Source of the DNA: a bacterium
GTDB lineage: Bacteria; Acidobacteriota; Blastocatellia; HR10
NCBI GenBank assembly: GCA_041640655.1
Contig: JBEPZV010000002.1
Span: 64,001 to 128,000, forward strand
DNA length: 64,000 nt
Reading direction: 5' to 3'
This document shows positions 1 through 64,000 of the stretch, piece after piece. The notes under the pieces are model-generated. The model did not search any database and was not told the origin of the DNA. It saw only the letters and a program-made list of their open reading frames with translations. The position numbers were made by a program, and so were the translations under genes. The first letter of the stretch is position 1; every line of letters begins with the position of its first letter.

Positions 1-134
1 TACTCCGACCCATCCGAGATGGGCGAGGGAGCCGCATGCTCCCCGGGATCGGGTGCCGGCTCCGTCACGTTCGGCACTCCCGCATTCCTCGATTTCGCCC
101 GCTTCGCCGCAAGCTGAAGTTTCGCTTTCGCCAT
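1..134 (-). CDS. 5' end of a gene running off the left edge, probably DNA gyrase subunit B
   Basis: ATG at 134 with GGGAG RBS; open frame MAKAKLQLAAKRAKSRNAGVP...SDGSE(Y) to the edge. Directly downstream of recF, the usual gyrB position. No diagnostic gyrB motif is visible yet. Confidence 0.5.
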   Translation of the reverse strand, partial: MAKAKLQLAAKRAKSRNAGVPNVTEPAPDPGEHAAPSPISDGSE

Positions 135-179
135 AGTGCTTGACTCCCATCGCGAGATGTCGCGCGTGCGCGCACAGGG

Positions 180-1313
180 TCACACTGTGCTCACGTCAGC
201 CTCCTCGGCCTGGGGCGGAACAGAGGAGGAGAAGATGCGCCCGGCTTCAACGCGAAAGCGAGCGGCGCCGCTCGCCTCGACGATCTCCGGCTTTGAGGTC
301 GTGAGGAAACATTGCGCGCGACCCTGCAGGTACCCCAGCACCCGCGCCATACGCCCCCGATCCAGCTCCGCATCCACGTCATCCAAGAGAAACACGGCCT
401 GATCTTCAAAGACAGAATTATAGACGGAGACCTGCGCTAAATCAAGCACAATCAGCGCACTACGCTGCTGACCGAGGCTCCCATACTGCCGCAGGTTCTG
501 CCCATCGAAGGTGATCTCCAGCTCATCCCGATGCGGCCCCACCAGGGCATAGCCGACGGCCAGCTCAGCTTGAAGCCGCACACGCAGTCGCTCGGCCAGG
601 AGCGCCTCGTATTCGCTCAGATCCCCGTGAGCCGCCAGCGAGGAGACATACCGGATGGCAACCCGCTCCGACCCGAACAGTTCCACGGGCAGATGTTGCT
701 GCAACTGTTCGACGTATCGCGTGCGCGCTCGATGGATGAGGGCTCCGTATCGGACGAGCTGTTCGTTCCAGACCTCGATCTCCTCGACAAAGCGCTGCGG
801 CTCCTCGCTCTCGGCGGCGCGCTTCAGCAGGCGATTCTTCTGCATGAGGATGCGCCGGTACTGCTCCAGCGTGTGGGCGTATTTGGGGTCCAGACTCAGA
901 ATCCCCGCATCCAGGAACTGGCGCCGATGTTCCGGCTCTCCGCGAATGATCTCCATCCGCTCGAGCGAACAGACGAACACGGCCAGATGACCGAGATACT
1001 CCGAGAGCGTCCGCCGCTTCCCATTCACGAAGAGCGCGCGCCCTCGCGGACTGAGGTGCACGGCCAGCTCCGTGCGCATCCCGCTCCGGCAGATGATCCC
1101 GCGCACCAGAGCCTGCGACTGCCCCCGCTGGATCACGTCCAGAAGGCGCGGCGTGCGAAACGAATGCGCGCAACCGAGTACGTAGATGGCTTCGAGCAAA
1201 CTGGTCTTCCCTTGCGCGTTCTCGCCGTAGAAGAGGTTCAGCTCAGGCCCCGGTTCGAGCTGCTCCCGCACGATGTTTCGGAAACTCGTGACCTCCAGGC
1301 GAAGGATTCGCAT
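180..1313 (-). CDS. recF: DNA replication/repair protein RecF
   Basis: FRN at N-terminus, Walker A GENAQGKTS, GPHRDEL, GSLGQQRS and LLDDVDAELD motifs. Confidence 0.96.
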   Translation of the reverse strand: MRILRLEVTSFRNIVREQLEPGPELNLFYGENAQGKTSLLEAIYVLGCAHSFRTPRLLDVIQRGQSQALVRGIICRSGMRTELAVHLSPRGRALFVNGKRRTLSEYLGHLAVFVCSLERMEIIRGEPEHRRQFLDAGILSLDPKYAHTLEQYRRILMQKNRLLKRAAESEEPQRFVEEIEVWNEQLVRYGALIHRARTRYVEQLQQHLPVELFGSERVAIRYVSSLAAHGDLSEYEALLAERLRVRLQAELAVGYALVGPHRDELEITFDGQNLRQYGSLGQQRSALIVLDLAQVSVYNSVFEDQAVFLLDDVDAELDRGRMARVLGYLQGRAQCFLTTSKPEIVEASGAARFRVEAGRIFSSSVPPQAEEADVSTV

Positions 1314-1483
1314 GGTCTACGTCCGGCGATCCCTCGGCGCACCCACGCCTCTCAAGCCCGAAGCCGCTCGCACCAGGAGCGCTCGAAGGCATTCGAAGGG
1401 ACGCCTTCGGTATCGGCCTTCTGGCCGTGCCCTCGTCAAAGGCCACGCGATCGCGTTCCAGGCGCCCACTCCCGGCGATCCGC

Positions 1484-4400
1484 TCAATTGACGATCGAAA
1501 TGCGCTCGCTCAAGGCTGAGCTGGTCCGCCCGGCACGATCAATCGCCGTGACGCGGAATCGTCCGGCGCGCGTGAAGACCGTTCCCGGAACGACCCATGT
1601 GAACTGTCGGGCATCGCCCGGAATATTGTCTCCCACGATGTTCCCCTGCGCATCCCGCAAGGGTTCGAAGGTGAGGCCGTCATCGCGTGAGAACTCGATC
1701 CGATGGCGTACGATCCCGACGTCATCGGAGGCCTCCCACGCGATCGTCAACGGACGCCGCGCGACGAAGAAGCGGCCGGGGCCATTCACGTCGAAGACGA
1801 CCACCGAGCCGATGGTCGGCGGCGCACCGTCTATCGCGAAGTCCGCATCGCTCCGATCCTCCCCGATGTTCCCGGCCAGGTCGCGACACCGCACGAGGAC
1901 GCGCCCGCGCGTCGTGGAGAGCCCCTCGGGGATATTCCAGGAGAATGACCGCACGTCCGCCGGGATGCGCATCGCCAGGGGCGCGAAGGATGCCCCACCG
2001 TCTGTGGAGACGAAGAGATCGCAACTGGACAGGCCGACGTTATCGCTCGCCTCCCACGCGATCTCGAATGGCGCTCCTGCCCGAGCGACCTCGCCCCCAT
2101 TGGGACGCAGGACGCGCACGACCGGCTCCTCCCGATCGCTGCGCCCGATCTGGAAGTCCCCATCGCTGGTATCAGTCGCCGCGTTGTCGAAGAAGTCACG
2201 CACCGTGACGCAGATGCGCGCGGTGGAGGAGAGCACGCCTTCCGGAACCTCCCACGCGAACGAGCGCTTCTCGCCGCTCACGCGCCCAAGCAGGATCGAG
2301 CACGTCCGCCCACTGTCGAGCGAGAGCGCGACCTCGTGAAGCAAGATCCCCACATCATCCGAAGACTCCCACGCGATCGGCAACACCGTTCCGGCCAGGA
2401 CGAACTCGCCGCCGTTGGGGCTGATCACGCGCACGCTGGGCGGCGTCGTGTCTGCCGGAGGAGCCACCCGAGAGAACTCCGACGTATTCCCCGCCTCATC
2501 GGTCGCCACCAGCGTCACCGGATCTTGAACCGAGAGCCCAGGGAGGAAGACTTCGAACGTCCCGTCCGGGTTCGGCATGACCCCTTGAGCCACGCATCTT
2601 CGCCCCTCTCCAAAACCCGTAGGATCGGGGTCGGCCACATAAACGTCCACCCGCGCTGCCGCCGGATTGACCGTATCTATACGCCCGCGCAGGAGGACGC
2701 CGCCGGACACCTCGCGCACCTCGCGCGCGACGGGGAAATTCATGAGCGCGTTCGGCCCATCATCGGCGTCCCCCACATCGTTGGGCGTCACCCCATCACC
2801 GCCGAGGTCAATACCTAACCCCTCGTTGCCGAAAAAGGCGTTGCAGCCGATGCGATTCCCCCGGCTCGACACCTCTTCACCATCTAGGATCACGATGCCC
2901 GCCCGAGCGTTATAGGCGATCGTATTCGCTGCCGCGAGCGTCGTCCCCCCGATGGTCGTATTCCGCGCGCCGAGGATGGCGATCCCGTTCCCTTCGTTCG
3001 GCAGACGGCGCGTTCCCTCGCGATCCGCCGTCCCGATGATATTCCCCACAATCTGATTGTTGCTCGCCCCGCGCGCGAGCGTGATCCCATCGCCCGCATT
3101 TCCGGCGATGACGTTGCCACCTGAGGCCTCGAGCCCTCCGATGAGGTTATCCCGTGCGCCCGCCGTCACCAGAATTCCACCGGCGCCGTTGGGCACAGCT
3201 TGCGTCCCCATCGCATCCAGACCGATGATATTCCCCGCGATCTGATTCGAGAAGGCATCCGCCAGACGAACGCCATGTTGCGCATTGCCAGAGATCACGT
3301 TGCGCGCTGCCTCGGTGGCCCCTCCGACGAGATTCCCATGTGCTCCCCCGACGAGCGTCACCCCATCTCCCCCGTTCGGCAAGGCCCGCCTCCCGGTCCG
3401 ATCGGTGCCGATCCAATTCCCCTGGACGTGATTCCCGAAGACACCGACGATCTGAACCCCGCTTCCGGAATTCCCCGAGATCACATTCCCCGCTCCCGGC
3501 TCGCGTCCACCGATCACGTTATCTCGCGCCCCGCTGATGAAAACCCCCGCCCCACCGTTCGGCAACGCTCCCAACCCATCGGCCGTCGTCCCGATATAGT
3601 TCCCCAGAATGAGGTTCCCGAATGTGGGGAAGTCCAGCTCGATCCCGTTGCTGCGGTTCCCCGAGATGACGTTCCGATCGGCCGGCGTCGTCCCCCCGAT
3701 GAGATTGGCCTGCGTGCGGTTGCGCGTGATCAGCACACCGTAGAGACCATTGCCCACGCTGCGTTGTCCCGTGGGATCCGTGCCGATGTAGCACCCACGC
3801 ACGATGTTCCCCGTCGCCGTGCCCGACTCCGGCGGATCCACGATGATCTTCACGCCGTTCCCTTCAAACCCATTGATGACCAATCCGGCAATGACATTGA
3901 GCGAGGATGTGATCACGAGCCCATCGGCCAATCCCGCCCGCCGTCCGCTGAGCACGATGATCGGCCGACCGCTCCATCCCGGTTGCGTCGTCCCATCAAT
4001 CATCGTCCCTCCATCCACCAAGCGAGGCAGCGGGCCTAACGTGCCATCCACCTCGATCGTGAAGACACCATCCCGGCGCTCGGATTCCGGAATATTGAAG
4101 GCGATCACATCGGGGCCTCTCCGCTGTCCCGCGACATCCCGATTGGGCGGCACGCCGTTAGCGGCGAGAATCGCCTCGCGCAACGAGACGCGACCATCTT
4201 CCAGGATCGTATCGGCGGTCGTCGTCACCACAATACGCGGGGCATCCGTGACCGCCAGGAGCCATCCCCCTGGACGCCGCTCGCCAATGAGCAGATCGTC
4301 GAGCGCATCCCGATTCATCCGCGCCGACACGAGCGCCGCCACCGGATCGCGCACGTCCAGATCGAACGCCTCTCCAAATCCCCCCCCGCTCTCACCCATC

Positions 4401-5497
4401 AGCACGACGATGCGCCCACGATCGGCGAGCGCCACAGCCACGTCCCGATACCCGTCGGCATCGAAGTGGCCGGCGGCGAGCGCCGATGCCGGCCCTCCGA
4501 CGAACCATCGCCCGTGCGGAACGAATCCTCGCCTCGTCCCCTGAAAGAGCTGCACCCCTCCGACGCTCTCGCTGACGACCACGTCGGCACGCCCATCTCC
4601 ATCGAAATCCTCCAGGATGAGATCGGTCGGCATCGCCTCCAGCGGCAGGACCGTCGGTGGCGAGAATCCACCCACAGCTCCGCGCGCCCAGACGAGCCCC
4701 ACGCTTGAAGCGAGGACGACATCGGCATGTCCATCTCGATCGAGATCGGCCACGCGCAGCGTCACGGGTTCCGCACGCGCTCCCTCTCCGTCCATTTGGA
4801 GAACACCCGCGCGCTCGAAGCGTCCGTCATCACGCCCGGCAAGAAGGACCACGCGCATCGGCGAAGCGAGCGCGAGGATCAGATCATTCCGCCCATCGCC
4901 AGTGACGTCTCCGATGGCGATCGCCCGCGCCGATTCCTCCAGCGCGATCTCCCTCCGATCGGCGATCCCGCCGCGTCCATCTCCCACCAGAAGGACGAGG
5001 CGCGAGGGATCGGCAAGTGCGAGCACGACATCTGAATGCCCGTCTCCTGTGACGTCCTCAACGGCGAGCCCAATAAGCTCACCCGATCCGAGATCGAACG
5101 CCCGTCCCGGACAAAACCGCCCCTCCGTCAGCTGCAATCGCACCGTCAGAATGACCCCTTCCTCTCCTCGCCCGAGGAGGAAGAGATCGGCCACACCATC
5201 CCCGTTGAAATCCCCGAGCGCCGCTCCCTGTGGCCAGGCGCGACGTTCCTCGCCGACGCTCACACTAAGGAGCGAAACGTCTCCCGAACACCCATCCCCT
5301 TGTGCGAGGAGTTCCCCTTCCTCCACGAGGCGAAAATTCACCCGAGGCCGAGCGCGGGGATCAAGTCGAAGGAAGGACGCACGCCACACTTCCGAAGACA
5401 ATGCGCGGTGTGATCCCACCGTGCCCTCCCGCGAGATGAACGAAAGCACCACGCTGACAACGATCACCCCCATGCCGACGAGTCCCAAGCGCCGCAT
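1484..5497 (-). CDS. Large secreted protein: FG-GAP/VCBS repeats, CSLREA-like motif, parallel beta-helix repeats and three C-terminal Ig-like domains
   Basis: Signal peptide; repeated DxxGDGxxD; VSLREAI; repeated GNxIGTD/RNVISGN; repeated VxxPNGGE...WEASDxVG. Confidence 0.85.
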   Translation of the reverse strand: MRRLGLVGMGVIVVSVVLSFISREGTVGSHRALSSEVWRASFLRLDPRARPRVNFRLVEEGELLAQGDGCSGDVSLLSVSVGEERRAWPQGAALGDFNGDGVADLFLLGRGEEGVILTVRLQLTEGRFCPGRAFDLGSGELIGLAVEDVTGDGHSDVVLALADPSRLVLLVGDGRGGIADRREIALEESARAIAIGDVTGDGRNDLILALASPMRVVLLAGRDDGRFERAGVLQMDGEGARAEPVTLRVADLDRDGHADVVLASSVGLVWARGAVGGFSPPTVLPLEAMPTDLILEDFDGDGRADVVVSESVGGVQLFQGTRRGFVPHGRWFVGGPASALAAGHFDADGYRDVAVALADRGRIVVLMGESGGGFGEAFDLDVRDPVAALVSARMNRDALDDLLIGERRPGGWLLAVTDAPRIVVTTTADTILEDGRVSLREAILAANGVPPNRDVAGQRRGPDVIAFNIPESERRDGVFTIEVDGTLGPLPRLVDGGTMIDGTTQPGWSGRPIIVLSGRRAGLADGLVITSSLNVIAGLVINGFEGNGVKIIVDPPESGTATGNIVRGCYIGTDPTGQRSVGNGLYGVLITRNRTQANLIGGTTPADRNVISGNRSNGIELDFPTFGNLILGNYIGTTADGLGALPNGGAGVFISGARDNVIGGREPGAGNVISGNSGSGVQIVGVFGNHVQGNWIGTDRTGRRALPNGGDGVTLVGGAHGNLVGGATEAARNVISGNAQHGVRLADAFSNQIAGNIIGLDAMGTQAVPNGAGGILVTAGARDNLIGGLEASGGNVIAGNAGDGITLARGASNNQIVGNIIGTADREGTRRLPNEGNGIAILGARNTTIGGTTLAAANTIAYNARAGIVILDGEEVSSRGNRIGCNAFFGNEGLGIDLGGDGVTPNDVGDADDGPNALMNFPVAREVREVSGGVLLRGRIDTVNPAAARVDVYVADPDPTGFGEGRRCVAQGVMPNPDGTFEVFLPGLSVQDPVTLVATDEAGNTSEFSRVAPPADTTPPSVRVISPNGGEFVLAGTVLPIAWESSDDVGILLHEVALSLDSGRTCSILLGRVSGEKRSFAWEVPEGVLSSTARICVTVRDFFDNAATDTSDGDFQIGRSDREEPVVRVLRPNGGEVARAGAPFEIAWEASDNVGLSSCDLFVSTDGGASFAPLAMRIPADVRSFSWNIPEGLSTTRGRVLVRCRDLAGNIGEDRSDADFAIDGAPPTIGSVVVFDVNGPGRFFVARRPLTIAWEASDDVGIVRHRIEFSRDDGLTFEPLRDAQGNIVGDNIPGDARQFTWVVPGTVFTRAGRFRVTAIDRAGRTSSALSERISIVN

Positions 5498-5658
5498 AGC
5501 TCCTCCTCTCCACAGCCTCCACGGAATCCTCAGGATCGCGTGGGATGCCGATTCGCTGAGATCGCCTCACCGATGTCTCCCCTCGTGCCGCGTTCCGAAT
5601 CACGCCGCTCACTCCTTCTCACTCGTCGCGCGAAGAGCCCCCTTCGCGCGACGAGGCT

Positions 5659-5687
5659 ATGGTATATCCGAGTCCCACCTCTGTCAA
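5659..5687 (-). promoter_or_regulatory. Putative sigma70 promoter for the secreted-protein gene
   Basis: TTGACA-17 nt-TACCAT on the minus strand. Confidence 0.6.
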
Positions 5688-5923
5688 CGGCGACCGTCCG
5701 CGCGCCGCAGAGGCATCCGAATGGGAGTCCGGAGATGGACGCGGCCCTCACGCTCAGAGGGAGCGATAGCGAATCCTGGGAGAGCGAGGCCCCGCCATCA
5801 ATGAACGCCCCATTCTCACCGCCATGAGGTGGTGAATTCCTGCGCTCTCACCGCGCGGCTTCCCGTCATGCGATCGAGCTGGTAAAATTGCCCTTTTCGA
5901 CAACCGATCAAGGAGGATGAGCT

Positions 5924-6445
<522 letters not shown>

Positions 6446-6515
6446 CGCGCGCGGGCTCGAAGCCCGATGCGGCGAGCCGATCGCCTCTCGGGCTTCGCCC
6501 CCTCCCTTCGGCGAC

Positions 6516-7940
6516 ATGCGCCAGCGGGCTGCGGCTTCGGAAGAAACGCTTCTCTTCCCCACAGAACCCTCGATCTCCGTCGGCCTGCTGACCGACGTCG
6601 AACACGCGCGCTTCACACTGGAGGGGGAATTCCGAACGCCCGAAGGGAAGACCTTCCCGGCGGGCGAATATCGGGCGATCCCACGCCCTCATCCCGCCGC
6701 CCTCGAAATTCGCGATGCTCAGCAGCGCCTTGTGGAGATCACACCGACGCTCATCCTCACCCCGGTGAACCCGGCGACGGCCGCATTCACGCTCTTCGAT
6801 GTCCCCGTGGGAAAAGGGTTCCACTGGGAGCGAAGGGAAGCGCATCGGTATGCGGGGACGCTGGCGATTCGCCTCTCTCCCTCCGCATCGGGCGCTGCGC
6901 CGCGACTCGCGGTCATCAACGAGCTACCTGTCGAGATCTATCTCGCCAGCGTCGTCGCCTCGGAGATGAGCGCCCATGCTCCTTGGGAATTTCTCAAAGC
7001 GCATGCCATCATCTCGCGAAGCTGGCTCCTGGCGAATCTGACGCGCCGCACCAACGATGTGGAGTCGGCGTCCTCGCCCGAGCAGCCGCAGCCGGCGACT
7101 GGCGAGATGGAGATCCTCCGATGGACGGATCGGACGACTCATCGCGAGTTCGATGTGTGCGCCGACGATCATTGCCAACGCTATTACGGTCTGGCGCCCA
7201 TCGCGACCAGCGATGTGGTGAGGGCCGTCATGGAGACGCGTGGACAGGTCTTGTTCTTCAAGGGGCAGATCGGTGACGCGCGCTTCTCGAAATGCTGCGG
7301 CGGAGCGACGGAAGAGTACCGGAGCGTCTGGGAGGATCGCGACGTGCCCTACTTGCGGGGTGGGCGGTTCGATGGAACGGAATGGCCTCCGAACTTCCCC
7401 CGCCCCCTCACGGTCGAAGCGCACGCGGCCGCTTGGATCACGGGTGCTCCCCCTGCATACTGCCACACAACCGACGCGCGCGCGTTAGAGGCTGCGCTCC
7501 CCGAGGTGGACCGACCGACGCGCGATTTCTTCCGATGGGAGCGCACCATCGGCCAGGAGGAGCTTCAAGCGCTCCTTCAGGCGCGGCTTGGTCTGGACCT
7601 CGGCGCCATCCGACGACTGGAGCCGCTGCAGCGAGGCTCCTCGGGGCGCCTCGTGCGGCTTCGCATCGTCGGGGAGCGCGAGCGCGTGATCATCGGCAAG
7701 GAGCTTGTGATTCGACGCGCGCTCTCCGGGACGCATCTCTACAGCTCGGCCTTCATCATCTTCCCCGAGGACATACGCGCCGGCGTGCCCCGACGCTTTC
7801 GCCTCCGTGGCGCGGGATGGGGACACGGCGTCGGCCTGTGCCAGATCGGTGCTGCCGTCATGGCCCAGCAGGGACGCACCTGTCAGCAGATCCTCGCCCA
7901 CTACTATGCCCCCGCCCAGATCGCGCGCGTATATGAATGA
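6516..7940 (+). CDS. SpoIID/LytB domain protein (lytic transglycosylase-like)
   Basis: INELPVEIYLASVVASEM, DVCADDHCQRY, GWGHGVGLCQIGA; start placed at the first ATG after tpx. Confidence 0.88.
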   Translation: MRQRAAASEETLLFPTEPSISVGLLTDVEHARFTLEGEFRTPEGKTFPAGEYRAIPRPHPAALEIRDAQQRLVEITPTLILTPVNPATAAFTLFDVPVGKGFHWERREAHRYAGTLAIRLSPSASGAAPRLAVINELPVEIYLASVVASEMSAHAPWEFLKAHAIISRSWLLANLTRRTNDVESASSPEQPQPATGEMEILRWTDRTTHREFDVCADDHCQRYYGLAPIATSDVVRAVMETRGQVLFFKGQIGDARFSKCCGGATEEYRSVWEDRDVPYLRGGRFDGTEWPPNFPRPLTVEAHAAAWITGAPPAYCHTTDARALEAALPEVDRPTRDFFRWERTIGQEELQALLQARLGLDLGAIRRLEPLQRGSSGRLVRLRIVGERERVIIGKELVIRRALSGTHLYSSAFIIFPEDIRAGVPRRFRLRGAGWGHGVGLCQIGAAVMAQQGRTCQQILAHYYAPAQIARVYE

Positions 7941-7952
7941 TCCGCCGCACGC

Positions 7953-8897
7953 TCAGTCCGAGCCTCCCGTCGCGGACTCGCTCGTGGCCGCTTCCTCGAT
8001 GATGAGCTTCGCTCGATCGCCATCCAGCGTCGCGCGAACGCCAAACGGGAGGACCTGATTCCGGTCATCGCTATGGCCGGAGCGCACGCCGAAGAGAATC
8101 GGGACACCCAAGTCGGCGAGACGATCCCGGATGACGTCCACGAGGGTGTAGTCTTGATGGGGATGCTGCACGCATTCGGTCATCTCGCCGAAGATGAGAC
8201 CTCGCACGGCGCGAAGTTTCCCGGAATCTCGAAGTTGCGTGAGCATGCGATCCACCTGATAGGGCTTCGCGGCGTAGTCCTCCAGGAAGAGGATCGCATC
8301 GGTCGCGTCGAACTCATAGGGCGTGCCCAGCGTGCTCACGAGCAGCGACAAGCACCCTCCGGTCAACCGGCCCGTCGCCACGCCAGGGGAGAGCACGGCG
8401 ACACCGGACGTATCAATCTCCCCGATGGGCTCGGCGCGCATGAGCGTGCGCCGGAGCAACTCCTCGTCGTAGTGCCCCGGTCCATCGGCGAACTCGCGCG
8501 CGACCATCGGGCCGTGAAAGACGACCCACCGGAATCGCTGCTGGAAATAGACGAGCAGGGTCGTGACGTCGCTGTAGCCCATGAAGATCTTCGGATGCGC
8601 CCGCAGCCTCTCCTCCTCCAGATACGGGAGGAGGCGGACCGATCCATATCCCCCTCGCGCGGCGAAGATGGCCTTCACCTCGGGATCGTTGAACATCGCC
8701 ATCAGCTCCTCGGCGCGCCGCTTGTCGGAGCCGGCCAGGTACATCTCGCGAGCGAAGATCGAGGGAGAATACGTCACGCGAAACCCCAGACGTTCCAATT
8801 CCCGGGCGCCGGCAGCGAGCCGCTCCGGTCGGACGTCGCTCGCCGGGGCGACGATGCCGATCACATCTCCCGGGCGTAAGACCGGCGGTTTGATCAT
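7953..8897 (-). CDS. ldcA: LD-carboxypeptidase (peptidase S66)
   Basis: IVAPAS, RGGYGS, GYSDVT (catalytic Ser), LFLED, SGH. Confidence 0.9.
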   Translation of the reverse strand: MIKPPVLRPGDVIGIVAPASDVRPERLAAGARELERLGFRVTYSPSIFAREMYLAGSDKRRAEELMAMFNDPEVKAIFAARGGYGSVRLLPYLEEERLRAHPKIFMGYSDVTTLLVYFQQRFRWVVFHGPMVAREFADGPGHYDEELLRRTLMRAEPIGEIDTSGVAVLSPGVATGRLTGGCLSLLVSTLGTPYEFDATDAILFLEDYAAKPYQVDRMLTQLRDSGKLRAVRGLIFGEMTECVQHPHQDYTLVDVIRDRLADLGVPILFGVRSGHSDDRNQVLPFGVRATLDGDRAKLIIEEAATSESATGGSD

Positions 8898-10243
8898 CCT
8901 CCTTCGGGTGGAGAAAGGCCCACCTCGCGTCCGGACTGTGCGAGCCAGCGCTTGACCTCGCCGACCAGATAGAGCGAGCCGGTCACGCAGATCATTCCCG
9001 ACGACGGCGTTCGCCCCCACGCGCGGTCGAGAGCCGCCCCTACGGGCTCGATCGCCTCAATCGAGCAACGGAGCTGCTGGCGCAGCGCGGCCGTCTGCTC
9101 CAGAAGCTGTTCCAACGACGCCGCGCGCTCGTCCGGCACGCGCGTCAGGATGACGGCATCCGCCAGGGGGAATAACTCCGCGGCCATCTCGGCGATCCGC
9201 TTGTCGCGCATGGTCCCGAAGACGAGCGTGAGCGGTCGGCGCCCGAACTCCTCCAGATACGCGCGCACGACGCGCGCCCCCGCCGTATTATGCGCCCCAT
9301 CGAGCACGAGCAGGGGACTCGAAGGGCCGACGATCTCCAGTCGTCCCGGCCACGTGACCTGCTCGATCCCCTGACGCAAGGCCGAGGCGGGGATCGCATA
9401 GCCCATCTCGCGCAAGACCTCGGCGGCGCGCAGAGCGACAAGCGCGTTCTCGACCTGATGGCGCCCGCGCAGGCCGAGGCGCACGCTCAACGATTCTCCA
9501 GAAGTCGTGCGATAGACGATCGAGAACCGTCCATCAGGCTCGCATCCCGCGATCTCCACCTCCTCCTCAGCCCATCTCGGCCGGACCCCACATTCCCGAC
9601 AACGGGCGAGCAAGACCTCGCGCGCTTCCGGATGCTGCCGTGCCAGGACGGCGCGCGCCCCCGGTTTGATGATCATCGCCTTCTCGCGCGCGATGGAAGC
9701 GATCGTCGAACCCAGATACTGCTCGTGATCAATGTCTATACTGGTGATGAGCGACAGAAACGGAGGGACGACGTTCGTCGCGTCCAGGCGGCCGCCAAGC
9801 CCGACCTCCAGGACGGCGATTTCGACCTTCCGCTCGCGGAAGTATTCGAAGCCGATGGCCGTGAGGAACTCGAAATAGGTCGGGCGCGCTTCGATCTCTC
9901 CTCGACGAAGCAACGCCTCGGCGGCGTCGCGCACACGCGTGGCCAGAGCCGCCAGCTCCTCCGGAGCGATCTCCTGCCCACCAACCTGAATCCGCTCCTC
10001 GACGCGCACCAGATGGGGCGAGGTGTAGAGCCCCGCGCGCACCCCCGCCTGCCGCAGGATGGCCTCCATCATCGCCGCCGTCGAGCCCTTCCCGTTGGTT
10101 CCTGCGATGATGATCGAGGGATACGCCGTGTGCGGATCTCCGAGTTCAGCCAGAAGGCGGCGAATCTTCTCCAATCCGAATCGAGCCCGCAGCAGTTCGT
10201 GCCCGAGCCGATCCAGATAGGCGAGCGTCTCCTGGTAATTCAC
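8894..10243 (-). CDS. folC: Folylpolyglutamate synthase/dihydrofolate synthase
   Basis: AGTNGKGST, YTSPHL, EVGLGGRLDATN, LDGAHN; GTG start overlaps the accD stop. Confidence 0.95.
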   Translation of the reverse strand: MNYQETLAYLDRLGHELLRARFGLEKIRRLLAELGDPHTAYPSIIIAGTNGKGSTAAMMEAILRQAGVRAGLYTSPHLVRVEERIQVGGQEIAPEELAALATRVRDAAEALLRRGEIEARPTYFEFLTAIGFEYFRERKVEIAVLEVGLGGRLDATNVVPPFLSLITSIDIDHEQYLGSTIASIAREKAMIIKPGARAVLARQHPEAREVLLARCRECGVRPRWAEEEVEIAGCEPDGRFSIVYRTTSGESLSVRLGLRGRHQVENALVALRAAEVLREMGYAIPASALRQGIEQVTWPGRLEIVGPSSPLLVLDGAHNTAGARVVRAYLEEFGRRPLTLVFGTMRDKRIAEMAAELFPLADAVILTRVPDERAASLEQLLEQTAALRQQLRCSIEAIEPVGAALDRAWGRTPSSGMICVTGSLYLVGEVKRWLAQSGREVGLSPPEGG

Positions 10244-11136
10244 CGCGGCTCCTCTGGCCGAGTGACCGCCGAGGCGCGCCGCCGCTCGTCCGGCATCATG
10301 AAGGCGAGCGCCCGGATGAGGAAATCCCGCAAGTGGCGCCGATCCACGACGGCATCGAGCATCCCATGCTCGAGCAGGAACTCCGACCGTTGAAACCCTT
10401 CGGGCAACTTCTGCCGAATCGTCTGCTCGATCACACGCGGACCGGCGAACCCGATGAGCGCTCCCGGCTCGGCGATATTCAAATCCCCCAACATGGCGAA
10501 GCTGGCCGTCACCCCCCCCGTCGTCGGATCGGTCATCACCGAGATATAGGGCACGCCGGCCTCGTCCAACCGCGCGAGCGCCGCCGAGATCTTCGCCATC
10601 TGCATGAGACTCAAAACCCCTTCCATCATGCGCGCGCCCCCGGAACAAGAGACGATGATGAGCGCTGCGCGTTTCTCCAACGCCCGCTCGATCGCTCGCG
10701 TGACTTTCTCCCCGACGACCGAGCCCATGCTCCCTCCGATGAAGCCATATTCCATCGCCTGGATGATCGCCGGATATCCCCCGATCGTCCCCTCTCCGGT
10801 GAGGATGGCCTCCAAGACGCCCGTCGCCTTTTGCGCGGCCGCCAGACGATCTTTGTAGCTCCGCGTATCATAAAAGCCCAGCGGGTCGGTCGAAGCCAAA
10901 TGCGCGTCAACCTCGGTGTAGACCCCATCATCGAAGAGCAACGCCAGGCGCTGGCGCGCCGAGATCCGGAAGTGATACCCGCATCGAGGGCAGACCATCA
11001 GGTTCTCCTCCACATCCCGGCGATAGAGAACCTCGCGGCATCCTTCGCACTTGAGGAAGACGCCTTCGGTCTTCACCGCTCCCGTGCGCTCGACCGGCGG
11101 TTCCAACCCCCTCCGTTTTCGTCGGAATAGCGGCAT
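10240..11136 (-). CDS. accD: Acetyl-CoA carboxylase carboxyltransferase beta subunit
   Basis: CxxC...CxxC zinc finger, GGSMGSVVGEK, SGGARMMEG, PTTGGVTASFA. Confidence 0.96.
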   Translation of the reverse strand: MPLFRRKRRGLEPPVERTGAVKTEGVFLKCEGCREVLYRRDVEENLMVCPRCGYHFRISARQRLALLFDDGVYTEVDAHLASTDPLGFYDTRSYKDRLAAAQKATGVLEAILTGEGTIGGYPAIIQAMEYGFIGGSMGSVVGEKVTRAIERALEKRAALIIVSCSGGARMMEGVLSLMQMAKISAALARLDEAGVPYISVMTDPTTGGVTASFAMLGDLNIAEPGALIGFAGPRVIEQTIRQKLPEGFQRSEFLLEHGMLDAVVDRRHLRDFLIRALAFMMPDERRRASAVTRPEEPR

Positions 11137-11344
11137 GAGTACGCAAGATTCTAGGCCGTCCTCTTGTGAGACGTCAAACCACAACCGCGTGGCTGACGCG
11201 ATCCGAGTCGCCCACACGGGCGGTGAGGCATCTCAGGAGTGGGACGACATGTTCACCGCTCTCGCGCGCATGGCATCCCGGCGCCTCACCCGGCGAGCAG
11301 AAGCAACAGGGCCACTCCGATGAACGCGCCGGGATCGGTAAGGC

Positions 11345-11875
11345 TCAGGGACGGCGTTGAGCAAGAGCAGCCATCAGCTCAGTGTGGCGCCGATCCATCT
11401 CGCGGAGATAAGTGAGCAGCTCCTCGTGCCGCCGCTCGCCGTCTTCGTGAATGGTGCGCATCGTCTCGTGAATCGCCCGTATCGTCTCTTGAGTCGCCCA
11501 CATCGTCTCCTGAAGCGCCCGCGTGGTCTCCTGAGTCCCTCGCATCATCTCCTGAATCGCTCGCGTCGTCTCCTGACTCGCCTGCATCGTCCCCTGAAGC
11601 GCGCGTATCGTCTCCTGGGTCCCTCGCATCATCTCCTGGATCGCTCGCGTCGTCTCCTGATTCCCTTGCATTGTCACCTGAAGCGCGCGTATCGTCTCCT
11701 GGGTCCCTCGCATCATCTCCTGGATCGCCCGCGTCGTCTCGTGCGCGGCCTGAACGTCCTGGCGAATGGACTCAATGAGCGCCCGCGTGGCCCGCCCATT
11801 GTAAAACACCCCGTACAGCGTCAGTGCCAGCCCTAAAGCCGACGCCATCACCCCGGCCAGTCCGACAAGCTCCAT
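11345..11875 (-). CDS. Membrane-anchored coiled-coil tandem-repeat protein
   Basis: N-terminal hydrophobic helix then heptad repeats; GAGGGGG RBS before ATG at 11875. Confidence 0.75.
   Translation of the reverse strand: MELVGLAGVMASALGLALTLYGVFYNGRATRALIESIRQDVQAAHETTRAIQEMMRGTQETIRALQVTMQGNQETTRAIQEMMRGTQETIRALQGTMQASQETTRAIQEMMRGTQETTRALQETMWATQETIRAIHETMRTIHEDGERRHEELLTYLREMDRRHTELMAALAQRRP
11447..11740. repeat. Intragenic 84-bp tandem repeat (42-bp subunits), about 3.5 copies
   Basis: ETTRAIQEMMRGTQETxRALQxTMxxxQ three times plus a partial unit; near-identical DNA. Confidence 0.9.
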
Positions 11876-11894
11876 CGTGTCCCCCTCTGCCGCC

Positions 11895-11924
11895 ATGCTA
11901 GAAGGGAATCGGCCTCGTCGTCAA
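11895..11924 (-). promoter_or_regulatory. Putative sigma70 promoter
   Basis: TTGACG-18 nt-TAGCAT upstream of the coiled-coil gene. Confidence 0.45.
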
Positions 11925-12145
11925 GCGGCGTGCCTGTCGTCACAAGGCCACTGGGAGCCGGAGAAGGCTCGCGGATTCATCCGTCTTTGGGAGAACCGCT
12001 TCTGTAGAATCGTCGGGATCGCTGGGTACGAGGGGGGAGTTGGGCACCGACCAAAGAGACCACCTGTGGCGTCTCCGATGATCTGCCCGCTGGTGGTCGA
12101 GATCTCACTTCGACGTTCGAGGAGACCCCCGTCGCGCGCGGAGGA

Positions 12146-13051
12146 TCACGGCATCTCCCGCTCCCGAATTCGCGAAGGCGGGGGGGAAGCTTCGTCCAAA
12201 AGCTGCGTCGTCCCCTCGGCCACAGATATTGGGGATGGGGCTCCTTCCAGAAGTTGCGTCGTCCCCTCGGTCACGGAGAACGCGCCGGAAGGGAGAGGCG
12301 GCGCCGCGGGCTCTTCGCTCACGCGTGGCCGAAGCCCTCCCTTTGTTCTTCGGCGGCTCACCCCTTGCCGCAATCCATAAATCCCCCAAAGCAGGGGTCC
12401 CCATCCGAGCGCCCCAGCGAGAAGTCCCAGAAAGATCACGAACCTTTCGAGCTTCGCCGGGAGATCGGAGAGGAGAAGGGCGAGACAAACGGTCATGAGC
12501 GCCAAGCCTGCGCTCCCTGTAAGGAGCGCCAGATATGCTGCGCGATTTCTCGCTACAAGGTTCAGAACGTCCAGCTCGGCCGGCTCTAAGACGGCCAGCA
12601 GCGCGCCGCATCGTCGGCAAAATCGCGAACCCGCGGGATTCTCCCCACCGCATCTCGTGCAGAGCGGTGCTCGGGCGCCTTGCAGCGCGACTGCTGCGAT
12701 CGCCTCCGCCTCCTGCGCGAAAACGGGCAGATCGCCCTTCGTGATCCATCCCAATCCCGAGTGCTTGAGCGAATAACTGAACGTCACCTGTGTCGCCTGC
12801 TCCCCCGCCGGCTTGAACCCGATGTGAAGGGACAACGGATACTTCAGGACGTTCAAAGAGAAGCTGGTGCCGCCGCGTCGCGCCTGGAGCGGCTCTTCGC
12901 TCACCACGTGATACCCCACTCGCTCAAGCGCCCGCGCCAGTTGCGGTCGGAGACGCTCGACCGTCCCCGGCACCACCAGCTTCACGTCGCATTCGGCCGA
13001 ATCCAGCCCAAACCGATAACTGATCACCTCGGCCTGAAGCCTGACGCTCAT
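12146..13051 (-). CDS. Zinc-ribbon-containing membrane protein
   Basis: CTRCG...FCRRCG, two TM helices, C-terminal duplicated SVxEGTTQLL. Confidence 0.75.
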   Translation of the reverse strand: MSVRLQAEVISYRFGLDSAECDVKLVVPGTVERLRPQLARALERVGYHVVSEEPLQARRGGTSFSLNVLKYPLSLHIGFKPAGEQATQVTFSYSLKHSGLGWITKGDLPVFAQEAEAIAAVALQGARAPLCTRCGGENPAGSRFCRRCGALLAVLEPAELDVLNLVARNRAAYLALLTGSAGLALMTVCLALLLSDLPAKLERFVIFLGLLAGALGWGPLLWGIYGLRQGVSRRRTKGGLRPRVSEEPAAPPLPSGAFSVTEGTTQLLEGAPSPISVAEGTTQLLDEASPPPSRIREREMP

Positions 13052-13195
13052 CTCGTCCTCCGTGTTCTCCGGCCGGGTTTATACCACAGACACAGGCGGC
13101 GAACAAGCCAACACTCGTATTGTCCGCGCGCGTTCGGAATCCACCTTGACGCCGGCTCCGAAGACCGTTTAACGTTAAGTGTCTGCTGAGGGGTC

Positions 13196-14188
13196 ATGTC
13201 GGACGCGCTGACCGAACTGATCGAGAGCATCCGCGCCCAAGACACGCGGGCCATTGCCCGGGCGATCTCGTTGGTGGAAAATGACGGAGCCCAAGCTCTG
13301 GCTCTTCTCCAACGGCTCTTCCCCTACACGGGGCGAGCCGTAGTCCTGGGCGTGACGGGATCGCCGGGCGTCGGCAAGAGCACGCTCGTGGATCGCCTGG
13401 CGCAGTATTATCGGGTTCGCGGAGAGACCGTGGGGATCATTGCCGTAGATCCCTCGAGCCCCTTCACCGGTGGGGCGATCCTCGGCGATCGCATTCGGAT
13501 GCACGCGCTCGGGACTGATCCCGGCGTCTTCATCCGCTCGATGGCCACGCGCGGGAATTTGGGGGGCCTGGCCCGCGCGACCGGAGATGCCATCCTCATC
13601 CTCGATGCCGCCGGCTATGAGAAGGTGATCGTGGAGACCGTCGGCGTCGGCCAGGGTGAAGTGGACATCGTGAAGACGGCCGATGTGACGATCGTCGTCC
13701 TCATGCCGGGACTCGGCGATGACGTGCAGACGATCAAAGCGGGATTGATGGAGATCGGCGATGTCTTCGTCATCAACAAGGCCGATCGTGAGGGCGTCTC
13801 GCGCATCGAGAGCGAGCTGAACGCCATGCTCGCCATTGCCGAACGGCGCGATGGATGGCACCCGCCGATCGTCAAGACGATCGCGACCGAAGGCCAGGGG
13901 ATCGAAGAGCTGGGAAACGCCATCGCGCGCTTCCTGGAATTCCGCGAGCGCAGTCCACAAGCCGACCGGCGACGTCAGGAGATGGCCGAACAGCGATTGC
14001 ACGCGCTGCTGCGGGATCGGCTCTTCGACTTCGCCCTGCGCTCTCTCACGACGGCCGAAGAGATGACCCGATGGGCTGCCGAGATCGCCCGTCGTGAACG
14101 CGATCCCTACTCCATTGTGGAGGAGATCCTGAAGCGGTGTGGGAGACCGGCGTCCACGCCCCTTTCGATCCCAGAGCGAGGGGACTGA
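13196..14188 (+). CDS. meaB: Methylmalonyl-CoA mutase-associated GTPase MeaB/ArgK
   Basis: TGSPGVGKST, VDPSSPFTGGAILGDRIRM, ETVGVGQ, INKAD. Confidence 0.95.
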   Translation: MSDALTELIESIRAQDTRAIARAISLVENDGAQALALLQRLFPYTGRAVVLGVTGSPGVGKSTLVDRLAQYYRVRGETVGIIAVDPSSPFTGGAILGDRIRMHALGTDPGVFIRSMATRGNLGGLARATGDAILILDAAGYEKVIVETVGVGQGEVDIVKTADVTIVVLMPGLGDDVQTIKAGLMEIGDVFVINKADREGVSRIESELNAMLAIAERRDGWHPPIVKTIATEGQGIEELGNAIARFLEFRERSPQADRRRQEMAEQRLHALLRDRLFDFALRSLTTAEEMTRWAAEIARRERDPYSIVEEILKRCGRPASTPLSIPERGD

Positions 14189-14192
14189 ACCG

Positions 14193-14606
14193 ATGCGACT
14201 GGATCACATCGCCATCGCCGTGCGTTCGCTCGATGAGGCGCTCCCGTTTTACACGGAGGCCCTCGGATTGACCTGCACCGGACAAGAGATCATCGCCGAG
14301 CAAGGCGTTCGCCTGGCTATGCTCCCGGTGGGCGAAGGGCGCCTGGAGCTACTCGAACCGCTCAGCGAGAATTCGCCCGTCGGCCGATTCCTGGCGCGAC
14401 GCGGCGAAGGCTTGCACCACATCTGCCTCCAGGTGGACGACATCGAGCGCGCTCTCGCCCATCTGCGCGCGCGGGGAATTCGCCTCGTGGATGAAGAGCC
14501 GCGCTGTGGAGCGGAGGGACGCAAGATCGCCTTCCTGCACCCGGCGAGCGCGCACGGGGTGCTCATCGAACTGGTCGAAGTTCCGAAGGAGGAGCAAGAG
14601 CCGTGA
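14193..14606 (+). CDS. mce: Methylmalonyl-CoA epimerase
   Basis: LDHIAIAV, GEGLHHICL, FLHP...GVLIELVE; adjacent to meaB. Confidence 0.93.
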   Translation: MRLDHIAIAVRSLDEALPFYTEALGLTCTGQEIIAEQGVRLAMLPVGEGRLELLEPLSENSPVGRFLARRGEGLHHICLQVDDIERALAHLRARGIRLVDEEPRCGAEGRKIAFLHPASAHGVLIELVEVPKEEQEP

Positions 14607-15721
14607 GACTCTCGACGCGAGCCGTAGGGCTCATCGCCATGGTCGTGGGGATCGCCGCCGCCGCCGTCCTCGTCCAACGCCGCCTCGCAGACCATCCCCC
14701 GCTCGCTCACCTCTCGGCTGCAGACATCGAGACGCTGCTTGAAGGCATGCCCGAATCACGGCGCGCCTTCTTCTCCACGCCGGAAGGTCGGCAGCAACTC
14801 GCCGAGCAACTCCGACAAGCGCTCGCCATGGCGCAGGAGGCCCGACGGATCGGGTTGTTAGGACGAACGGAAGTCGCCGCCCAAGTGGAGATTCAAAAGC
14901 TCACCCTCTTGGCCTCCGCGTATCGCGAGCGGCATCCCGACCTGGAGATCCCGGACGAAGAGATCGAGCGTCTCTTTCGGACGAATCCGACGGCGCTGGA
15001 TCAGGTGTTCGCAGCTAATCCCCAACTCTCCCGGAGCGCGCTCAACGAGCAGGTGCGCCGCCAGTATGGCGAGCTTCTCCTGCTGGCCGAACGCGCGCGC
15101 AAAGAGGGCCTGGATCGAGATCCGCGCGTCGCCCTTCAGCTCCGGGTCTTCCCCTCCTTCATCCTGCAGAGTTATCTTCTGCGCGAGCTGCAGCAACGCA
15201 CGTCCGTGAGCGAGGAGGAGATCCGTCGCTACTATGAGGAGCACAAGAACGAGTTCGAGCAGGTGCGCGCCCGACACATCCTCTTCAGCACGCGCCCGAT
15301 CGCGCGGGACGGGAATCCGCCGCCGGATAAGGAGACCGTGCGGCGCAAGGCGCAGGAGGTCTTGCGCCGGGCCCGCGCCGGAGAAGATTTCGCCACCCTC
15401 GCTCGAGAGTTCTCCGATGATCCGGGCTCGAAGGACAAAGGCGGAGATCTCGACTTCTTCGGGCGCGGCCGTATGGTGCGTGAGTTCGAGGATGCTGCCT
15501 TCGCCCTGCAGCCGGGACAGATCAGCGATCTCGTGGAGACGAGCTACGGCTTTCACATCATCAAAGTCGAGGCGCGACGTATCGCGCCGCTGGATGAGGA
15601 GACGCGGCTGCAGATCGAACAGACGATCCGACAGAAGAAGATTCAGGAACGGATCGCGCAGATCCTGGCGCGCTATCCCATCACGATCGAAGGCCTCTCG
15701 GCGGAGTCGCGCCATCCCTGA
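14603..15721 (+). CDS. PpiC/parvulin-type peptidyl-prolyl isomerase (PrsA/SurA-like)
   Basis: VRARHIL, FATLAREFSDDPGS..KGGDL, GFHIIK; N-terminal anchor. Confidence 0.9.
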   Translation: MRLSTRAVGLIAMVVGIAAAAVLVQRRLADHPPLAHLSAADIETLLEGMPESRRAFFSTPEGRQQLAEQLRQALAMAQEARRIGLLGRTEVAAQVEIQKLTLLASAYRERHPDLEIPDEEIERLFRTNPTALDQVFAANPQLSRSALNEQVRRQYGELLLLAERARKEGLDRDPRVALQLRVFPSFILQSYLLRELQQRTSVSEEEIRRYYEEHKNEFEQVRARHILFSTRPIARDGNPPPDKETVRRKAQEVLRRARAGEDFATLAREFSDDPGSKDKGGDLDFFGRGRMVREFEDAAFALQPGQISDLVETSYGFHIIKVEARRIAPLDEETRLQIEQTIRQKKIQERIAQILARYPITIEGLSAESRHP

Positions 15722-15730
15722 CGGAGGCGA

Positions 15731-16591
15731 ATGCTCGTGACCGAATCCATCGTCCTGGGGAAGATGACGCTCGACGTGGTGAGCGATGGGACATGGCGGC
15801 TGGATGGGGGCATGATGTTCGGCATCGTCCCCAAAGTGCTCTGGGAACGGGTGGCTCCGGCTGATGAGAAGAACCGCATCCTCATGGGCCTGAACTGCCT
15901 GCTTGTGCGCACGGATCGGCACGTTGTCCTCGTGGACACGGGACTCGGCGACGTGTGGGATGAGAAGTTCCACCACATCTATGCTCCCCATCGTCCGCGC
16001 CCGCTGCTGGAGCAGCTCGCCGACCGAGGGCTCCGTCCCGAGGATATTGACATTGTCATCAACACGCACTTGCACTTCGATCATGCCGGGAACAACACGC
16101 GGCGTCAGGGTGAGCGGATCGTGCCGACCTTTCCGCGCGCCCGCTATGTCGTCCAGCGCGGCGAATACGAGCACGCCATGGCCCCGAACGAACGCGATCG
16201 CGCCAGCTATCGCGCCGTCACCTGGGAATCCGTCCGCGAGAGCGGACAGCTCGAATTGATCGAGGGCGATGCGGAGATCGTCCCGGGCGTCCGCGTCCTG
16301 AAGGTGCGCGGTCATAATCGCGATCTCCAGATCGTCCTCCTGCACTCGGAAGGTCAAACGGCGGTCTTCTGGAGCGACCTGATCCCCATGACACCGCATG
16401 TGCAGAGGCCGTGGATCGCCGCTCTGGACCACTATCCGCTGGAGACGCTCGAGCAGAAGCGTCGCCTGCTGCCACAGGCTGTGCGGGAGCGCTGGCTCTG
16501 CGTCTTCTATCACGATCCGCATCTCCCCGTCGGGCGCATCATCGAAGAGTCCGACGGGCGATTCCGGGTCGTCCCCATCACGGGAGGGTGA
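15731..16591 (+). CDS. MBL-fold metallo-hydrolase (YtnP-like)
   Basis: [28 protein letters not shown]. Confidence 0.88.
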
Positions 16592-16592
16592 G

Positions 16593-17471
16593 ATGTCGGA
16601 AGCCACGATCGGCATCATCGGCGGCAGCGGATTCTATGAGATGGAGGGCTTGCGCGACGTCGAGGAGATCACCGTGGACACGCCCTTCGGCAAGCCTTCG
16701 GACGCCTTCCTCCTGGGCACGCTCGAAGGCGTGCGCGTCGCGTTCCTGGCGCGGCACGGGCGCGGCCACCGGCTCATGCCGACCGAGCTGCCCTTCCGCG
16801 CGAACATCTACGCGATGAAGCTGCTCGGCGTCGAACGCATCATCTCGGTGAGCGCCGTCGGCTCCCTGCAAGAGAAATACGCGCCGCTGGACATCGTCAT
16901 TCCGGATCAATTCTTCGATCGGACGCGCCAACGACCCTCCACGTTCTTCGGCGACGGGATCGTGGCACACATCTCCTTCGCCGATCCCGTCTGTCCGGTC
17001 GTCAGCGATGCGCTCGAACGCGCGGCTCGGCAGATCGAAGGCCTGCGCGTGCATCGCGGGGGGACGTACGTGTGCATCGAAGGACCGGCCTTCTCGACTC
17101 GCGCCGAATCGCACGTCTATCGCGCCTGGGGGATGGACATCATTGGGATGACGAATCTGCAAGAGGCCAAACTCGCTCGCGAGGCGGAGATCTGCTACGC
17201 GACGCTGGCCCTGGTGACCGATTACGACTGCTGGCATCCCGATCACGATTCGGTCACCGTCGAGATGGTGCTCGAGTATCTCAACCGCAATACGGCCAAC
17301 GCCAAACGCATCGTCCGAACGGCCGTCGCGCTGCTCGCGGAGGCGAGCGGCGCCTGCCGCTGTCAATCGGCACTACGACACGCCATTCAAACGGATCGCG
17401 CCGCGATCCCTCCGGAGACCTTGCGGCGACTCTCGGCGATCCTGCGCAAATATTTCCCCATCGAGGAGTGA
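16593..17471 (+). CDS. mtnP: S-methyl-5'-thioadenosine phosphorylase
   Basis: [35 protein letters not shown]. Confidence 0.93.
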
Positions 17472-17571
17472 GCCTATGCGAGATCGGGAGCACCGGCGAA
17501 GGGGGCGATCCTCCCCCCACGTTCTGATGGCGATCGGCGCTGGCGCGCGCCGGGGATTCCCCTTCACCGGC

Positions 17572-17976
17572 ATGGCGCGCGCGCTCAGCTTGGGACTCAC
17601 CCTCGTGCTCCTTCCGCCCCTGGCGCTCGCCGCGCGCCAAGGAAGCGTCTCGCGTGGTCCCTTGCTCGATCCCCGCAACCCGGAACTCGAACGCGCGGCG
17701 CAGCACGATCTGGAAGTCGCACGCTTCTACATCAAACGGAAGAAGTGGAAAGCCGCCGAAGGCCGCTTGCAAGCCATTGTGCGCGATCATCCGGCCTTCT
17801 CGCGCATCGTGGAGGTCTATTTCTTGCTCGGCGAAGTCTATCGGCAGACGGGACAGCGCGATCTCGCCGTGGAACTCTACTCGCGCGTCATCGAGGAATT
17901 CCCTGAACACGAACTCGCCACGCGCGCCCGCGAGCGCCTGCGCGACTTGGGCGCCTCCCCGATCAAAGGGGGATGA
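17572..17976 (+). CDS. BamD/YfiO-like TPR protein (start uncertain)
   Basis: Signal-like N-terminus; HDLEVARFYIKRKKWKAA resembles the BamD C-terminal half. Confidence 0.65.
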   Translation: MARALSLGLTLVLLPPLALAARQGSVSRGPLLDPRNPELERAAQHDLEVARFYIKRKKWKAAEGRLQAIVRDHPAFSRIVEVYFLLGEVYRQTGQRDLAVELYSRVIEEFPEHELATRARERLRDLGASPIKGG

Positions 17977-18000
17977 TCGCCGGAAGCCACCTCTAGGAAC

Positions 18001-18744
18001 TCAGAGGCCGAGCACCGCCCCCAACTCGTCCAACCGCGAGATGACGTAATCGGGATCCACGACATCGTCCGGCACCTCCTCGCCCCGCCGGTTCAACCAA
18101 GCCGCGTCCATGCCGATGCTCTTCGCGCCGAGGATGTCCGCCTCGAAGGTGTCGCCGACAAACAGCGCCTCGCGCGGGGAGACGCCCAACGGCGCGAGCG
18201 CTCGAAAGAAGATCTCCCGATGGGGCTTGCGCCATGGGACCTCGGCGGAGATGACGATCGTCTCAAAGAGATCGTGAATCCCGAAATCGCGCAGGATGCG
18301 ACGCGCCGTCGGTGGATGATCGAAATTCGAGACGAGCCCGAGCCGAAAGCGCTCCCTCGCGCGGACGAGAAGCCGACGGTTCTCCTCAGGCAAGTCGGCG
18401 CCGCGCGCCCACGTCTCCATATGCGCCTGCACCAAGCGCTCGACAACATCCTCCGACAGGGAATCCAACTGCAACAGTTCGAGCAGGTGTCGGAATCGAA
18501 CCTGCGAAGGATATTCTCGCAATTCCGTCTTGCGGCGCGCCTCCATCTGGCGCCACGATTCTCGAAAGGCGTCGTAGAAGACATCGAAGGTGATATGGGG
18601 AGCGTACTCGCGCAGGACATCATAGACGACCCCACTCGTCGAGAAGAGCGTCTGCTCGCCGATGCGGACCTGCGGCAAGCGCTCGGCATGGAAATCCACG
18701 ACCGTGTCGAACAAGTCGAAGAGGATCGCGCGATACGTCTTCAT
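18001..18744 (-). CDS. HAD-family hydrolase
   Basis: LFDLFDT, VSN, RKPH, FVGD...DI.GA. Confidence 0.9.
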   Translation of the reverse strand: MKTYRAILFDLFDTVVDFHAERLPQVRIGEQTLFSTSGVVYDVLREYAPHITFDVFYDAFRESWRQMEARRKTELREYPSQVRFRHLLELLQLDSLSEDVVERLVQAHMETWARGADLPEENRRLLVRARERFRLGLVSNFDHPPTARRILRDFGIHDLFETIVISAEVPWRKPHREIFFRALAPLGVSPREALFVGDTFEADILGAKSIGMDAAWLNRRGEEVPDDVVDPDYVISRLDELGAVLGL

Positions 18745-19262
18745 AGGCGCTCCGACCGATCCCCTCGCGACAGCAGCGCGAAGGCCACGGCGACGGCTTC
18801 CTCAGGTGTCTCCACCACGCGCAGGACGCCTCCGGCCTCTCCAAACGGAGACTCGAACCGCCAAGAATGAAGGAGGACAACGGGCTTCCCCACCTTCAGG
18901 GCGAGGGCGATCTCCGAGAGCGTGCCGTATCCGCCGGCGATGGCGATGATGGCGTCCGCCGCGCGCACGTTGATGACGTTGCGCGCTTCGGACAAGCCGG
19001 TGAAGATCGCGATCTGAATGTACGGATTCGGTGGCGACTCGCGCTCACTCCCTCCGGGAAGAATCCCGACGGTGATCCCGCCGGCTTCCCAGGCTCCGCG
19101 CGCAGCCGCTTCCATCACGCCCCCCAATCCCCCGCAGAGCAGAACGGCACCGCGCTCGGCGATGAGCCGACCGACGGCGCGCGCCTGCTCATAGATGGCG
19201 GGATCGCATTGCGCGCTCCCCATGACGCCGATGATCACACGTCGCACGCCTCTCGGGCTCAT
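18741..19262 (-). CDS. TIGR00725/LOG-like (SLOG) family protein
   Basis: CGGLGGVMEAA, ARNVIN, GGYGTLSEI. Confidence 0.88.
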   Translation of the reverse strand: MSPRGVRRVIIGVMGSAQCDPAIYEQARAVGRLIAERGAVLLCGGLGGVMEAAARGAWEAGGITVGILPGGSERESPPNPYIQIAIFTGLSEARNVINVRAADAIIAIAGGYGTLSEIALALKVGKPVVLLHSWRFESPFGEAGGVLRVVETPEEAVAVAFALLSRGDRSERL

Positions 19263-19425
19263 ATGCGAAGCAGCAATTGTAACCGCACGCCCACCGAACG
19301 AGCAATCACCAGCGATGACGCGCCCGCGACCTCGCGCTATTATTGAGCGGTGAGCGGAGGTCTTGCGCGAACGATCCGCACCATCGAGCGCGGGCCTTGC
19401 TCAATGTCAGTCTGAGGAGCTGCCC

Positions 19426-19731
19426 ATGCGGAAGAGAAACCGACGAGATGTGGAGCGAACATATTCGAAGGAGGCGTTCATCGCTCAGCTCCGGCGCCTG
19501 GCCGATGCCCTGGAACAGGGGAGAGCGTTCCGCATTCGCGTAGCGGGCGAGCGCGTGCGCATCCCGGCGCGCGCGACCTTCAGCATCGAGCACGAGCGCG
19601 AGCGAGGAGTGGAGGAGTTGGAGTTCCAAGTGCGATGGACGCGTTCCACTCCCGGACCATCATCGCGAAGGCAGCGCCGAGGCACGCGCCGCGCGCGTTC
19701 CTCCGCGAGAGCGGGCGAGCGCGCCACTTGA
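19426..19731 (+). CDS. Amphi-Trp domain protein
   Basis: AQLRRLADALE...FSIEHE..EELEFQVRW; GAGGAG RBS. Confidence 0.8.
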   Translation: MRKRNRRDVERTYSKEAFIAQLRRLADALEQGRAFRIRVAGERVRIPARATFSIEHERERGVEELEFQVRWTRSTPGPSSRRQRRGTRRARSSARAGERAT

Positions 19732-19756
19732 ACATTCCAGCGAGCCTCGCCACAAT
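19728..19756 (+). promoter_or_regulatory. Putative sigma70 promoter
   Basis: TTGAAC-17 nt-CACAAT upstream of the M16 gene. Confidence 0.4.
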
Positions 19757-19780
19757 CTTAGGGTCAAGGGGAGGGATCGC

Positions 19781-21196
19781 ATGAACCGATGGTTCTTCGG
19801 AGCGATCGTGAGCGCATGCATGCTCGGTGGAGGATCACCGGGCCTCCACGACGTCGGGGGCGTTGATGCTCCGACCGCCTCACCGTCGCTGCAACAGACG
19901 GAGGGATCGGCCTTCCTGAACGCCTACTACGATTCTCTCCTCAACGGCCTTCAGGTCATCCTCGTGCAACGCCCCGAGGCCTCTGAGGCCATCATGAGCC
20001 TCATGATCAAGAGCGGAGCGGCGTTCGATCGGGCGGGGAAATCGGGCACAGCGGCGCTGACGGCGCGCGCGATCTGGCTGGGAGCCGAAGACCTGAGCGG
20101 GGCGACGCTGAGGCAGCGACTCGCAGCGCTGGAAGCGACCGTTCACACGGACGTCACCTGGGATGCGACGACGATCACCGTCGAGGCCCCGGCGCGCAGT
20201 CTGCCGGAACTCATCCGCCTGATGGCGCGCGTCGTCTCGCGACCGACGTTCGAGGCCGAAGCGGTGGCAGCATTGAAAGCACAATTCCTCGAGGAGGTGA
20301 AGGCCAAGTCCGGCGATCTCTCCGAGGTCGCCGATCAGGATTGGTATCGCGCGCTCTATCATCCGCATCCGTACGCGCGCCCCCCCGAGGGTCTGCCGGA
20401 AGAGATCGCTGCGATCACCCCCCTGGATCTCGCGCGCCACCATGCGCGCTTTTTCATCGCCAACAATGCGACACTCGTCATCCTGAGTCCATTCGCTCCG
20501 GAGACGGTGATGCCCATCGTGCGCCCGAACTTCGGGGCCATGCTCAAGGGGAAGATCGTCCCTCCCACGTTCATCGCGCCCGCGCCGCTTCAGGGCGTGC
20601 GCATCCTCATCCGCGATCTGCCGGCAGCTCCGGTGGCGCACATTCGCCTGGGCGCTTTCGGTCTGGAGCGTTTCTCCGATGACTACGTCCCGGCCCTCGT
20701 GCTCGCCGAGGCCATCCGCCTGCGGCTGGAGCGCGCGCTCTCGGACATCGGGAATCCGGCGCCGCGCGCGCACTGTCGTTTCGACCTCCACACGCAGCGC
20801 GGCCCCTTCCTGCTCTCGCTCGCCGTCCCGAACGAACACATCGTCCCGACCCTACGGCGCGCCCTCCATGTGTTGACCGAGATACGCGCCGCAGGACCAA
20901 CTCCGGAGGAGCTAGCCGAAGCTCAACGGCGATGGAGCGAGCAGCTCGCGCCGGATGCGCTCTCTCCACGACAGTGGGTCGAGATGCTGCACCGCATCGA
21001 ACTCTACGGCCTGGGTCGAGACTACGTGCACCGCTTCCCCGCGCGGCTTCGCCGCGTGACCCGCGAAGATGTCGCGCGCGTGGCCGAGAAGTATCTCTCC
21101 CCGCAGCATCTGCTCATCGTCATCGTCGGACGGGCTCAAGGACTCTCTGATGCTCTGAAGGATCTCGGGATCGTGGAAGTGAAGGCCGGGACCTGA
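19781..21196 (+). CDS. M16 (pitrilysin/insulinase) family protein, probably non-catalytic
   Basis: LxNGLxV, HPYARP, VTREDVARVA; HxxEH replaced by ALTAR. Confidence 0.85.
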   Translation: MNRWFFGAIVSACMLGGGSPGLHDVGGVDAPTASPSLQQTEGSAFLNAYYDSLLNGLQVILVQRPEASEAIMSLMIKSGAAFDRAGKSGTAALTARAIWLGAEDLSGATLRQRLAALEATVHTDVTWDATTITVEAPARSLPELIRLMARVVSRPTFEAEAVAALKAQFLEEVKAKSGDLSEVADQDWYRALYHPHPYARPPEGLPEEIAAITPLDLARHHARFFIANNATLVILSPFAPETVMPIVRPNFGAMLKGKIVPPTFIAPAPLQGVRILIRDLPAAPVAHIRLGAFGLERFSDDYVPALVLAEAIRLRLERALSDIGNPAPRAHCRFDLHTQRGPFLLSLAVPNEHIVPTLRRALHVLTEIRAAGPTPEELAEAQRRWSEQLAPDALSPRQWVEMLHRIELYGLGRDYVHRFPARLRRVTREDVARVAEKYLSPQHLLIVIVGRAQGLSDALKDLGIVEVKAGT

Positions 21197-21213
21197 ACGT
21201 CCCCGGCTGCACC

Positions 21214-22380
21214 TCACTCGCCATACGCCTCCACGGCGGCGGAGACGCCGGATCCGCAGCGCATCCCCTCGCCACGCAACACGCTCTCCAGAGCGCTCAG
21301 GAAGAGCAGGACGTTGCCGCGCGTGCTGCCGGCTCCCATCAAGCCCACGCGCCAGATCTTCCCGCGCAACGGCCCCAAGCCCCCACCGATCTCGATGTTG
21401 AACTCCTCGAGCAGGCGCGCGCGCACGCGCCCATCCTCCACGCCCTCCGGGACGCGAATCGTCGTGAGCGTCCACAACCGATGCTCGCGCGGGACCAGCA
21501 GCTCCAGCCCCATCGCTTCGAGCCCCGCCCAGAGCGCTCGAGCATTCCGCTCATGCCGTCGCCACCGCGCCTCCAATCCCTCCTCCGCGACGATGCGCAG
21601 CGCTTCGCGCAAGGCATAATTCATATTGATGGGAGCCGTATGATGATAGCACCGCTCGCTCCCCCAGTAGCGCTCAATGAGCGAGACATCGAGATACCAG
21701 TTCGGCACCGAGGTCTTCCGCCGCCGCACTTTCTCCAGCGCCGATTCGGAGAACGTGATCGGAGCCAGCCCCGGAGGGCAACTGAGCGCCTTCTGCGATC
21801 CCGAGTAACAGACGCCGATACCATGCCGATCCACGCCCACCGGATGCCCGCCGAGGCTCGTCACGGCATCCACGATGAGAATCCCCTCCCGTTCGGCGAC
21901 CCATCGCGCGATGGGTTCGATCGGCTGCAGCACGCCCGTCGAAGTCTCCGCATGCACCACGCAAACAACGCGCGCGCGCGAGCGATCGAGCGCCGCCTTC
22001 ATCGCTCGCTCATCAAGCGGACGCCCCCACTCCCCCTCCACGCGGATCGGGCGCGCGCCCAAGCGCGTGGCCATCTCGTACATCCGCTCCCCGAAGAATC
22101 CATGAATGCCGATGATGACTTCCTCATCCGGTTCCAGGAGGTTCGCCAACGCGGCCTCCATCCCGGCGCTCCCCGTCCCGGAGACCGGAAACGTGACCCG
22201 ATTCTGCGTCTCGAAGACATAGCGCAGCAGATGTTGCACATCAGTCATGCATGCGAGGAAAATCGGATCCAGATGTCCGAGAGTCGGCGCCGCCAGGGCG
22301 CGCATGACGCGATCCTCGACAGGGCTCGGCCCCGGGCCGAGCAATAGGCGACGTGGCGGATGGAATTCGGCGATCTTCAT
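21214..22380 (-). CDS. Alanine-glyoxylate/serine-pyruvate aminotransferase (class V PLP)
   Basis: [29 protein letters not shown]. Confidence 0.92.
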
Positions 22381-23633
22381 GACCCCTCCTTGAGCAGGTG
22401 AATGAGAAACCGCACAGGCGTTCCGAGCCCGATGGCCCGAGCGCCCGGATCAATCGGCTCCCCGCGCTCGCCCAATCGGGCTGTCAGAATACCGACGACT
22501 TTCCCCTCACGGTTGAAGATGGGGCTGCCGCTATAGCCCGGCATGACCGGTGCATCCAATTGCAGGAGCGTCGGCCCCACTTTGCTGATCGTGCTTCGGG
22601 TGAGCGTCGTCGTCGCGCGCTCCTGACCGGTCGTCTGCAGAAGCGCCGAACCGAGCGGAAATCCAATGATCACCACCTCATCCCCTTGCCGAAGGCGCGC
22701 CGGATCGGGCTCAAAGCCCGCGACGACCGGAAGCGGAATCGGCGCCTCCACCTTCAAGAGCGCCAGGTCCATCTCTCGCGACCACCGCAGCAGGCGAGCC
22801 TCCAGGGCCTCCTCGGGCGCGCGATCGGCGAAGATCACGCGCAGCGATTCGGTGACGGGCTTCTCCACCCCCTCCGAGAAGCGCGCATCGAACTCCCACG
22901 GGCGCACCAGATGATAATTGGTAGCGATCAGCCCCCGTGGATCCACGGCGAAGCCCGATCCCTCGCTCACCGCCGTGCTGAGCTCGCGCCCTCGCGCGTC
23001 GAGAATCCGGAAGTGATGCTGAATCAGCACGACGGCCGCTTGATTTCGCTCGGCGATGTGCGCGAAGGGATTCGCGTCATCCCCACGGGGCGCACGCGCG
23101 TCCCGCAAGAGGAATCCGACGAGGATCCCGATGACGGCGATCGCGCCAATGGCGAGGCCGACCATCCACCGCCGCCACACCCGCGCAGAGCGACGCACGG
23201 CACGCTCGATCATCCTCTGCACGGTCGCATGGCCCACCCGCCACACCGACGCCGAAGTCTCAATGAGCGTCGGCTCGGTCCACGTCGCTGAGACCGCCGG
23301 ATGCGCCTCCGGCATCGGAGCGAGGATCTCGATCACCACGCGCGGCCCCCGGCGACCGAACTGCACAAGATCGCCGCTGTGAATCCGCGCCCGATGCACG
23401 CGCACATCGTTCACATACGTGCCGTTGGTGCTCCCCAAATCCTCGATCACAACTCCCTCATCCGTGAGCAGGAGCGCAGCATGATGTGCCGAGGCTCGCA
23501 CATCCTGCGGACTGAGGCGCACATCGTTATCGGCAGCGCGCCCGAAGGTGATGCGCGGCTTGGACACAACCTCCTGCCGCCCCGCGTACCCCCCACTCAC
23601 ATGCGTGACGCGAATCTCCATACATCTGCTCAC
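22377..23633 (-). CDS. FHA domain - TM - trypsin-like serine protease
   Basis: FHA motifs GR, Sxx[12 protein letters not shown] helix; TNYHLV, DLALL, PGYSGSP. Confidence 0.88.
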
Positions 23634-24598
23634 TGTCTCGGACGGGCGTCGCCGCCCCTCGGCTCGGAGGGAGCGATCGCCGCCGCCCCCGGCTCGTCCT
23701 CGATCAATTGCACCTGGATCGTCCCGAATCCTCCACGAACACGCGCCAGCACCGGCACACGGCGCGCGTCCGCGCTCAACCAGATGAACATCTCGCCCTC
23801 TCGGCGGATCAATCGTCCCGGACCGAAGACGAGCGGCTCGATCTTCAGAGCGGAGATGCGACCGCGCGGCGTCTCCACCTCCTCGACCTCATGCACGTGA
23901 ACCTCCAGATCATAGGTCTCCCCCTCGTCGCTCACGGGGAACCGCAACACACTGCCCGGCACAAGCGGCTGCGTGCGCACGTAGTAGATCCCCGAGAGCA
24001 TATCCTGCACCCAGGGACGCGCGGTATTCTCCTTCACTCTCGGCGGATCGGTCGGCCTCGTGAGATCGCGCACGATGTACGTCACCGACGCGCTCGCCCG
24101 ATCGAAGAGGGCCAGATGAAAACTTCGCTTCGCCCCTTCGGCCAGGTGTTTTCGCGTCCGCAACACGCCGAAATCCTGTGGATCCACGAACGACTCGAAG
24201 ACATCTTCCACGCGAATGCCCAGCAGGGTCATCAGCGCTCCCTCCGAGACCACCTCCCCGCGAAGGTGATAGACGCCGATCAGCGGCCGCTCCGACGAGC
24301 GCCCGAAGGTGAACGTGAGACGCCCGACGACGGCCGAGAGGATGAGCTTCGAATAGCGCGCTTGATACACGAGCCGCTCCCCTTCGCTGAAGGGGAGGGG
24401 GGACGGCCCCGCGGAGACATCTTGCGCCGCGCGCGAGAGGAGACGACCGCCACGTCCTCCCGCGCCCGCAAGGATGAGAGCGGCGATGAGCCCCCCGATG
24501 GAAATCGCGCGCCCCAGGCGCCTCCCCTCGGCCTCCGAGCGCGCCCGAGGGTTCGAATCACCTCGCTTTGACCAGGAGAAGAACGAGGACAAGGACAT
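23630..24598 (-). CDS. DUF3108 family protein (start uncertain, possible frameshift near 24525)
   Basis: PFSEGERLVY, QDMLS.IYYVR, IWLSADARRVPV. Confidence 0.8.
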   Translation of the reverse strand: MSLSSFFSWSKRGDSNPRARSEAEGRRLGRAISIGGLIAALILAGAGGRGGRLLSRAAQDVSAGPSPLPFSEGERLVYQARYSKLILSAVVGRLTFTFGRSSERPLIGVYHLRGEVVSEGALMTLLGIRVEDVFESFVDPQDFGVLRTRKHLAEGAKRSFHLALFDRASASVTYIVRDLTRPTDPPRVKENTARPWVQDMLSGIYYVRTQPLVPGSVLRFPVSDEGETYDLEVHVHEVEEVETPRGRISALKIEPLVFGPGRLIRREGEMFIWLSADARRVPVLARVRGGFGTIQVQLIEDEPGAAAIAPSEPRGGDARPRQ

Positions 24599-25136
24599 AT
24601 CCGAACAGCACGCGATATTCCCGATTTCGCACGTACGCCGACCACTGCCCCGACACCCCCTTCGAAGAGACGAAACGCCGTCCCGGCCTGGGGAAGAAGA
24701 GCGGGACCTGCCGCTCATACGCCTCGAAGGCCGCGCCAAATAGCGCGCGCAGATGTTCCGCCTCCAAGATCATCGTCGGCACATACACGACTGCGAAAAA
24801 GACAAGGAAACATACCAAAAGCCACGGACTTCGACAAGCCAAAGCGAAGGCCACTCCCAGGAGAAACGAGCCCAAATAAAGGGGATTGCGCGTGTACGCA
24901 TACGGTCCGGTCGTCGTCAGGACGCGGTCCTTCCGCAGATGCCGAGACGCCCACGCTCGAAGGCCGAGTCCGGGAAGCGCCAGCACGGCTCCCCACAGGA
25001 CCGAAGCGATCGTCGGCTGCGCCTCCAGCAGAAAAACGAGGCCAAGCCCCAGGCTCACAGGGACACGCGCTCGACGCACCGCCCTGAGCCATGTCGGGCG
25101 CGCCCGAAGGGATCGCTCCCACGACGCCCACGACAC
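24558..25136 (-). CDS. Isoprenylcysteine carboxylmethyltransferase/PEMT-like membrane protein
   Basis: LTTTGPYAYTRNPLYLG, E..L...FG..F..Y...VP. Confidence 0.85.
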   Translation of the reverse strand: MSWASWERSLRARPTWLRAVRRARVPVSLGLGLVFLLEAQPTIASVLWGAVLALPGLGLRAWASRHLRKDRVLTTTGPYAYTRNPLYLGSFLLGVAFALACRSPWLLVCFLVFFAVVYVPTMILEAEHLRALFGAAFEAYERQVPLFFPRPGRRFVSSKGVSGQWSAYVRNREYRVLFGYVLVLVLLLVKAR

Positions 25137-25143
25137 GATGGGC

Positions 25144-26235
25144 TCACGGGTTTGACGATGGTTCGATGATCCCACAGGACTCCACGCGCGCGGCCTTCTC
25201 ACGCGCCCGCGCCAGTCGCCGCTCGATCGCTACGATGACGTCGCCGACGGGAATATCGAGGGTTCCGACGTCGCGCTCCCGTCGGCTGTAATAGCGATGA
25301 CCGGAAGCCGGCGTCCGCTCGACGACCTGATCATCAGGATGAAAGGGGCCATTGCGCCGCGCCGACGTCGGACCGTAGAGCGCGACGATCGGCGTGCCGC
25401 GCGCGGCGGCCAGATGCAGCGGTCCTGTATCCCCGCCGAGAAATAAACGCGCACGGTCAGCCAGCACCGCCAATTGCTTGAGCGTGCACGGAAACGGGAT
25501 GGCTTTCCCCCACCGCGCCGCGCGGGCGACCGCCTGCGCCAATGCCGCCTCACCTGGCCCGAAAGGCACCAGAGACACCCATCCGTAGCGCTCCCACAAG
25601 AAGTCCGCGATCGCCCCATACTTCTCCGGCGCCCACCGTTTGGCCGCCCATCCCCCTCCGGGATTGAGCAGAGCGAAATCTCCGACGTCCAAGGCCTCCA
25701 ACCGCTCTTCCACGACACGCCGATCGCATTCGGAGATCGCGAGGGGGAATTCGTACACCAGCGGGGGTCCGTCTTCCCCCACCACATGCCGCACGAGCGC
25801 GAGATTGCGCTCGATCACATGTCCCTCCGCAGGGACGGCGACCATTTCCGTCAGAAATATCCGACTCGCCCGCTCCTTGAGCGCCGCCGCCTCAAATCCG
25901 ATGCGCCGCTCAGCCCCGGAGAGCCACAGCACGATCCCCGACTTCATCAACCCTTGGAAATCGAAGCCGAGATCATAGCGACGCCGTCGCAGGCGCGCGA
26001 GCGCCGCTCGGATCTCCGTCCACGTCGCCGGATGGAGCCACTGCCGGCGCCACGTCCGCGTGTCCACCTCGAGGATTTCGTCCAACATCGGATTTTCGCG
26101 CAACAGATCGGCCATCGCGCGCTCGACGACCCAACCGATGTGCGCTTCGGGAAACGCCCGCCGAAGCTGCGCCAGCGCCGGGAGCGTGTGCACGATGTCT
26201 CCGAGAGAACTCAGCTTGACGATGAGGATATTCAT
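25144..26235 (-). CDS. waaC: LPS heptosyltransferase I (GT9)
   Basis: [33 protein letters not shown]. Confidence 0.88.
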
Positions 26236-26717
26236 GGCGCGCTCACCCGGCGGATCCGCTCGATGATCTCGCGGCTCGAATGGCGCTTCTCGTCGCCGAC
26301 AATGGCCACCACGCCGCCATATCGCGCGACGATCTCCCGCTCCGGGACCGTCTCCGGCGTGTAATCGGTCCCCTTCGCATGCACGTCGGGACGCAACGCC
26401 TCCAGAAGCGGCGCCACCGTCAGCCCCTCGAAGATGACGACGTACTCCACACACGCCAAGGCGGCGATGATCTCCGCGCGCTCCTCGGCCGGCATGAGGG
26501 GACGTCCCACGCCCTTCAAGGCGCGAACCGACGCATCCGCATTCACGCCGACGATCAAGAGATCACCCAATTGCCGCGCAGCTTGCAGGTACCGGACGTG
26601 TCCGACATGAAGAGGATCGAAGCAACCGTTGGCAAGCACGATGCGCTGATGACGCGCTCGCGCCGCCTCGACCTCGCGCCGCAGGTCATCGAGAGATCGA
26701 ATCTTCGCCACGCTCAT
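26232..26717 (-). CDS. ADP-heptose synthase, adenylyltransferase (RfaE2/HldC)
   Basis: [17 protein letters not shown]. Confidence 0.9.
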
Positions 26718-27729
26718 CGTGAGCGTCCCAGGAGAGGATCGAAGCGCGCAACTCCTCCGGACCGACCGTCGCCGTCCCGCGCTTCATGACGACGAGGCCT
26801 CCGGCGTGATTGGCCAGATGAGCGGCTTCCAGGAAGCTCGCCCCGGAAGCCAGAGCGAGCGTGTAGGTCGCGATCACGGTATCCCCGGCTCCGGTCACAT
26901 CCACGGGCTCTCGACTGCCCACGATCGGCAGGTGCACAACCGGATGTCCATCTTGGAAGAGCGACATGCCCTCCTTCCCACGCGTGATCAGCAGAGCCGA
27001 GAGCTTCAATCGGCGGCGCAACGCGCGCCCGACGCGCTCCAACGTCGGGAGATCGTCCAAATGCCGCCCGCACACTTCCTCGACCTCCGATTGATTCGGC
27101 GTGGCCGACGTGAATCCCTCAAATTCCAACAACCGATGTCGGGAATCCACAGTGACCAGCACGCCGCGCCGCGCCAAGGACCGAACGGTGTTCATCATGA
27201 GCGGATGCACGAGCCCATAGTGATAGTCGGAGAGGATCACCCCATCGGCCGCAGCCGCCAATGCCCGCACCCGCTCGGCGAGCGCGCGCACGACCGATTC
27301 CGAGGGAGGGGCTTCGGGCTCCCGGTCAATGCGAATCACTTGCTGACGCGTCGAATGGACCGAGCCCGCGAGGATGCGCGTCTTCGTGGGCGTGGAATAG
27401 CCAGGCACAACGAACACGGCCGAGACATCCACACCCTTCTTCCGAAGGGCTCGGAGCACAGCGCGCCCCTCGGCATCGCGTCCGACGACGCCGACGACGG
27501 CCACCCGGGCGCCCAGCGCGGCCAGATTCGCCGCCGCATTGCCACATCCTCCGGGCTGCGTCTCCTTCCGCTCGAATCGCAGGATCATCACCGGCGCCTC
27601 GCGAGAGATGCGCGCGATCTCCCCGTAGACGAACTCATCGGCGATGAGATCGCCCACGACGACGATCCGACGCCCGCGAAACCGGGCGATTACCTCAAGG
27701 AGTCGCGCCGCGCTCGGCCTCGCTCCCAT
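26686..27729 (-). CDS. Heptose-7-phosphate kinase (RfaE1/HldA, PfkB family)
   Basis: [23 protein letters not shown]. Confidence 0.9.
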
Positions 27730-28369
27730 GGCGCAAAATCCACCGAACGGCCTCCCAGAGATTCCCGGCGACGTGATCGGGCGGAAGCCGCCCCTCCCGT
27801 TGGGAACGCGCCCATTCCTCCCGCCCATGCCCGGTCAGGACCAAAACCCCCCGCGCGCCCACGCGATGGGCCAGTTGGATGTCGCTGTATTTATCACCCA
27901 CGAAGACGCATCGCCGAAGGTCGAGCGCGAACTCCCGCTGCGCGCGTTCCACCAGTCCGGTCGCCGGCTTCCGACACGAACACACCTGCCGATAGGCCAT
28001 GATCACCCCTTCGGGATGATGCGGACAATAGTAGATGGCGTCCCACTGAGCGCCATATCGGCGCAACTCGCTCTCGAACCGATGATGCACCTGGCGCACC
28101 AGCTCTTCAGTGAAATACCCCCGCGCCACACCTGATTGATTCGTGATGACGATCACGCGGTATCCGGCGTGCCGGAGCGCGCGAAGCGCCGGAATCGTCC
28201 AGGGGAACAGCCGGTACGCGGCGACGTCGCGCGCATAGCCGACGTCCTCGCTGAGCGTGCCATCTCGATCGAGGAAGACCGCGCGCGCCGATTCCGAACG
28301 CCCCGCGTCGTCCCCGCGAAGTGGGGCATGCTCGGTCCCCCGCTCCCCTTCCTCCACAAGCGCATTCAT
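27695..28369 (-). CDS. gmhB: D-glycero-D-manno-heptose 1,7-bisphosphate phosphatase
   Basis: FLDRDGTL, TNQSGV, CPHHP..CSCRKP, GDK. Confidence 0.92.
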   Translation of the reverse strand: MNALVEEGERGTEHAPLRGDDAGRSESARAVFLDRDGTLSEDVGYARDVAAYRLFPWTIPALRALRHAGYRVIVITNQSGVARGYFTEELVRQVHHRFESELRRYGAQWDAIYYCPHHPEGVIMAYRQVCSCRKPATGLVERAQREFALDLRRCVFVGDKYSDIQLAHRVGARGVLVLTGHGREEWARSQREGRLPPDHVAGNLWEAVRWILRHGSEAERGATP

Positions 28370-29463
28370 CCCACCTGCTCCGTGCCGGAGGATACGGATC
28401 GAATCGAGGCCACTCCCTGCTCCAGAAGCTGCGAGGCCGGGCGCAAGACGTCCTCCACCTGGATGGCCGTCATGCACCGATGATCAATCGGACACTCGCG
28501 TCGCATGCAGGGGGCGCACGCCACAGGCTTCTTGATCACAACGGCACGCTCCGAGAAGGGACGTGTGGCGAAATCCTCCGTGGGGCCGAAGAGCACGATC
28601 ACCGGCGTGCCGACAGCCGGCGCCACATGCGCAGCCCCGGTGTCGTTGGAGATGACCAGATGCGCGCAACTGAGGATCGCGACCATCAGGTCCACGCTCG
28701 TCTCCCCGGTCACCACTACGGGCGTTCGACGCATGTGCCGCCGCACCACCTCCGAGACCGGGCGCTCCGCGGGCGTGCCGATGAGGACGACCGAGACATC
28801 GCCCCGCTCCAGCAACGCATCGCCGACGGCCGCAAATCGCTCGGGCAACCACTGCTTCGCCCGACTGTTCACCGCTCCAGGATTCAAGACGACGATCTTC
28901 CGGCTCACCTCCACGCCGCGCGCGGCCAGGAAGGCCAGCGCTTCTCGCCGCCGCCCTTCGGAGACCGTCAATCGCGGAACCGGATCGGCGAAGGAGACGC
29001 GCTCGGTCCCGAGCACTTGCCGCTCCAGCTCGGCGACAAGATGGAGATAGTCGTACACCTGATGCTGGCGCCTCCACCTTGGAGGGAACGGGATGCGATG
29101 CGTCAGCAACCATGCGCGTCCATCGGTCGGATAGCCGGCCCGGATCGGAATCCTCGCCGCGAAGGCCAAAAGCGCTGCTCCGAAGGCGTTCGGCAAAAGC
29201 AACGCCAGATCGTACCGACGCGAGCGCAGCGCGAACACCGCCTCCCAGTATCCTCGCGCCGAGCGAAGGTCGAGCGGCAGAATCTCATCCGCGACATCCG
29301 CCTCGCGGAAGAGCCCGGCGAGCGCCGGCCGCACCAGCATCGTCACGTGCGCGCTTGGGAAGACACGCCGCAGCTCACGCAATGCGGGGATCGCCATGAT
29401 CGCGTCGCCGACCCAATTCGTCCCCCGAATCAGAATGCGCTCGATCGAATCCGTTCGCCCCAT
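28366..29463 (-). CDS. waaF: LPS heptosyltransferase II (GT9)
   Basis: NWVGDAIM, LNPGA, SNDTGAAH. Confidence 0.9.
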   Translation of the reverse strand: MGRTDSIERILIRGTNWVGDAIMAIPALRELRRVFPSAHVTMLVRPALAGLFREADVADEILPLDLRSARGYWEAVFALRSRRYDLALLLPNAFGAALLAFAARIPIRAGYPTDGRAWLLTHRIPFPPRWRRQHQVYDYLHLVAELERQVLGTERVSFADPVPRLTVSEGRRREALAFLAARGVEVSRKIVVLNPGAVNSRAKQWLPERFAAVGDALLERGDVSVVLIGTPAERPVSEVVRRHMRRTPVVVTGETSVDLMVAILSCAHLVISNDTGAAHVAPAVGTPVIVLFGPTEDFATRPFSERAVVIKKPVACAPCMRRECPIDHRCMTAIQVEDVLRPASQLLEQGVASIRSVSSGTEQVG

Positions 29464-29510
29464 GATGGCTCATCCGACGGTATCGCGCTACCTGCGGCGA
29501 CCCGCGCGCC

Positions 29511-30143
29511 TCATCCCGGCACGACGATGAGGCGCGATTGCGGCTCGGGATAGGGGTGAAAGAGCGCGGCCACGCGAAGATACGCCTGAGCCTCGCGCTC
29601 ATCCCTCATCACCTGCACGGATTCGGCCAGCAGCCGCAAACAGGCCAAGGCATCGCTCCGGCGAATGCGCGTCCCCCGCTTGGCCAGATCCTCCTCCACC
29701 TGCGCCAAGGCCTTCAACAGCGCCTCCGTCACCGCTTGAACGCGCGGCGATTCCGAACGGTGCTCGTAGATGATGCCCCGCTCCAGCGTCTCATACGTTC
29801 GGATGGCGTTCTCAAGCCCCGCGAGGACTTCCTCATCGGTCAAATCGCGAAAGCGCTGGCGCTGCACATCCACAACGGCTCCCTCCAGGAAGGCCAAAAG
29901 CCCGCTCATCTGAGCCAACATCTCCACCCACGACTCCTTCCCCTGCGCGGACAGATGCCCGAGCAACTGCTCCATGCGCCGTTCCCCCGTCGTGCGTCGC
30001 GCATCCTGCAGGTAGGGACAGGGCTCCGGACACGCGAGAACCAACATCCGCAACTGCGCGCAACAGCGCGAACAGATGCGCTCAAGAAGCGCCGCGCACT
30101 CGCGCCGCGCGGCTTGCTTCGAGCACTTCGCACACTTCGCCAT
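29511..30143 (-). CDS. Hypothetical protein with Cys-rich (zinc-binding-like) N-terminus
   Basis: CxxC...C...CxxCC...CxxxC pattern; GAAGGGGGGAGAGG RBS. Confidence 0.75.
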   Translation of the reverse strand: MAKCAKCSKQAARRECAALLERICSRCCAQLRMLVLACPEPCPYLQDARRTTGERRMEQLLGHLSAQGKESWVEMLAQMSGLLAFLEGAVVDVQRQRFRDLTDEEVLAGLENAIRTYETLERGIIYEHRSESPRVQAVTEALLKALAQVEEDLAKRGTRIRRSDALACLRLLAESVQVMRDEREAQAYLRVAALFHPYPEPQSRLIVVPG

Positions 30144-30194
30144 CCTCTCCCCCCTTCTGAGAACGCGAGGAGCAATCGTCTCCCGCCCCGAGCT

Positions 30195-31343
30195 TCACGA
30201 GTGAGCGCGGCCCTCTCGCCCGCCGAGCCACTCCTTGAAGCGCTCCAGGAGGCTCTTCTCCCCGACCTCCTTCGCCTCCAATCGCGCCAGCTCTTCAAAG
30301 AGGCGCCGCATCTCGCGGCTCAACCGCGTCGGCGTGACGACGCGAACTTCCACAATGAGATCCCCTCGACCGGGCCGATCCAGGTGCGGCATCCCGCGCC
30401 CGCGCAATCGGAAGACATCTCCCGATTGCGTCCCCGGTGGGATCTGCACCGACTCCTCTCCGTCCAAGAGCGTGGGGATCTTCAGCTCCGCACCGAGCGC
30501 CGCTTGAGCGAACGTGACCGGGACCGTGCAGTAGAGATCATCCCCCTGACGCGCGAAGAACTCGTGTGGACGCACGTGGATGATGACGTAGAGATCTCCG
30601 GGAGCCCCTCCGGCGATTCCCGCCTCTCCCTCTCCGTCTAGGCGCAACCGCGTCCCTTCATCCACACCCGGAGGAATCCGCACGTCCAGCACGCGTTCGC
30701 GCCGGACGCGCCCACGCCCGCGACACTCCTGACACGGGTTTCGAATGATCGTCCCCGCTCCCTGACAATGCGCGCACGTGCGCGAGATGGTGAAGATGCC
30801 TTGCTGGTACCGTACCTGCCCACTGCCGCCACAGGTCGGGCACCGCGAGGGCGATGTGCCCGGAGCCGTTCCGGCTCCCCCACACAATGCACACACTTCA
30901 GTCCGGGGAACGCGAATCTGCTTCTCGACCCCGCGCGCCGCTTCCTCCAGCGTGATCTCCAGATCATAACGGAGATCCGCACCGCGCCGCGCCCGCGACC
31001 GTCGCCGCGTCGTCGTCCCGAACAGGTCGCTGAATCCAAAGAACTCGTCCAGCAGATCCTCGAACGTGGCGAATGGGTCGAATCCAGCGCCATAGCCGGC
31101 TGCCGCCGCCGAGGAGCTGACCCCCGCATGTCCGTACCGATCATAGAGGGCGCGCTTCTCCGGATCGGAGAGGACGCTATACGCCTCGACGATCTCCTTG
31201 AACTTCTCCTCAGCCTCCTTGTCGCCCGGATTGCGATCGGGGTGGTACTTCAAGGCGAGCTTGCGATACGCGGACTTGATCTCCTGCTCGCTCGCCGTGC
31301 GGCTGACGCCCAGGACCTCGTAATAATCCCGCTTATTCTCCAA
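30195..31343 (-). CDS. dnaJ: Chaperone DnaJ
   Basis: HPD J-domain, G/F region, four CxxCxGxG repeats. Confidence 0.97.
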
Positions 31344-31415
31344 GGTCGCGCGCTCCCCGTGTGAGAACTCACCGAGGCGCTCAACGCCTCATCTTCGCGC
31401 TCGACGGAAAACTTA

Positions 31416-31444
31416 ATTTTGTCCCGACCCCGGAGAATTTGCAA
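31416..31444 (-). promoter_or_regulatory. Putative dnaJ promoter
   Basis: TTGCAA-17 nt-CAAAAT. Confidence 0.4.
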
Positions 31445-31493
31445 CCGTTCGCTCAGGGGGGAATCCTCTCAGCGAAGATCGCGAACGCCAGAT

Positions 31494-33365
31494 TCACGGA
31501 CACGACCCGGAGAGGGAAAGCGTGAGAAGAAACGAACGCTCGCCCATCGGCGCTCCCGCCTCGATCTCCACATGAATGGGGACGGCGGGATTCAGCTCCT
31601 CCAGGGGGATCGCGCGCACCGTGGCCCTCACTCCCTCCCCCGAGAAGCGGATCGCCTGAGCGCCGATCAATCCCACACCGAAGATGATCGCCTCGCCAGA
31701 TGAGGCGGGAGCGACTTCATCGCCCAGGATGAAGCCATCAGCCATGCTCCGCGCTGCAAGAGATCGAAACGCCCAAAGGAGACGCCCGAAGCGAACGCGC
31801 TCTAGCGACGTGATCACCCGCTGTGACCGCAAGGCCCATGGGGGGGCGAGAGCGAAAGCCGAGAGGATGCGCTCCTCCGTGCTGAGGCCGACAATGCGCG
31901 GCGTGGAGACGACGAAGACGACGGTCCCACTGGCAACCTCCCCGTGCGGAGTCCTCAGGGAGAAGGCGCGCGGGCCGATCTCCGCGCGCGGATCAACGCT
32001 GAGCCAGACGCGCACGGGATCGTTCAGAAGCGGCGCACTGGAAGTCTCCCGCCGAACGACCCCACGAATCCCCCCCGGCTCAGCGAAAGCGATCGCCGTC
32101 GCCTCTCGAAGACCCACGCCATGGACTTCCACATCACCACAGGCGCCTGCAAGGGCTTCATTGAACCCGCGCCGATCCGCGATGCCATCGATGCGCGGCT
32201 CGACGACCGCGAAGGTGACGCCCGTAGCGCGGCTATCCACCTGACCTGGCGGGCGCGGCACCGTCACCAAGATCGCGCGCTCGCTCAAAGGAGCGTCCGG
32301 AGCGATCGTCACATGGACGGTGAGCACCGGATTCAGCTCTCGCTGCTGCTCGGGGAATCCCGGCATCAGCCGGGCTTCGACTCCCGAACCCGAGAACGTC
32401 ACCGCCGTCGCCCCTCCGAGCCCGACCCCGAAGATGAGGACATCCCCGAAGGAATCCCGGGCACCCTCTCCGCTCAAGCGAAACCCTTCGCCAGGGCGGA
32501 AGTTATGCCCCTCCCACACGCCATCAATGCGCGGCGCGACGACCCGAAACCGCACCCGCTCGCTCCTCACTCGCGCTTGCGCCGTCTCCAGGACGAAGGC
32601 ACGTTCCCCCAAGGGGGCATCCGCAGCGATCTCCAAGCCCACCTCCACAATGGGATTCACGAAGAATCCGACTTCCGAAGGGACGACGGTCCCGCGGATG
32701 CCCACCCCCTCGAATTCAATCGCGCGCGCCTGATCGAGCCCGATGCCGAAGATCTCAATTTGTCCCCGCGATCCTGGCGCGCCCTCTTCATCCCACACGG
32801 CGAGGATCTTCGGCTCGGCGACGATGAACGCCACGCCTTCGCTGCGCACGGGACCCCGCGGGGTCATGATGGTGAAAGCGCGCGGCCCTGGCTCAGCCGT
32901 CGGCTCGATCATCACGCGCACAAGCACTGACGGATTCAACTCTCCCGGCGCCCCTGCGCTCACCACCTCACCCCGAACCCCACTGCCTTCGAATTCAATC
33001 CCCGTCGCCCCAGAGAGGCCGATCCCCGAAATGAGGATGAACCCACTGGCCCCCGGCCGCCCGTATCCATTGGGATCACCTCCGCCGGGCGACCATTGGG
33101 AGACGAGAGCACCCTGAGCCTCGGTCCTCGACCCTTTTCGGCCAATCCCCATGACGCTCATCGAGCCCAGCTCGAATAGCCGACTCCCATCCTGAATCGA
33201 GAGGATGCGCGGCTCGCCGATCCTCAGGACGACCTCTCCACTCTCCACCTTCTCAGGAGCACGCGCCCATGTCCCTCGCCATGGAAAGGAGAGCCCCAAC
33301 CCGAGCAGGGCGACAAAAACTCCGATGCTCCGCCTTCGGTCCATTCGCCATCGCCTCAGCCTCAT
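31494..33365 (-). CDS. Secreted protein with five tandem Ig/IPT-like repeats; last repeat frameshifted
   Basis: Signal peptide; repeated IxGxGLxGAxxIxFxGxGV...NP.V.V.I...A..GxR.F. Confidence 0.75.
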   Translation of the reverse strand: MRLRRWRMDRRRSIGVFVALLGLGLSFPWRGTWARAPEKVESGEVVLRIGEPRILSIQDGSRLFELGSMSVMGIGRKGSRTEAQGALVSQWSPGGGDPNGYGRPGASGFILISGIGLSGATGIEFEGSGVRGEVVSAGAPGELNPSVLVRVMIEPTAEPGPRAFTIMTPRGPVRSEGVAFIVAEPKILAVWDEEGAPGSRGQIEIFGIGLDQARAIEFEGVGIRGTVVPSEVGFFVNPIVEVGLEIAADAPLGERAFVLETAQARVRSERVRFRVVAPRIDGVWEGHNFRPGEGFRLSGEGARDSFGDVLIFGVGLGGATAVTFSGSGVEARLMPGFPEQQRELNPVLTVHVTIAPDAPLSERAILVTVPRPPGQVDSRATGVTFAVVEPRIDGIADRRGFNEALAGACGDVEVHGVGLREATAIAFAEPGGIRGVVRRETSSAPLLNDPVRVWLSVDPRAEIGPRAFSLRTPHGEVASGTVVFVVSTPRIVGLSTEERILSAFALAPPWALRSQRVITSLERVRFGRLLWAFRSLAARSMADGFILGDEVAPASSGEAIIFGVGLIGAQAIRFSGEGVRATVRAIPLEELNPAVPIHVEIEAGAPMGERSFLLTLSLSGSCP

Positions 33366-33416
33366 GAGCCTCTCTCCTCAGTCCTTCGCATCGCAGGTGA
33401 GCCTCACCGCGCTTTA

Positions 33417-33445
33417 ACTCTATCGGGCCGATCAAGCTCGGTCAA
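33417..33445 (-). promoter_or_regulatory. Putative sigma70 promoter of the Ig-repeat gene
   Basis: TTGACC-17 nt-TAGAGT. Confidence 0.5.
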
Positions 33446-33599
33446 TGCCGCCGTCAAGGTGAGACCGCCTCCGCGCGCCAGAGGAATTCCGCCGGGAACT
33501 CCTGACACAAGCTGAGAGGCGATTTCAGGATGCGACATTTGGCCGAAAAAGGCCAAGGGTTCAGAACACGGCGCACCGCCGCTAGGGGAGGGCCAAACG

Positions 33600-34367
33600 C
33601 TAGTAGGTCACATCCAGCCGATGCAAGAGCATCACCAGCTGTGTGCTCACGGGATGCTGTCCCGCCCGCTTCGCCGGCTCGAAGCGCACGCTGGAGAAGG
33701 ACGCCCTCACGTCCATCGCGTCCACCCCCGGCGACGGGGTCACGATGTCCACAAGTGAGGCCCGCCCATCCGGATGAACGAACGTCACCACAACGAGCTG
33801 ATCGCTCGCCGCCGCGCGAAACAGCTCCTCTAAATGTCCCGAGGATCGAAGGCGCGGGAAGGTGTAGATCCCATACGGATGGCTCATCTCTCCATTGAGC
33901 AAGCTATACTGCTGCGCATCGAGAGCGATGGGAGCCTGATAGTATGCCAGGGGGACCTCCGGAACAGGCCGAAGGACCGAGAGTAAGGCCCCAAGAAGCA
34001 CGACCGTGACCACGAGGCTGATCAGCGCCGAAGCGGCTTTCGGATACGTGAAGACCAAACGGCCCGCCGATTGAAGCCAATAGAGCCCAGAGCGCCTCTT
34101 CATGCGCTCACCCTCGAGGACACCGAGGAGCTGACTCCTCAAATCGTGAGGAACAGTCGGGCGCGGGAGCCGCCGCAACCCGCACGCCAATTCCCTCAAG
34201 TCCTCCAGATAACGCGCGCAGGCCGGACAGAGCGCCACGTGTGCCTTCAGGGACCGCTCCCGCTCCGGCGGAAGCTCGCCATCCAAGTAGGCCGAGAGGT
34301 CGCGTCGAACGATCGCACAATTCCTCATGTTCGTTCCATCGGGCAGCTCACACCGCCCATCACTCAC
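33600..34367 (-). CDS. Zinc-finger (zf-HC2) anti-sigma factor
   Basis: LSAYLDGEL...HVALCPAC, one TM helix; downstream of an ECF sigma. Confidence 0.88.
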   Translation of the reverse strand: MSDGRCELPDGTNMRNCAIVRRDLSAYLDGELPPERERSLKAHVALCPACARYLEDLRELACGLRRLPRPTVPHDLRSQLLGVLEGERMKRRSGLYWLQSAGRLVFTYPKAASALISLVVTVVLLGALLSVLRPVPEVPLAYYQAPIALDAQQYSLLNGEMSHPYGIYTFPRLRSSGHLEELFRAAASDQLVVVTFVHPDGRASLVDIVTPSPGVDAMDVRASFSSVRFEPAKRAGQHPVSTQLVMLLHRLDVTY

Positions 34368-34477
34368 TCCTCTTCCCGAACGGGACTCACCAGCTCCGGT
34401 TCGATCTCATGGTGCTGGCCTGGTTGTCAAACAGCTCGCCTCGACCCATCGGCGAACTCGGCTCGAACCGGAGCTGG

Positions 34478-35200
34478 TCAATCCGCTCGTCTCGGCTCGC
34501 TGGCCCCGAGAGTGAGCTGCCCACCGCGCCGCTCGCGGAGACGCTGCAGCTCACGCCGCAACCCCTCGCGCCCTCGGGCGATCCGCGACTTCACCGTGCC
34601 CACGGAGACCTGAAGCGTCGCCGCAATCTCTTCGTAACTGAGCCCCTCGACGTCGCGCAGCAGCAACGCCGTGCGAAAGACCGGCTTGACCCGCCCGAGC
34701 GCTTCCATAAGCAACCGTTCCTCCTCCCGTGCGATCGCCTGTTGCTCCGGATCGGCTCGCGGGTCCACCAGCCTCTCGCCCCCGGAGACCTCCGCGTTCT
34801 CCTTCAGAACCTCCATCGAGATCAGGCGGTCCCCATTGCGCCGCCACCACCGATGGCGATTGGCCGCCTGATTGATCGCGATGCGGTAAATCCACGTCTT
34901 CAATTCGCACTCGCCACGAAATCGCCCGATATGGCGGTAGACCTTCAGGAACGTCTCCTGCGTCGCATCCCGCGCCTCTTCCCGATCGCCCAGAAGCCGA
35001 TAGAGCAGCCCGTACACGTCCGCCTGAAACCACGCGATCAGCTGCTCGAACGCTTCCCACTCCCCGGCGCGCAGTCGCTCGAGGAATCGCCGCTCCGCCG
35101 CACTCAATGGCTCGCCTTCGGCGCAACCAATCGCGAGCGTGTACTCCTCAATCGCCCCCGCGCGCGCCATATGTTCAGCCCCCTTCTTCATAGACACCAA
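34478..35200 (-). CDS. ECF RNA polymerase sigma factor
   Basis: DATQETFL, TWIYRIAIN, EGLSYEEIA...GTVKSRIARGR. Confidence 0.94.
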   Translation of the reverse strand: MVSMKKGAEHMARAGAIEEYTLAIGCAEGEPLSAAERRFLERLRAGEWEAFEQLIAWFQADVYGLLYRLLGDREEARDATQETFLKVYRHIGRFRGECELKTWIYRIAINQAANRHRWWRRNGDRLISMEVLKENAEVSGGERLVDPRADPEQQAIAREEERLLMEALGRVKPVFRTALLLRDVEGLSYEEIAATLQVSVGTVKSRIARGREGLRRELQRLRERRGGQLTLGASEPRRAD

Positions 35201-35326
35201 AATGTGCTCCAGGTTCCCGACGAAAGGTCAATACCCTCGGTGGTGTGGCACAGGATCTTCAAGCGAGAGCCCCACACCTTCAGAATCAGGATCGCCAGGG
35301 GACCTCACGATCGCCAACCACAGGGA

Positions 35327-36148
35327 TCACAGCAGGTTGAACTCCACGTTGATCGTCGCGCGCACACTGGCCGGGCGCCCATCGGGACCTCGCGCCGGGA
35401 TGAACTTGATCTGCTTGGCCGCTTCGATGGCTTTCTCATCCAATCCGTATCCGAGTCCCCGAATGACGCGAATATTGCGGACGACGCCATCTGCGCCGAA
35501 TGTCGCGCTGAGCACCACGACCCCTTGAATGCGATTGCGCCGCGCTTCCTCCGTCCACTCGGGACGCGGCTTATAGGTAATGATCGGTCGGCCATATCCT
35601 CCGCGCCCGGCGATCCCCTCGCCTACGCTCTCCCCAGAAGCATCGCCTACGCCTCGTCCCTCTCCCGCTCCATTCCCCCCACCTGTGCCACCCGTTCCTG
35701 GAGGAGCCTCGACAGGCCCGAAACTGAAGGGAGCCGTGATCTGAAGGCGCGTATCAAGCGAGGGCAACTGGGCCTGCTCCGGCGGTGGAGGCGCTTTGAA
35801 CGGAACAGGGATGGGTACCGGAACCGGCTCAGACCGCAACGGGAGCTTCTGCGAGACGGGCTCCGGAGGCCGGGAATATTCGCGATTCCCCCCTCCTCCG
35901 GCGACCTCCATCTCCGGGAACTCGAACTGAATGGCCACAAGCTGCTCTGGCGGCTCCGGCTCCGGAAGCGGACGGCTCGGGAAGAGATTCTCCAAATGGA
36001 GCAGGAAGACCACCAAATGGACGAGGATGGCCACACCCGTAGCCCACAGCAGGCGGCGTCGCTCGCGCGCATCCTCGAGGACGAAACGATCCAAAACCCC
36101 GGCGACCGGCCCTGACGCCACGACTTGCTTCGATCCCTGCGACATCAC
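35327..36148 (-). CDS. tonB: Energy transducer TonB
   Basis: TM helix with His, Pro-rich linker, TonB-C domain (PEWTEEARRNRIQGVV...GLDEKAIEAA). Confidence 0.88.
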   Translation of the reverse strand: MMSQGSKQVVASGPVAGVLDRFVLEDARERRRLLWATGVAILVHLVVFLLHLENLFPSRPLPEPEPPEQLVAIQFEFPEMEVAGGGGNREYSRPPEPVSQKLPLRSEPVPVPIPVPFKAPPPPEQAQLPSLDTRLQITAPFSFGPVEAPPGTGGTGGGNGAGEGRGVGDASGESVGEGIAGRGGYGRPIITYKPRPEWTEEARRNRIQGVVVLSATFGADGVVRNIRVIRGLGYGLDEKAIEAAKQIKFIPARGPDGRPASVRATINVEFNLL

Positions 36149-36306
36149 TTCCTCCCCCCCACAGGGCTCACGCTCTCAAACACCGCACCCTCGATCGCCC
36201 CCCTTCCTTGACAGGGGCCGACCCAAGCTGCTACTACATTATAGCACCCGAAGCGAAGGGGACAAAATCAAGATGCCGGGAAGGGGCGATCGGGAGGGAC
36301 CTGCAC

Positions 36307-37083
36307 GTGGCGAAGGCAGCGATCAAGGTCAAGAAGAAGAAGGTCAAGATCACCGCCCGAGACCTCAAACACGACGCCTTTCGCGATCATTATGAACGAT
36401 TCGCCACGTGGGCCAAGCACCACCGGCGCCAGATCATCCGGACGGCCATCGGCCTTCTCGCCCTTCTGGTCCTGGTCACGGGAACAGCCCTTTTCACCAC
36501 ATCCCGACGAGAGAGCGCCGAAAAAGCTTTGGCCGAAGCCTATGAGATCTTCACGGCCGAAGTGACCTCGACCCCCTCATCCCCTGATCCGACTCGCCGA
36601 ACGTACTCGAGCGAAGAGCAGAAATATCGCGAGGCCCTGGAGGCGTTCACGCGTCTGGCTCAGAGATATCCGAACTATCGCGAAGTGGCTGAATACTACG
36701 CGGCACTGTGCAAACTCCATCTCAATCGGTCAGAGGGCACACGTGATCTGGAGCGGCTGGCCCAGGGGAAGGGAGAGACCGCGCGCCTCGCTCGACTGGC
36801 GCTGGCTGAGCATCTGCTGGCCAGCGGCGACCCGGCAGGCGCCGAGCGGCAGTATCGGCAACTCCTTGAGGATCCCGGCGAACTCCCTCAGGCTCCTCTG
36901 AAACTGGGCCTGGCGCGCGCCCTGGAATTCCAGGGCAAGAAGACCGAAGCCGTCGAACTCTATGTGAAGATCGCGATCGACTATCGCGCCCAGGATGCCG
37001 GTCGCACGGCGCGTGAACGCCTGGCGGCGCTCGATCCTTCTGCACTGGAACGCGTACCGGAAGAAGGAACGAGCCCTTCGTGA
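36307..37083 (+). CDS. YfgM-like tetratricopeptide membrane protein
   Basis: RDLKHDAF, TM helix, TPR helices; GGGAGGG RBS before GTG. Confidence 0.78.
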   Translation: MAKAAIKVKKKKVKITARDLKHDAFRDHYERFATWAKHHRRQIIRTAIGLLALLVLVTGTALFTTSRRESAEKALAEAYEIFTAEVTSTPSSPDPTRRTYSSEEQKYREALEAFTRLAQRYPNYREVAEYYAALCKLHLNRSEGTRDLERLAQGKGETARLARLALAEHLLASGDPAGAERQYRQLLEDPGELPQAPLKLGLARALEFQGKKTEAVELYVKIAIDYRAQDAGRTARERLAALDPSALERVPEEGTSPS

Positions 37084-37097
37084 GCGAAGACCGCGCG

Positions 37098-39554
37098 TCA
37101 CAGGCTCCCTCCGAGCAACGGACGCACGCGCCAGGCGCGCTCCCGCACCCGGATGAGACGCCCGTCCCCTAATCGCACCCACTGATCCAGGCGCGTCGGA
37201 TTGAATGCCCAGATCATGCGAAGCGGCTGCCCGAGAAGGGGCAGACGAAAGCGCCATTCAATACCCGTGGACGTTCGCACCAGCGCATTGGTCGCCCGAA
37301 GCACCGAGACCCCCTTGATCGGATGAACCACTGAGATGATCCCCGCATCGAAGAAGGGCACCATGGTGAAGCGCGTGGCGAGCGGCACGCGATACTCCGC
37401 TTGCCACGCGGCCACACTGTCCCCGCCGATCGCCGCAATTCCCGAGAGCGTCCCCGCCTGACCCGGTGCCTCGGCTGGCGTCACCGCCACGCGATACCGC
37501 GCGAGCGGGCCGAACTCCCCAACCGAGAATCCGCGGACGAGCTGGCCGTCCGAGAAAAACCGCTCGAATGACGGAACGATCCGCCCTCCGAATCCGGCAG
37601 CATGAGCGAGGACACTTCGGAAGGCGAACGTGTTCCGACCACCGGTGAGCGGATCCGGCGCGTATCTTCGATACTCCAGCGAGGATTTCACCATCGCCAC
37701 ATCGCCCCCGCTTACGCTCACCGACGCGAGCCAGATCGCTCCATGCCGCGGATCGGCAGCCGCATTAGTCGTATCCCGATTCCAGAAGACCGCGAGCGTC
37801 CGGCGCGCGAATCGGGAAGGGGGATCTCCCGGCAAAAGCCACGTCGCACGGACGCGCTCGATCTGAACGCCGAGCCCCGCCGAAGAGAACTCTGTGATCG
37901 GATAGCTGCCGCTCAGACGAATCCCCCCCTGGCGATACCAGATGCGATCAAGCGCCGTATCGAGAGTCCCAAGACTCAGCGCGTCAAATCGAGAGAATTG
38001 GGAGAAGAGCGAGAGCCCGAGCGTCACCGGCGTGTTCGCCACGCGTCGCACCAGCAGATCGAACAGCACACTGTGCATTCGAGGCCCCGCCATCGCCTCC
38101 AGCCCGAGCATCTCCCCGAGCCCCAGGACACTCACCGCTCGATACATCACGCCGAGATACCCCCCGCCGACTCCGCCCGAGCCCCCGATCATCCAGATCC
38201 CCTGCCGATCCACCTCGCGGACACGAATCGTCACGCTCACCTCTTGCCGCCCGCGGTCCACACCAAGCTCCACATCCTTCCGATCCACGGGATGCACGAG
38301 GCCCGACCGCGCGAGACGCACGAGGCTGCGATCCAGGAGGTTCTCGTCGTACAACTCCCCCTCGCGGAGCAAGATTTCGCGCCGGAGGAGCCGATCGGGG
38401 ATTCGCCGATTCCCCTCGAACTCGATGCGCGCGACGCGCAGCGGCGGCGAGAGTTCGACTCGAAACAGCAGGGACACGCGCGCGGTCGCTTCATCGAAAT
38501 CCTGAAGCGCGTCCGCCCGCATCGGAATCCGTCCGGCCGCTGCATAAACGGCGCGAATTCGCTCCAGGACGACGTGCACTTTCCGCGCATTGTACACCTC
38601 CCCCGGCTCAAGCGACTGAAGCGCGGCGCGCACGGCCGGTGGGATCGAGGACTCTCCCGTCTCCACCCGCACCTCCCCTACGCGATATTGAGGCCCCTCG
38701 CGGATTGGGATCTCCACGCGCAGGTGGACACGGCGACCGCGCTCCTCAACGGGCACGAGCATGGGCTCGCCCACTTCCACCCGCGCATACCCGCGCTCTT
38801 GATAGAACGCCACCAGACGCTGCCGATCCTCCTCAGCGCGAGCGCGCGTGTACACGCCACGTTGAGAGAACCGACGAAACAGGGACCTCGGCCGCAGCCA
38901 CCGCAACACGTTCTGCAGCTCCGCGCTCGCGACCGCCTGGTTCCCGCGAAAGACGACGTCTCGAATGATCCCGCGCGGCCCCCACACGATGCGGAACACG
39001 ACGTCCACGGAGGCCGATCCCGCATCCTCCTGCTCCTCGCTCTCGACGCGCGCCCACGGGAATCCTCGCTCATCGGCCCACCGTGCGATCACATGCCGCG
39101 CGCGCCACACCTCTTGCGAATCGCAGGGTCGTCCCGGGTGAAGCTCGATCTTCGCCTCGCGCAGACGTCGCGCGAGATCGGCCTCTTGCGTCGCCGTCAC
39201 CCCCTCGTAACGAACGCGGCGCACAATGGGCCGCTCCTCCACGCGAACGATGAGCCGCACCCCATCGGCCACAGCCGCGCGCTCGATGCGCACCGCGCGG
39301 AACGCGCCGAGCGCATAGAGTGCCCGCACATCCTGCTCGATGCGCCGCGGATCAAAGGGCTCCCCCACCTTCGTCCGAAGGTGAAACCGAATCGCACTGT
39401 CGGGAACGCGCCGATTCCCCTGAATGACGAGCGAGCGAACAATTGGCGCCCCCTCCACATCGAGCGCTTCCGCCGCCCGGACGCTCACCATGAGCCAGGC
39501 GAAGGCCAGGAGGAAGCGACCCAGCACTTCCCCTTCGCGCTTTTTCCGGATCAT
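37098..39554 (-). CDS. Omp85/BamA-family outer membrane protein
   Basis: POTRA repeats (IxGNxR), VRGF motif, beta-barrel C-terminus. Confidence 0.88.
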   Translation of the reverse strand: MIRKKREGEVLGRFLLAFAWLMVSVRAAEALDVEGAPIVRSLVIQGNRRVPDSAIRFHLRTKVGEPFDPRRIEQDVRALYALGAFRAVRIERAAVADGVRLIVRVEERPIVRRVRYEGVTATQEADLARRLREAKIELHPGRPCDSQEVWRARHVIARWADERGFPWARVESEEQEDAGSASVDVVFRIVWGPRGIIRDVVFRGNQAVASAELQNVLRWLRPRSLFRRFSQRGVYTRARAEEDRQRLVAFYQERGYARVEVGEPMLVPVEERGRRVHLRVEIPIREGPQYRVGEVRVETGESSIPPAVRAALQSLEPGEVYNARKVHVVLERIRAVYAAAGRIPMRADALQDFDEATARVSLLFRVELSPPLRVARIEFEGNRRIPDRLLRREILLREGELYDENLLDRSLVRLARSGLVHPVDRKDVELGVDRGRQEVSVTIRVREVDRQGIWMIGGSGGVGGGYLGVMYRAVSVLGLGEMLGLEAMAGPRMHSVLFDLLVRRVANTPVTLGLSLFSQFSRFDALSLGTLDTALDRIWYRQGGIRLSGSYPITEFSSAGLGVQIERVRATWLLPGDPPSRFARRTLAVFWNRDTTNAAADPRHGAIWLASVSVSGGDVAMVKSSLEYRRYAPDPLTGGRNTFAFRSVLAHAAGFGGRIVPSFERFFSDGQLVRGFSVGEFGPLARYRVAVTPAEAPGQAGTLSGIAAIGGDSVAAWQAEYRVPLATRFTMVPFFDAGIISVVHPIKGVSVLRATNALVRTSTGIEWRFRLPLLGQPLRMIWAFNPTRLDQWVRLGDGRLIRVRERAWRVRPLLGGSL

Positions 39555-40693
39555 GGGCCGATCTCCTTCACGACCTGCCGCGCGCTGGCGCGATCCGAGC
39601 GCGGCGCACCGAGCAGCTCGAAAAAGAGCGCCTCGTAGTGATCCACAATCCGCTCCCAATCGTACCGCTCGCGCACGCGCGCCATGGCGCGCTCGCGCAA
39701 ACGGATCACGCGCTGCGGATCGGCGATGACCTCCTGCAACCGCTGCCGAAGCTCCTCCGCCGTGCGATAGTAGATACCGACATCCCCGGCGACTTCCCGA
39801 TTCTCCGGCGTGTCCAGGACGAGGACGCAATTGCCGAACCCCATCGCCTCGACGAGCGCCGGATGCGTCCCCCCGACCTCCGTCGCATGCACGTAGCAAT
39901 AGGCGTTCTGCTGGAGCCGCCGATAGTCCTCGCCATAGACGAACCCGGCGAAGAGGATGCGCGGATCCCGCGTGCGCTTCAAGCGCTGCACGTAAGCCCG
40001 CGCGTAGGGCGCGTCGCCGACGATGAGCAGCTTCATCTCCGTCTCCACCCGCTCGAACGCCTCGATCACCAAATGGGCATTGTTCTCGGGCTCCAGCCGA
40101 CTCACGTAGAGGATGTACCGCTCGGGTTCCACCCCAAAGGGGCGCACCCCATCAGGATCCGGGCGCCGCTCGACTTCCGCGCCATAGGCGATCATGCGCG
40201 TCTCCACGCCGTAGCGCTGCCGGTAGTAGGCGCGGATCACCTCCGCATCGGTGATCACAACATGCGCGAGCTTCGGCGCGAGTCGCGCCGAGATCCGGTA
40301 ATACAGGCGCCCGAGCCAATTCCACTTCTTCCGCTTCCACTCGAGCCCATCCACATTGATCGCCACCTTCTTCCCCACCAGACGCAGCAGCCCCGCGGCC
40401 AGCGCATTGGCGGCATTACAGACGAGGACGACCTCGTAGGGGCGCCACCAAGCATGGAACGCACAGAGGAACGTGTGCACGACCGTGTCGAGATACTTGT
40501 GCCGGATCGTCGGGAGGACGACCAACCGAACGCCGCGATACTCGCGTTCAGAGATCGTGACGTAGTGACGTCGCCCGTAGACGGTCACCTCATGGCCGCG
40601 CGCCACCAGCCGCGTCGCCAACTGCTCGGCGAAGGTCTCGAAGCCTCCGTAGTTAGCCGGGATACCGCGAATCCCCAGAATGGCGATCCGCAT
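39551..40693 (-). CDS. Glycosyltransferase family 4 (DUF1972)
   Basis: GIRGIPANYGGFETF, DGLEWKRKKW, RLEPENN, GGTHPALVEAM. Confidence 0.92.
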   Translation of the reverse strand: MRIAILGIRGIPANYGGFETFAEQLATRLVARGHEVTVYGRRHYVTISEREYRGVRLVVLPTIRHKYLDTVVHTFLCAFHAWWRPYEVVLVCNAANALAAGLLRLVGKKVAINVDGLEWKRKKWNWLGRLYYRISARLAPKLAHVVITDAEVIRAYYRQRYGVETRMIAYGAEVERRPDPDGVRPFGVEPERYILYVSRLEPENNAHLVIEAFERVETEMKLLIVGDAPYARAYVQRLKRTRDPRILFAGFVYGEDYRRLQQNAYCYVHATEVGGTHPALVEAMGFGNCVLVLDTPENREVAGDVGIYYRTAEELRQRLQEVIADPQRVIRLRERAMARVRERYDWERIVDHYEALFFELLGAPRSDRASARQVVKEIGP

Positions 40694-40705
40694 CCGCCGC
40701 CCCCC

Positions 40706-41893
40706 TCATCGGGAAGCGCCCGCGGCCTGAGCCGAAGCCGCGCGCTCGGACTTCGCCCTGTGCCGGACCACATCCTCGTAAGCGCGCAACGTCAACTCGG
40801 CCGTACGCCTCCAAGAGAATTGCTGCGCCCGCCGAAGCCCCCGCTCGGACAGTTCGCGCCTCATGGCGTCGTTCCAGATGACTTGCTGAAGAGCCTCTTC
40901 GATCGCCCGCTCATCATAGGGATTCACCAGGAGGGCCGCCTCGCCTACCACCTCAGGGAGCGAGGAGCTATGGCTCGTGATGACCGGAACCCCGCAGGCC
41001 ATCGCCTCCAGCACGGGGAGACCGAAGCCCTCGAAGATGGAGGGGTAGACGAAGACCGTCGCCCCGCTGTAGAGCGCGGGGAGGTCCTCTTCAGGGACAT
41101 AGCCCGTGAAGATGATGTCCTCTGCGAAAGGCGCATGCTGCGCCGCGCGGAAGATGTCCTGATACAACCACCCCTTCTTCCCCACGATCACGAGCTGATG
41201 ATCCAGCTCATCGTCCCGACGACGCAAGTTGACATACGCGCGGATCAACCGGACGAGATTCTTCCGGGGCTGAAGGCTGCCAACGCTCAAGATGTACGCG
41301 CGCGTGATGCCATAGCGTCGGCGCACGGCGTGAATCCGCTCCCGATCTCGAACCGGCACGAAGAGCGCACTCACCCCCTCAGGCGTCACCACGACCCGCT
41401 CCGGCGGAACGCGATACGTCGCCCGAATATCCCGGGCCGAATATTCCGAGACCGTGAGGATACGCGCCGCTCGGCGCGCCGTATAGCCGACGGCGAGCTT
41501 GAGGAGCCATCGCTCGCGCGGCATATAAAACTGCGGGAGATGCTCGAACGAGAGATCGTGAATCGTCGTGACGATCGGCCGCGGACAAACGGGGGGAGCC
41601 GTATATTGCACGTGCAACAGGTCCACCTGCGTTCGCCAGACGGCCCACGGCAAGCTGAGCGGAATGCGCAGATACCGCGTGTGCGGGCGCACCACCCACA
41701 CGTGGAAATTTCGGAATCGGTCGCGCCACTGCTCGGCGACTTCTGGACGGGTGAAGAACAGGATGTACTCGTTCTCCTCGTCAATGGCGGCGAGCGCCTC
41801 GATGAGGTTCTTGATGTACGTCTCGTTCCCCGCCGTCTGACTTCCGATGGCGTGCGCATCAATGCCGATTCGCATTCGCCCCAGCGGTCTCAT
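40706..41893 (-). CDS. Glycosyltransferase family 4
   Basis: TIHDL, PRKN, EGFGLPVLEAM. Confidence 0.93.
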   Translation of the reverse strand: MRPLGRMRIGIDAHAIGSQTAGNETYIKNLIEALAAIDEENEYILFFTRPEVAEQWRDRFRNFHVWVVRPHTRYLRIPLSLPWAVWRTQVDLLHVQYTAPPVCPRPIVTTIHDLSFEHLPQFYMPRERWLLKLAVGYTARRAARILTVSEYSARDIRATYRVPPERVVVTPEGVSALFVPVRDRERIHAVRRRYGITRAYILSVGSLQPRKNLVRLIRAYVNLRRRDDELDHQLVIVGKKGWLYQDIFRAAQHAPFAEDIIFTGYVPEEDLPALYSGATVFVYPSIFEGFGLPVLEAMACGVPVITSHSSSLPEVVGEAALLVNPYDERAIEEALQQVIWNDAMRRELSERGLRRAQQFSWRRTAELTLRAYEDVVRHRAKSERAASAQAAGASR

Positions 41894-41909
41894 CGGTCAG
41901 ACCTCCGCC

Positions 41910-42524
41910 TCAGGAGGAAGCCGACGCCTCCGCGCGCAAGCGCCGATAGATGGCCTCCACCTGCGCGCGCGTCTGCTCGAACGGCCCCGAGGTGTCGATC
42001 TCGAAAGCGGCATATCGCCGCTTCTCGCTCGTGGGGAGCTGCGCGCGGATGCGCGCCAGCGCATCCGCGCGCGTCAGACCATCGCGCCGCATCAGGCGCG
42101 CGATCTGCTCCTCCTCATCGCAATAGACGACAATGATCCGATCGAACCGCGGCTGCGCTCCCGCCTCGATGACGAGCGCCGCCGCCACGAGGAGAATCCC
42201 CTTCGGGTCCTGACGCGCCAACTCCGCACTGCGCCGCTCGATCTCCTCCAGCACGCGCGGGTGCACCAAACGATTCAACAGCTCCCGCCGCGCCGCATCT
42301 CGAAAGACGATCGCCCCCAATCGGCCCCGATGAATCGTCCCGTCCTCGGCGAGGATCTCCGATCCGAAGGCGCGCACGACATCATGATACGCCGGCCGAC
42401 AGGGGCGCATCAGCTCATGCGCGATCTCATCCGCCTCCATCGTGTGGCATCCCAGCTCGCGGAACATGCCGAGGACGACGCTCTTGCCGACGGCGATGCT
42501 GCCGGTGAGGGCGACTCTCAACAT
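41910..42524 (-). CDS. coaE: Dephospho-CoA kinase
   Basis: ALTGSIAVGKS, LVHPRV, RLMRRD. Confidence 0.92.
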   Translation of the reverse strand: MLRVALTGSIAVGKSVVLGMFRELGCHTMEADEIAHELMRPCRPAYHDVVRAFGSEILAEDGTIHRGRLGAIVFRDAARRELLNRLVHPRVLEEIERRSAELARQDPKGILLVAAALVIEAGAQPRFDRIIVVYCDEEEQIARLMRRDGLTRADALARIRAQLPTSEKRRYAAFEIDTSGPFEQTRAQVEAIYRRLRAEASASS

Positions 42525-44227
42525 CACGGCTTGATGCGATAGGCGCGCTCCTCGTTGTTGAAGATCCAGCCGACGACCTCGCCGATGTTGATCTTCTCCG
42601 ACGTATAGGAGGCGCGCGTGATGGCCGCCGATCCCTGATCCACCATCGCGCCGATGTTCTGCGCCATCTCGCGAAACCGCCGCTGCCACACGCGCATGTT
42701 CTCGGGCCGCAAATCCACCCAGCCCTTTCGCGCCCACCGCTCCACCGCGGCCGGCGTGACCCGCACGCGCGGCTCGCCCTTGACCTCCGGAATGCGAATG
42801 AACGGCCCGCGAAAGAGCTTCCGCCCATCGGGCGCCAGAATCGGCACGCCAATCGAGGTGATCACATCCCGAATCTTGTTGTGGCAGATGAGACGGTACA
42901 GACTCTCGGCCATCTCCTCCGGATCGGCCTCAACCACCGCCGTGAGCGTCTTGTAGCGCATCTTCAGCAGATGCGCTTCATAGAGGAGCTTCGTCAGCTC
43001 TGGCGGCCCCAACTGCCCGATGGCGATGCTGTAGGTCCCCGTCTCCTTCTCCAATTGCTTCAACCGCTCGATCACCAGACCGCGCAAATACCCGGCGCGA
43101 TAGCTGGGCGGCATGACAGCCCCATCAATGGCGGCGATCACGTCCACGCCCGTATTGCTCCCCTTGATCTCCAACACAGCCGCCTGCGCGATCTCCTCCG
43201 GCGTCACCGCCTCCATCTGATGGAGGCTGGTGATCGTCTCAAATTCCCCGCGCGCGAAGAACCCGTTCTCCCCCGTATCCACCCCCACAACCCGCAACTC
43301 CTCCAGGCGCTCGAACTCCTCCGGCGGGCGGATCGTGTGCAACACGTCCCCCAGCGGCTCCACTCGACTCGCATAGATGTAGACGGGCTCGCCCCCGCGT
43401 CGCACCGTCTGAAACGCGATGCGCCGATAGCTGACCAGAGCCGCCGGCTTGATCTCCTTGACGATCGGCCCCCCAGCCGTGCGCGCCATCAGGAAGAGCA
43501 ATCCCGTGTGCGCGAAGGCGATGGCCGATTTCGAAATGAGGAGCGCGCTCGGACGATCCTCACTGTGCGTGTACGGGATATTGAGCCCCATCCCCCCTGT
43601 CCCCGTCGTCCCGATCTTCAGATACACTCGCGTCCCCGCCTCCACCATCGCGCGATAGAGCAGGAGCGTGTGCCGCACCAGCTCGGGGATCCCCTGCGAG
43701 ACGATCAAGGCCTCGATCTTCCGCACCGCCTCATCCTTCAACGCCGCGAGCGTCGCCGCCTCTCGGCGCTCGATCGCCCGCGCGAGCCGAGCCAGGATGT
43801 CGCGCGCTTCGATCGAAGTCGTGTAGACGTCCTGATACCCAATGGCCGTGGCCGTATTGATCGAATCCACGATGACCTCGGGCTTGAAGCGACGAATGAT
43901 GGCCACCAACCACGACTTCTCATACGCCCGATCGAGATCGCCGAAGAGGTCCTGAAAGAGGGCATCTCGCCGCGCGGGATCCTCGATGAGCTGTTGCCGC
44001 GTCCGCCCACGATCCTCCGTGCGCAGGAAGATATCCCCCCACACGCCCTCCACCCTCAGCGTCGGGAATTCCTCGCGCAAGGCCGCGCGCGCCTCTTCCA
44101 CCTCGCGCTCGAAGAGCCCACCAATGACCAGAAGATGGGGTTCGATCTCACGGGCGACGGCCCGGGCGATCTCAAAGCCGATGAGTCCCGCCCCACCGAG
44201 GATGAGTACGGATCTCGGCCCGCGCAT
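42524..44227 (-). CDS. Uncharacterised NAD(P)-binding Rossmann-fold protein (SDR-like)
   Basis: N-terminal ILGGAGLIG; 567 aa; stop overlaps the coaE start. Confidence 0.75.
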   Translation of the reverse strand: MRGPRSVLILGGAGLIGFEIARAVAREIEPHLLVIGGLFEREVEEARAALREEFPTLRVEGVWGDIFLRTEDRGRTRQQLIEDPARRDALFQDLFGDLDRAYEKSWLVAIIRRFKPEVIVDSINTATAIGYQDVYTTSIEARDILARLARAIERREAATLAALKDEAVRKIEALIVSQGIPELVRHTLLLYRAMVEAGTRVYLKIGTTGTGGMGLNIPYTHSEDRPSALLISKSAIAFAHTGLLFLMARTAGGPIVKEIKPAALVSYRRIAFQTVRRGGEPVYIYASRVEPLGDVLHTIRPPEEFERLEELRVVGVDTGENGFFARGEFETITSLHQMEAVTPEEIAQAAVLEIKGSNTGVDVIAAIDGAVMPPSYRAGYLRGLVIERLKQLEKETGTYSIAIGQLGPPELTKLLYEAHLLKMRYKTLTAVVEADPEEMAESLYRLICHNKIRDVITSIGVPILAPDGRKLFRGPFIRIPEVKGEPRVRVTPAAVERWARKGWVDLRPENMRVWQRRFREMAQNIGAMVDQGSAAITRASYTSEKINIGEVVGWIFNNEERAYRIKP

Positions 44228-44280
44228 ACCGTGAAAACCTTAGCACACGCGGGCTCACCGAGCAACGAGACGCTCCCGCC

Positions 44281-44646
44281 TCAGGAGGATTCCCGCGCGC
44301 GCCCCGCCGCCTCCACCTCCTCCAAGCGCTCGAACGCCCGCCGCAGATGGGGGATCGTGATCGAGCCGCCGACGACCAACGCCACGTTGAACGCCTCGAG
44401 GAATTCCTCCCGCGTGACCCCTTCCTCGTGACAGCGCAGAAGGTGATAGGTGACGCAGTCGTCGCAGCGCAAGACGAGCGAGGCGACCAGCCCCAACAGC
44501 TCCTTCACCTTGGGCGAGAGCGCGCCGGCCGCATACGCCTGATGATCGAGCGCGAAAAAGCGCTTGATCCCCAGATGGCCGCTCTCCAGGATCTTCTCGT
44601 TCATCCTCCGGCGATACTCTTGCCATTCCTCGAGCGTCATCCTCAT
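44281..44646 (-). CDS. Carboxymuconolactone decarboxylase/AhpD family protein
   Basis: GALSPKVKEL, RCDDCVTYH, VGGS. Confidence 0.9.
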   Translation of the reverse strand: MRMTLEEWQEYRRRMNEKILESGHLGIKRFFALDHQAYAAGALSPKVKELLGLVASLVLRCDDCVTYHLLRCHEEGVTREEFLEAFNVALVVGGSITIPHLRRAFERLEEVEAAGRARESS

Positions 44647-44778
44647 CCTCCTCTCGCGAGATCAGGCAAGAGCATACCGCCCCCACGTGCGCCGAGGGAA
44701 GAGCATGGCCCACGTTGACGCGGAGCGCATCGGCTGAGTACCATTGGCCTCTCAGACCACCGGGCGGGACACGGGACG

Positions 44779-46140
44779 ATGAAGACCATCCGCATCGCCA
44801 ACGGCCAAGGCTTCTGGGGCGACAGTCTGGAAGCCCCCATCGAACAGGCCACGCTCGGCCCGATTGACTACCTATCGCTCGATTATCTGGCCGAGGTGAC
44901 CATGTCCATCCTTCAGAAACAAAGGGCTCGCGATCCGCGCCTCGGCTATGCGCGCGATTTCGTCCCCCTGATGGCGCGCCTCCTCCCGATCTGCTTGGAG
45001 AAGCACATCACAGTGATCGCCAACGCCGGCGGGGTGAATCCTCGCGCATGCGCCGAGGCCGTGCGAGACGTGGCGCGAAACCTCGGCCTCTCGGGAGTGC
45101 GCATCGGGATCGTCGCGGGCGATGACATCCTCGATCGGCTCGACGACTTGATGGCCCGAGGCCACGAACTGCGCAATCTCGATACGGGTCGCCCCCTGAG
45201 CGACGTCCGCCCCCGCATCCAAAGCGCGAACGTCTATTTCGGAGCCTTCCCGATCGTCGAAGCACTCCGGCAGGGCGCTCGGGTCGTCATCACCGGACGC
45301 GTGACAGATGCGGCGCTCGCGCTCGCTCCGATGATCTACGAATTCGGCTGGCGCGAGGATGAGTACGATAAGCTCGCCGCCGGCATCGTGGCCGGCCACA
45401 TCATCGAATGCGGCGCTCAATGTACGGGCGGGAACTCTCAGATCGCGTGGAAGACTATTCCCGACTTGGACCGCATCGGGTATCCCATCGCCGAAGTCTC
45501 CGAAGATGGGACGTTCATCATCACCAAGCACGAGGGCACTGGCGGGCGCGTCACCTCGGCGATCCTCAAGGAACAACTCCTCTACGAGATCGGCGATCCT
45601 CGCCGGTACATCGCCCCTGAATGCATCGCCGATTTCACGACCATCCGCCTGGAGGATGTGGGCCCCGATCGGGTCCGCGTGTGGGGAGTTCAAGGAGCTC
45701 CTCCCACCGAGTTCTACAAGGTCTCAATCAGCTACTTCGCCGGATATAAGGCCGTGGGCACGCTCGTCTATAGCTGGCCCGATGCCTACGAGAAAGCGAA
45801 GCTGGCGGATCAGATCCTGCGGAAGCGACTGCAGCGACTCGGTCTCCAGTTCGACGAGATCCTCACCGAGTTCCTCGGCGTCAGCGCCTGCCACGGCCCA
45901 CTCGCTCCCGAGCCCTCGCCCGACCTCGCCGAAGTGCAACTGCGCATCTCCGTTCGGAGCGAGAACCCGCAGGCCGTCGAACGCTTCACGCGCGAGATCA
46001 GCCCATTGATCTTGAACGGACCTCCAACGGCCACGGGATTCGCCGGCGGTCGCCCCCGCGTCGAAGAGATTCTCGCCTACTGGCCCGCCCTCCTGCCTAA
46101 ATCCGAGGCCACCCCCACCGTGGAGATCGTCGAGACCTAG
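44779..46140 (+). CDS. Acyclic terpene utilisation AtuA (DUF1446) family protein
   Basis: [41 protein letters not shown]. Confidence 0.92.
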
Positions 46141-46175
46141 CCGCCGCAATCCCCCCACAGTCCGAACAGGACGAA

Positions 46176-49100
46176 GTTTCAATCCCCCTTGGTTCGATTA
46201 GCACGTCGCCGCCGCGGTCGCCTCCCGTCCCACCCGCGAGGTTTCAATCCCACCTTGGTTCGATTAGCACCGAAAACAAAAAAAACGGCGAGCCGATCCG
46301 ATATCAGTTTCAATCCCACCTTGGTTCGATTAGCACCCAACCCGGCGCTCCCTCCACGGCAAACTCGTAGGCGTTTCAATCCCACCTTGGTTCGATTAGC
46401 ACCCCCAGCACCGCGCTTGCGTGTGTGTGCGCGGCACCGTTTCAATCCCACCTTGGTTCGATTAGCACGAGAAGGACCCCACCTCAAACCTCTCCCGAAG
46501 AACCGTTTCAATCCCACCTTGGTTCGATTAGCACTGGTGATGGGCACGTTTTGTATCCTCATCAGGTTGGTTTCAATCCCACCTTGGTTCGATTAGCACG
46601 CGGCCACCACTGCCGACTCGCACACGACGGGCACTCGTTTCAATCCCACCTTGGTTCGATTAGCACTGAGGGTGGGGACGGACGGGCGGAAATTTCAACG
46701 ATCGTTTCAATCCCACCTTGGTTCGATTAGCACCAGAAGCAACACGGAATGAAACACCGAAGTGAGCTCGGTTTCAATCCCACCTTGGTTCGATTAGCAC
46801 GAGTCCGTCGAAGCCATTGCGGCGGTGGTTTTGGAGCGTTTCAATCCCACCTTGGTTCGATTAGCACCCGGCCCATGTTCATCGAGCTTCCCCCATGTTC
46901 CCACGTTTCAATCCCACCTTGGTTCGATTAGCACCCGCTTACGGGTGGCCCAGATTGTGTATACTCACGTGAGTTTCAATCCCACCTTGGTTCGATTAGC
47001 ACCAGATGCTGAGCTTTACAAACAATACGGAGCGTGCTTGTTTCAATCCCACCTTGGTTCGATTAGCACGGAGCCGCTTCCGGAGAAGCCTCGCTGTCGG
47101 TTCTGGTTTCAATCCCACCTTGGTTCGATTAGCACGGGAAGCGAAGCCGTGCTCATCCCCCTGCACGCTCCGTTTCAATCCCACCTTGGTTCGATTAGCA
47201 CCAGAACACTGGCAGCGGGCGCTTCGGGAGCGCACGGGTTTCAATCCCACCTTGGTTCGATTAGCACCGGCAGGGCCCTTCATTCCCATAGACATCAGCT
47301 TCAGTTTCAATCCCACCTTGGTTCGATTAGCACGGCGCGGGGGAAAGATCATGCGACTGCGACATAGTGGTTTCAATCCCACCTTGGTTCGATTAGCACC
47401 GCCAGTCTCTGACGGCGACATCCCCTCCATGCCCTGTTTCAATCCCACCTTGGTTCGATTAGCACGATTGGGTCATTAAGCCAGCGGCCCTCCTGTTGTG
47501 CGTTTCAATCCCACCTTGGTTCGATTAGCACTTTTGTGACCGGTGGAATTCCCAGCGGATGGAATAAGTTTCAATCCCACCTTGGTTCGATTAGCACCTG
47601 AGCAAATACTCCACGATACCATCGTGATCAAACTGTTTCAATCCCACCTTGGTTCGATTAGCACAAGCGGAGATCACGCTGAGCGATAAGTGTCTACACG
47701 GGTTTCAATCCCACCTTGGTTCGATTAGCACAGTTGAATCACGAGCGCGAGGGCAAGGTTGATCCGCGTTTCAATCCCACCTTGGTTCGATTAGCACGGG
47801 CCGCTCCCACGGCCACAAATCTCCATACACCGCGTTTCAATCCCACCTTGGTTCGATTAGCACCGTAGAATTAAGCGAGCCGTCCCGAGACAGGCGCCGG
47901 TTTCAATCCCACCTTGGTTCGATTAGCACAAAATAAAAACTCCACGATCCTGTCGCGATCAAAATGTTTCAATCCCACCTTGGTTCGATTAGCACCGGGC
48001 TCCCGGCCCGCAACACCCTCTACGCACCCTGGTTTCAATCCCACCTTGGTTCGATTAGCACCTTTGGAGTATTTTGACCCCGCGCGATATGTAGCCGGTT
48101 TCAATCCCACCTTGGTTCGATTAGCACCCGCGCGATCTCAACAAATTCCTTTCGCGCCTCCAGGTTTCAATCCCACCTTGGTTCGATTAGCACAAGAAAA
48201 GGATTGAAGCTTCAGCAAGACCCTAGCTGGTTTCAATCCCACCTTGGTTCGATTAGCACCGGTCCGGCGCCGAAGCCGACCCGACGTGCGCAGCTGTTTC
48301 AATCCCACCTTGGTTCGATTAGCACCCCGTCTTTTTGATTTCACCGCAAGGAGGGGGAAAAGTTTCAATCCCACCTTGGTTCGATTAGCACGCCCCCCGG
48401 TTACGTAGAGCTCCCCAGCAGGTTCCTGTTTCAATCCCACCTTGGTTCGATTAGCACGGGAAGCATGGGGGACGACCGAACTTCCATCGCCATTGTTTCA
48501 ATCCCACCTTGGTTCGATTAGCACTCGATCGCCTTCTCCTGCTCCCTCAATCCGAGCCTTCGTTTCAATCCCACCTTGGTTCGATTAGCACCTTTCAGCG
48601 TTGCACCGTTTTCCTATTCAACCCTAGTTTCAATCCCACCTTGGTTCGATTAGCACCAATCCGTTAGCAATCTCTAACTCGGCAGCCGCATCGTTTCAAT
48701 CCCACCTTGGTTCGATTAGCACGGTTAATAGTGTTACGGGAATCGCCGTGAATAATAGGTTTCAATCCCACCTTGGTTCGATTAGCACAGGAAGTTTGGC
48801 CGAAATCGAACGCCGTGTGGTATCGTTTCAATCCCACCTTGGTTCGATTAGCACCCGGTTGAACCAGACATTCCCGAACCCGTTGAATCGTTTCAATCCC
48901 ACCTTGGTTCGATTAGCACTGTCCACCGCGAGCGTCTCGACCTCGCGGCTTTCAAGTTTCAATCCCACCTTGGTTCGATTAGCACGGTATTGGGATAGGG
49001 TGAGCACCGGGGGATCTTACGGTTTCAATCCCACCTTGGTTCGATTAGCACCTCTTCACAGCAAGCTCCGCCTGCACGCGCTCGTCTGTTTCAATCCCAC

Positions 49101-52100
49101 CTTGGTTCGATTAGCACCCTGCGCCTCCAGCATGTCCCCGTACTCCCTCTCCGTTTCAATCCCACCTTGGTTCGATTAGCACCGGCTCCGCGTGAGGCGG
49201 CGCGGTTTGTGCCGCTCCTCGTTTCAATCCCACCTTGGTTCGATTAGCACTCATCCCTCCACACCGAGAAGATTCCAAACGACTGCGTTTCAATCCCACC
49301 TTGGTTCGATTAGCACCGTGGTGGGAAGCTCAACGCGGAGCGGGTGGGATCAGTTTCAATCCCACCTTGGTTCGATTAGCACGCTACTCCGAAGCCGATG
49401 CGCGACGCGCCATCGCGCGTTTCAATCCCACCTTGGTTCGATTAGCACGGTCGCGCTCCCCGCGCGACTGGAGATCACTACTGGGTTTCAATCCCACCTT
49501 GGTTCGATTAGCACTTCTCCCTGCGCGTGAGCTTTTTGTGCACGCGCAGCGGTTTCAATCCCACCTTGGTTCGATTAGCACCTGGGCCCGCGCCGCGTTA
49601 AGGATCTCCTCAGCGCGTTTCAATCCCACCTTGGTTCGATTAGCACGCACGAAACCGAAAGGAGGGAAGAGATGATCGCCTGGTTTCAATCCCACCTTGG
49701 TTCGATTAGCACGCGCTCGGCGAGATCGCGAGCGTGCTCGCGATCTCGGTTTCAATCCCACCTTGGTTCGATTAGCACCAGCGCATCGTCGTCTTTGACG
49801 ATGACGCGCTGAAGTTTCAATCCCACCTTGGTTCGATTAGCACGCTACTCCGAAGCCGATGCGCGGCGCGCCATCGCGCGTTTCAATCCCACCTTGGTTC
49901 GATTAGCACTAGAATCGGATTGCCATAATCAACCTCCTCTAAATTGTTTCAATCCCACCTTGGTTCGATTAGCACCGATCCAAGACCACGCGCAACAGAG
50001 CCGCCTGGACCGGTTTCAATCCCACCTTGGTTCGATTAGCACGCGCGAAGGATCTCCTCCACGGATTGCGTAGTACGTGTTTCAATCCCACCTTGGTTCG
50101 ATTAGCACCCCGAGAGACGCCGAGCAACCGAGCCGCGTCTGAAAGTTTCAATCCCACCTTGGTTCGATTAGCACCCTTGGCGTCGGAGACGACGCCGATG
50201 AACTGGTCCCCGTTTCAATCCCACCTTGGTTCGATTAGCACAACTTGAACAGCGCGGTCTTCCGACCGCGCTACCGTGTTTCAATCCCACCTTGGTTCGA
50301 TTAGCACTCGAAGTCGCCGGGCGAGTCGGGCTGCACCAATTCAGTTTCAATCCCACCTTGGTTCGATTAGCACCCACGCGGTGGGCGTGAACCTTCCCCT
50401 GCCGGATCCGTTTCAATCCCACCTTGGTTCGATTAGCACCCTACTCCGAAGCCGATGCGCGACGCGCCATCGCGCGTTTCAATCCCACCTTGGTTCGATT
50501 AGCACGCGCTCAGCCCAAGATCCATCCCCTCGATCTCCTCGGTTTCAATCCCACCTTGGTTCGATTAGCACTCAAGCGCGCGGAGATAGAGCGCGCGCGT
50601 CGCACTTGGGTTTCAATCCCACCTTGGTTCGATTAGCACCCCCTCCGCTGCGGGATCGGGTATCATGCCGACGCTAGTTTCAATCCCACCTTGGTTCGAT
50701 TAGCACGAGCAGATCTTCTCCGAATACGAGCGACTCTCCCGCGTTTCAATCCCACCTTGGTTCGATTAGCACCTTTCTCGAATTGCCGGGGAGGGGGAAA
50801 CTTATGCGTTTCAATCCCACCTTGGTTCGATTAGCACCAATCTCGCCATAGACAACAGTTCGACTTTCCACCGGTTTCAATCCCACCTTGGTTCGATTAG
50901 CACGAGGAGGTCGCGCTCCCCGCGCGACTTGAGATTCGGCGTTTCAATCCCACCTTGGTTCGATTAGCACCACACTGCTCAACGATCTTGAAGAGTGCGT
51001 CCGCGTACGTTTCAATCCCACCTTGGTTCGATTAGCACCGAGCTCCGGATCCGGAAGGTCAACCTCCCGAGCCCGTTTCAATCCCACCTTGGTTCGATTA
51101 GCACCCGTGCGCGCGGAGATCGCGCGCGGGCGCGGCATCCGTTTCAATCCCACCTTGGTTCGATTAGCACACAAGCGCCCGGGCCTTCGCCCAAAGCGCC
51201 ATGTCCGTTTCAATCCCACCTTGGTTCGATTAGCACATGGGGATCTCGTTCACATGATCCCCACGATCTACGTTTCAATCCCACCTTGGTTCGATTAGCA
51301 CCGTGCTCGTCTTCGTTGCCAGCACGGATCCCGACAGTTTCAATCCCACCTTGGTTCGATTAGCACTGGAGCGCCGCCACCGCGACCGCTCCCATGAACG
51401 TTGTTTCAATCCCACCTTGGTTCGATTAGCACGGGATCCGATCAAGCAGCGGAACATCGTCTATCCGAGTTTCAATCCCACCTTGGTTCGATTAGCACCG
51501 CCGGGCGTGCCCGGCGCCGCTCCTGGAGTCACCGGTTTCAATCCCACCTTGGTTCGATTAGCACCAGGGGTCGGCGATCTTTCTCGCCGACCCCACAAGC
51601 GTTTCAATCCCACCTTGGTTCGATTAGCACCTCGATGCGCTCTTCGAGCGCGCGCGCGTCTTCGCTTGTTTCAATCCCACCTTGGTTCGATTAGCACTCA
51701 GCACGAAGAACAAGTGCGCCAAGCTAGCGCACGTTTCAATCCCACCTTGGTTCGATTAGCACCGCGCTTTATAGCCGTGGCCCATAGTCACCACACTAGT
51801 TTCAATCCCACCTTGGTTCGATTAGCACAAGCGCTCGAATACTTCGATCCCGCGCGCTTCATTGGTTTCAATCCCACCTTGGTTCGATTAGCACGCGCGC
51901 GAGTGTACTATGAGGGGTACGATAGACAGCGTTTCAATCCCACCTTGGTTCGATTAGCACGCGCGGCGTTCTCACTGCCTTAATGGCGTTGGCCCCGTTT
52001 CAATCCCACCTTGGTTCGATTAGCACGCGCGCCGACCCATTCGCCCGGGGCCAGCGCTAGCAGTTTCAATCCCACCTTGGTTCGATTAGCACCACGCGCC

Positions 52101-55100
52101 GAATGGGGGGGCTACCGCCGCCCCCCCTGTTTCAATCCCACCTTGGTTCGATTAGCACCAATGGCTATCCCTACGCGCATCCGCACGTCTTCAGGTTTCA
52201 ATCCCACCTTGGTTCGATTAGCACGGGGACGGATCGAGCGCCGCGTGACGCGCTCGATCCTTGTTTCAATCCCACCTTGGTTCGATTAGCACGAGGGGAA
52301 GCGGTGATCGAGGCGGATCCCCACCGCCGTTTCAATCCCACCTTGGTTCGATTAGCACACGTGAAGCGCCGGACGCGCTTTCGCCGCGACCCTGGTTTCA
52401 ATCCCACCTTGGTTCGATTAGCACCTGAGTGAACGCGACCGCGTGGCCGTGTACTTCGAGTTTCAATCCCACCTTGGTTCGATTAGCACAGGAATTTGGC
52501 TCGCTCCGCGCACGTCGTAGATGTCGTTTCAATCCCACCTTGGTTCGATTAGCACCGGCTACTCCGAAGCCGATGCGCGACGCGCCATCGCGCGTTTCAA
52601 TCCCACCTTGGTTCGATTAGCACGCTGATCCTCGTCTCCTACTGATCCTCTCGCTCCCGTTTCAATCCCACCTTGGTTCGATTAGCACGGGCGATCAATT
52701 TACACCACTGACCGTCATAAACAAGTTTCAATCCCACCTTGGTTCGATTAGCACTCCCCTCCGTGACGACCATTCTCGACCTGATCTACGTTTCAATCCC
52801 ACCTTGGTTCGATTAGCACTGCCTTCACATCCAGGTGAAGACGACAGTGACCCCCGTTTCAATCCCACCTTGGTTCGATTAGCACTTGCCACCCCCTTTC
52901 TGCCCCAATGTCGCACACTGAGTTTCAATCCCACCTTGGTTCGATTAGCACGAGACCTATGCGCGTTTGGTCACCTTGGCCGAACGCGTTTCAATCCCAC
53001 CTTGGTTCGATTAGCACACGAGGTGCTCACGACTGAAAGGCTATTGAAGATCCGTTTCAATCCCACCTTGGTTCGATTAGCACCGTGGCCCCTCGATGAT
53101 GATCACCTCAAGATCTCCCGTTTCAATCCCACCTTGGTTCGATTAGCACCCGCCAGGTGGTTCCGCGAGATCCTGAAAATCGTCGCGTTTCAATCCCACC
53201 TTGGTTCGATTAGCACCGCGGGTTGAACGATTTGCTCAAGTGGCTGTCCGGGTTTCAATCCCACCTTGGTTCGATTAGCACAATACTCACGTCGCCAACT
53301 CGAAAACTTCTAACATTGTTTCAATCCCACCTTGGTTCGATTAGCACGCGATAGCGAGAGCGCTCGCTTTCACGCGTGGCGGGTTTCAATCCCACCTTGG
53401 TTCGATTAGCACCGGCCCCTCGATGATGATCACCTCCAGATCTCCCCGTTTCAATCCCACCTTGGTTCGATTAGCACATGAGGCGTTCCTCGCCCCGATC
53501 GCGGAGTTCCGCGGTTTCAATCCCACCTTGGTTCGATTAGCACCGTCAGGATGGGAATGATTGAAATAATCAGGCGCGAGTTTCAATCCCACCTTGGTTC
53601 GATTAGCACCGCGAGTGTGTCAGTTTGACACGCTCAAACCTCATCGTTTCAATCCCACCTTGGTTCGATTAGCACGAAGCCGTGAGAGCATGCCTCCGCA
53701 AGACGCCATCAGTTTCAATCCCACCTTGGTTCGATTAGCACCCACCCGCCCTTCTTCAGCCTGGGGTATGGAACCGAGTTTCAATCCCACCTTGGTTCGA
53801 TTAGCACAAGTAGTAAGCGCTAGGGTGTTTGAGGTGGCCGAACGTTTCAATCCCACCTTGGTTCGATTAGCACCAATCCCCGTCTTCTTCGTCTTCTTCA
53901 ACGCCCCGCGTTTCAATCCCACCTTGGTTCGATTAGCACTGATGGGCGGCCGGTGATGGATACTCATACCCTCTGGTTTCAATCCCACCTTGGTTCGATT
54001 AGCACTACATGGCAGAGACGACCCCTTCGGTTCCATACCCCGTTTCAATCCCACCTTGGTTCGATTAGCACGAGGGTGAGCCCCTTTTTTTGCCCTCACG
54101 CGCATCAGTTTCAATCCCACCTTGGTTCGATTAGCACAGGGACGTCGGCTCTTGCGGCGAATGAGCCAGCCTGGTTTCAATCCCACCTTGGTTCGATTAG
54201 CACGCGTCGGGAAACCGCCATCCGCTCGATCTCCTCTCGGTTTCAATCCCACCTTGGTTCGATTAGCACTGCTATCGCGGCCAGGGAGGACATGAGCCTA
54301 TATGGTTTCAATCCCACCTTGGTTCGATTAGCACTTCACCCCGCGCAACCGAATCCGCCCGAAAATCCTCGTTTCAATCCCACCTTGGTTCGATTAGCAC
54401 CCTTTTGCAGGAGGCGCATGAGAAATGTCGGTCGTCGTTTCAATCCCACCTTGGTTCGATTAGCACCAACGCGCGCGAGAAAGCGCAAGAGATCAACTTT
54501 CGGTTTCAATCCCACCTTGGTTCGATTAGCACCAGCCCGGAGGAGATCTTACGGGCGGCTGAGGCCCGTTTCAATCCCACCTTGGTTCGATTAGCACGCG
54601 CGCTACGTCGCGGTGGCGCATAGCCACCACTCGAGTTTCAATCCCACCTTGGTTCGATTAGCACCGCTCGGCGAGAGTGCGAGATTGCGAGCGATCTCGG
54701 TTTCAATCCCACCTTGGTTCGATTAGCACCTTGCGCATAATCCCCAATGTGGATCTCGCCAAAAGGTTTCAATCCCACCTTGGTTCGATTAGCACCTCTC
54801 GGCCTCGGCCTCCGCTGTGCGAAGGATTTCTTGTTTCAATCCCACCTTGGTTCGATTAGCACTAATCCGCGCGCCGTTTTTTTTTGGGAGGGGAGAGAGT
54901 TTCAATCCCACCTTGGTTCGATTAGCACTAGTTTGTCATCTTGGCCTCCTCGCTCAATGCCCCGGTTTCAATCCCACCTTGGTTCGATTAGCACCGTTCA
55001 ATACCGTCCGTGAGCGCCCCCCTATGAACAGTTTCAATCCCACCTTGGTTCGATTAGCACGGGCATCGCCGCCCCGGGTGGAACCGCCGTCTTGTACGTT

Positions 55101-58100
55101 TCAATCCCACCTTGGTTCGATTAGCACCGTTGCGGCTCCTGTGCGCATGGACGTCAGGAGCCTGTTTCAATCCCACCTTGGTTCGATTAGCACTTGCCCG
55201 CCTTTGGCGGTCCCGTCAGAACAACTACGAGTTTCAATCCCACCTTGGTTCGATTAGCACAGCACAGCGTGCACTTCACACCGTGCCCGCTGTGTAGTTT
55301 CAATCCCACCTTGGTTCGATTAGCACCCTGACTTTCCACCGTGATTTCGAGGCGGTCACGGGTTTCAATCCCACCTTGGTTCGATTAGCACCGGATTCAC
55401 AAGCCGGCGACGCGTCCGGGTCTAGCCGTTTCAATCCCACCTTGGTTCGATTAGCACCCTCCGGCGATTTCGCCGCCGACGACCGAACATCGCGTTTCAA
55501 TCCCACCTTGGTTCGATTAGCACCGGATTCGGAGGGCAGACCTCGCGAGGCTCCTCCGTTTCAATCCCACCTTGGTTCGATTAGCACTGAGGATCCGTTC
55601 CCGCAACCGTCGAAAACTCTCGAGTTTCAATCCCACCTTGGTTCGATTAGCACGCTACTCCGAAGCCGATGCGCGACGCGCCATCACGCGTTTCAATCCC
55701 ACCTTGGTTCGATTAGCACCCCGATCGGCTTTGGCCGAATAAAACCCATAATCCCGTTTCAATCCCACCTTGGTTCGATTAGCACGCGGCTGGATGGGGT
55801 GTCCTTTCAAGTGCCCATATGGTTTCAATCCCACCTTGGTTCGATTAGCACTCGCCTACATCCTTAGCCAACGTGCGAATGTGCTCTGTTTCAATCCCAC
55901 CTTGGTTCGATTAGCACCAGTTTGCAAGGCCGCTTTTAACCAGTTACTCACTGGTTTCAATCCCACCTTGGTTCGATTAGCACGATTCCACGACTCATAG
56001 AGTCGTGGGCACCCTCTAGGTTTCAATCCCACCTTGGTTCGATTAGCACCATCCTCAGAGACATCGCCCGTGATGGAGTACCCTAGTTTCAATCCCACCT
56101 TGGTTCGATTAGCACCAATTTGTTTCACATTGTCATTTCCCGTGAAATCTTGTTTCAATCCCACCTTGGTTCGATTAGCACCGATGCTTTTCGCGTAGTC
56201 CCCTAAAACCCGTTGAAGTTTCAATCCCACCTTGGTTCGATTAGCACCCTTGTGCGAGAAATGTCACAGAAAGAAACATGAAGTTTCAATCCCACCTTGG
56301 TTCGATTAGCACAAAACCGAGAGGAGGGAGTATGAGCATGATCGCCTGGTTTCAATCCCACCTTGGTTCGATTAGCACCAGCATGGAGCGCGGAGGCGAT
56401 TCTTGAGCAGGCAGGTTTCAATCCCACCTTGGTTCGATTAGCACCTCAATCCCCCTGTACTTGATGGTAACCACTCGATCGTTTCAATCCCACCTTGGTT
56501 CGATTAGCACTTGTCGCGCGCGGACTTGGCTTCTCGCGCAATCCGCGTTTCAATCCCACCTTGGTTCGATTAGCACGAAGTATGCCGTTCAGACTGGAAC
56601 CCACCCCCAGCGGTTTCAATCCCACCTTGGTTCGATTAGCACCCCGCCGAGCGCATCGCCGAGGATCTCGTGCAGATCGTTTCAATCCCACCTTGGTTCG
56701 ATTAGCACGGGACGGATCGAGCGCCGCGTGACGCGCTCGATCATCGTTTCAATCCCACCTTGGTTCGATTAGCACATGCCGTGTAGCGAGAAGCGCGCCC
56801 GTCTGCTCCTTGTTTCAATCCCACCTTGGTTCGATTAGCACTCGCCTTCGTGGGGAACCTCATCGCCCACGTGGCCCGGTTTCAATCCCACCTTGGTTCG
56901 ATTAGCACCCGAGTGGGAATTCATATAACACTGAATTCATTACTGTTTCAATCCCACCTTGGTTCGATTAGCACTGATCGTCGTTCGTCGGTTTCCGACA
57001 TTTCCGCAAGGTTTCAATCCCACCTTGGTTCGATTAGCACATCCTCGTCTCCTACTGATCTCCTACTGAGACTCCCGTTTCAATCCCACCTTGGTTCGAT
57101 TAGCACTTTGGAGGGGAAGATGGATCAGAGGCTCTTCGTGATGTTTCAATCCCACCTTGGTTCGATTAGCACCTTGAGTAGGGGGGAGCACTGCGCGAAG
57201 ATGGCGCATGTTTCAATCCCACCTTGGTTCGATTAGCACCGCGCGCGGGCTTGGCTTTTCCCGCAATCCCGGCCAAGTTTCAATCCCACCTTGGTTCGAT
57301 TAGCACCGGGCGAAATCCTCGCGGTCAAGACGGCGGCAGGATGTTTCAATCCCACCTTGGTTCGATTAGCACCGCGCAGCGGGGAGTGATCGCCCGTTGC
57401 GGAGAGTGGTTTCAATCCCACCTTGGTTCGATTAGCACCTGTCGGCGCTATTCAACATCAATCTCAATAGCGGTTTCAATCCCACCTTGGTTCGATTAGC
57501 ACCCATTATAGCACAGAACCGCTCCAAAAAGCAAAACCGTTTCAATCCCACCTTGGTTCGATTAGCACTTCGCCCCCCAATGTGCGGAGCGTATGAAACA
57601 TATTGTTTCAATCCCACCTTGGTTCGATTAGCACATTGCGCGCGCGCTCGGCTACTCCGAAGCCGATGCGGTTTCAATCCCACCTTGGTTCGATTAGCAC
57701 TGGACGCCCTTCGTCACTTGCGGCAGATGCAGGAACGTTTCAATCCCACCTTGGTTCGATTAGCACTATGTTATTGATATTGCGTGACTTAATGACAGCA
57801 AGGTTTCAATCCCACCTTGGTTCGATTAGCACGAAGCAGCTCATCTTGTGCTGGTTCCAAGTCGTCTTGTTTCAATCCCACCTTGGTTCGATTAGCACCC
57901 GCACGTGCGGAGGACGAAATCTATCCAAGCCTCGTTTCAATCCCACCTTGGTTCGATTAGCACCGGCGACCACGCCCTCTTTGTCATCTCCCCGGGGAGT
58001 TTCAATCCCACCTTGGTTCGATTAGCACTTGTACGCCCGGCCATCCGCCGCGAGGAGGATCTCGGTTTCAATCCCACCTTGGTTCGATTAGCACGCTACT

Positions 58101-61100
58101 CCGAAGCCGATGCGCGGCGCGCCATCGCGCGTTTCAATCCCACCTTGGTTCGATTAGCACATATTGAAGAGCGCCGACAGCGCGCCCGCCAGCCCGGTTT
58201 CAATCCCACCTTGGTTCGATTAGCACCGATCGAGCACGGCGCATTGTCTACACCGTGCTCGTGTTTCAATCCCACCTTGGTTCGATTAGCACCACGAGCA
58301 GCTTTGCGGGTGAACAGGGCAGAGTTTGGTTTCAATCCCACCTTGGTTCGATTAGCACCTGATTGAGGTCATCCCTCCGCTGCCCCCCCCGAGACGTTTC
58401 AATCCCACCTTGGTTCGATTAGCACCAGCACCTCGCTGATCAGGAACCAAAAATCATCATCCGTTTCAATCCCACCTTGGTTCGATTAGCACTCCCGCCT
58501 CCTCCAGCTCCCGGAGAAAGTCCTCTAGGTTTCAATCCCACCTTGGTTCGATTAGCACGATGAGCGCTCTGACCTCCGCGAGTGAGATCACGTACGTTTC
58601 AATCCCACCTTGGTTCGATTAGCACCCGCGCCTGCAGGGGCGCGGGGAGCACGAAACCGAAGTTTCAATCCCACCTTGGTTCGATTAGCACCTTCAAGGC
58701 ACTCATTCTCCGTGAGCGCCTCGACGAGTTTCAATCCCACCTTGGTTCGATTAGCACGGAGCCGCCCGACGTGCGGAGGACGAAGTCCACCCAGTTTCAA
58801 TCCCACCTTGGTTCGATTAGCACTAGTCGCGTTAAGGGGGGACTGTTGCCTTCACATCCGTTTCAATCCCACCTTGGTTCGATTAGCACCGGCGGACGCG
58901 CTCTTACAGCGCGTGGCCACGATTGGTTTCAATCCCACCTTGGTTCGATTAGCACTACGATGAATGGGTACTTCAAGGGGCAGGGTACGCAGTTTCAATC
59001 CCACCTTGGTTCGATTAGCACGTCCCTCTCTCATCCCTCTTGACACACTCTTGACACGTTTCAATCCCACCTTGGTTCGATTAGCACTATCCCCTCTGTG
59101 ACGACCATACTCGATCTGATATATGTTTCAATCCCACCTTGGTTCGATTAGCACTTGGAATGCAACCCTCTCGAGGATGGTGGCGCCTTGGTTTCAATCC
59201 CACCTTGGTTCGATTAGCACGATCCATCATGAGGAAGTCGTTCGCCGCATCGCTTCGTTTCAATCCCACCTTGGTTCGATTAGCACCGGGCGCGGGGAAA
59301 CGGGCACGATGACCGGGACGCGGTTTCAATCCCACCTTGGTTCGATTAGCACATCCTCCCCCACCAATGTCCTTCCCTTGAATCAAATGTTTCAATCCCA
59401 CCTTGGTTCGATTAGCACGAGGAGACCGTATGCTCGTGCTGACGGAAAACGGACGTTTCAATCCCACCTTGGTTCGATTAGCACGCTTCCGAGTCTACCG
59501 AGAGAATACACCGAACTCGTGTTTCAATCCCACCTTGGTTCGATTAGCACCAAACGGCGCGCGGGCCGAAAAGCCCACGCGCCGAATGTTTCAATCCCAC
59601 CTTGGTTCGATTAGCACCTGCCGCCGGTGTGCTGCTGCTCATCCTCGTTCTCGTTTCAATCCCACCTTGGTTCGATTAGCACGGGACTGAGGAGGCGAAG
59701 GCGTTCATCGCCTTCGCCGGTTTCAATCCCACCTTGGTTCGATTAGCACCTCGAACTTCTCAACAGACTGCTCGAAACCGTTCGCGTTTCAATCCCACCT
59801 TGGTTCGATTAGCACTATATCTGCACTGGGATGGTGAATGCTCACATTCAGTTTCAATCCCACCTTGGTTCGATTAGCACTCATCCGTGAGCGGCTGCGG
59901 CTGCGTGTGCGGCTGAGTTTCAATCCCACCTTGGTTCGATTAGCACCAAATCTCCGGACTTCAGTTGTGAGGTTTTGGCCAAGTTTCAATCCCACCTTGG
60001 TTCGATTAGCACCAATCCCCAAGACGCGATCCTCGCAGTCCAACCCTAGTTTCAATCCCACCTTGGTTCGATTAGCACCTTTGACGTCCTCGGCCTCCGC
60101 GAGGGGACGCTCACGCGTTTCAATCCCACCTTGGTTCGATTAGCACCCAGGATCCCATCCTCGATCGCCAGATTTCACCGGGTTTCAATCCCACCTTGGT
60201 TCGATTAGCACAAGAAGTCGCGCTTCCCGCGCGACTTGAAATTGTCCGTTTCAATCCCACCTTGGTTCGATTAGCACCAGAAGATCAACTTTCGAGGGGA
60301 ACGCCCGCCCGAGTTTCAATCCCACCTTGGTTCGATTAGCACAGGATGAGCGTATGCCGAGAAGCCGCTACCCACATCGTTTCAATCCCACCTTGGTTCG
60401 ATTAGCACCGTCTTCGGCGGCGGGCGTGTGTGTTTTGGGGACGTCGTTTCAATCCCACCTTGGTTCGATCAGCACCAACTCCCCCGCCAGTGAAGCCGAG
60501 AGACCACACCAAGTTTCAATCCCACCTTGGTTCGATTAGCACCTCAAGCGTCATAGCCATGATCATCCTCCTTCTTCAGTTTCAATCCCACCTTGGTTCG
60601 ATTAGCACGTGTACACCCACATCCGTCGAACCTACGACCGCATGCGTTTCAATCCCACCTTGGTTCGATTAGCACGTGTACACCCACATCCGTCGAACCT
60701 ACGACCGCATGCGTTTCAATCCCACCTTGGTTCGATTAGCACAATCGCCGGAAGCGCTCACGTTTTGCCGCACGAAAAGTTTCAATCCCACCTTGGTTCG
60801 ATTAGCACCGGGTACCCGTACGCGCACCCGCACGTCTTCAGCGAGTTTCAATCCCACCTTGGTTCGATTAGCACGAATTGAAACAATCCTTGAATACGCG
60901 CTTGATCGCGGTTTCAATCCCACCTTGGTTCGATTAGCACAGATATCCGCATCCTGCGTCTTGAGCAGCGCGTGCCAGTTTCAATCCCACCTTGGTTCGA
61001 TTAGCACACTTGAGCGGTGGGAGAAGCTGTCCGAGTATTCGATTGTTTCAATCCCACCTTGGTTCGATTAGCACATTCTCTCGAGTTTTTCGATCCCGCG

Positions 61101-63717
61101 CGCTACGTCGCGTTTCAATCCCACCTTGGTTCGATTAGCACGCCGCCAGCGCAGGAGTGGATCGAGCTGGCCTCAGAGTTTCAATCCCACCTTGGTTCGA
61201 TTAGCACTCTGAAGAACTCCGTGTTGGAGACGTTTCCCTCGAGTTTCAATCCCACCTTGGTTCGATTAGCACCACCTCTTCACCGATGCCGAATATGAGC
61301 TGCTCCGTGTTTCAATCCCACCTTGGTTCGATTAGCACCGATCTCCCTCCCACCATCGCGCACGCGATGATCGGTTTCAATCCCACCTTGGTTCGATTAG
61401 CACAAGCGCTCGAGCACTTCGATCCCACGCGCTACGTCGGTTTCAATCCCACCTTGGTTCGATTAGCACCGCGCGATCTCGACAAACTCGCGTCGCGCGT
61501 CGAGGTTTCAATCCCACCTTGGTTCGATTAGCACCCGCTGCGGAGAGTGCGGCGATGTCGAGCGCGTTCGGTTTCAATCCCACCTTGGTTCGATTAGCAC
61601 CGTCGGGAAACCGCCATCCGCTCGATCTCCTCTCTGTTTCAATCCCACCTTGGTTCGATTAGCACCTCCGCCTGAGCCGCCGCCTGCTCCAAAATTTCCT
61701 CGTTTCAATCCCACCTTGGTTCGATTAGCACCATCACTGCGCGCGCGGAGAGCGCGCGCGAGGACGAGGTTTCAATCCCACCTTGGTTCGATTAGCACTC
61801 GTGATTGACGCCGACCATCACCGGGGGGATTTTGTTTCAATCCCACCTTGGTTCGATTAGCACCTACGACCTTCCCCCCACCATCGCGCACGCGATGCTG
61901 GCGTTTCAATCCCACCTTGGTTCGATTAGCACGATGAGGAGAAGCGGGTGTGGAAGCCGTTTCTCGAGGTTTCAATCCCACCTTGGTTCGATTAGCACCA
62001 GCGAAAGCGTACGCTTTCGCTATCTGTTCTTCGATGGTTTCAATCCCACCTTGGTTCGATTAGCACAGGTCTGTCCCCTGCTTCCAAGGAAGCTGCAGAA
62101 TTGTTTCAATCCCACCTTGGTTCGATTAGCACGATTGTCGAACTTTCGCGCGCCCACGCGAATTCAACGTTTCAATCCCACCTTGGTTCGATTAGCACGC
62201 TGGGCCGCCGCGGCCTTCTCGGCAGGCCGATCACGTTTCAATCCCACCTTGGTTCGATTAGCACCCTGGTCGGGGCGTCGAATGAGCTTCCGTCCATCAG
62301 TTTCAATCCCACCTTGGTTCGATTAGCACCCCGCAGAGCGCATCGCCGAGGATCTTGTGCAGATCGTTTCAATCCCACCTTGGTTCGATTAGCACCGTCA
62401 TCGTCTTTGACGATGACGCGCTTGAGGGGACGTTTCAATCCCACCTTGGTTCGATTAGCACACATCCTCGACTCCGGGGCAGGTTCCCTTGCCGCTCGTT
62501 TCAATCCCACCTTGGTTCGATTAGCACCCCGGCCCGCCAGCGCCGCAGAGGCCCGCACGACCTGTTTCAATCCCACCTTGGTTCGATTAGCACTGCGTGC
62601 GCTTGCGGATGCGGAACTCCGCGTCACGCGTTTCAATCCCACCTTGGTTCGATTAGCACTTTCCGACATTTCCGCAAGTGGTCGAAGCCATGCGTGTTTC
62701 AATCCCACCTTGGTTCGATTAGCACCGCTCGGCGAGGCGCTCGGCGAGCCGCGCGCCGTGGTTTCAATCCCACCTTGGTTCGATTAGCACGATGCAGACG
62801 AAGAGGTTGAAGAAGCTGTTGAACCGGTTTCAATCCCACCTTGGTTCGATTAGCACGAGGGGGAATCGTCCCCCTCGCTCCAGGAGGGAATCGTTTCAAT
62901 CCCACCTTGGTTCGATTAGCACCTCTCGGACCTCGACAATAAAATTGCCGACTCGCGTGTTTCAATCCCACCTTGGTTCGATTAGCACAAGCCGTCGAGG
63001 CGATCACGGCTGTCGTCCTCGAACGTTTCAATCCCACCTTGGTTCGATTAGCACTGAGAAGCTGCCACCGTCCCTGCCGTCACCCCAAGAGTTTCAATCC
63101 CACCTTGGTTCGATTAGCACTTGATGAGCGCGAGCCAATCGTCCAGCCTGCTCCGCGTTTCAATCCCACCTTGGTTCGATTAGCACCCCCATGTGTACTC
63201 CCTAGCTAGCAGAACGTTTTCCGTTTCAATCCCACCTTGGTTCGATTAGCACCGTCGGCGCCTGGCACGCCGATGCGGCCGACTACAGGTTTCAATCCCA
63301 CCTTGGTTCGATTAGCACCGTTGAGCGTGCGCCCGGAGCGACCGCGACGGAATCGTTTCAATCCCACCTTGGTTCGATTAGCACGAGATGATCGTGGTAG
63401 CTCCATTGTCGGTGATTCAGGTTTCAATCCCACCTTGGTTCGATTAGCACTGACTACTTCGGGTCTTTCCTGCTCCTTGAAATAACGTTTCAATCCCACC
63501 TTGGTTCGATTAGCACCAGCGGCGGGAACCGGTTTCCCCCATCGGCCGAACTTGTTTCAATCCCACCTTGGTTCGATTAGCACCGGCGATGTCGAGCGCG
63601 TTCACGGCATCGCCGCGAACGGTTTCAATCCCACCTTGGTTCGATTAGCACAGAACGGCCTCGACAAGGGCGAGGAGGGCTTCTAAAGTTTCAATCCCAC
63701 CTTGGTTCGATTAGCAC
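46176..63717 (-). CRISPR. CRISPR array, about 265 repeats of GTGCTAATCGAACCAAGGTGGGATTGAAAC (30 bp) with 35-39 nt spacers; type I-B-like
   Basis: + strand GTTTCAATCCCACCTTGGTTCGATTAGCAC at about 66 nt period (count estimated from the period). ATTGAAAC 3' end, degenerate 29-nt repeat at 46176 and promoter at the right end all indicate minus orientation. Confidence 0.99.
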
Positions 63718-63900
63718 CCACGAAATTTGGCCGAAAAAGGCCAAATTTCGGCGTTTATTATGCCGTCGTCCCCCGGTTTCTGTCAAGGGGGCGGGGAACG
63801 ACGGCACTGCGTTCGAGAAGGGACCCCGGCCAACCGCCTCGGCGTTCCGTGAAACCTTGATAGAGCGAGAGATCGTCGATGCTGCCTCGAAACTCCGTCC
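63718..63900 (-). promoter_or_regulatory. CRISPR leader with sigma70 promoter and inverted repeats
   Basis: TTGACA (63786-63781)-18 nt-CATAAT (63762-63757) pointing into the array; inverted repeats at 63721-63750 and about 63761-63806. Confidence 0.8.
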
Positions 63901-64000
63901 GCGCCCCACAAGTTTCTTGCAGTCTCGAGAAGGCGAGAGAACGACCTGCGGATTTCATCCTAAGGTATGCTCTCAGATGATGCCGAATCTCCAACTCAGG

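Follow-up and report, generated by a model that had tools for sequence, protein, structure and literature searches.

Spacers of a bacterial CRISPR array point to a ubiquitin-conjugation-like gene set in an integrating element

A long CRISPR array of an Acidobacteriota bacterium holds at least 28 spacers that can be assigned to four genes: 13 to an E1-like gene, eight to a JAB peptidase gene, two to a gene that we call X and five to an E2-like gene. In the nearest sequenced relative of the targeted element these genes share one operon with a candidate ubiquitin-like modifier, and we put the probability at roughly 0.7 that the spacers come from one family of integrating elements with such an operon, encoding a conjugation-type module. 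This tiny ubiquitin-like gene set on the side of the invader was previously undescribed and is kin to the known bacterial E1-E2-JAB systems.

The array and its spacers

The window, a stretch of 64,000 nucleotides, contains the array listed in Table 1, and the region 48062-62431, in which the initial annotation had proposed an invader family with a ubiquitin-like conjugation module, lies wholly within this single array. Between 46241 and 63717 the 30-nt repeat GTTTCAATCCCACCTTGGTTCGATTAGCAC occurs 265 times, and a degenerate 29-nt copy at 46176 marks the low-coordinate, trailer end, opposite the leader end at 63717. Read in reverse complement, the repeat terminates in ATTGAAAC, as such repeats usually do at their 3' end, and directly past 63717, beyond the leader, lie minus-strand genes for cas1, cas3, csm6, a CARF protein, RAMPs, cas10, cas5 and cas7. 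We read the array on the minus strand because of this repeat end, the degenerate copy at low coordinates and the position of the cas genes; the cas locus with which it works is a composite of type I and type III. Its owner is a hot-spring bacterium, in whose 3.1-Mb genome the spacers have no self-target. The spacer set analysed comprises the 264 between full repeats, leaving out the one that adjoins the degenerate repeat; they are 34-39 nt long, with 36 nt in 178 of the 264.

Several spacers can fall on one gene, differing from each other by synonymous changes. The two that read FDDDAL, at 49779-49813 (plus strand, frame 1) and 62396-62431 (plus strand, frame 2), overlap on one protospacer site, and a third variant, IIVFDDDALDG, comes from the array of a congeneric species (L003 spacer 17). 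Most differences among the three are third-position codon changes (GAC/GAT, CTG/CTT/CTC) or V/I and E/D exchanges, which supports the coding frame. The spacers at 48062, 51829, 61075, 61404 and 54598 likewise overlap and read LE.FDPARYVAVAHSHH when translated by eye, a reading that protein-level matching confirmed for sp127 and sp84, while the E2 tile is formed by the spacers at 52159 and 60809, which share GYPYAHPHVFS, and the one at 60409.

Table 1. The array, its presumed leader and the spacers assigned to module genes (positions in the window)
Feature	Coordinates	Strand	Assignment and evidence
CRISPR array	46176..63717	-	266 repeats of 30 nt, about 265 spacers
Presumed leader	63718..63856	-	last repeat to next ORF; placed by position only
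sp29	48128..48163	-	E1-like, EARKEFVEIAR; E 5.5e-6, P0001 residues 95-105
sp49	49449..49484	-	E1-like, LPARLEI; E 5e-5
sp54	49779..49813	-	E1-like DxD strand, QRIVVFDDDAL; E 8.7e-9 to P0006, in frame
sp71	50904..50940	-	E1-like, EEVALPARLEIR; E 2.4e-7; in-frame test match
sp125	54467..54502	-	E1-like, KVDLLRFLAR, opposite orientation; E 3.2e-6
sp156	56511..56546	-	E1-like, VARGLGFSRNP; 11/11 residues, E 4e-9; in-frame test match
sp167	57240..57276	-	E1-like, ARGLGFSRNP; in-frame test match
sp212	60212..60247	-	E1-like, EVALPARLEI; E 2.6e-5
sp213	60278..60312	-	E1-like, GRAFPSKVDLL, opposite orientation; E 1.5e-4
sp229	61339..61373	-	E1-like, LPPTIAHAMI; in-frame test match
sp231	61470..61504	-	E1-like, RREFVEIA, opposite orientation; E 1.3e-5
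sp237	61864..61902	-	E1-like, YDLPPTIAHAML; in-frame test match
sp245	62396..62431	-	E1-like DxD strand, VIVFDDDALEG; E 1.2e-8; in-frame test match
sp28	48062..48097	-	JAB tile, LEYFDPARYVA; like sp225 and sp230 by eye; cf. P0002 FDPSAFIGIAHSHH
sp72	50971..51008	-	JAB, YADALFKIVEQC vs FPDALFEDIVEC
sp84	51763..51798	-	JAB metal site, FIAVAHSHH; E 1.3e-5
sp85	51829..51864	-	JAB tile, ALEYFDPARFI; clusters with sp127; translated by eye
sp127	54598..54634	-	JAB metal site, ARYVAVAHSHHS; E 0.002; JAB-tile cluster
sp182	58227..58262	-	JAB, GVDNAPCSI, opposite orientation; in-frame test match
sp225	61075..61111	-	JAB-tile cluster, SLEFFDPARYV; translated by eye
sp230	61404..61439	-	JAB-tile cluster, ALEHFDPTRYV; translated by eye
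sp232	61535..61570	-	gene X (P0003), through overlap with sp263
sp263	63584..63621	-	gene X, GDVERVHGIAAN vs HDAERVFGVAAS; E 0.002; second from leader
sp61	50242..50277	-	E2-like, NLNSAVFRPR; in-frame test match
sp90	52159..52194	-	E2-like active site, NGYPYAHPHVF; in-frame test match
sp170	57439..57472	-	E2-like, LSALFNINLNS; E 1.3e-5
sp215	60409..60445	-	E2-like, over catalytic Cys, VFGGGRVCFGD; E 1.6e-5
sp221	60809..60844	-	E2-like active site, GYPYAHPHVFS; in-frame test match

A relative of the targeted element

A search with the degenerate pattern VFDDDAL retrieved a metagenome contig, L022, that is matched by 22 of the 264 spacers at 70% ungapped nucleotide identity or more, compared with a mean of 1.2 and a maximum of 4 in 12 control segments of host DNA. 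At the protein level 19 spacers match its genes in frame, against one for reversed spacers. The best spacers agree at 31/36 and 30/36 positions, within a range of 66-86% nucleotide identity, and spacers from three other arrays of the genus match it as well. L022 is a relative that has diverged from the targeted element. The protospacer hit most often, by seven spacers, found no place on it.

The contig carries an early leftward operon that begins, after a strong sigma-70-like promoter and a ribosome-binding site, with a gene for a 66-aa protein; a terminator-like hairpin separates this from the genes for E1, JAB, X (P0003, 188 aa) and the E2-like protein, and a helix-hairpin-helix protein, a replication initiator and an integrase follow downstream. 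The JAB-like and E2-like tiles noticed in the initial annotation proved to be real, mapping to the HxHx7Sx2D motif of the gene after E1 and to HPHV-x6-C of the gene two further on, and in L022 the sites that they match share one operon of an integrating element. The proposal of an invader-borne E1-E2-JAB module holds in so far as all three genes stand in one operon with an integrase; the linkage is that of the relative, from which the gene order in the exact targeted element is taken over. Its ubiquitin-like partner has been narrowed to a candidate, and the phage hallmarks sought with it, capsid, portal and terminase families, turned up nowhere in the 19.5 kb of L022 sequence analysed. With its integrase, excisionase-like HTH regulators and winged-helix replication initiator, the element is an integrating mobile element that is virus-like by its genes and may well be a virus.

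Relatives of the module were found in nine IMG/VR viral contigs, in all of which E1 adjoins JAB. They lie among replication and nucleotide-metabolism genes, in contigs that also code for a T4-type clamp loader and a homing endonuclease, and in L025, L027, L028 and L029 a Cys-rich tail (zinc ribbons) follows an E2 domain encoded upstream. The module was absent from the chromosomes of all 401 genomes of the phylum and from 185,579 species genomes.

Proteins of the module

The E1-like protein of L022 (P0001) is a ThiF-type protein of 186 aa. Its AlphaFold2 model (pLDDT 86) retrieved ThiF as the best Foldseek match (E 3.4e-9), followed by Uba4, UBA5, Cap2, BubCD, Atg7 and MccB, and a profile comparison with the PDB put ThiF first (E 0.0015). 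Three relatives, in L030, L032 and L033, exceed the Pfam ThiF cut-off with scores of 75-80 bits, and that of L027 exceeds it with 29.5 bits; P0001 itself stays below. Among 12 sequences GxGGxG, D29, D31, R40, K54 and D88 are invariant, and the alignment has no conserved cysteine, so that thioester chemistry would have to start at the E2, or the module may not conjugate at all. The FDDDAL spacers map in frame to the beta2/DxD strand, the ATP-binding part of this fold, which settles the choice between E1 and a TOPRIM primase that the initial annotation had left open; the primase reading is rejected.

P0002 is a JAMM/JAB metallopeptidase with the motif HSHHDMGAFHSPTD; it scores 24.5 bits with Pfam Prok-JAB, 0.5 bit below the cut-off, and its counterparts in L025, L028 and L029 reach 27.5-31.3 bits.

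The E2-like protein (P0009, 143 aa) contains HPHV-x3-G-x2-C, with the cysteine at position 103, and HPHV, G and C are invariant in all seven family members. A profile search of the PDB placed E2 enzymes first (3we5, 0.0082; UBE2W, 0.039), aligned on HPHVxSxGxIC. Almost all Foldseek matches listed for the model (pLDDT 67) are E2/UEV folds, the best at E 0.089, and so are all of the best 21 matches of a VIA-wide structure search (Z 4.7-3.8, 81-99 aligned residues); the Pfam E2 families, including Prok-E2, gave no match to the protein of L022. These searches weakly suggest an E2 fold.

The 66-aa protein ends in GG-A and is a candidate ubiquitin-like modifier; it has no detectable relative, and hhalign comparison with the other small ORFs gave no match. 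The IMG/VR loci contain small ORFs whose products end in AG or AG-x, and one group, present in low-GC phage loci on three of the nine contigs, is ThiS-like in the ESM Atlas.

Known systems and alternative readings

A close counterpart in composition is the type '6d' operon, which, in the part of the survey that treats it, combines a bacterial ubiquitin-like protein, an alpha-helical protein, an E2-like protein, JAB and E1 (PMC1779556, Iyer, Burroughs and Aravind 2006). Both have five parts (a small protein with C-terminal Gly, JAB, an E1-like protein, an E2-like protein that stands alone and one further, uncharacterised protein) and a sporadic, mobile distribution. Here, however, the E1 has only 186 aa, the L022-type E2 retains, ahead of its Cys, the classical His (HPH) that the 6d E2 lacks as described there, and the carriers of the genes are a virus-like element and viral contigs instead of bacterial chromosomes. 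BilABCD likewise has separate genes for modifier, E2, JAB deubiquitinase and E1 in one operon, but BilD, in the account of PMC10557695, joins an inactive and an active adenylation domain in tandem with a mobile Cys domain, whereas our E1 is a single adenylation domain devoid of a conserved Cys, is encoded by the invader and has no PADLOC match. Type II CBASS shares the adenylation fold (7tqd, 7tsx and 7to3 are among the Foldseek matches), a Cys domain of E2-like type and an antagonist of the JAB family, Cap3; its Cap2 is an E2-E1 fusion, unlike the proteins here. A phage-borne ubiquitin-like protein with JAB is also seen in TAPI and TAPK (JAB plus NlpC/P60) of lambda and T1, which in the relevant passage of PMC1779556 belong to the tail module and come with neither E1 nor E2; the present JAB lacks NlpC/P60 and lies in the early/replication region.

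If the module conjugates, JAB would trim the small protein by the residue that follows its Gly, and might also reverse conjugates; E1 would adenylate the Gly that is now terminal; a direct attack of the E2 cysteine on this adenylate would yield a thioester; and the modifier would pass to a lysine of some target, viral or host, at an early point in the cycle of the element. A sizeable share of the spacers would have been acquired over the array's whole life from variants of one element family, and they probably pile up on the module genes because no other part of this rapidly diverging element is so well conserved. The crRNAs made from them are for the most part antisense to the mRNA, which suits the type III effector.

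Prophages often carry defence genes, and L022 is an integrating element, so the module could be Bil-, Bub- or CBASS-like anti-phage cargo that protects a lysogen, rather than serving the element during its own infection cycle. Those bacterial E1-E2-JAB systems that have been characterised are indeed defensive in the sections of PMC10557695 and PMC10097602 that deal with them. We nevertheless judge this unlikely: PADLOC, searched up to E 0.1, returned nothing for the four module proteins, the neighbourhood of the module contains neither a CD-NTase nor an effector gene, the module heads the operon to which the replication initiator also belongs and is retained in every spacer-recorded variant, and the genomic company of its viral relatives speaks for replication.

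It is a little less probable still that E1 and JAB form a ThiS/ThiF sulfur-carrier or MccB/PaaA-like peptide-adenylating pathway, with JAB as processing peptidase, carried as metabolic or toxin-making cargo beside an unrelated small protein that only resembles an E2. ThiF/ThiS and MoeB/MoaD, with their homodimer-type single adenylation domain, are closest in solved structure and sequence, MccB and PaaA are among the Foldseek matches, and the missing E1 cysteine, the weak E2 fold support and the ThiS-like ORF of the low-GC phages would fit. Yet our E1 is about 60 residues shorter than ThiF or MoeB and always paired with JAB, an E2-like partner accompanies both in L022 and L025-L029 and stays beside them in L025, L027, L028 and L029, the invariant HPHV-x3-G-x2-C has the spacing of UBE2W-type E2s, and no rhodanese, sulfurtransferase, thiazole or molybdopterin genes were found near the module.

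That the 12-residue translations are chance readings of spacers from unrelated sources, as the little information in single 11-12 aa peptides and an average of 15 spurious matches in host control DNA at 66% identity or more might suggest, is hardly credible and is refuted by the in-frame counts given above and by 13 spacers matching L022 at 75% or more against 0.08 in the controls, just as the synonymous tiling and the matches of other species' spacers to the same genes argue against it.

Source of the spacers

Full-length matches to the 264 spacers examined, those lying between full repeats of the array, were absent from the 3.1-Mb genome itself, and the whole array had no megablast match among GenBank phages or PLSDB plasmids; a whole-array search of the genomes of relatives is dominated by the repeats and recovered nothing but the arrays of those genomes. 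Exact 21-mers of two hot protospacers and three degenerate codon patterns had no hits in IMG/VR, and the pattern GYSEADARRAI had none in genome contigs. A degenerate pattern for VFDDDAL led to three metagenome loci, two of which (L023 and L024) are copies of the same array in other assemblies. The third, L022, is a 32,934-base contig of which the first 19,492 bases (58% GC) were read.

The initial annotation, which took the array to record an invader-borne ubiquitin-like module of JAB, E2 and E1, had proposed mapping the spacers to viral and plasmid contigs, and on L022 this succeeded for part of them. At an ungapped identity of at least 70%, 22 of the 264 spacers match, compared with a mean of 1.2 (maximum 4) in 12 host segments equal in length to the L022 stretch; at 75% or more the numbers are 13 and a mean of 0.08, and at 66% or more, a threshold too loose to use, 41 and a mean of 15. 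In-frame protein matches to L022 genes were found for 19 spacers and for one reversed spacer, and three further arrays of the genus (L003, L004 and L006) hold spacers that match the same genes. These matches mark L022 as a diverged relative of the element that the spacers target.

Two spacers were translated as QRIVVFDDDAL and VIVFDDDALEG in the initial annotation, and we reproduced both translations. They overlap on one protospacer and cover D29-D31 of P0001, the E1-like protein of L022; a third version, IIVFDDDALDG, comes from the array of a further species in the genus. Among the three, third codon positions vary synonymously and the other changes are conservative (V/I and E/D), so the frame is coding. 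A non-coding hairpin, considered since the sequence is nearly palindromic (its reverse strand reads QRVIVKDDDAL), was rejected on the synonymous variants at third positions of the frame and the in-frame E1 match.

The L022 module and its counterparts in viral contigs

Annotation of L022 with Pfam, PHROGs and NCBIfam covered 78 ORFs. On its gene content the contig is a mobile element that integrates, and is most probably a temperate virus. The initial annotation had suggested looking for JAB, E2, E1 and Ubl genes in one operon with phage hallmarks, and this is borne out in part: E1, JAB, E2-like and candidate Ubl genes are present together with an integrase, and no terminase, portal or capsid family was found in 19,492 of the 32,934 bases, the gpV 'Apex' motif being the only match among virion-type families in that stretch. 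Beside the integrase lies a gene for a GNAT acetyltransferase with a fused tRNA-guanine-transglycosylase-like domain, which may belong to the host flank or be cargo; no tRNA gene was detected by ARAGORN in the stretch read.

Coordinates of features of the array (window), of the L022 element and of related viral contigs
Feature	Sequence	Position	Strand	Remark
CRISPR array	window	46176-63717		
Degenerate repeat copy	window	46176		29 nt
Full repeats	window	46241-63717		30 nt, 265 copies
Variant repeat	window	60446-60475		single base
DDD spacers	window	49779-49813, 62396-62431		
Spacers on the IARALGYSEADARRAIA site	window	49383-49418, 49844-49879, 50440-50475, 52556-52593, 55654-55689, 57635-57670, 58095-58130		
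Spacers with GC-rich inverted repeats	window	49713-49748, 52225-52262, 49449-49484		examples
Identical adjacent spacers	window	60609-60645, 60676-60712		
GNAT/transglycosylase-like fusion	L022	201-1715	-	beside integrase
Tyrosine integrase	L022	1905-2498	-	
STIV B116-like protein	L022	3028-3381	-	
Winged-helix protein	L022	4575-5699	-	weak replication-initiator matches
RNA-polymerase alpha-CTD-like helix-hairpin-helix protein	L022	6854-7213	-	
66-aa ORF	L022	9631-9831	-	
Sigma-70-like promoter	L022	9940-9913	-	
Two excisionase-type HTH_17 proteins	L022	10061-10405, 10805-11068	-	
Ribbon-helix-helix protein	L022	10435-10815	+	
Rightward block of unknown genes	L022	from 11188	+	one transglutaminase-core-like, one with gpV 'Apex' motifs
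Ro60/TROVE-vWA protein	L030	11872-13482		right after module
GIY-YIG homing endonuclease	L033	10493-11164	-	between E1-like and JAB genes, low-GC contig
Ro60/TROVE-vWA protein	L033	12700-14292		right after module
RimK-type ATP-grasp/zinc-protease-like fusion	L032	10520-11959		right after module

The operon has a sigma-70-like promoter (TTGACA and TAGAAT, 16 nt apart), behind which lie in turn the 66-aa ORF and the genes for P0001, P0002, P0003 and P0009. Directly upstream of the E1-like gene is an ORF of 66 aa with the C-terminus ...DAKGGA, preceded by an AAGGAGG ribosome-binding site, followed by a GC-rich hairpin and a T run, and also predicted by public gene callers. Its product is a candidate ubiquitin-like modifier with a C-terminal glycine and a one-residue tail. 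The hairpin, at 9614-9595 of L022, is a putative attenuator.

The E1-like protein P0001 has 186 aa. Its AF2 model, built from a five-sequence alignment (pLDDT 86, pTM 0.85), is matched in Foldseek first by ThiF (1zfn, E 3.4e-9, TM 0.66) and then by Uba4, UBA5, Cap2, BubCD, Atg7 and MccB, all of the top matches listed being E1-like, and the best PDB match of its profile is again ThiF (E 0.0015, aligned over 110 positions). The fold and the profile matches rule out the primase TOPRIM reading of the DDD motif, and of the two options left by the initial annotation the ThiF/E1 DxD is the one that stands. The GSGGVG stretch (GxGGxG), D29, D31, R40, K54 and D88 are invariant in 12 E1-like sequences, across which no cysteine is invariant or nearly so. 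P0001 had no Pfam ThiF match at E up to 0.01; its close relative P0008 has a precomputed match to PF00899, and viral E1s reach 75-80 bits (L030, L032 and L033) and 29.5 bits (L027) with a cut-off of 28.1. The JAB protein, P0002 (241 aa), carries the JAMM motif HxHx7Sx2D as HSHHDMGAFHSPTD and scores 24.5 bits with Prok-JAB (PF14464), whose gathering score is 25 bits. We regard the E1 and JAB assignments as firm.

The assignment of P0009 (143 aa) as E2-like is probable. Exhaustive HMMER found eight other proteins, six of which were aligned with it; P0015 (2386 aa) and P0016 (561 aa) were omitted from this seven-sequence alignment as they share short matching stretches only. H93, P94, H95, V96, G100, C103 and G105 are invariant in the seven sequences. 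The profile finds E2 enzymes first among PDB entries, on HPHVxSxGxIC (3we5, E 0.0082; UBE2W, E 0.039), with HPHVFSDGRLC of P0009 aligned to HPHVYSNGHIC of these two. AF2 gave a model of moderate confidence (pLDDT 67, core 80-89); none of its Foldseek matches is significant (best E 0.089) and nearly all of those shown are E2, and in a VIA-wide search, independent of Foldseek, the first 21 matches are E2 or UEV proteins (Z 4.7-3.8). Neither Pfam UQ_con nor Prok-E2_A-E matches P0009, one of the seven family members matches Prok-E2_D (E 0.23), and a word-indexed search gave P0009 no relatives. For the remaining protein, P0003 or X (188 aa), the same kind of search found no relatives and the ESM Atlas nothing usable; the one similarity found, and a weak one, is to the gene preceding E2 in viral loci (BLASTP E 7e-4).

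The close E1 family comprises five clusters among 5.8 billion protein clusters. Scanning IMG/VR with the E1 alignment yielded nine loci, seven of them distinct (L025/L026 and L031/L032 are near-duplicate pairs), ranging in GC from 27% to 51%. JAB lies downstream of E1 in 9/9 loci, directly so except in L033, where a homing endonuclease separates the two. The viral JAB motif is HSHxxxGxxFSxTD, and HxHx7Sx2D is present in all seven of the viral JABs inspected; with Prok-JAB the viral loci score 27.5 (L025), 31.3 (L028), 29.9 (L029) and 19.5-22.3 bits (L027, L030, L032 and L033). In the mid-GC contigs L025, L027, L028 and L029 the gene upstream of E1 joins an E2-like domain (HPHV/HAHV...G.IC) to a cysteine-rich tail, and a relative of X lies upstream of it in turn. 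X is preceded in L025, L028 and L029 by a small ORF ending in ...AGC, ...AGV or ...AGF; L027 has none of this kind. Both the E2-like protein and JAB of L025, L027 and L028 have long, zinc-ribbon-like C-terminal tails with many CxxC pairs, which may be substrate-binding or E3-like parts.

The low-GC contigs L030, L032 and L033 have an ORF of 91-97 aa (ending in ...AG or ...AA) and then a protein of 285-320 aa with HYH..C, for which no relation to E2 was found. In the ESM Atlas this small ORF is nearest to a 70-member viral cluster and to ThiS-named clusters (feature score 0.91, TM 0.63/0.73), a lead, and only that, to a ThiS-like beta-grasp protein; PDB and Pfam sequence searches with it were empty. 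No similarity among the three small-ORF groups was detected by hhalign. Neighbours of the viral E1/JAB loci include an exonuclease, a primase-helicase, an RNA ligase, a T4-type clamp loader, Ro60/TROVE and a poly(A)-polymerase-like enzyme. Right after the module, Ro60/TROVE-vWA proteins are encoded in L030 and L033, and in the same place in L032 a RimK-type ATP-grasp is fused to a zinc-protease-like domain.

No member turned up in 185,579 species genomes or in 401 genomes of the host's phylum, and GenBank phages gave no tblastn match to P0001, to the L030 E1 or to a 317-aa L022 ORF. With so few clusters and no representative in GenBank phages, the E1 family has escaped annotation.

A putative conjugation pathway and known systems

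Taken together, the parts list reads as a ubiquitin-like conjugation pathway, and the overall inference of the initial annotation is supported and its observation confirmed. JAB would remove the residue after the C-terminal glycine of the small protein, and E1 would adenylate that glycine. Because this E1 is without a conserved cysteine, Cys103 of the E2 would take the modifier directly as a thioester. The modifier would then be moved to a target, with specificity perhaps coming from X or from the zinc-ribbon tails.

The most far-reaching reading, to which we give a probability of roughly 0.35, is that bacterial viruses and integrating elements as different as the acidobacterial one and low-GC phages carrying replication genes of T4 type encode a complete minimal ubiquitination-like cascade, consisting of a Ubl with a one-residue tail, a cysteine-less E1 of 186-200 aa, an E2 that is sometimes fused to a zinc ribbon, JAB and X. 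It would be the first to be expressed upon induction or infection and would tag a host or viral protein, for instance disarming immunity or controlling replication. Bacterial E1-E2-JAB systems (CBASS Cap2/Cap3, Bil and Bub) have been studied as host defences, and the module could likewise be defence cargo of a lysogen, which we consider improbable: PADLOC matches none of its proteins, and its place as the first genes of an early operon that also holds the replication initiator argues for a programme of the element's own. The hallmarks of type II CBASS are likewise missing, as the 78 ORFs of L022 include no CD-NTase or effector and E1 and E2 are separate genes. The NCBIfam PRTRC models describe ThiF-related and ParB-related proteins, and no PRTRC model appears among the NCBIfam matches at E up to 0.1.

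The closest described kinds are the operon type of Iyer et al. (2006; PMC1779556), composed of Ubl, helical protein, E2, JAB and E1, and the Bil, Bub and CBASS Cap2/Cap3 systems. Compared with these, the L022 module differs in four ways: its E1, of 186 aa, consists of one domain and is cysteine-less; its E2-like protein has a classical HPH-Cys site, yet none of the Pfam E2 families matches it; it brings its own accessory protein, X; and it sits on invaders. Unlike canonical thioester-forming E1s of the Uba1 or BilD type, the 12 E1s of the L022 family share no conserved catalytic cysteine. A full-text search of openly accessible papers found no description of a phage-encoded E1-E2-JAB module.

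If the cascade interpretation is true, this would rank as the smallest known E1-E2 system and as the first encoded by an invader. What looks like a stripped-down version of host-defence chemistry is found on an invader, is conserved enough for a host array to have sampled it at least 28 times, and recurs in viral contigs from metagenomes that differ widely in base composition. Should it conjugate, the module would offer a minimal model for transfer to an E2 from an E1 that has no cysteine, and would be a candidate viral counter-measure or regulatory device.

The array and its record of the module

At least 28 of the 264 spacers fall on the module (13 on E1, 8 on JAB, 2 on X and 5 on E2), as assigned from in-frame L022 matches, the wider E1 and E2 families, spacer overlaps and two hand-checked alignments; four of the eight JAB assignments are our own translations of overlapping spacers. 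The sites include the E1 DxD strand, the JAB metal site, the E2 HPH motif and the E2 cysteine. This concentration may partly be a recognition bias, as only conserved genes can be recognised through a diverged relative. The 28 spacers extend from sp28, near the trailer, to sp263, second from the leader, so the conflict is both old and ongoing. The spacer sp116, considered as a bridge of the E1/JAB junction, was discarded as a low-complexity chance match.

The reverse complement of the repeat terminates in ATTGAAAC, the degenerate copy is at the low-coordinate end, and the minus strand just past 63717 encodes cas1, cas3, a Csm6 HEPN protein, a CARF protein, RAMPs, cas10, cas5 and cas7; it follows that the minus strand is the one on which the array is read, with the newest spacers at high coordinates. 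A Pfam scan agrees with a predicted composite type I plus type III locus. For 16 of the 19 confidently placed spacers the plus strand of the window corresponds to the sense strand of the gene targeted, and the minus-strand crRNA is therefore antisense to the mRNA, a bias that fits selection by an RNA-sensing type III effector sharing the array. The dinucleotide CC is the commonest at positions -3 and -2 of protospacers on L022 (18 of 68 placed spacers) and, by our own reading of the sequences, also occurs there in most overlapping spacer pairs; the PAM is probably 5'-CCN beside the protospacer, in crRNA orientation.

Spacers are 34-39 nt long (36 nt in 178 of the 264) with a mean GC of 61%, and the repeats hold one point variant. 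About 35 groups of spacers hit overlapping or variant versions of the same sites, so the host has been exposed to these elements in many variants. The array's hottest protospacer is a nearly invariant site, IARALGYSEADARRAIA, tiled by seven spacers; exact and degenerate patterns found no source for it in IMG/VR or genome contigs. The copies of the array in the two other public metagenome assemblies, L023 and L024, share many identical spacers in a partly different order (in L024 a DDD spacer follows sp225, and sp226 and sp228 follow sp239), and these differences could be real array variants or assembly artefacts. GC-rich inverted repeats can be seen by eye in many spacers, and two identical adjacent spacers represent a tandem duplication of a repeat-spacer unit.
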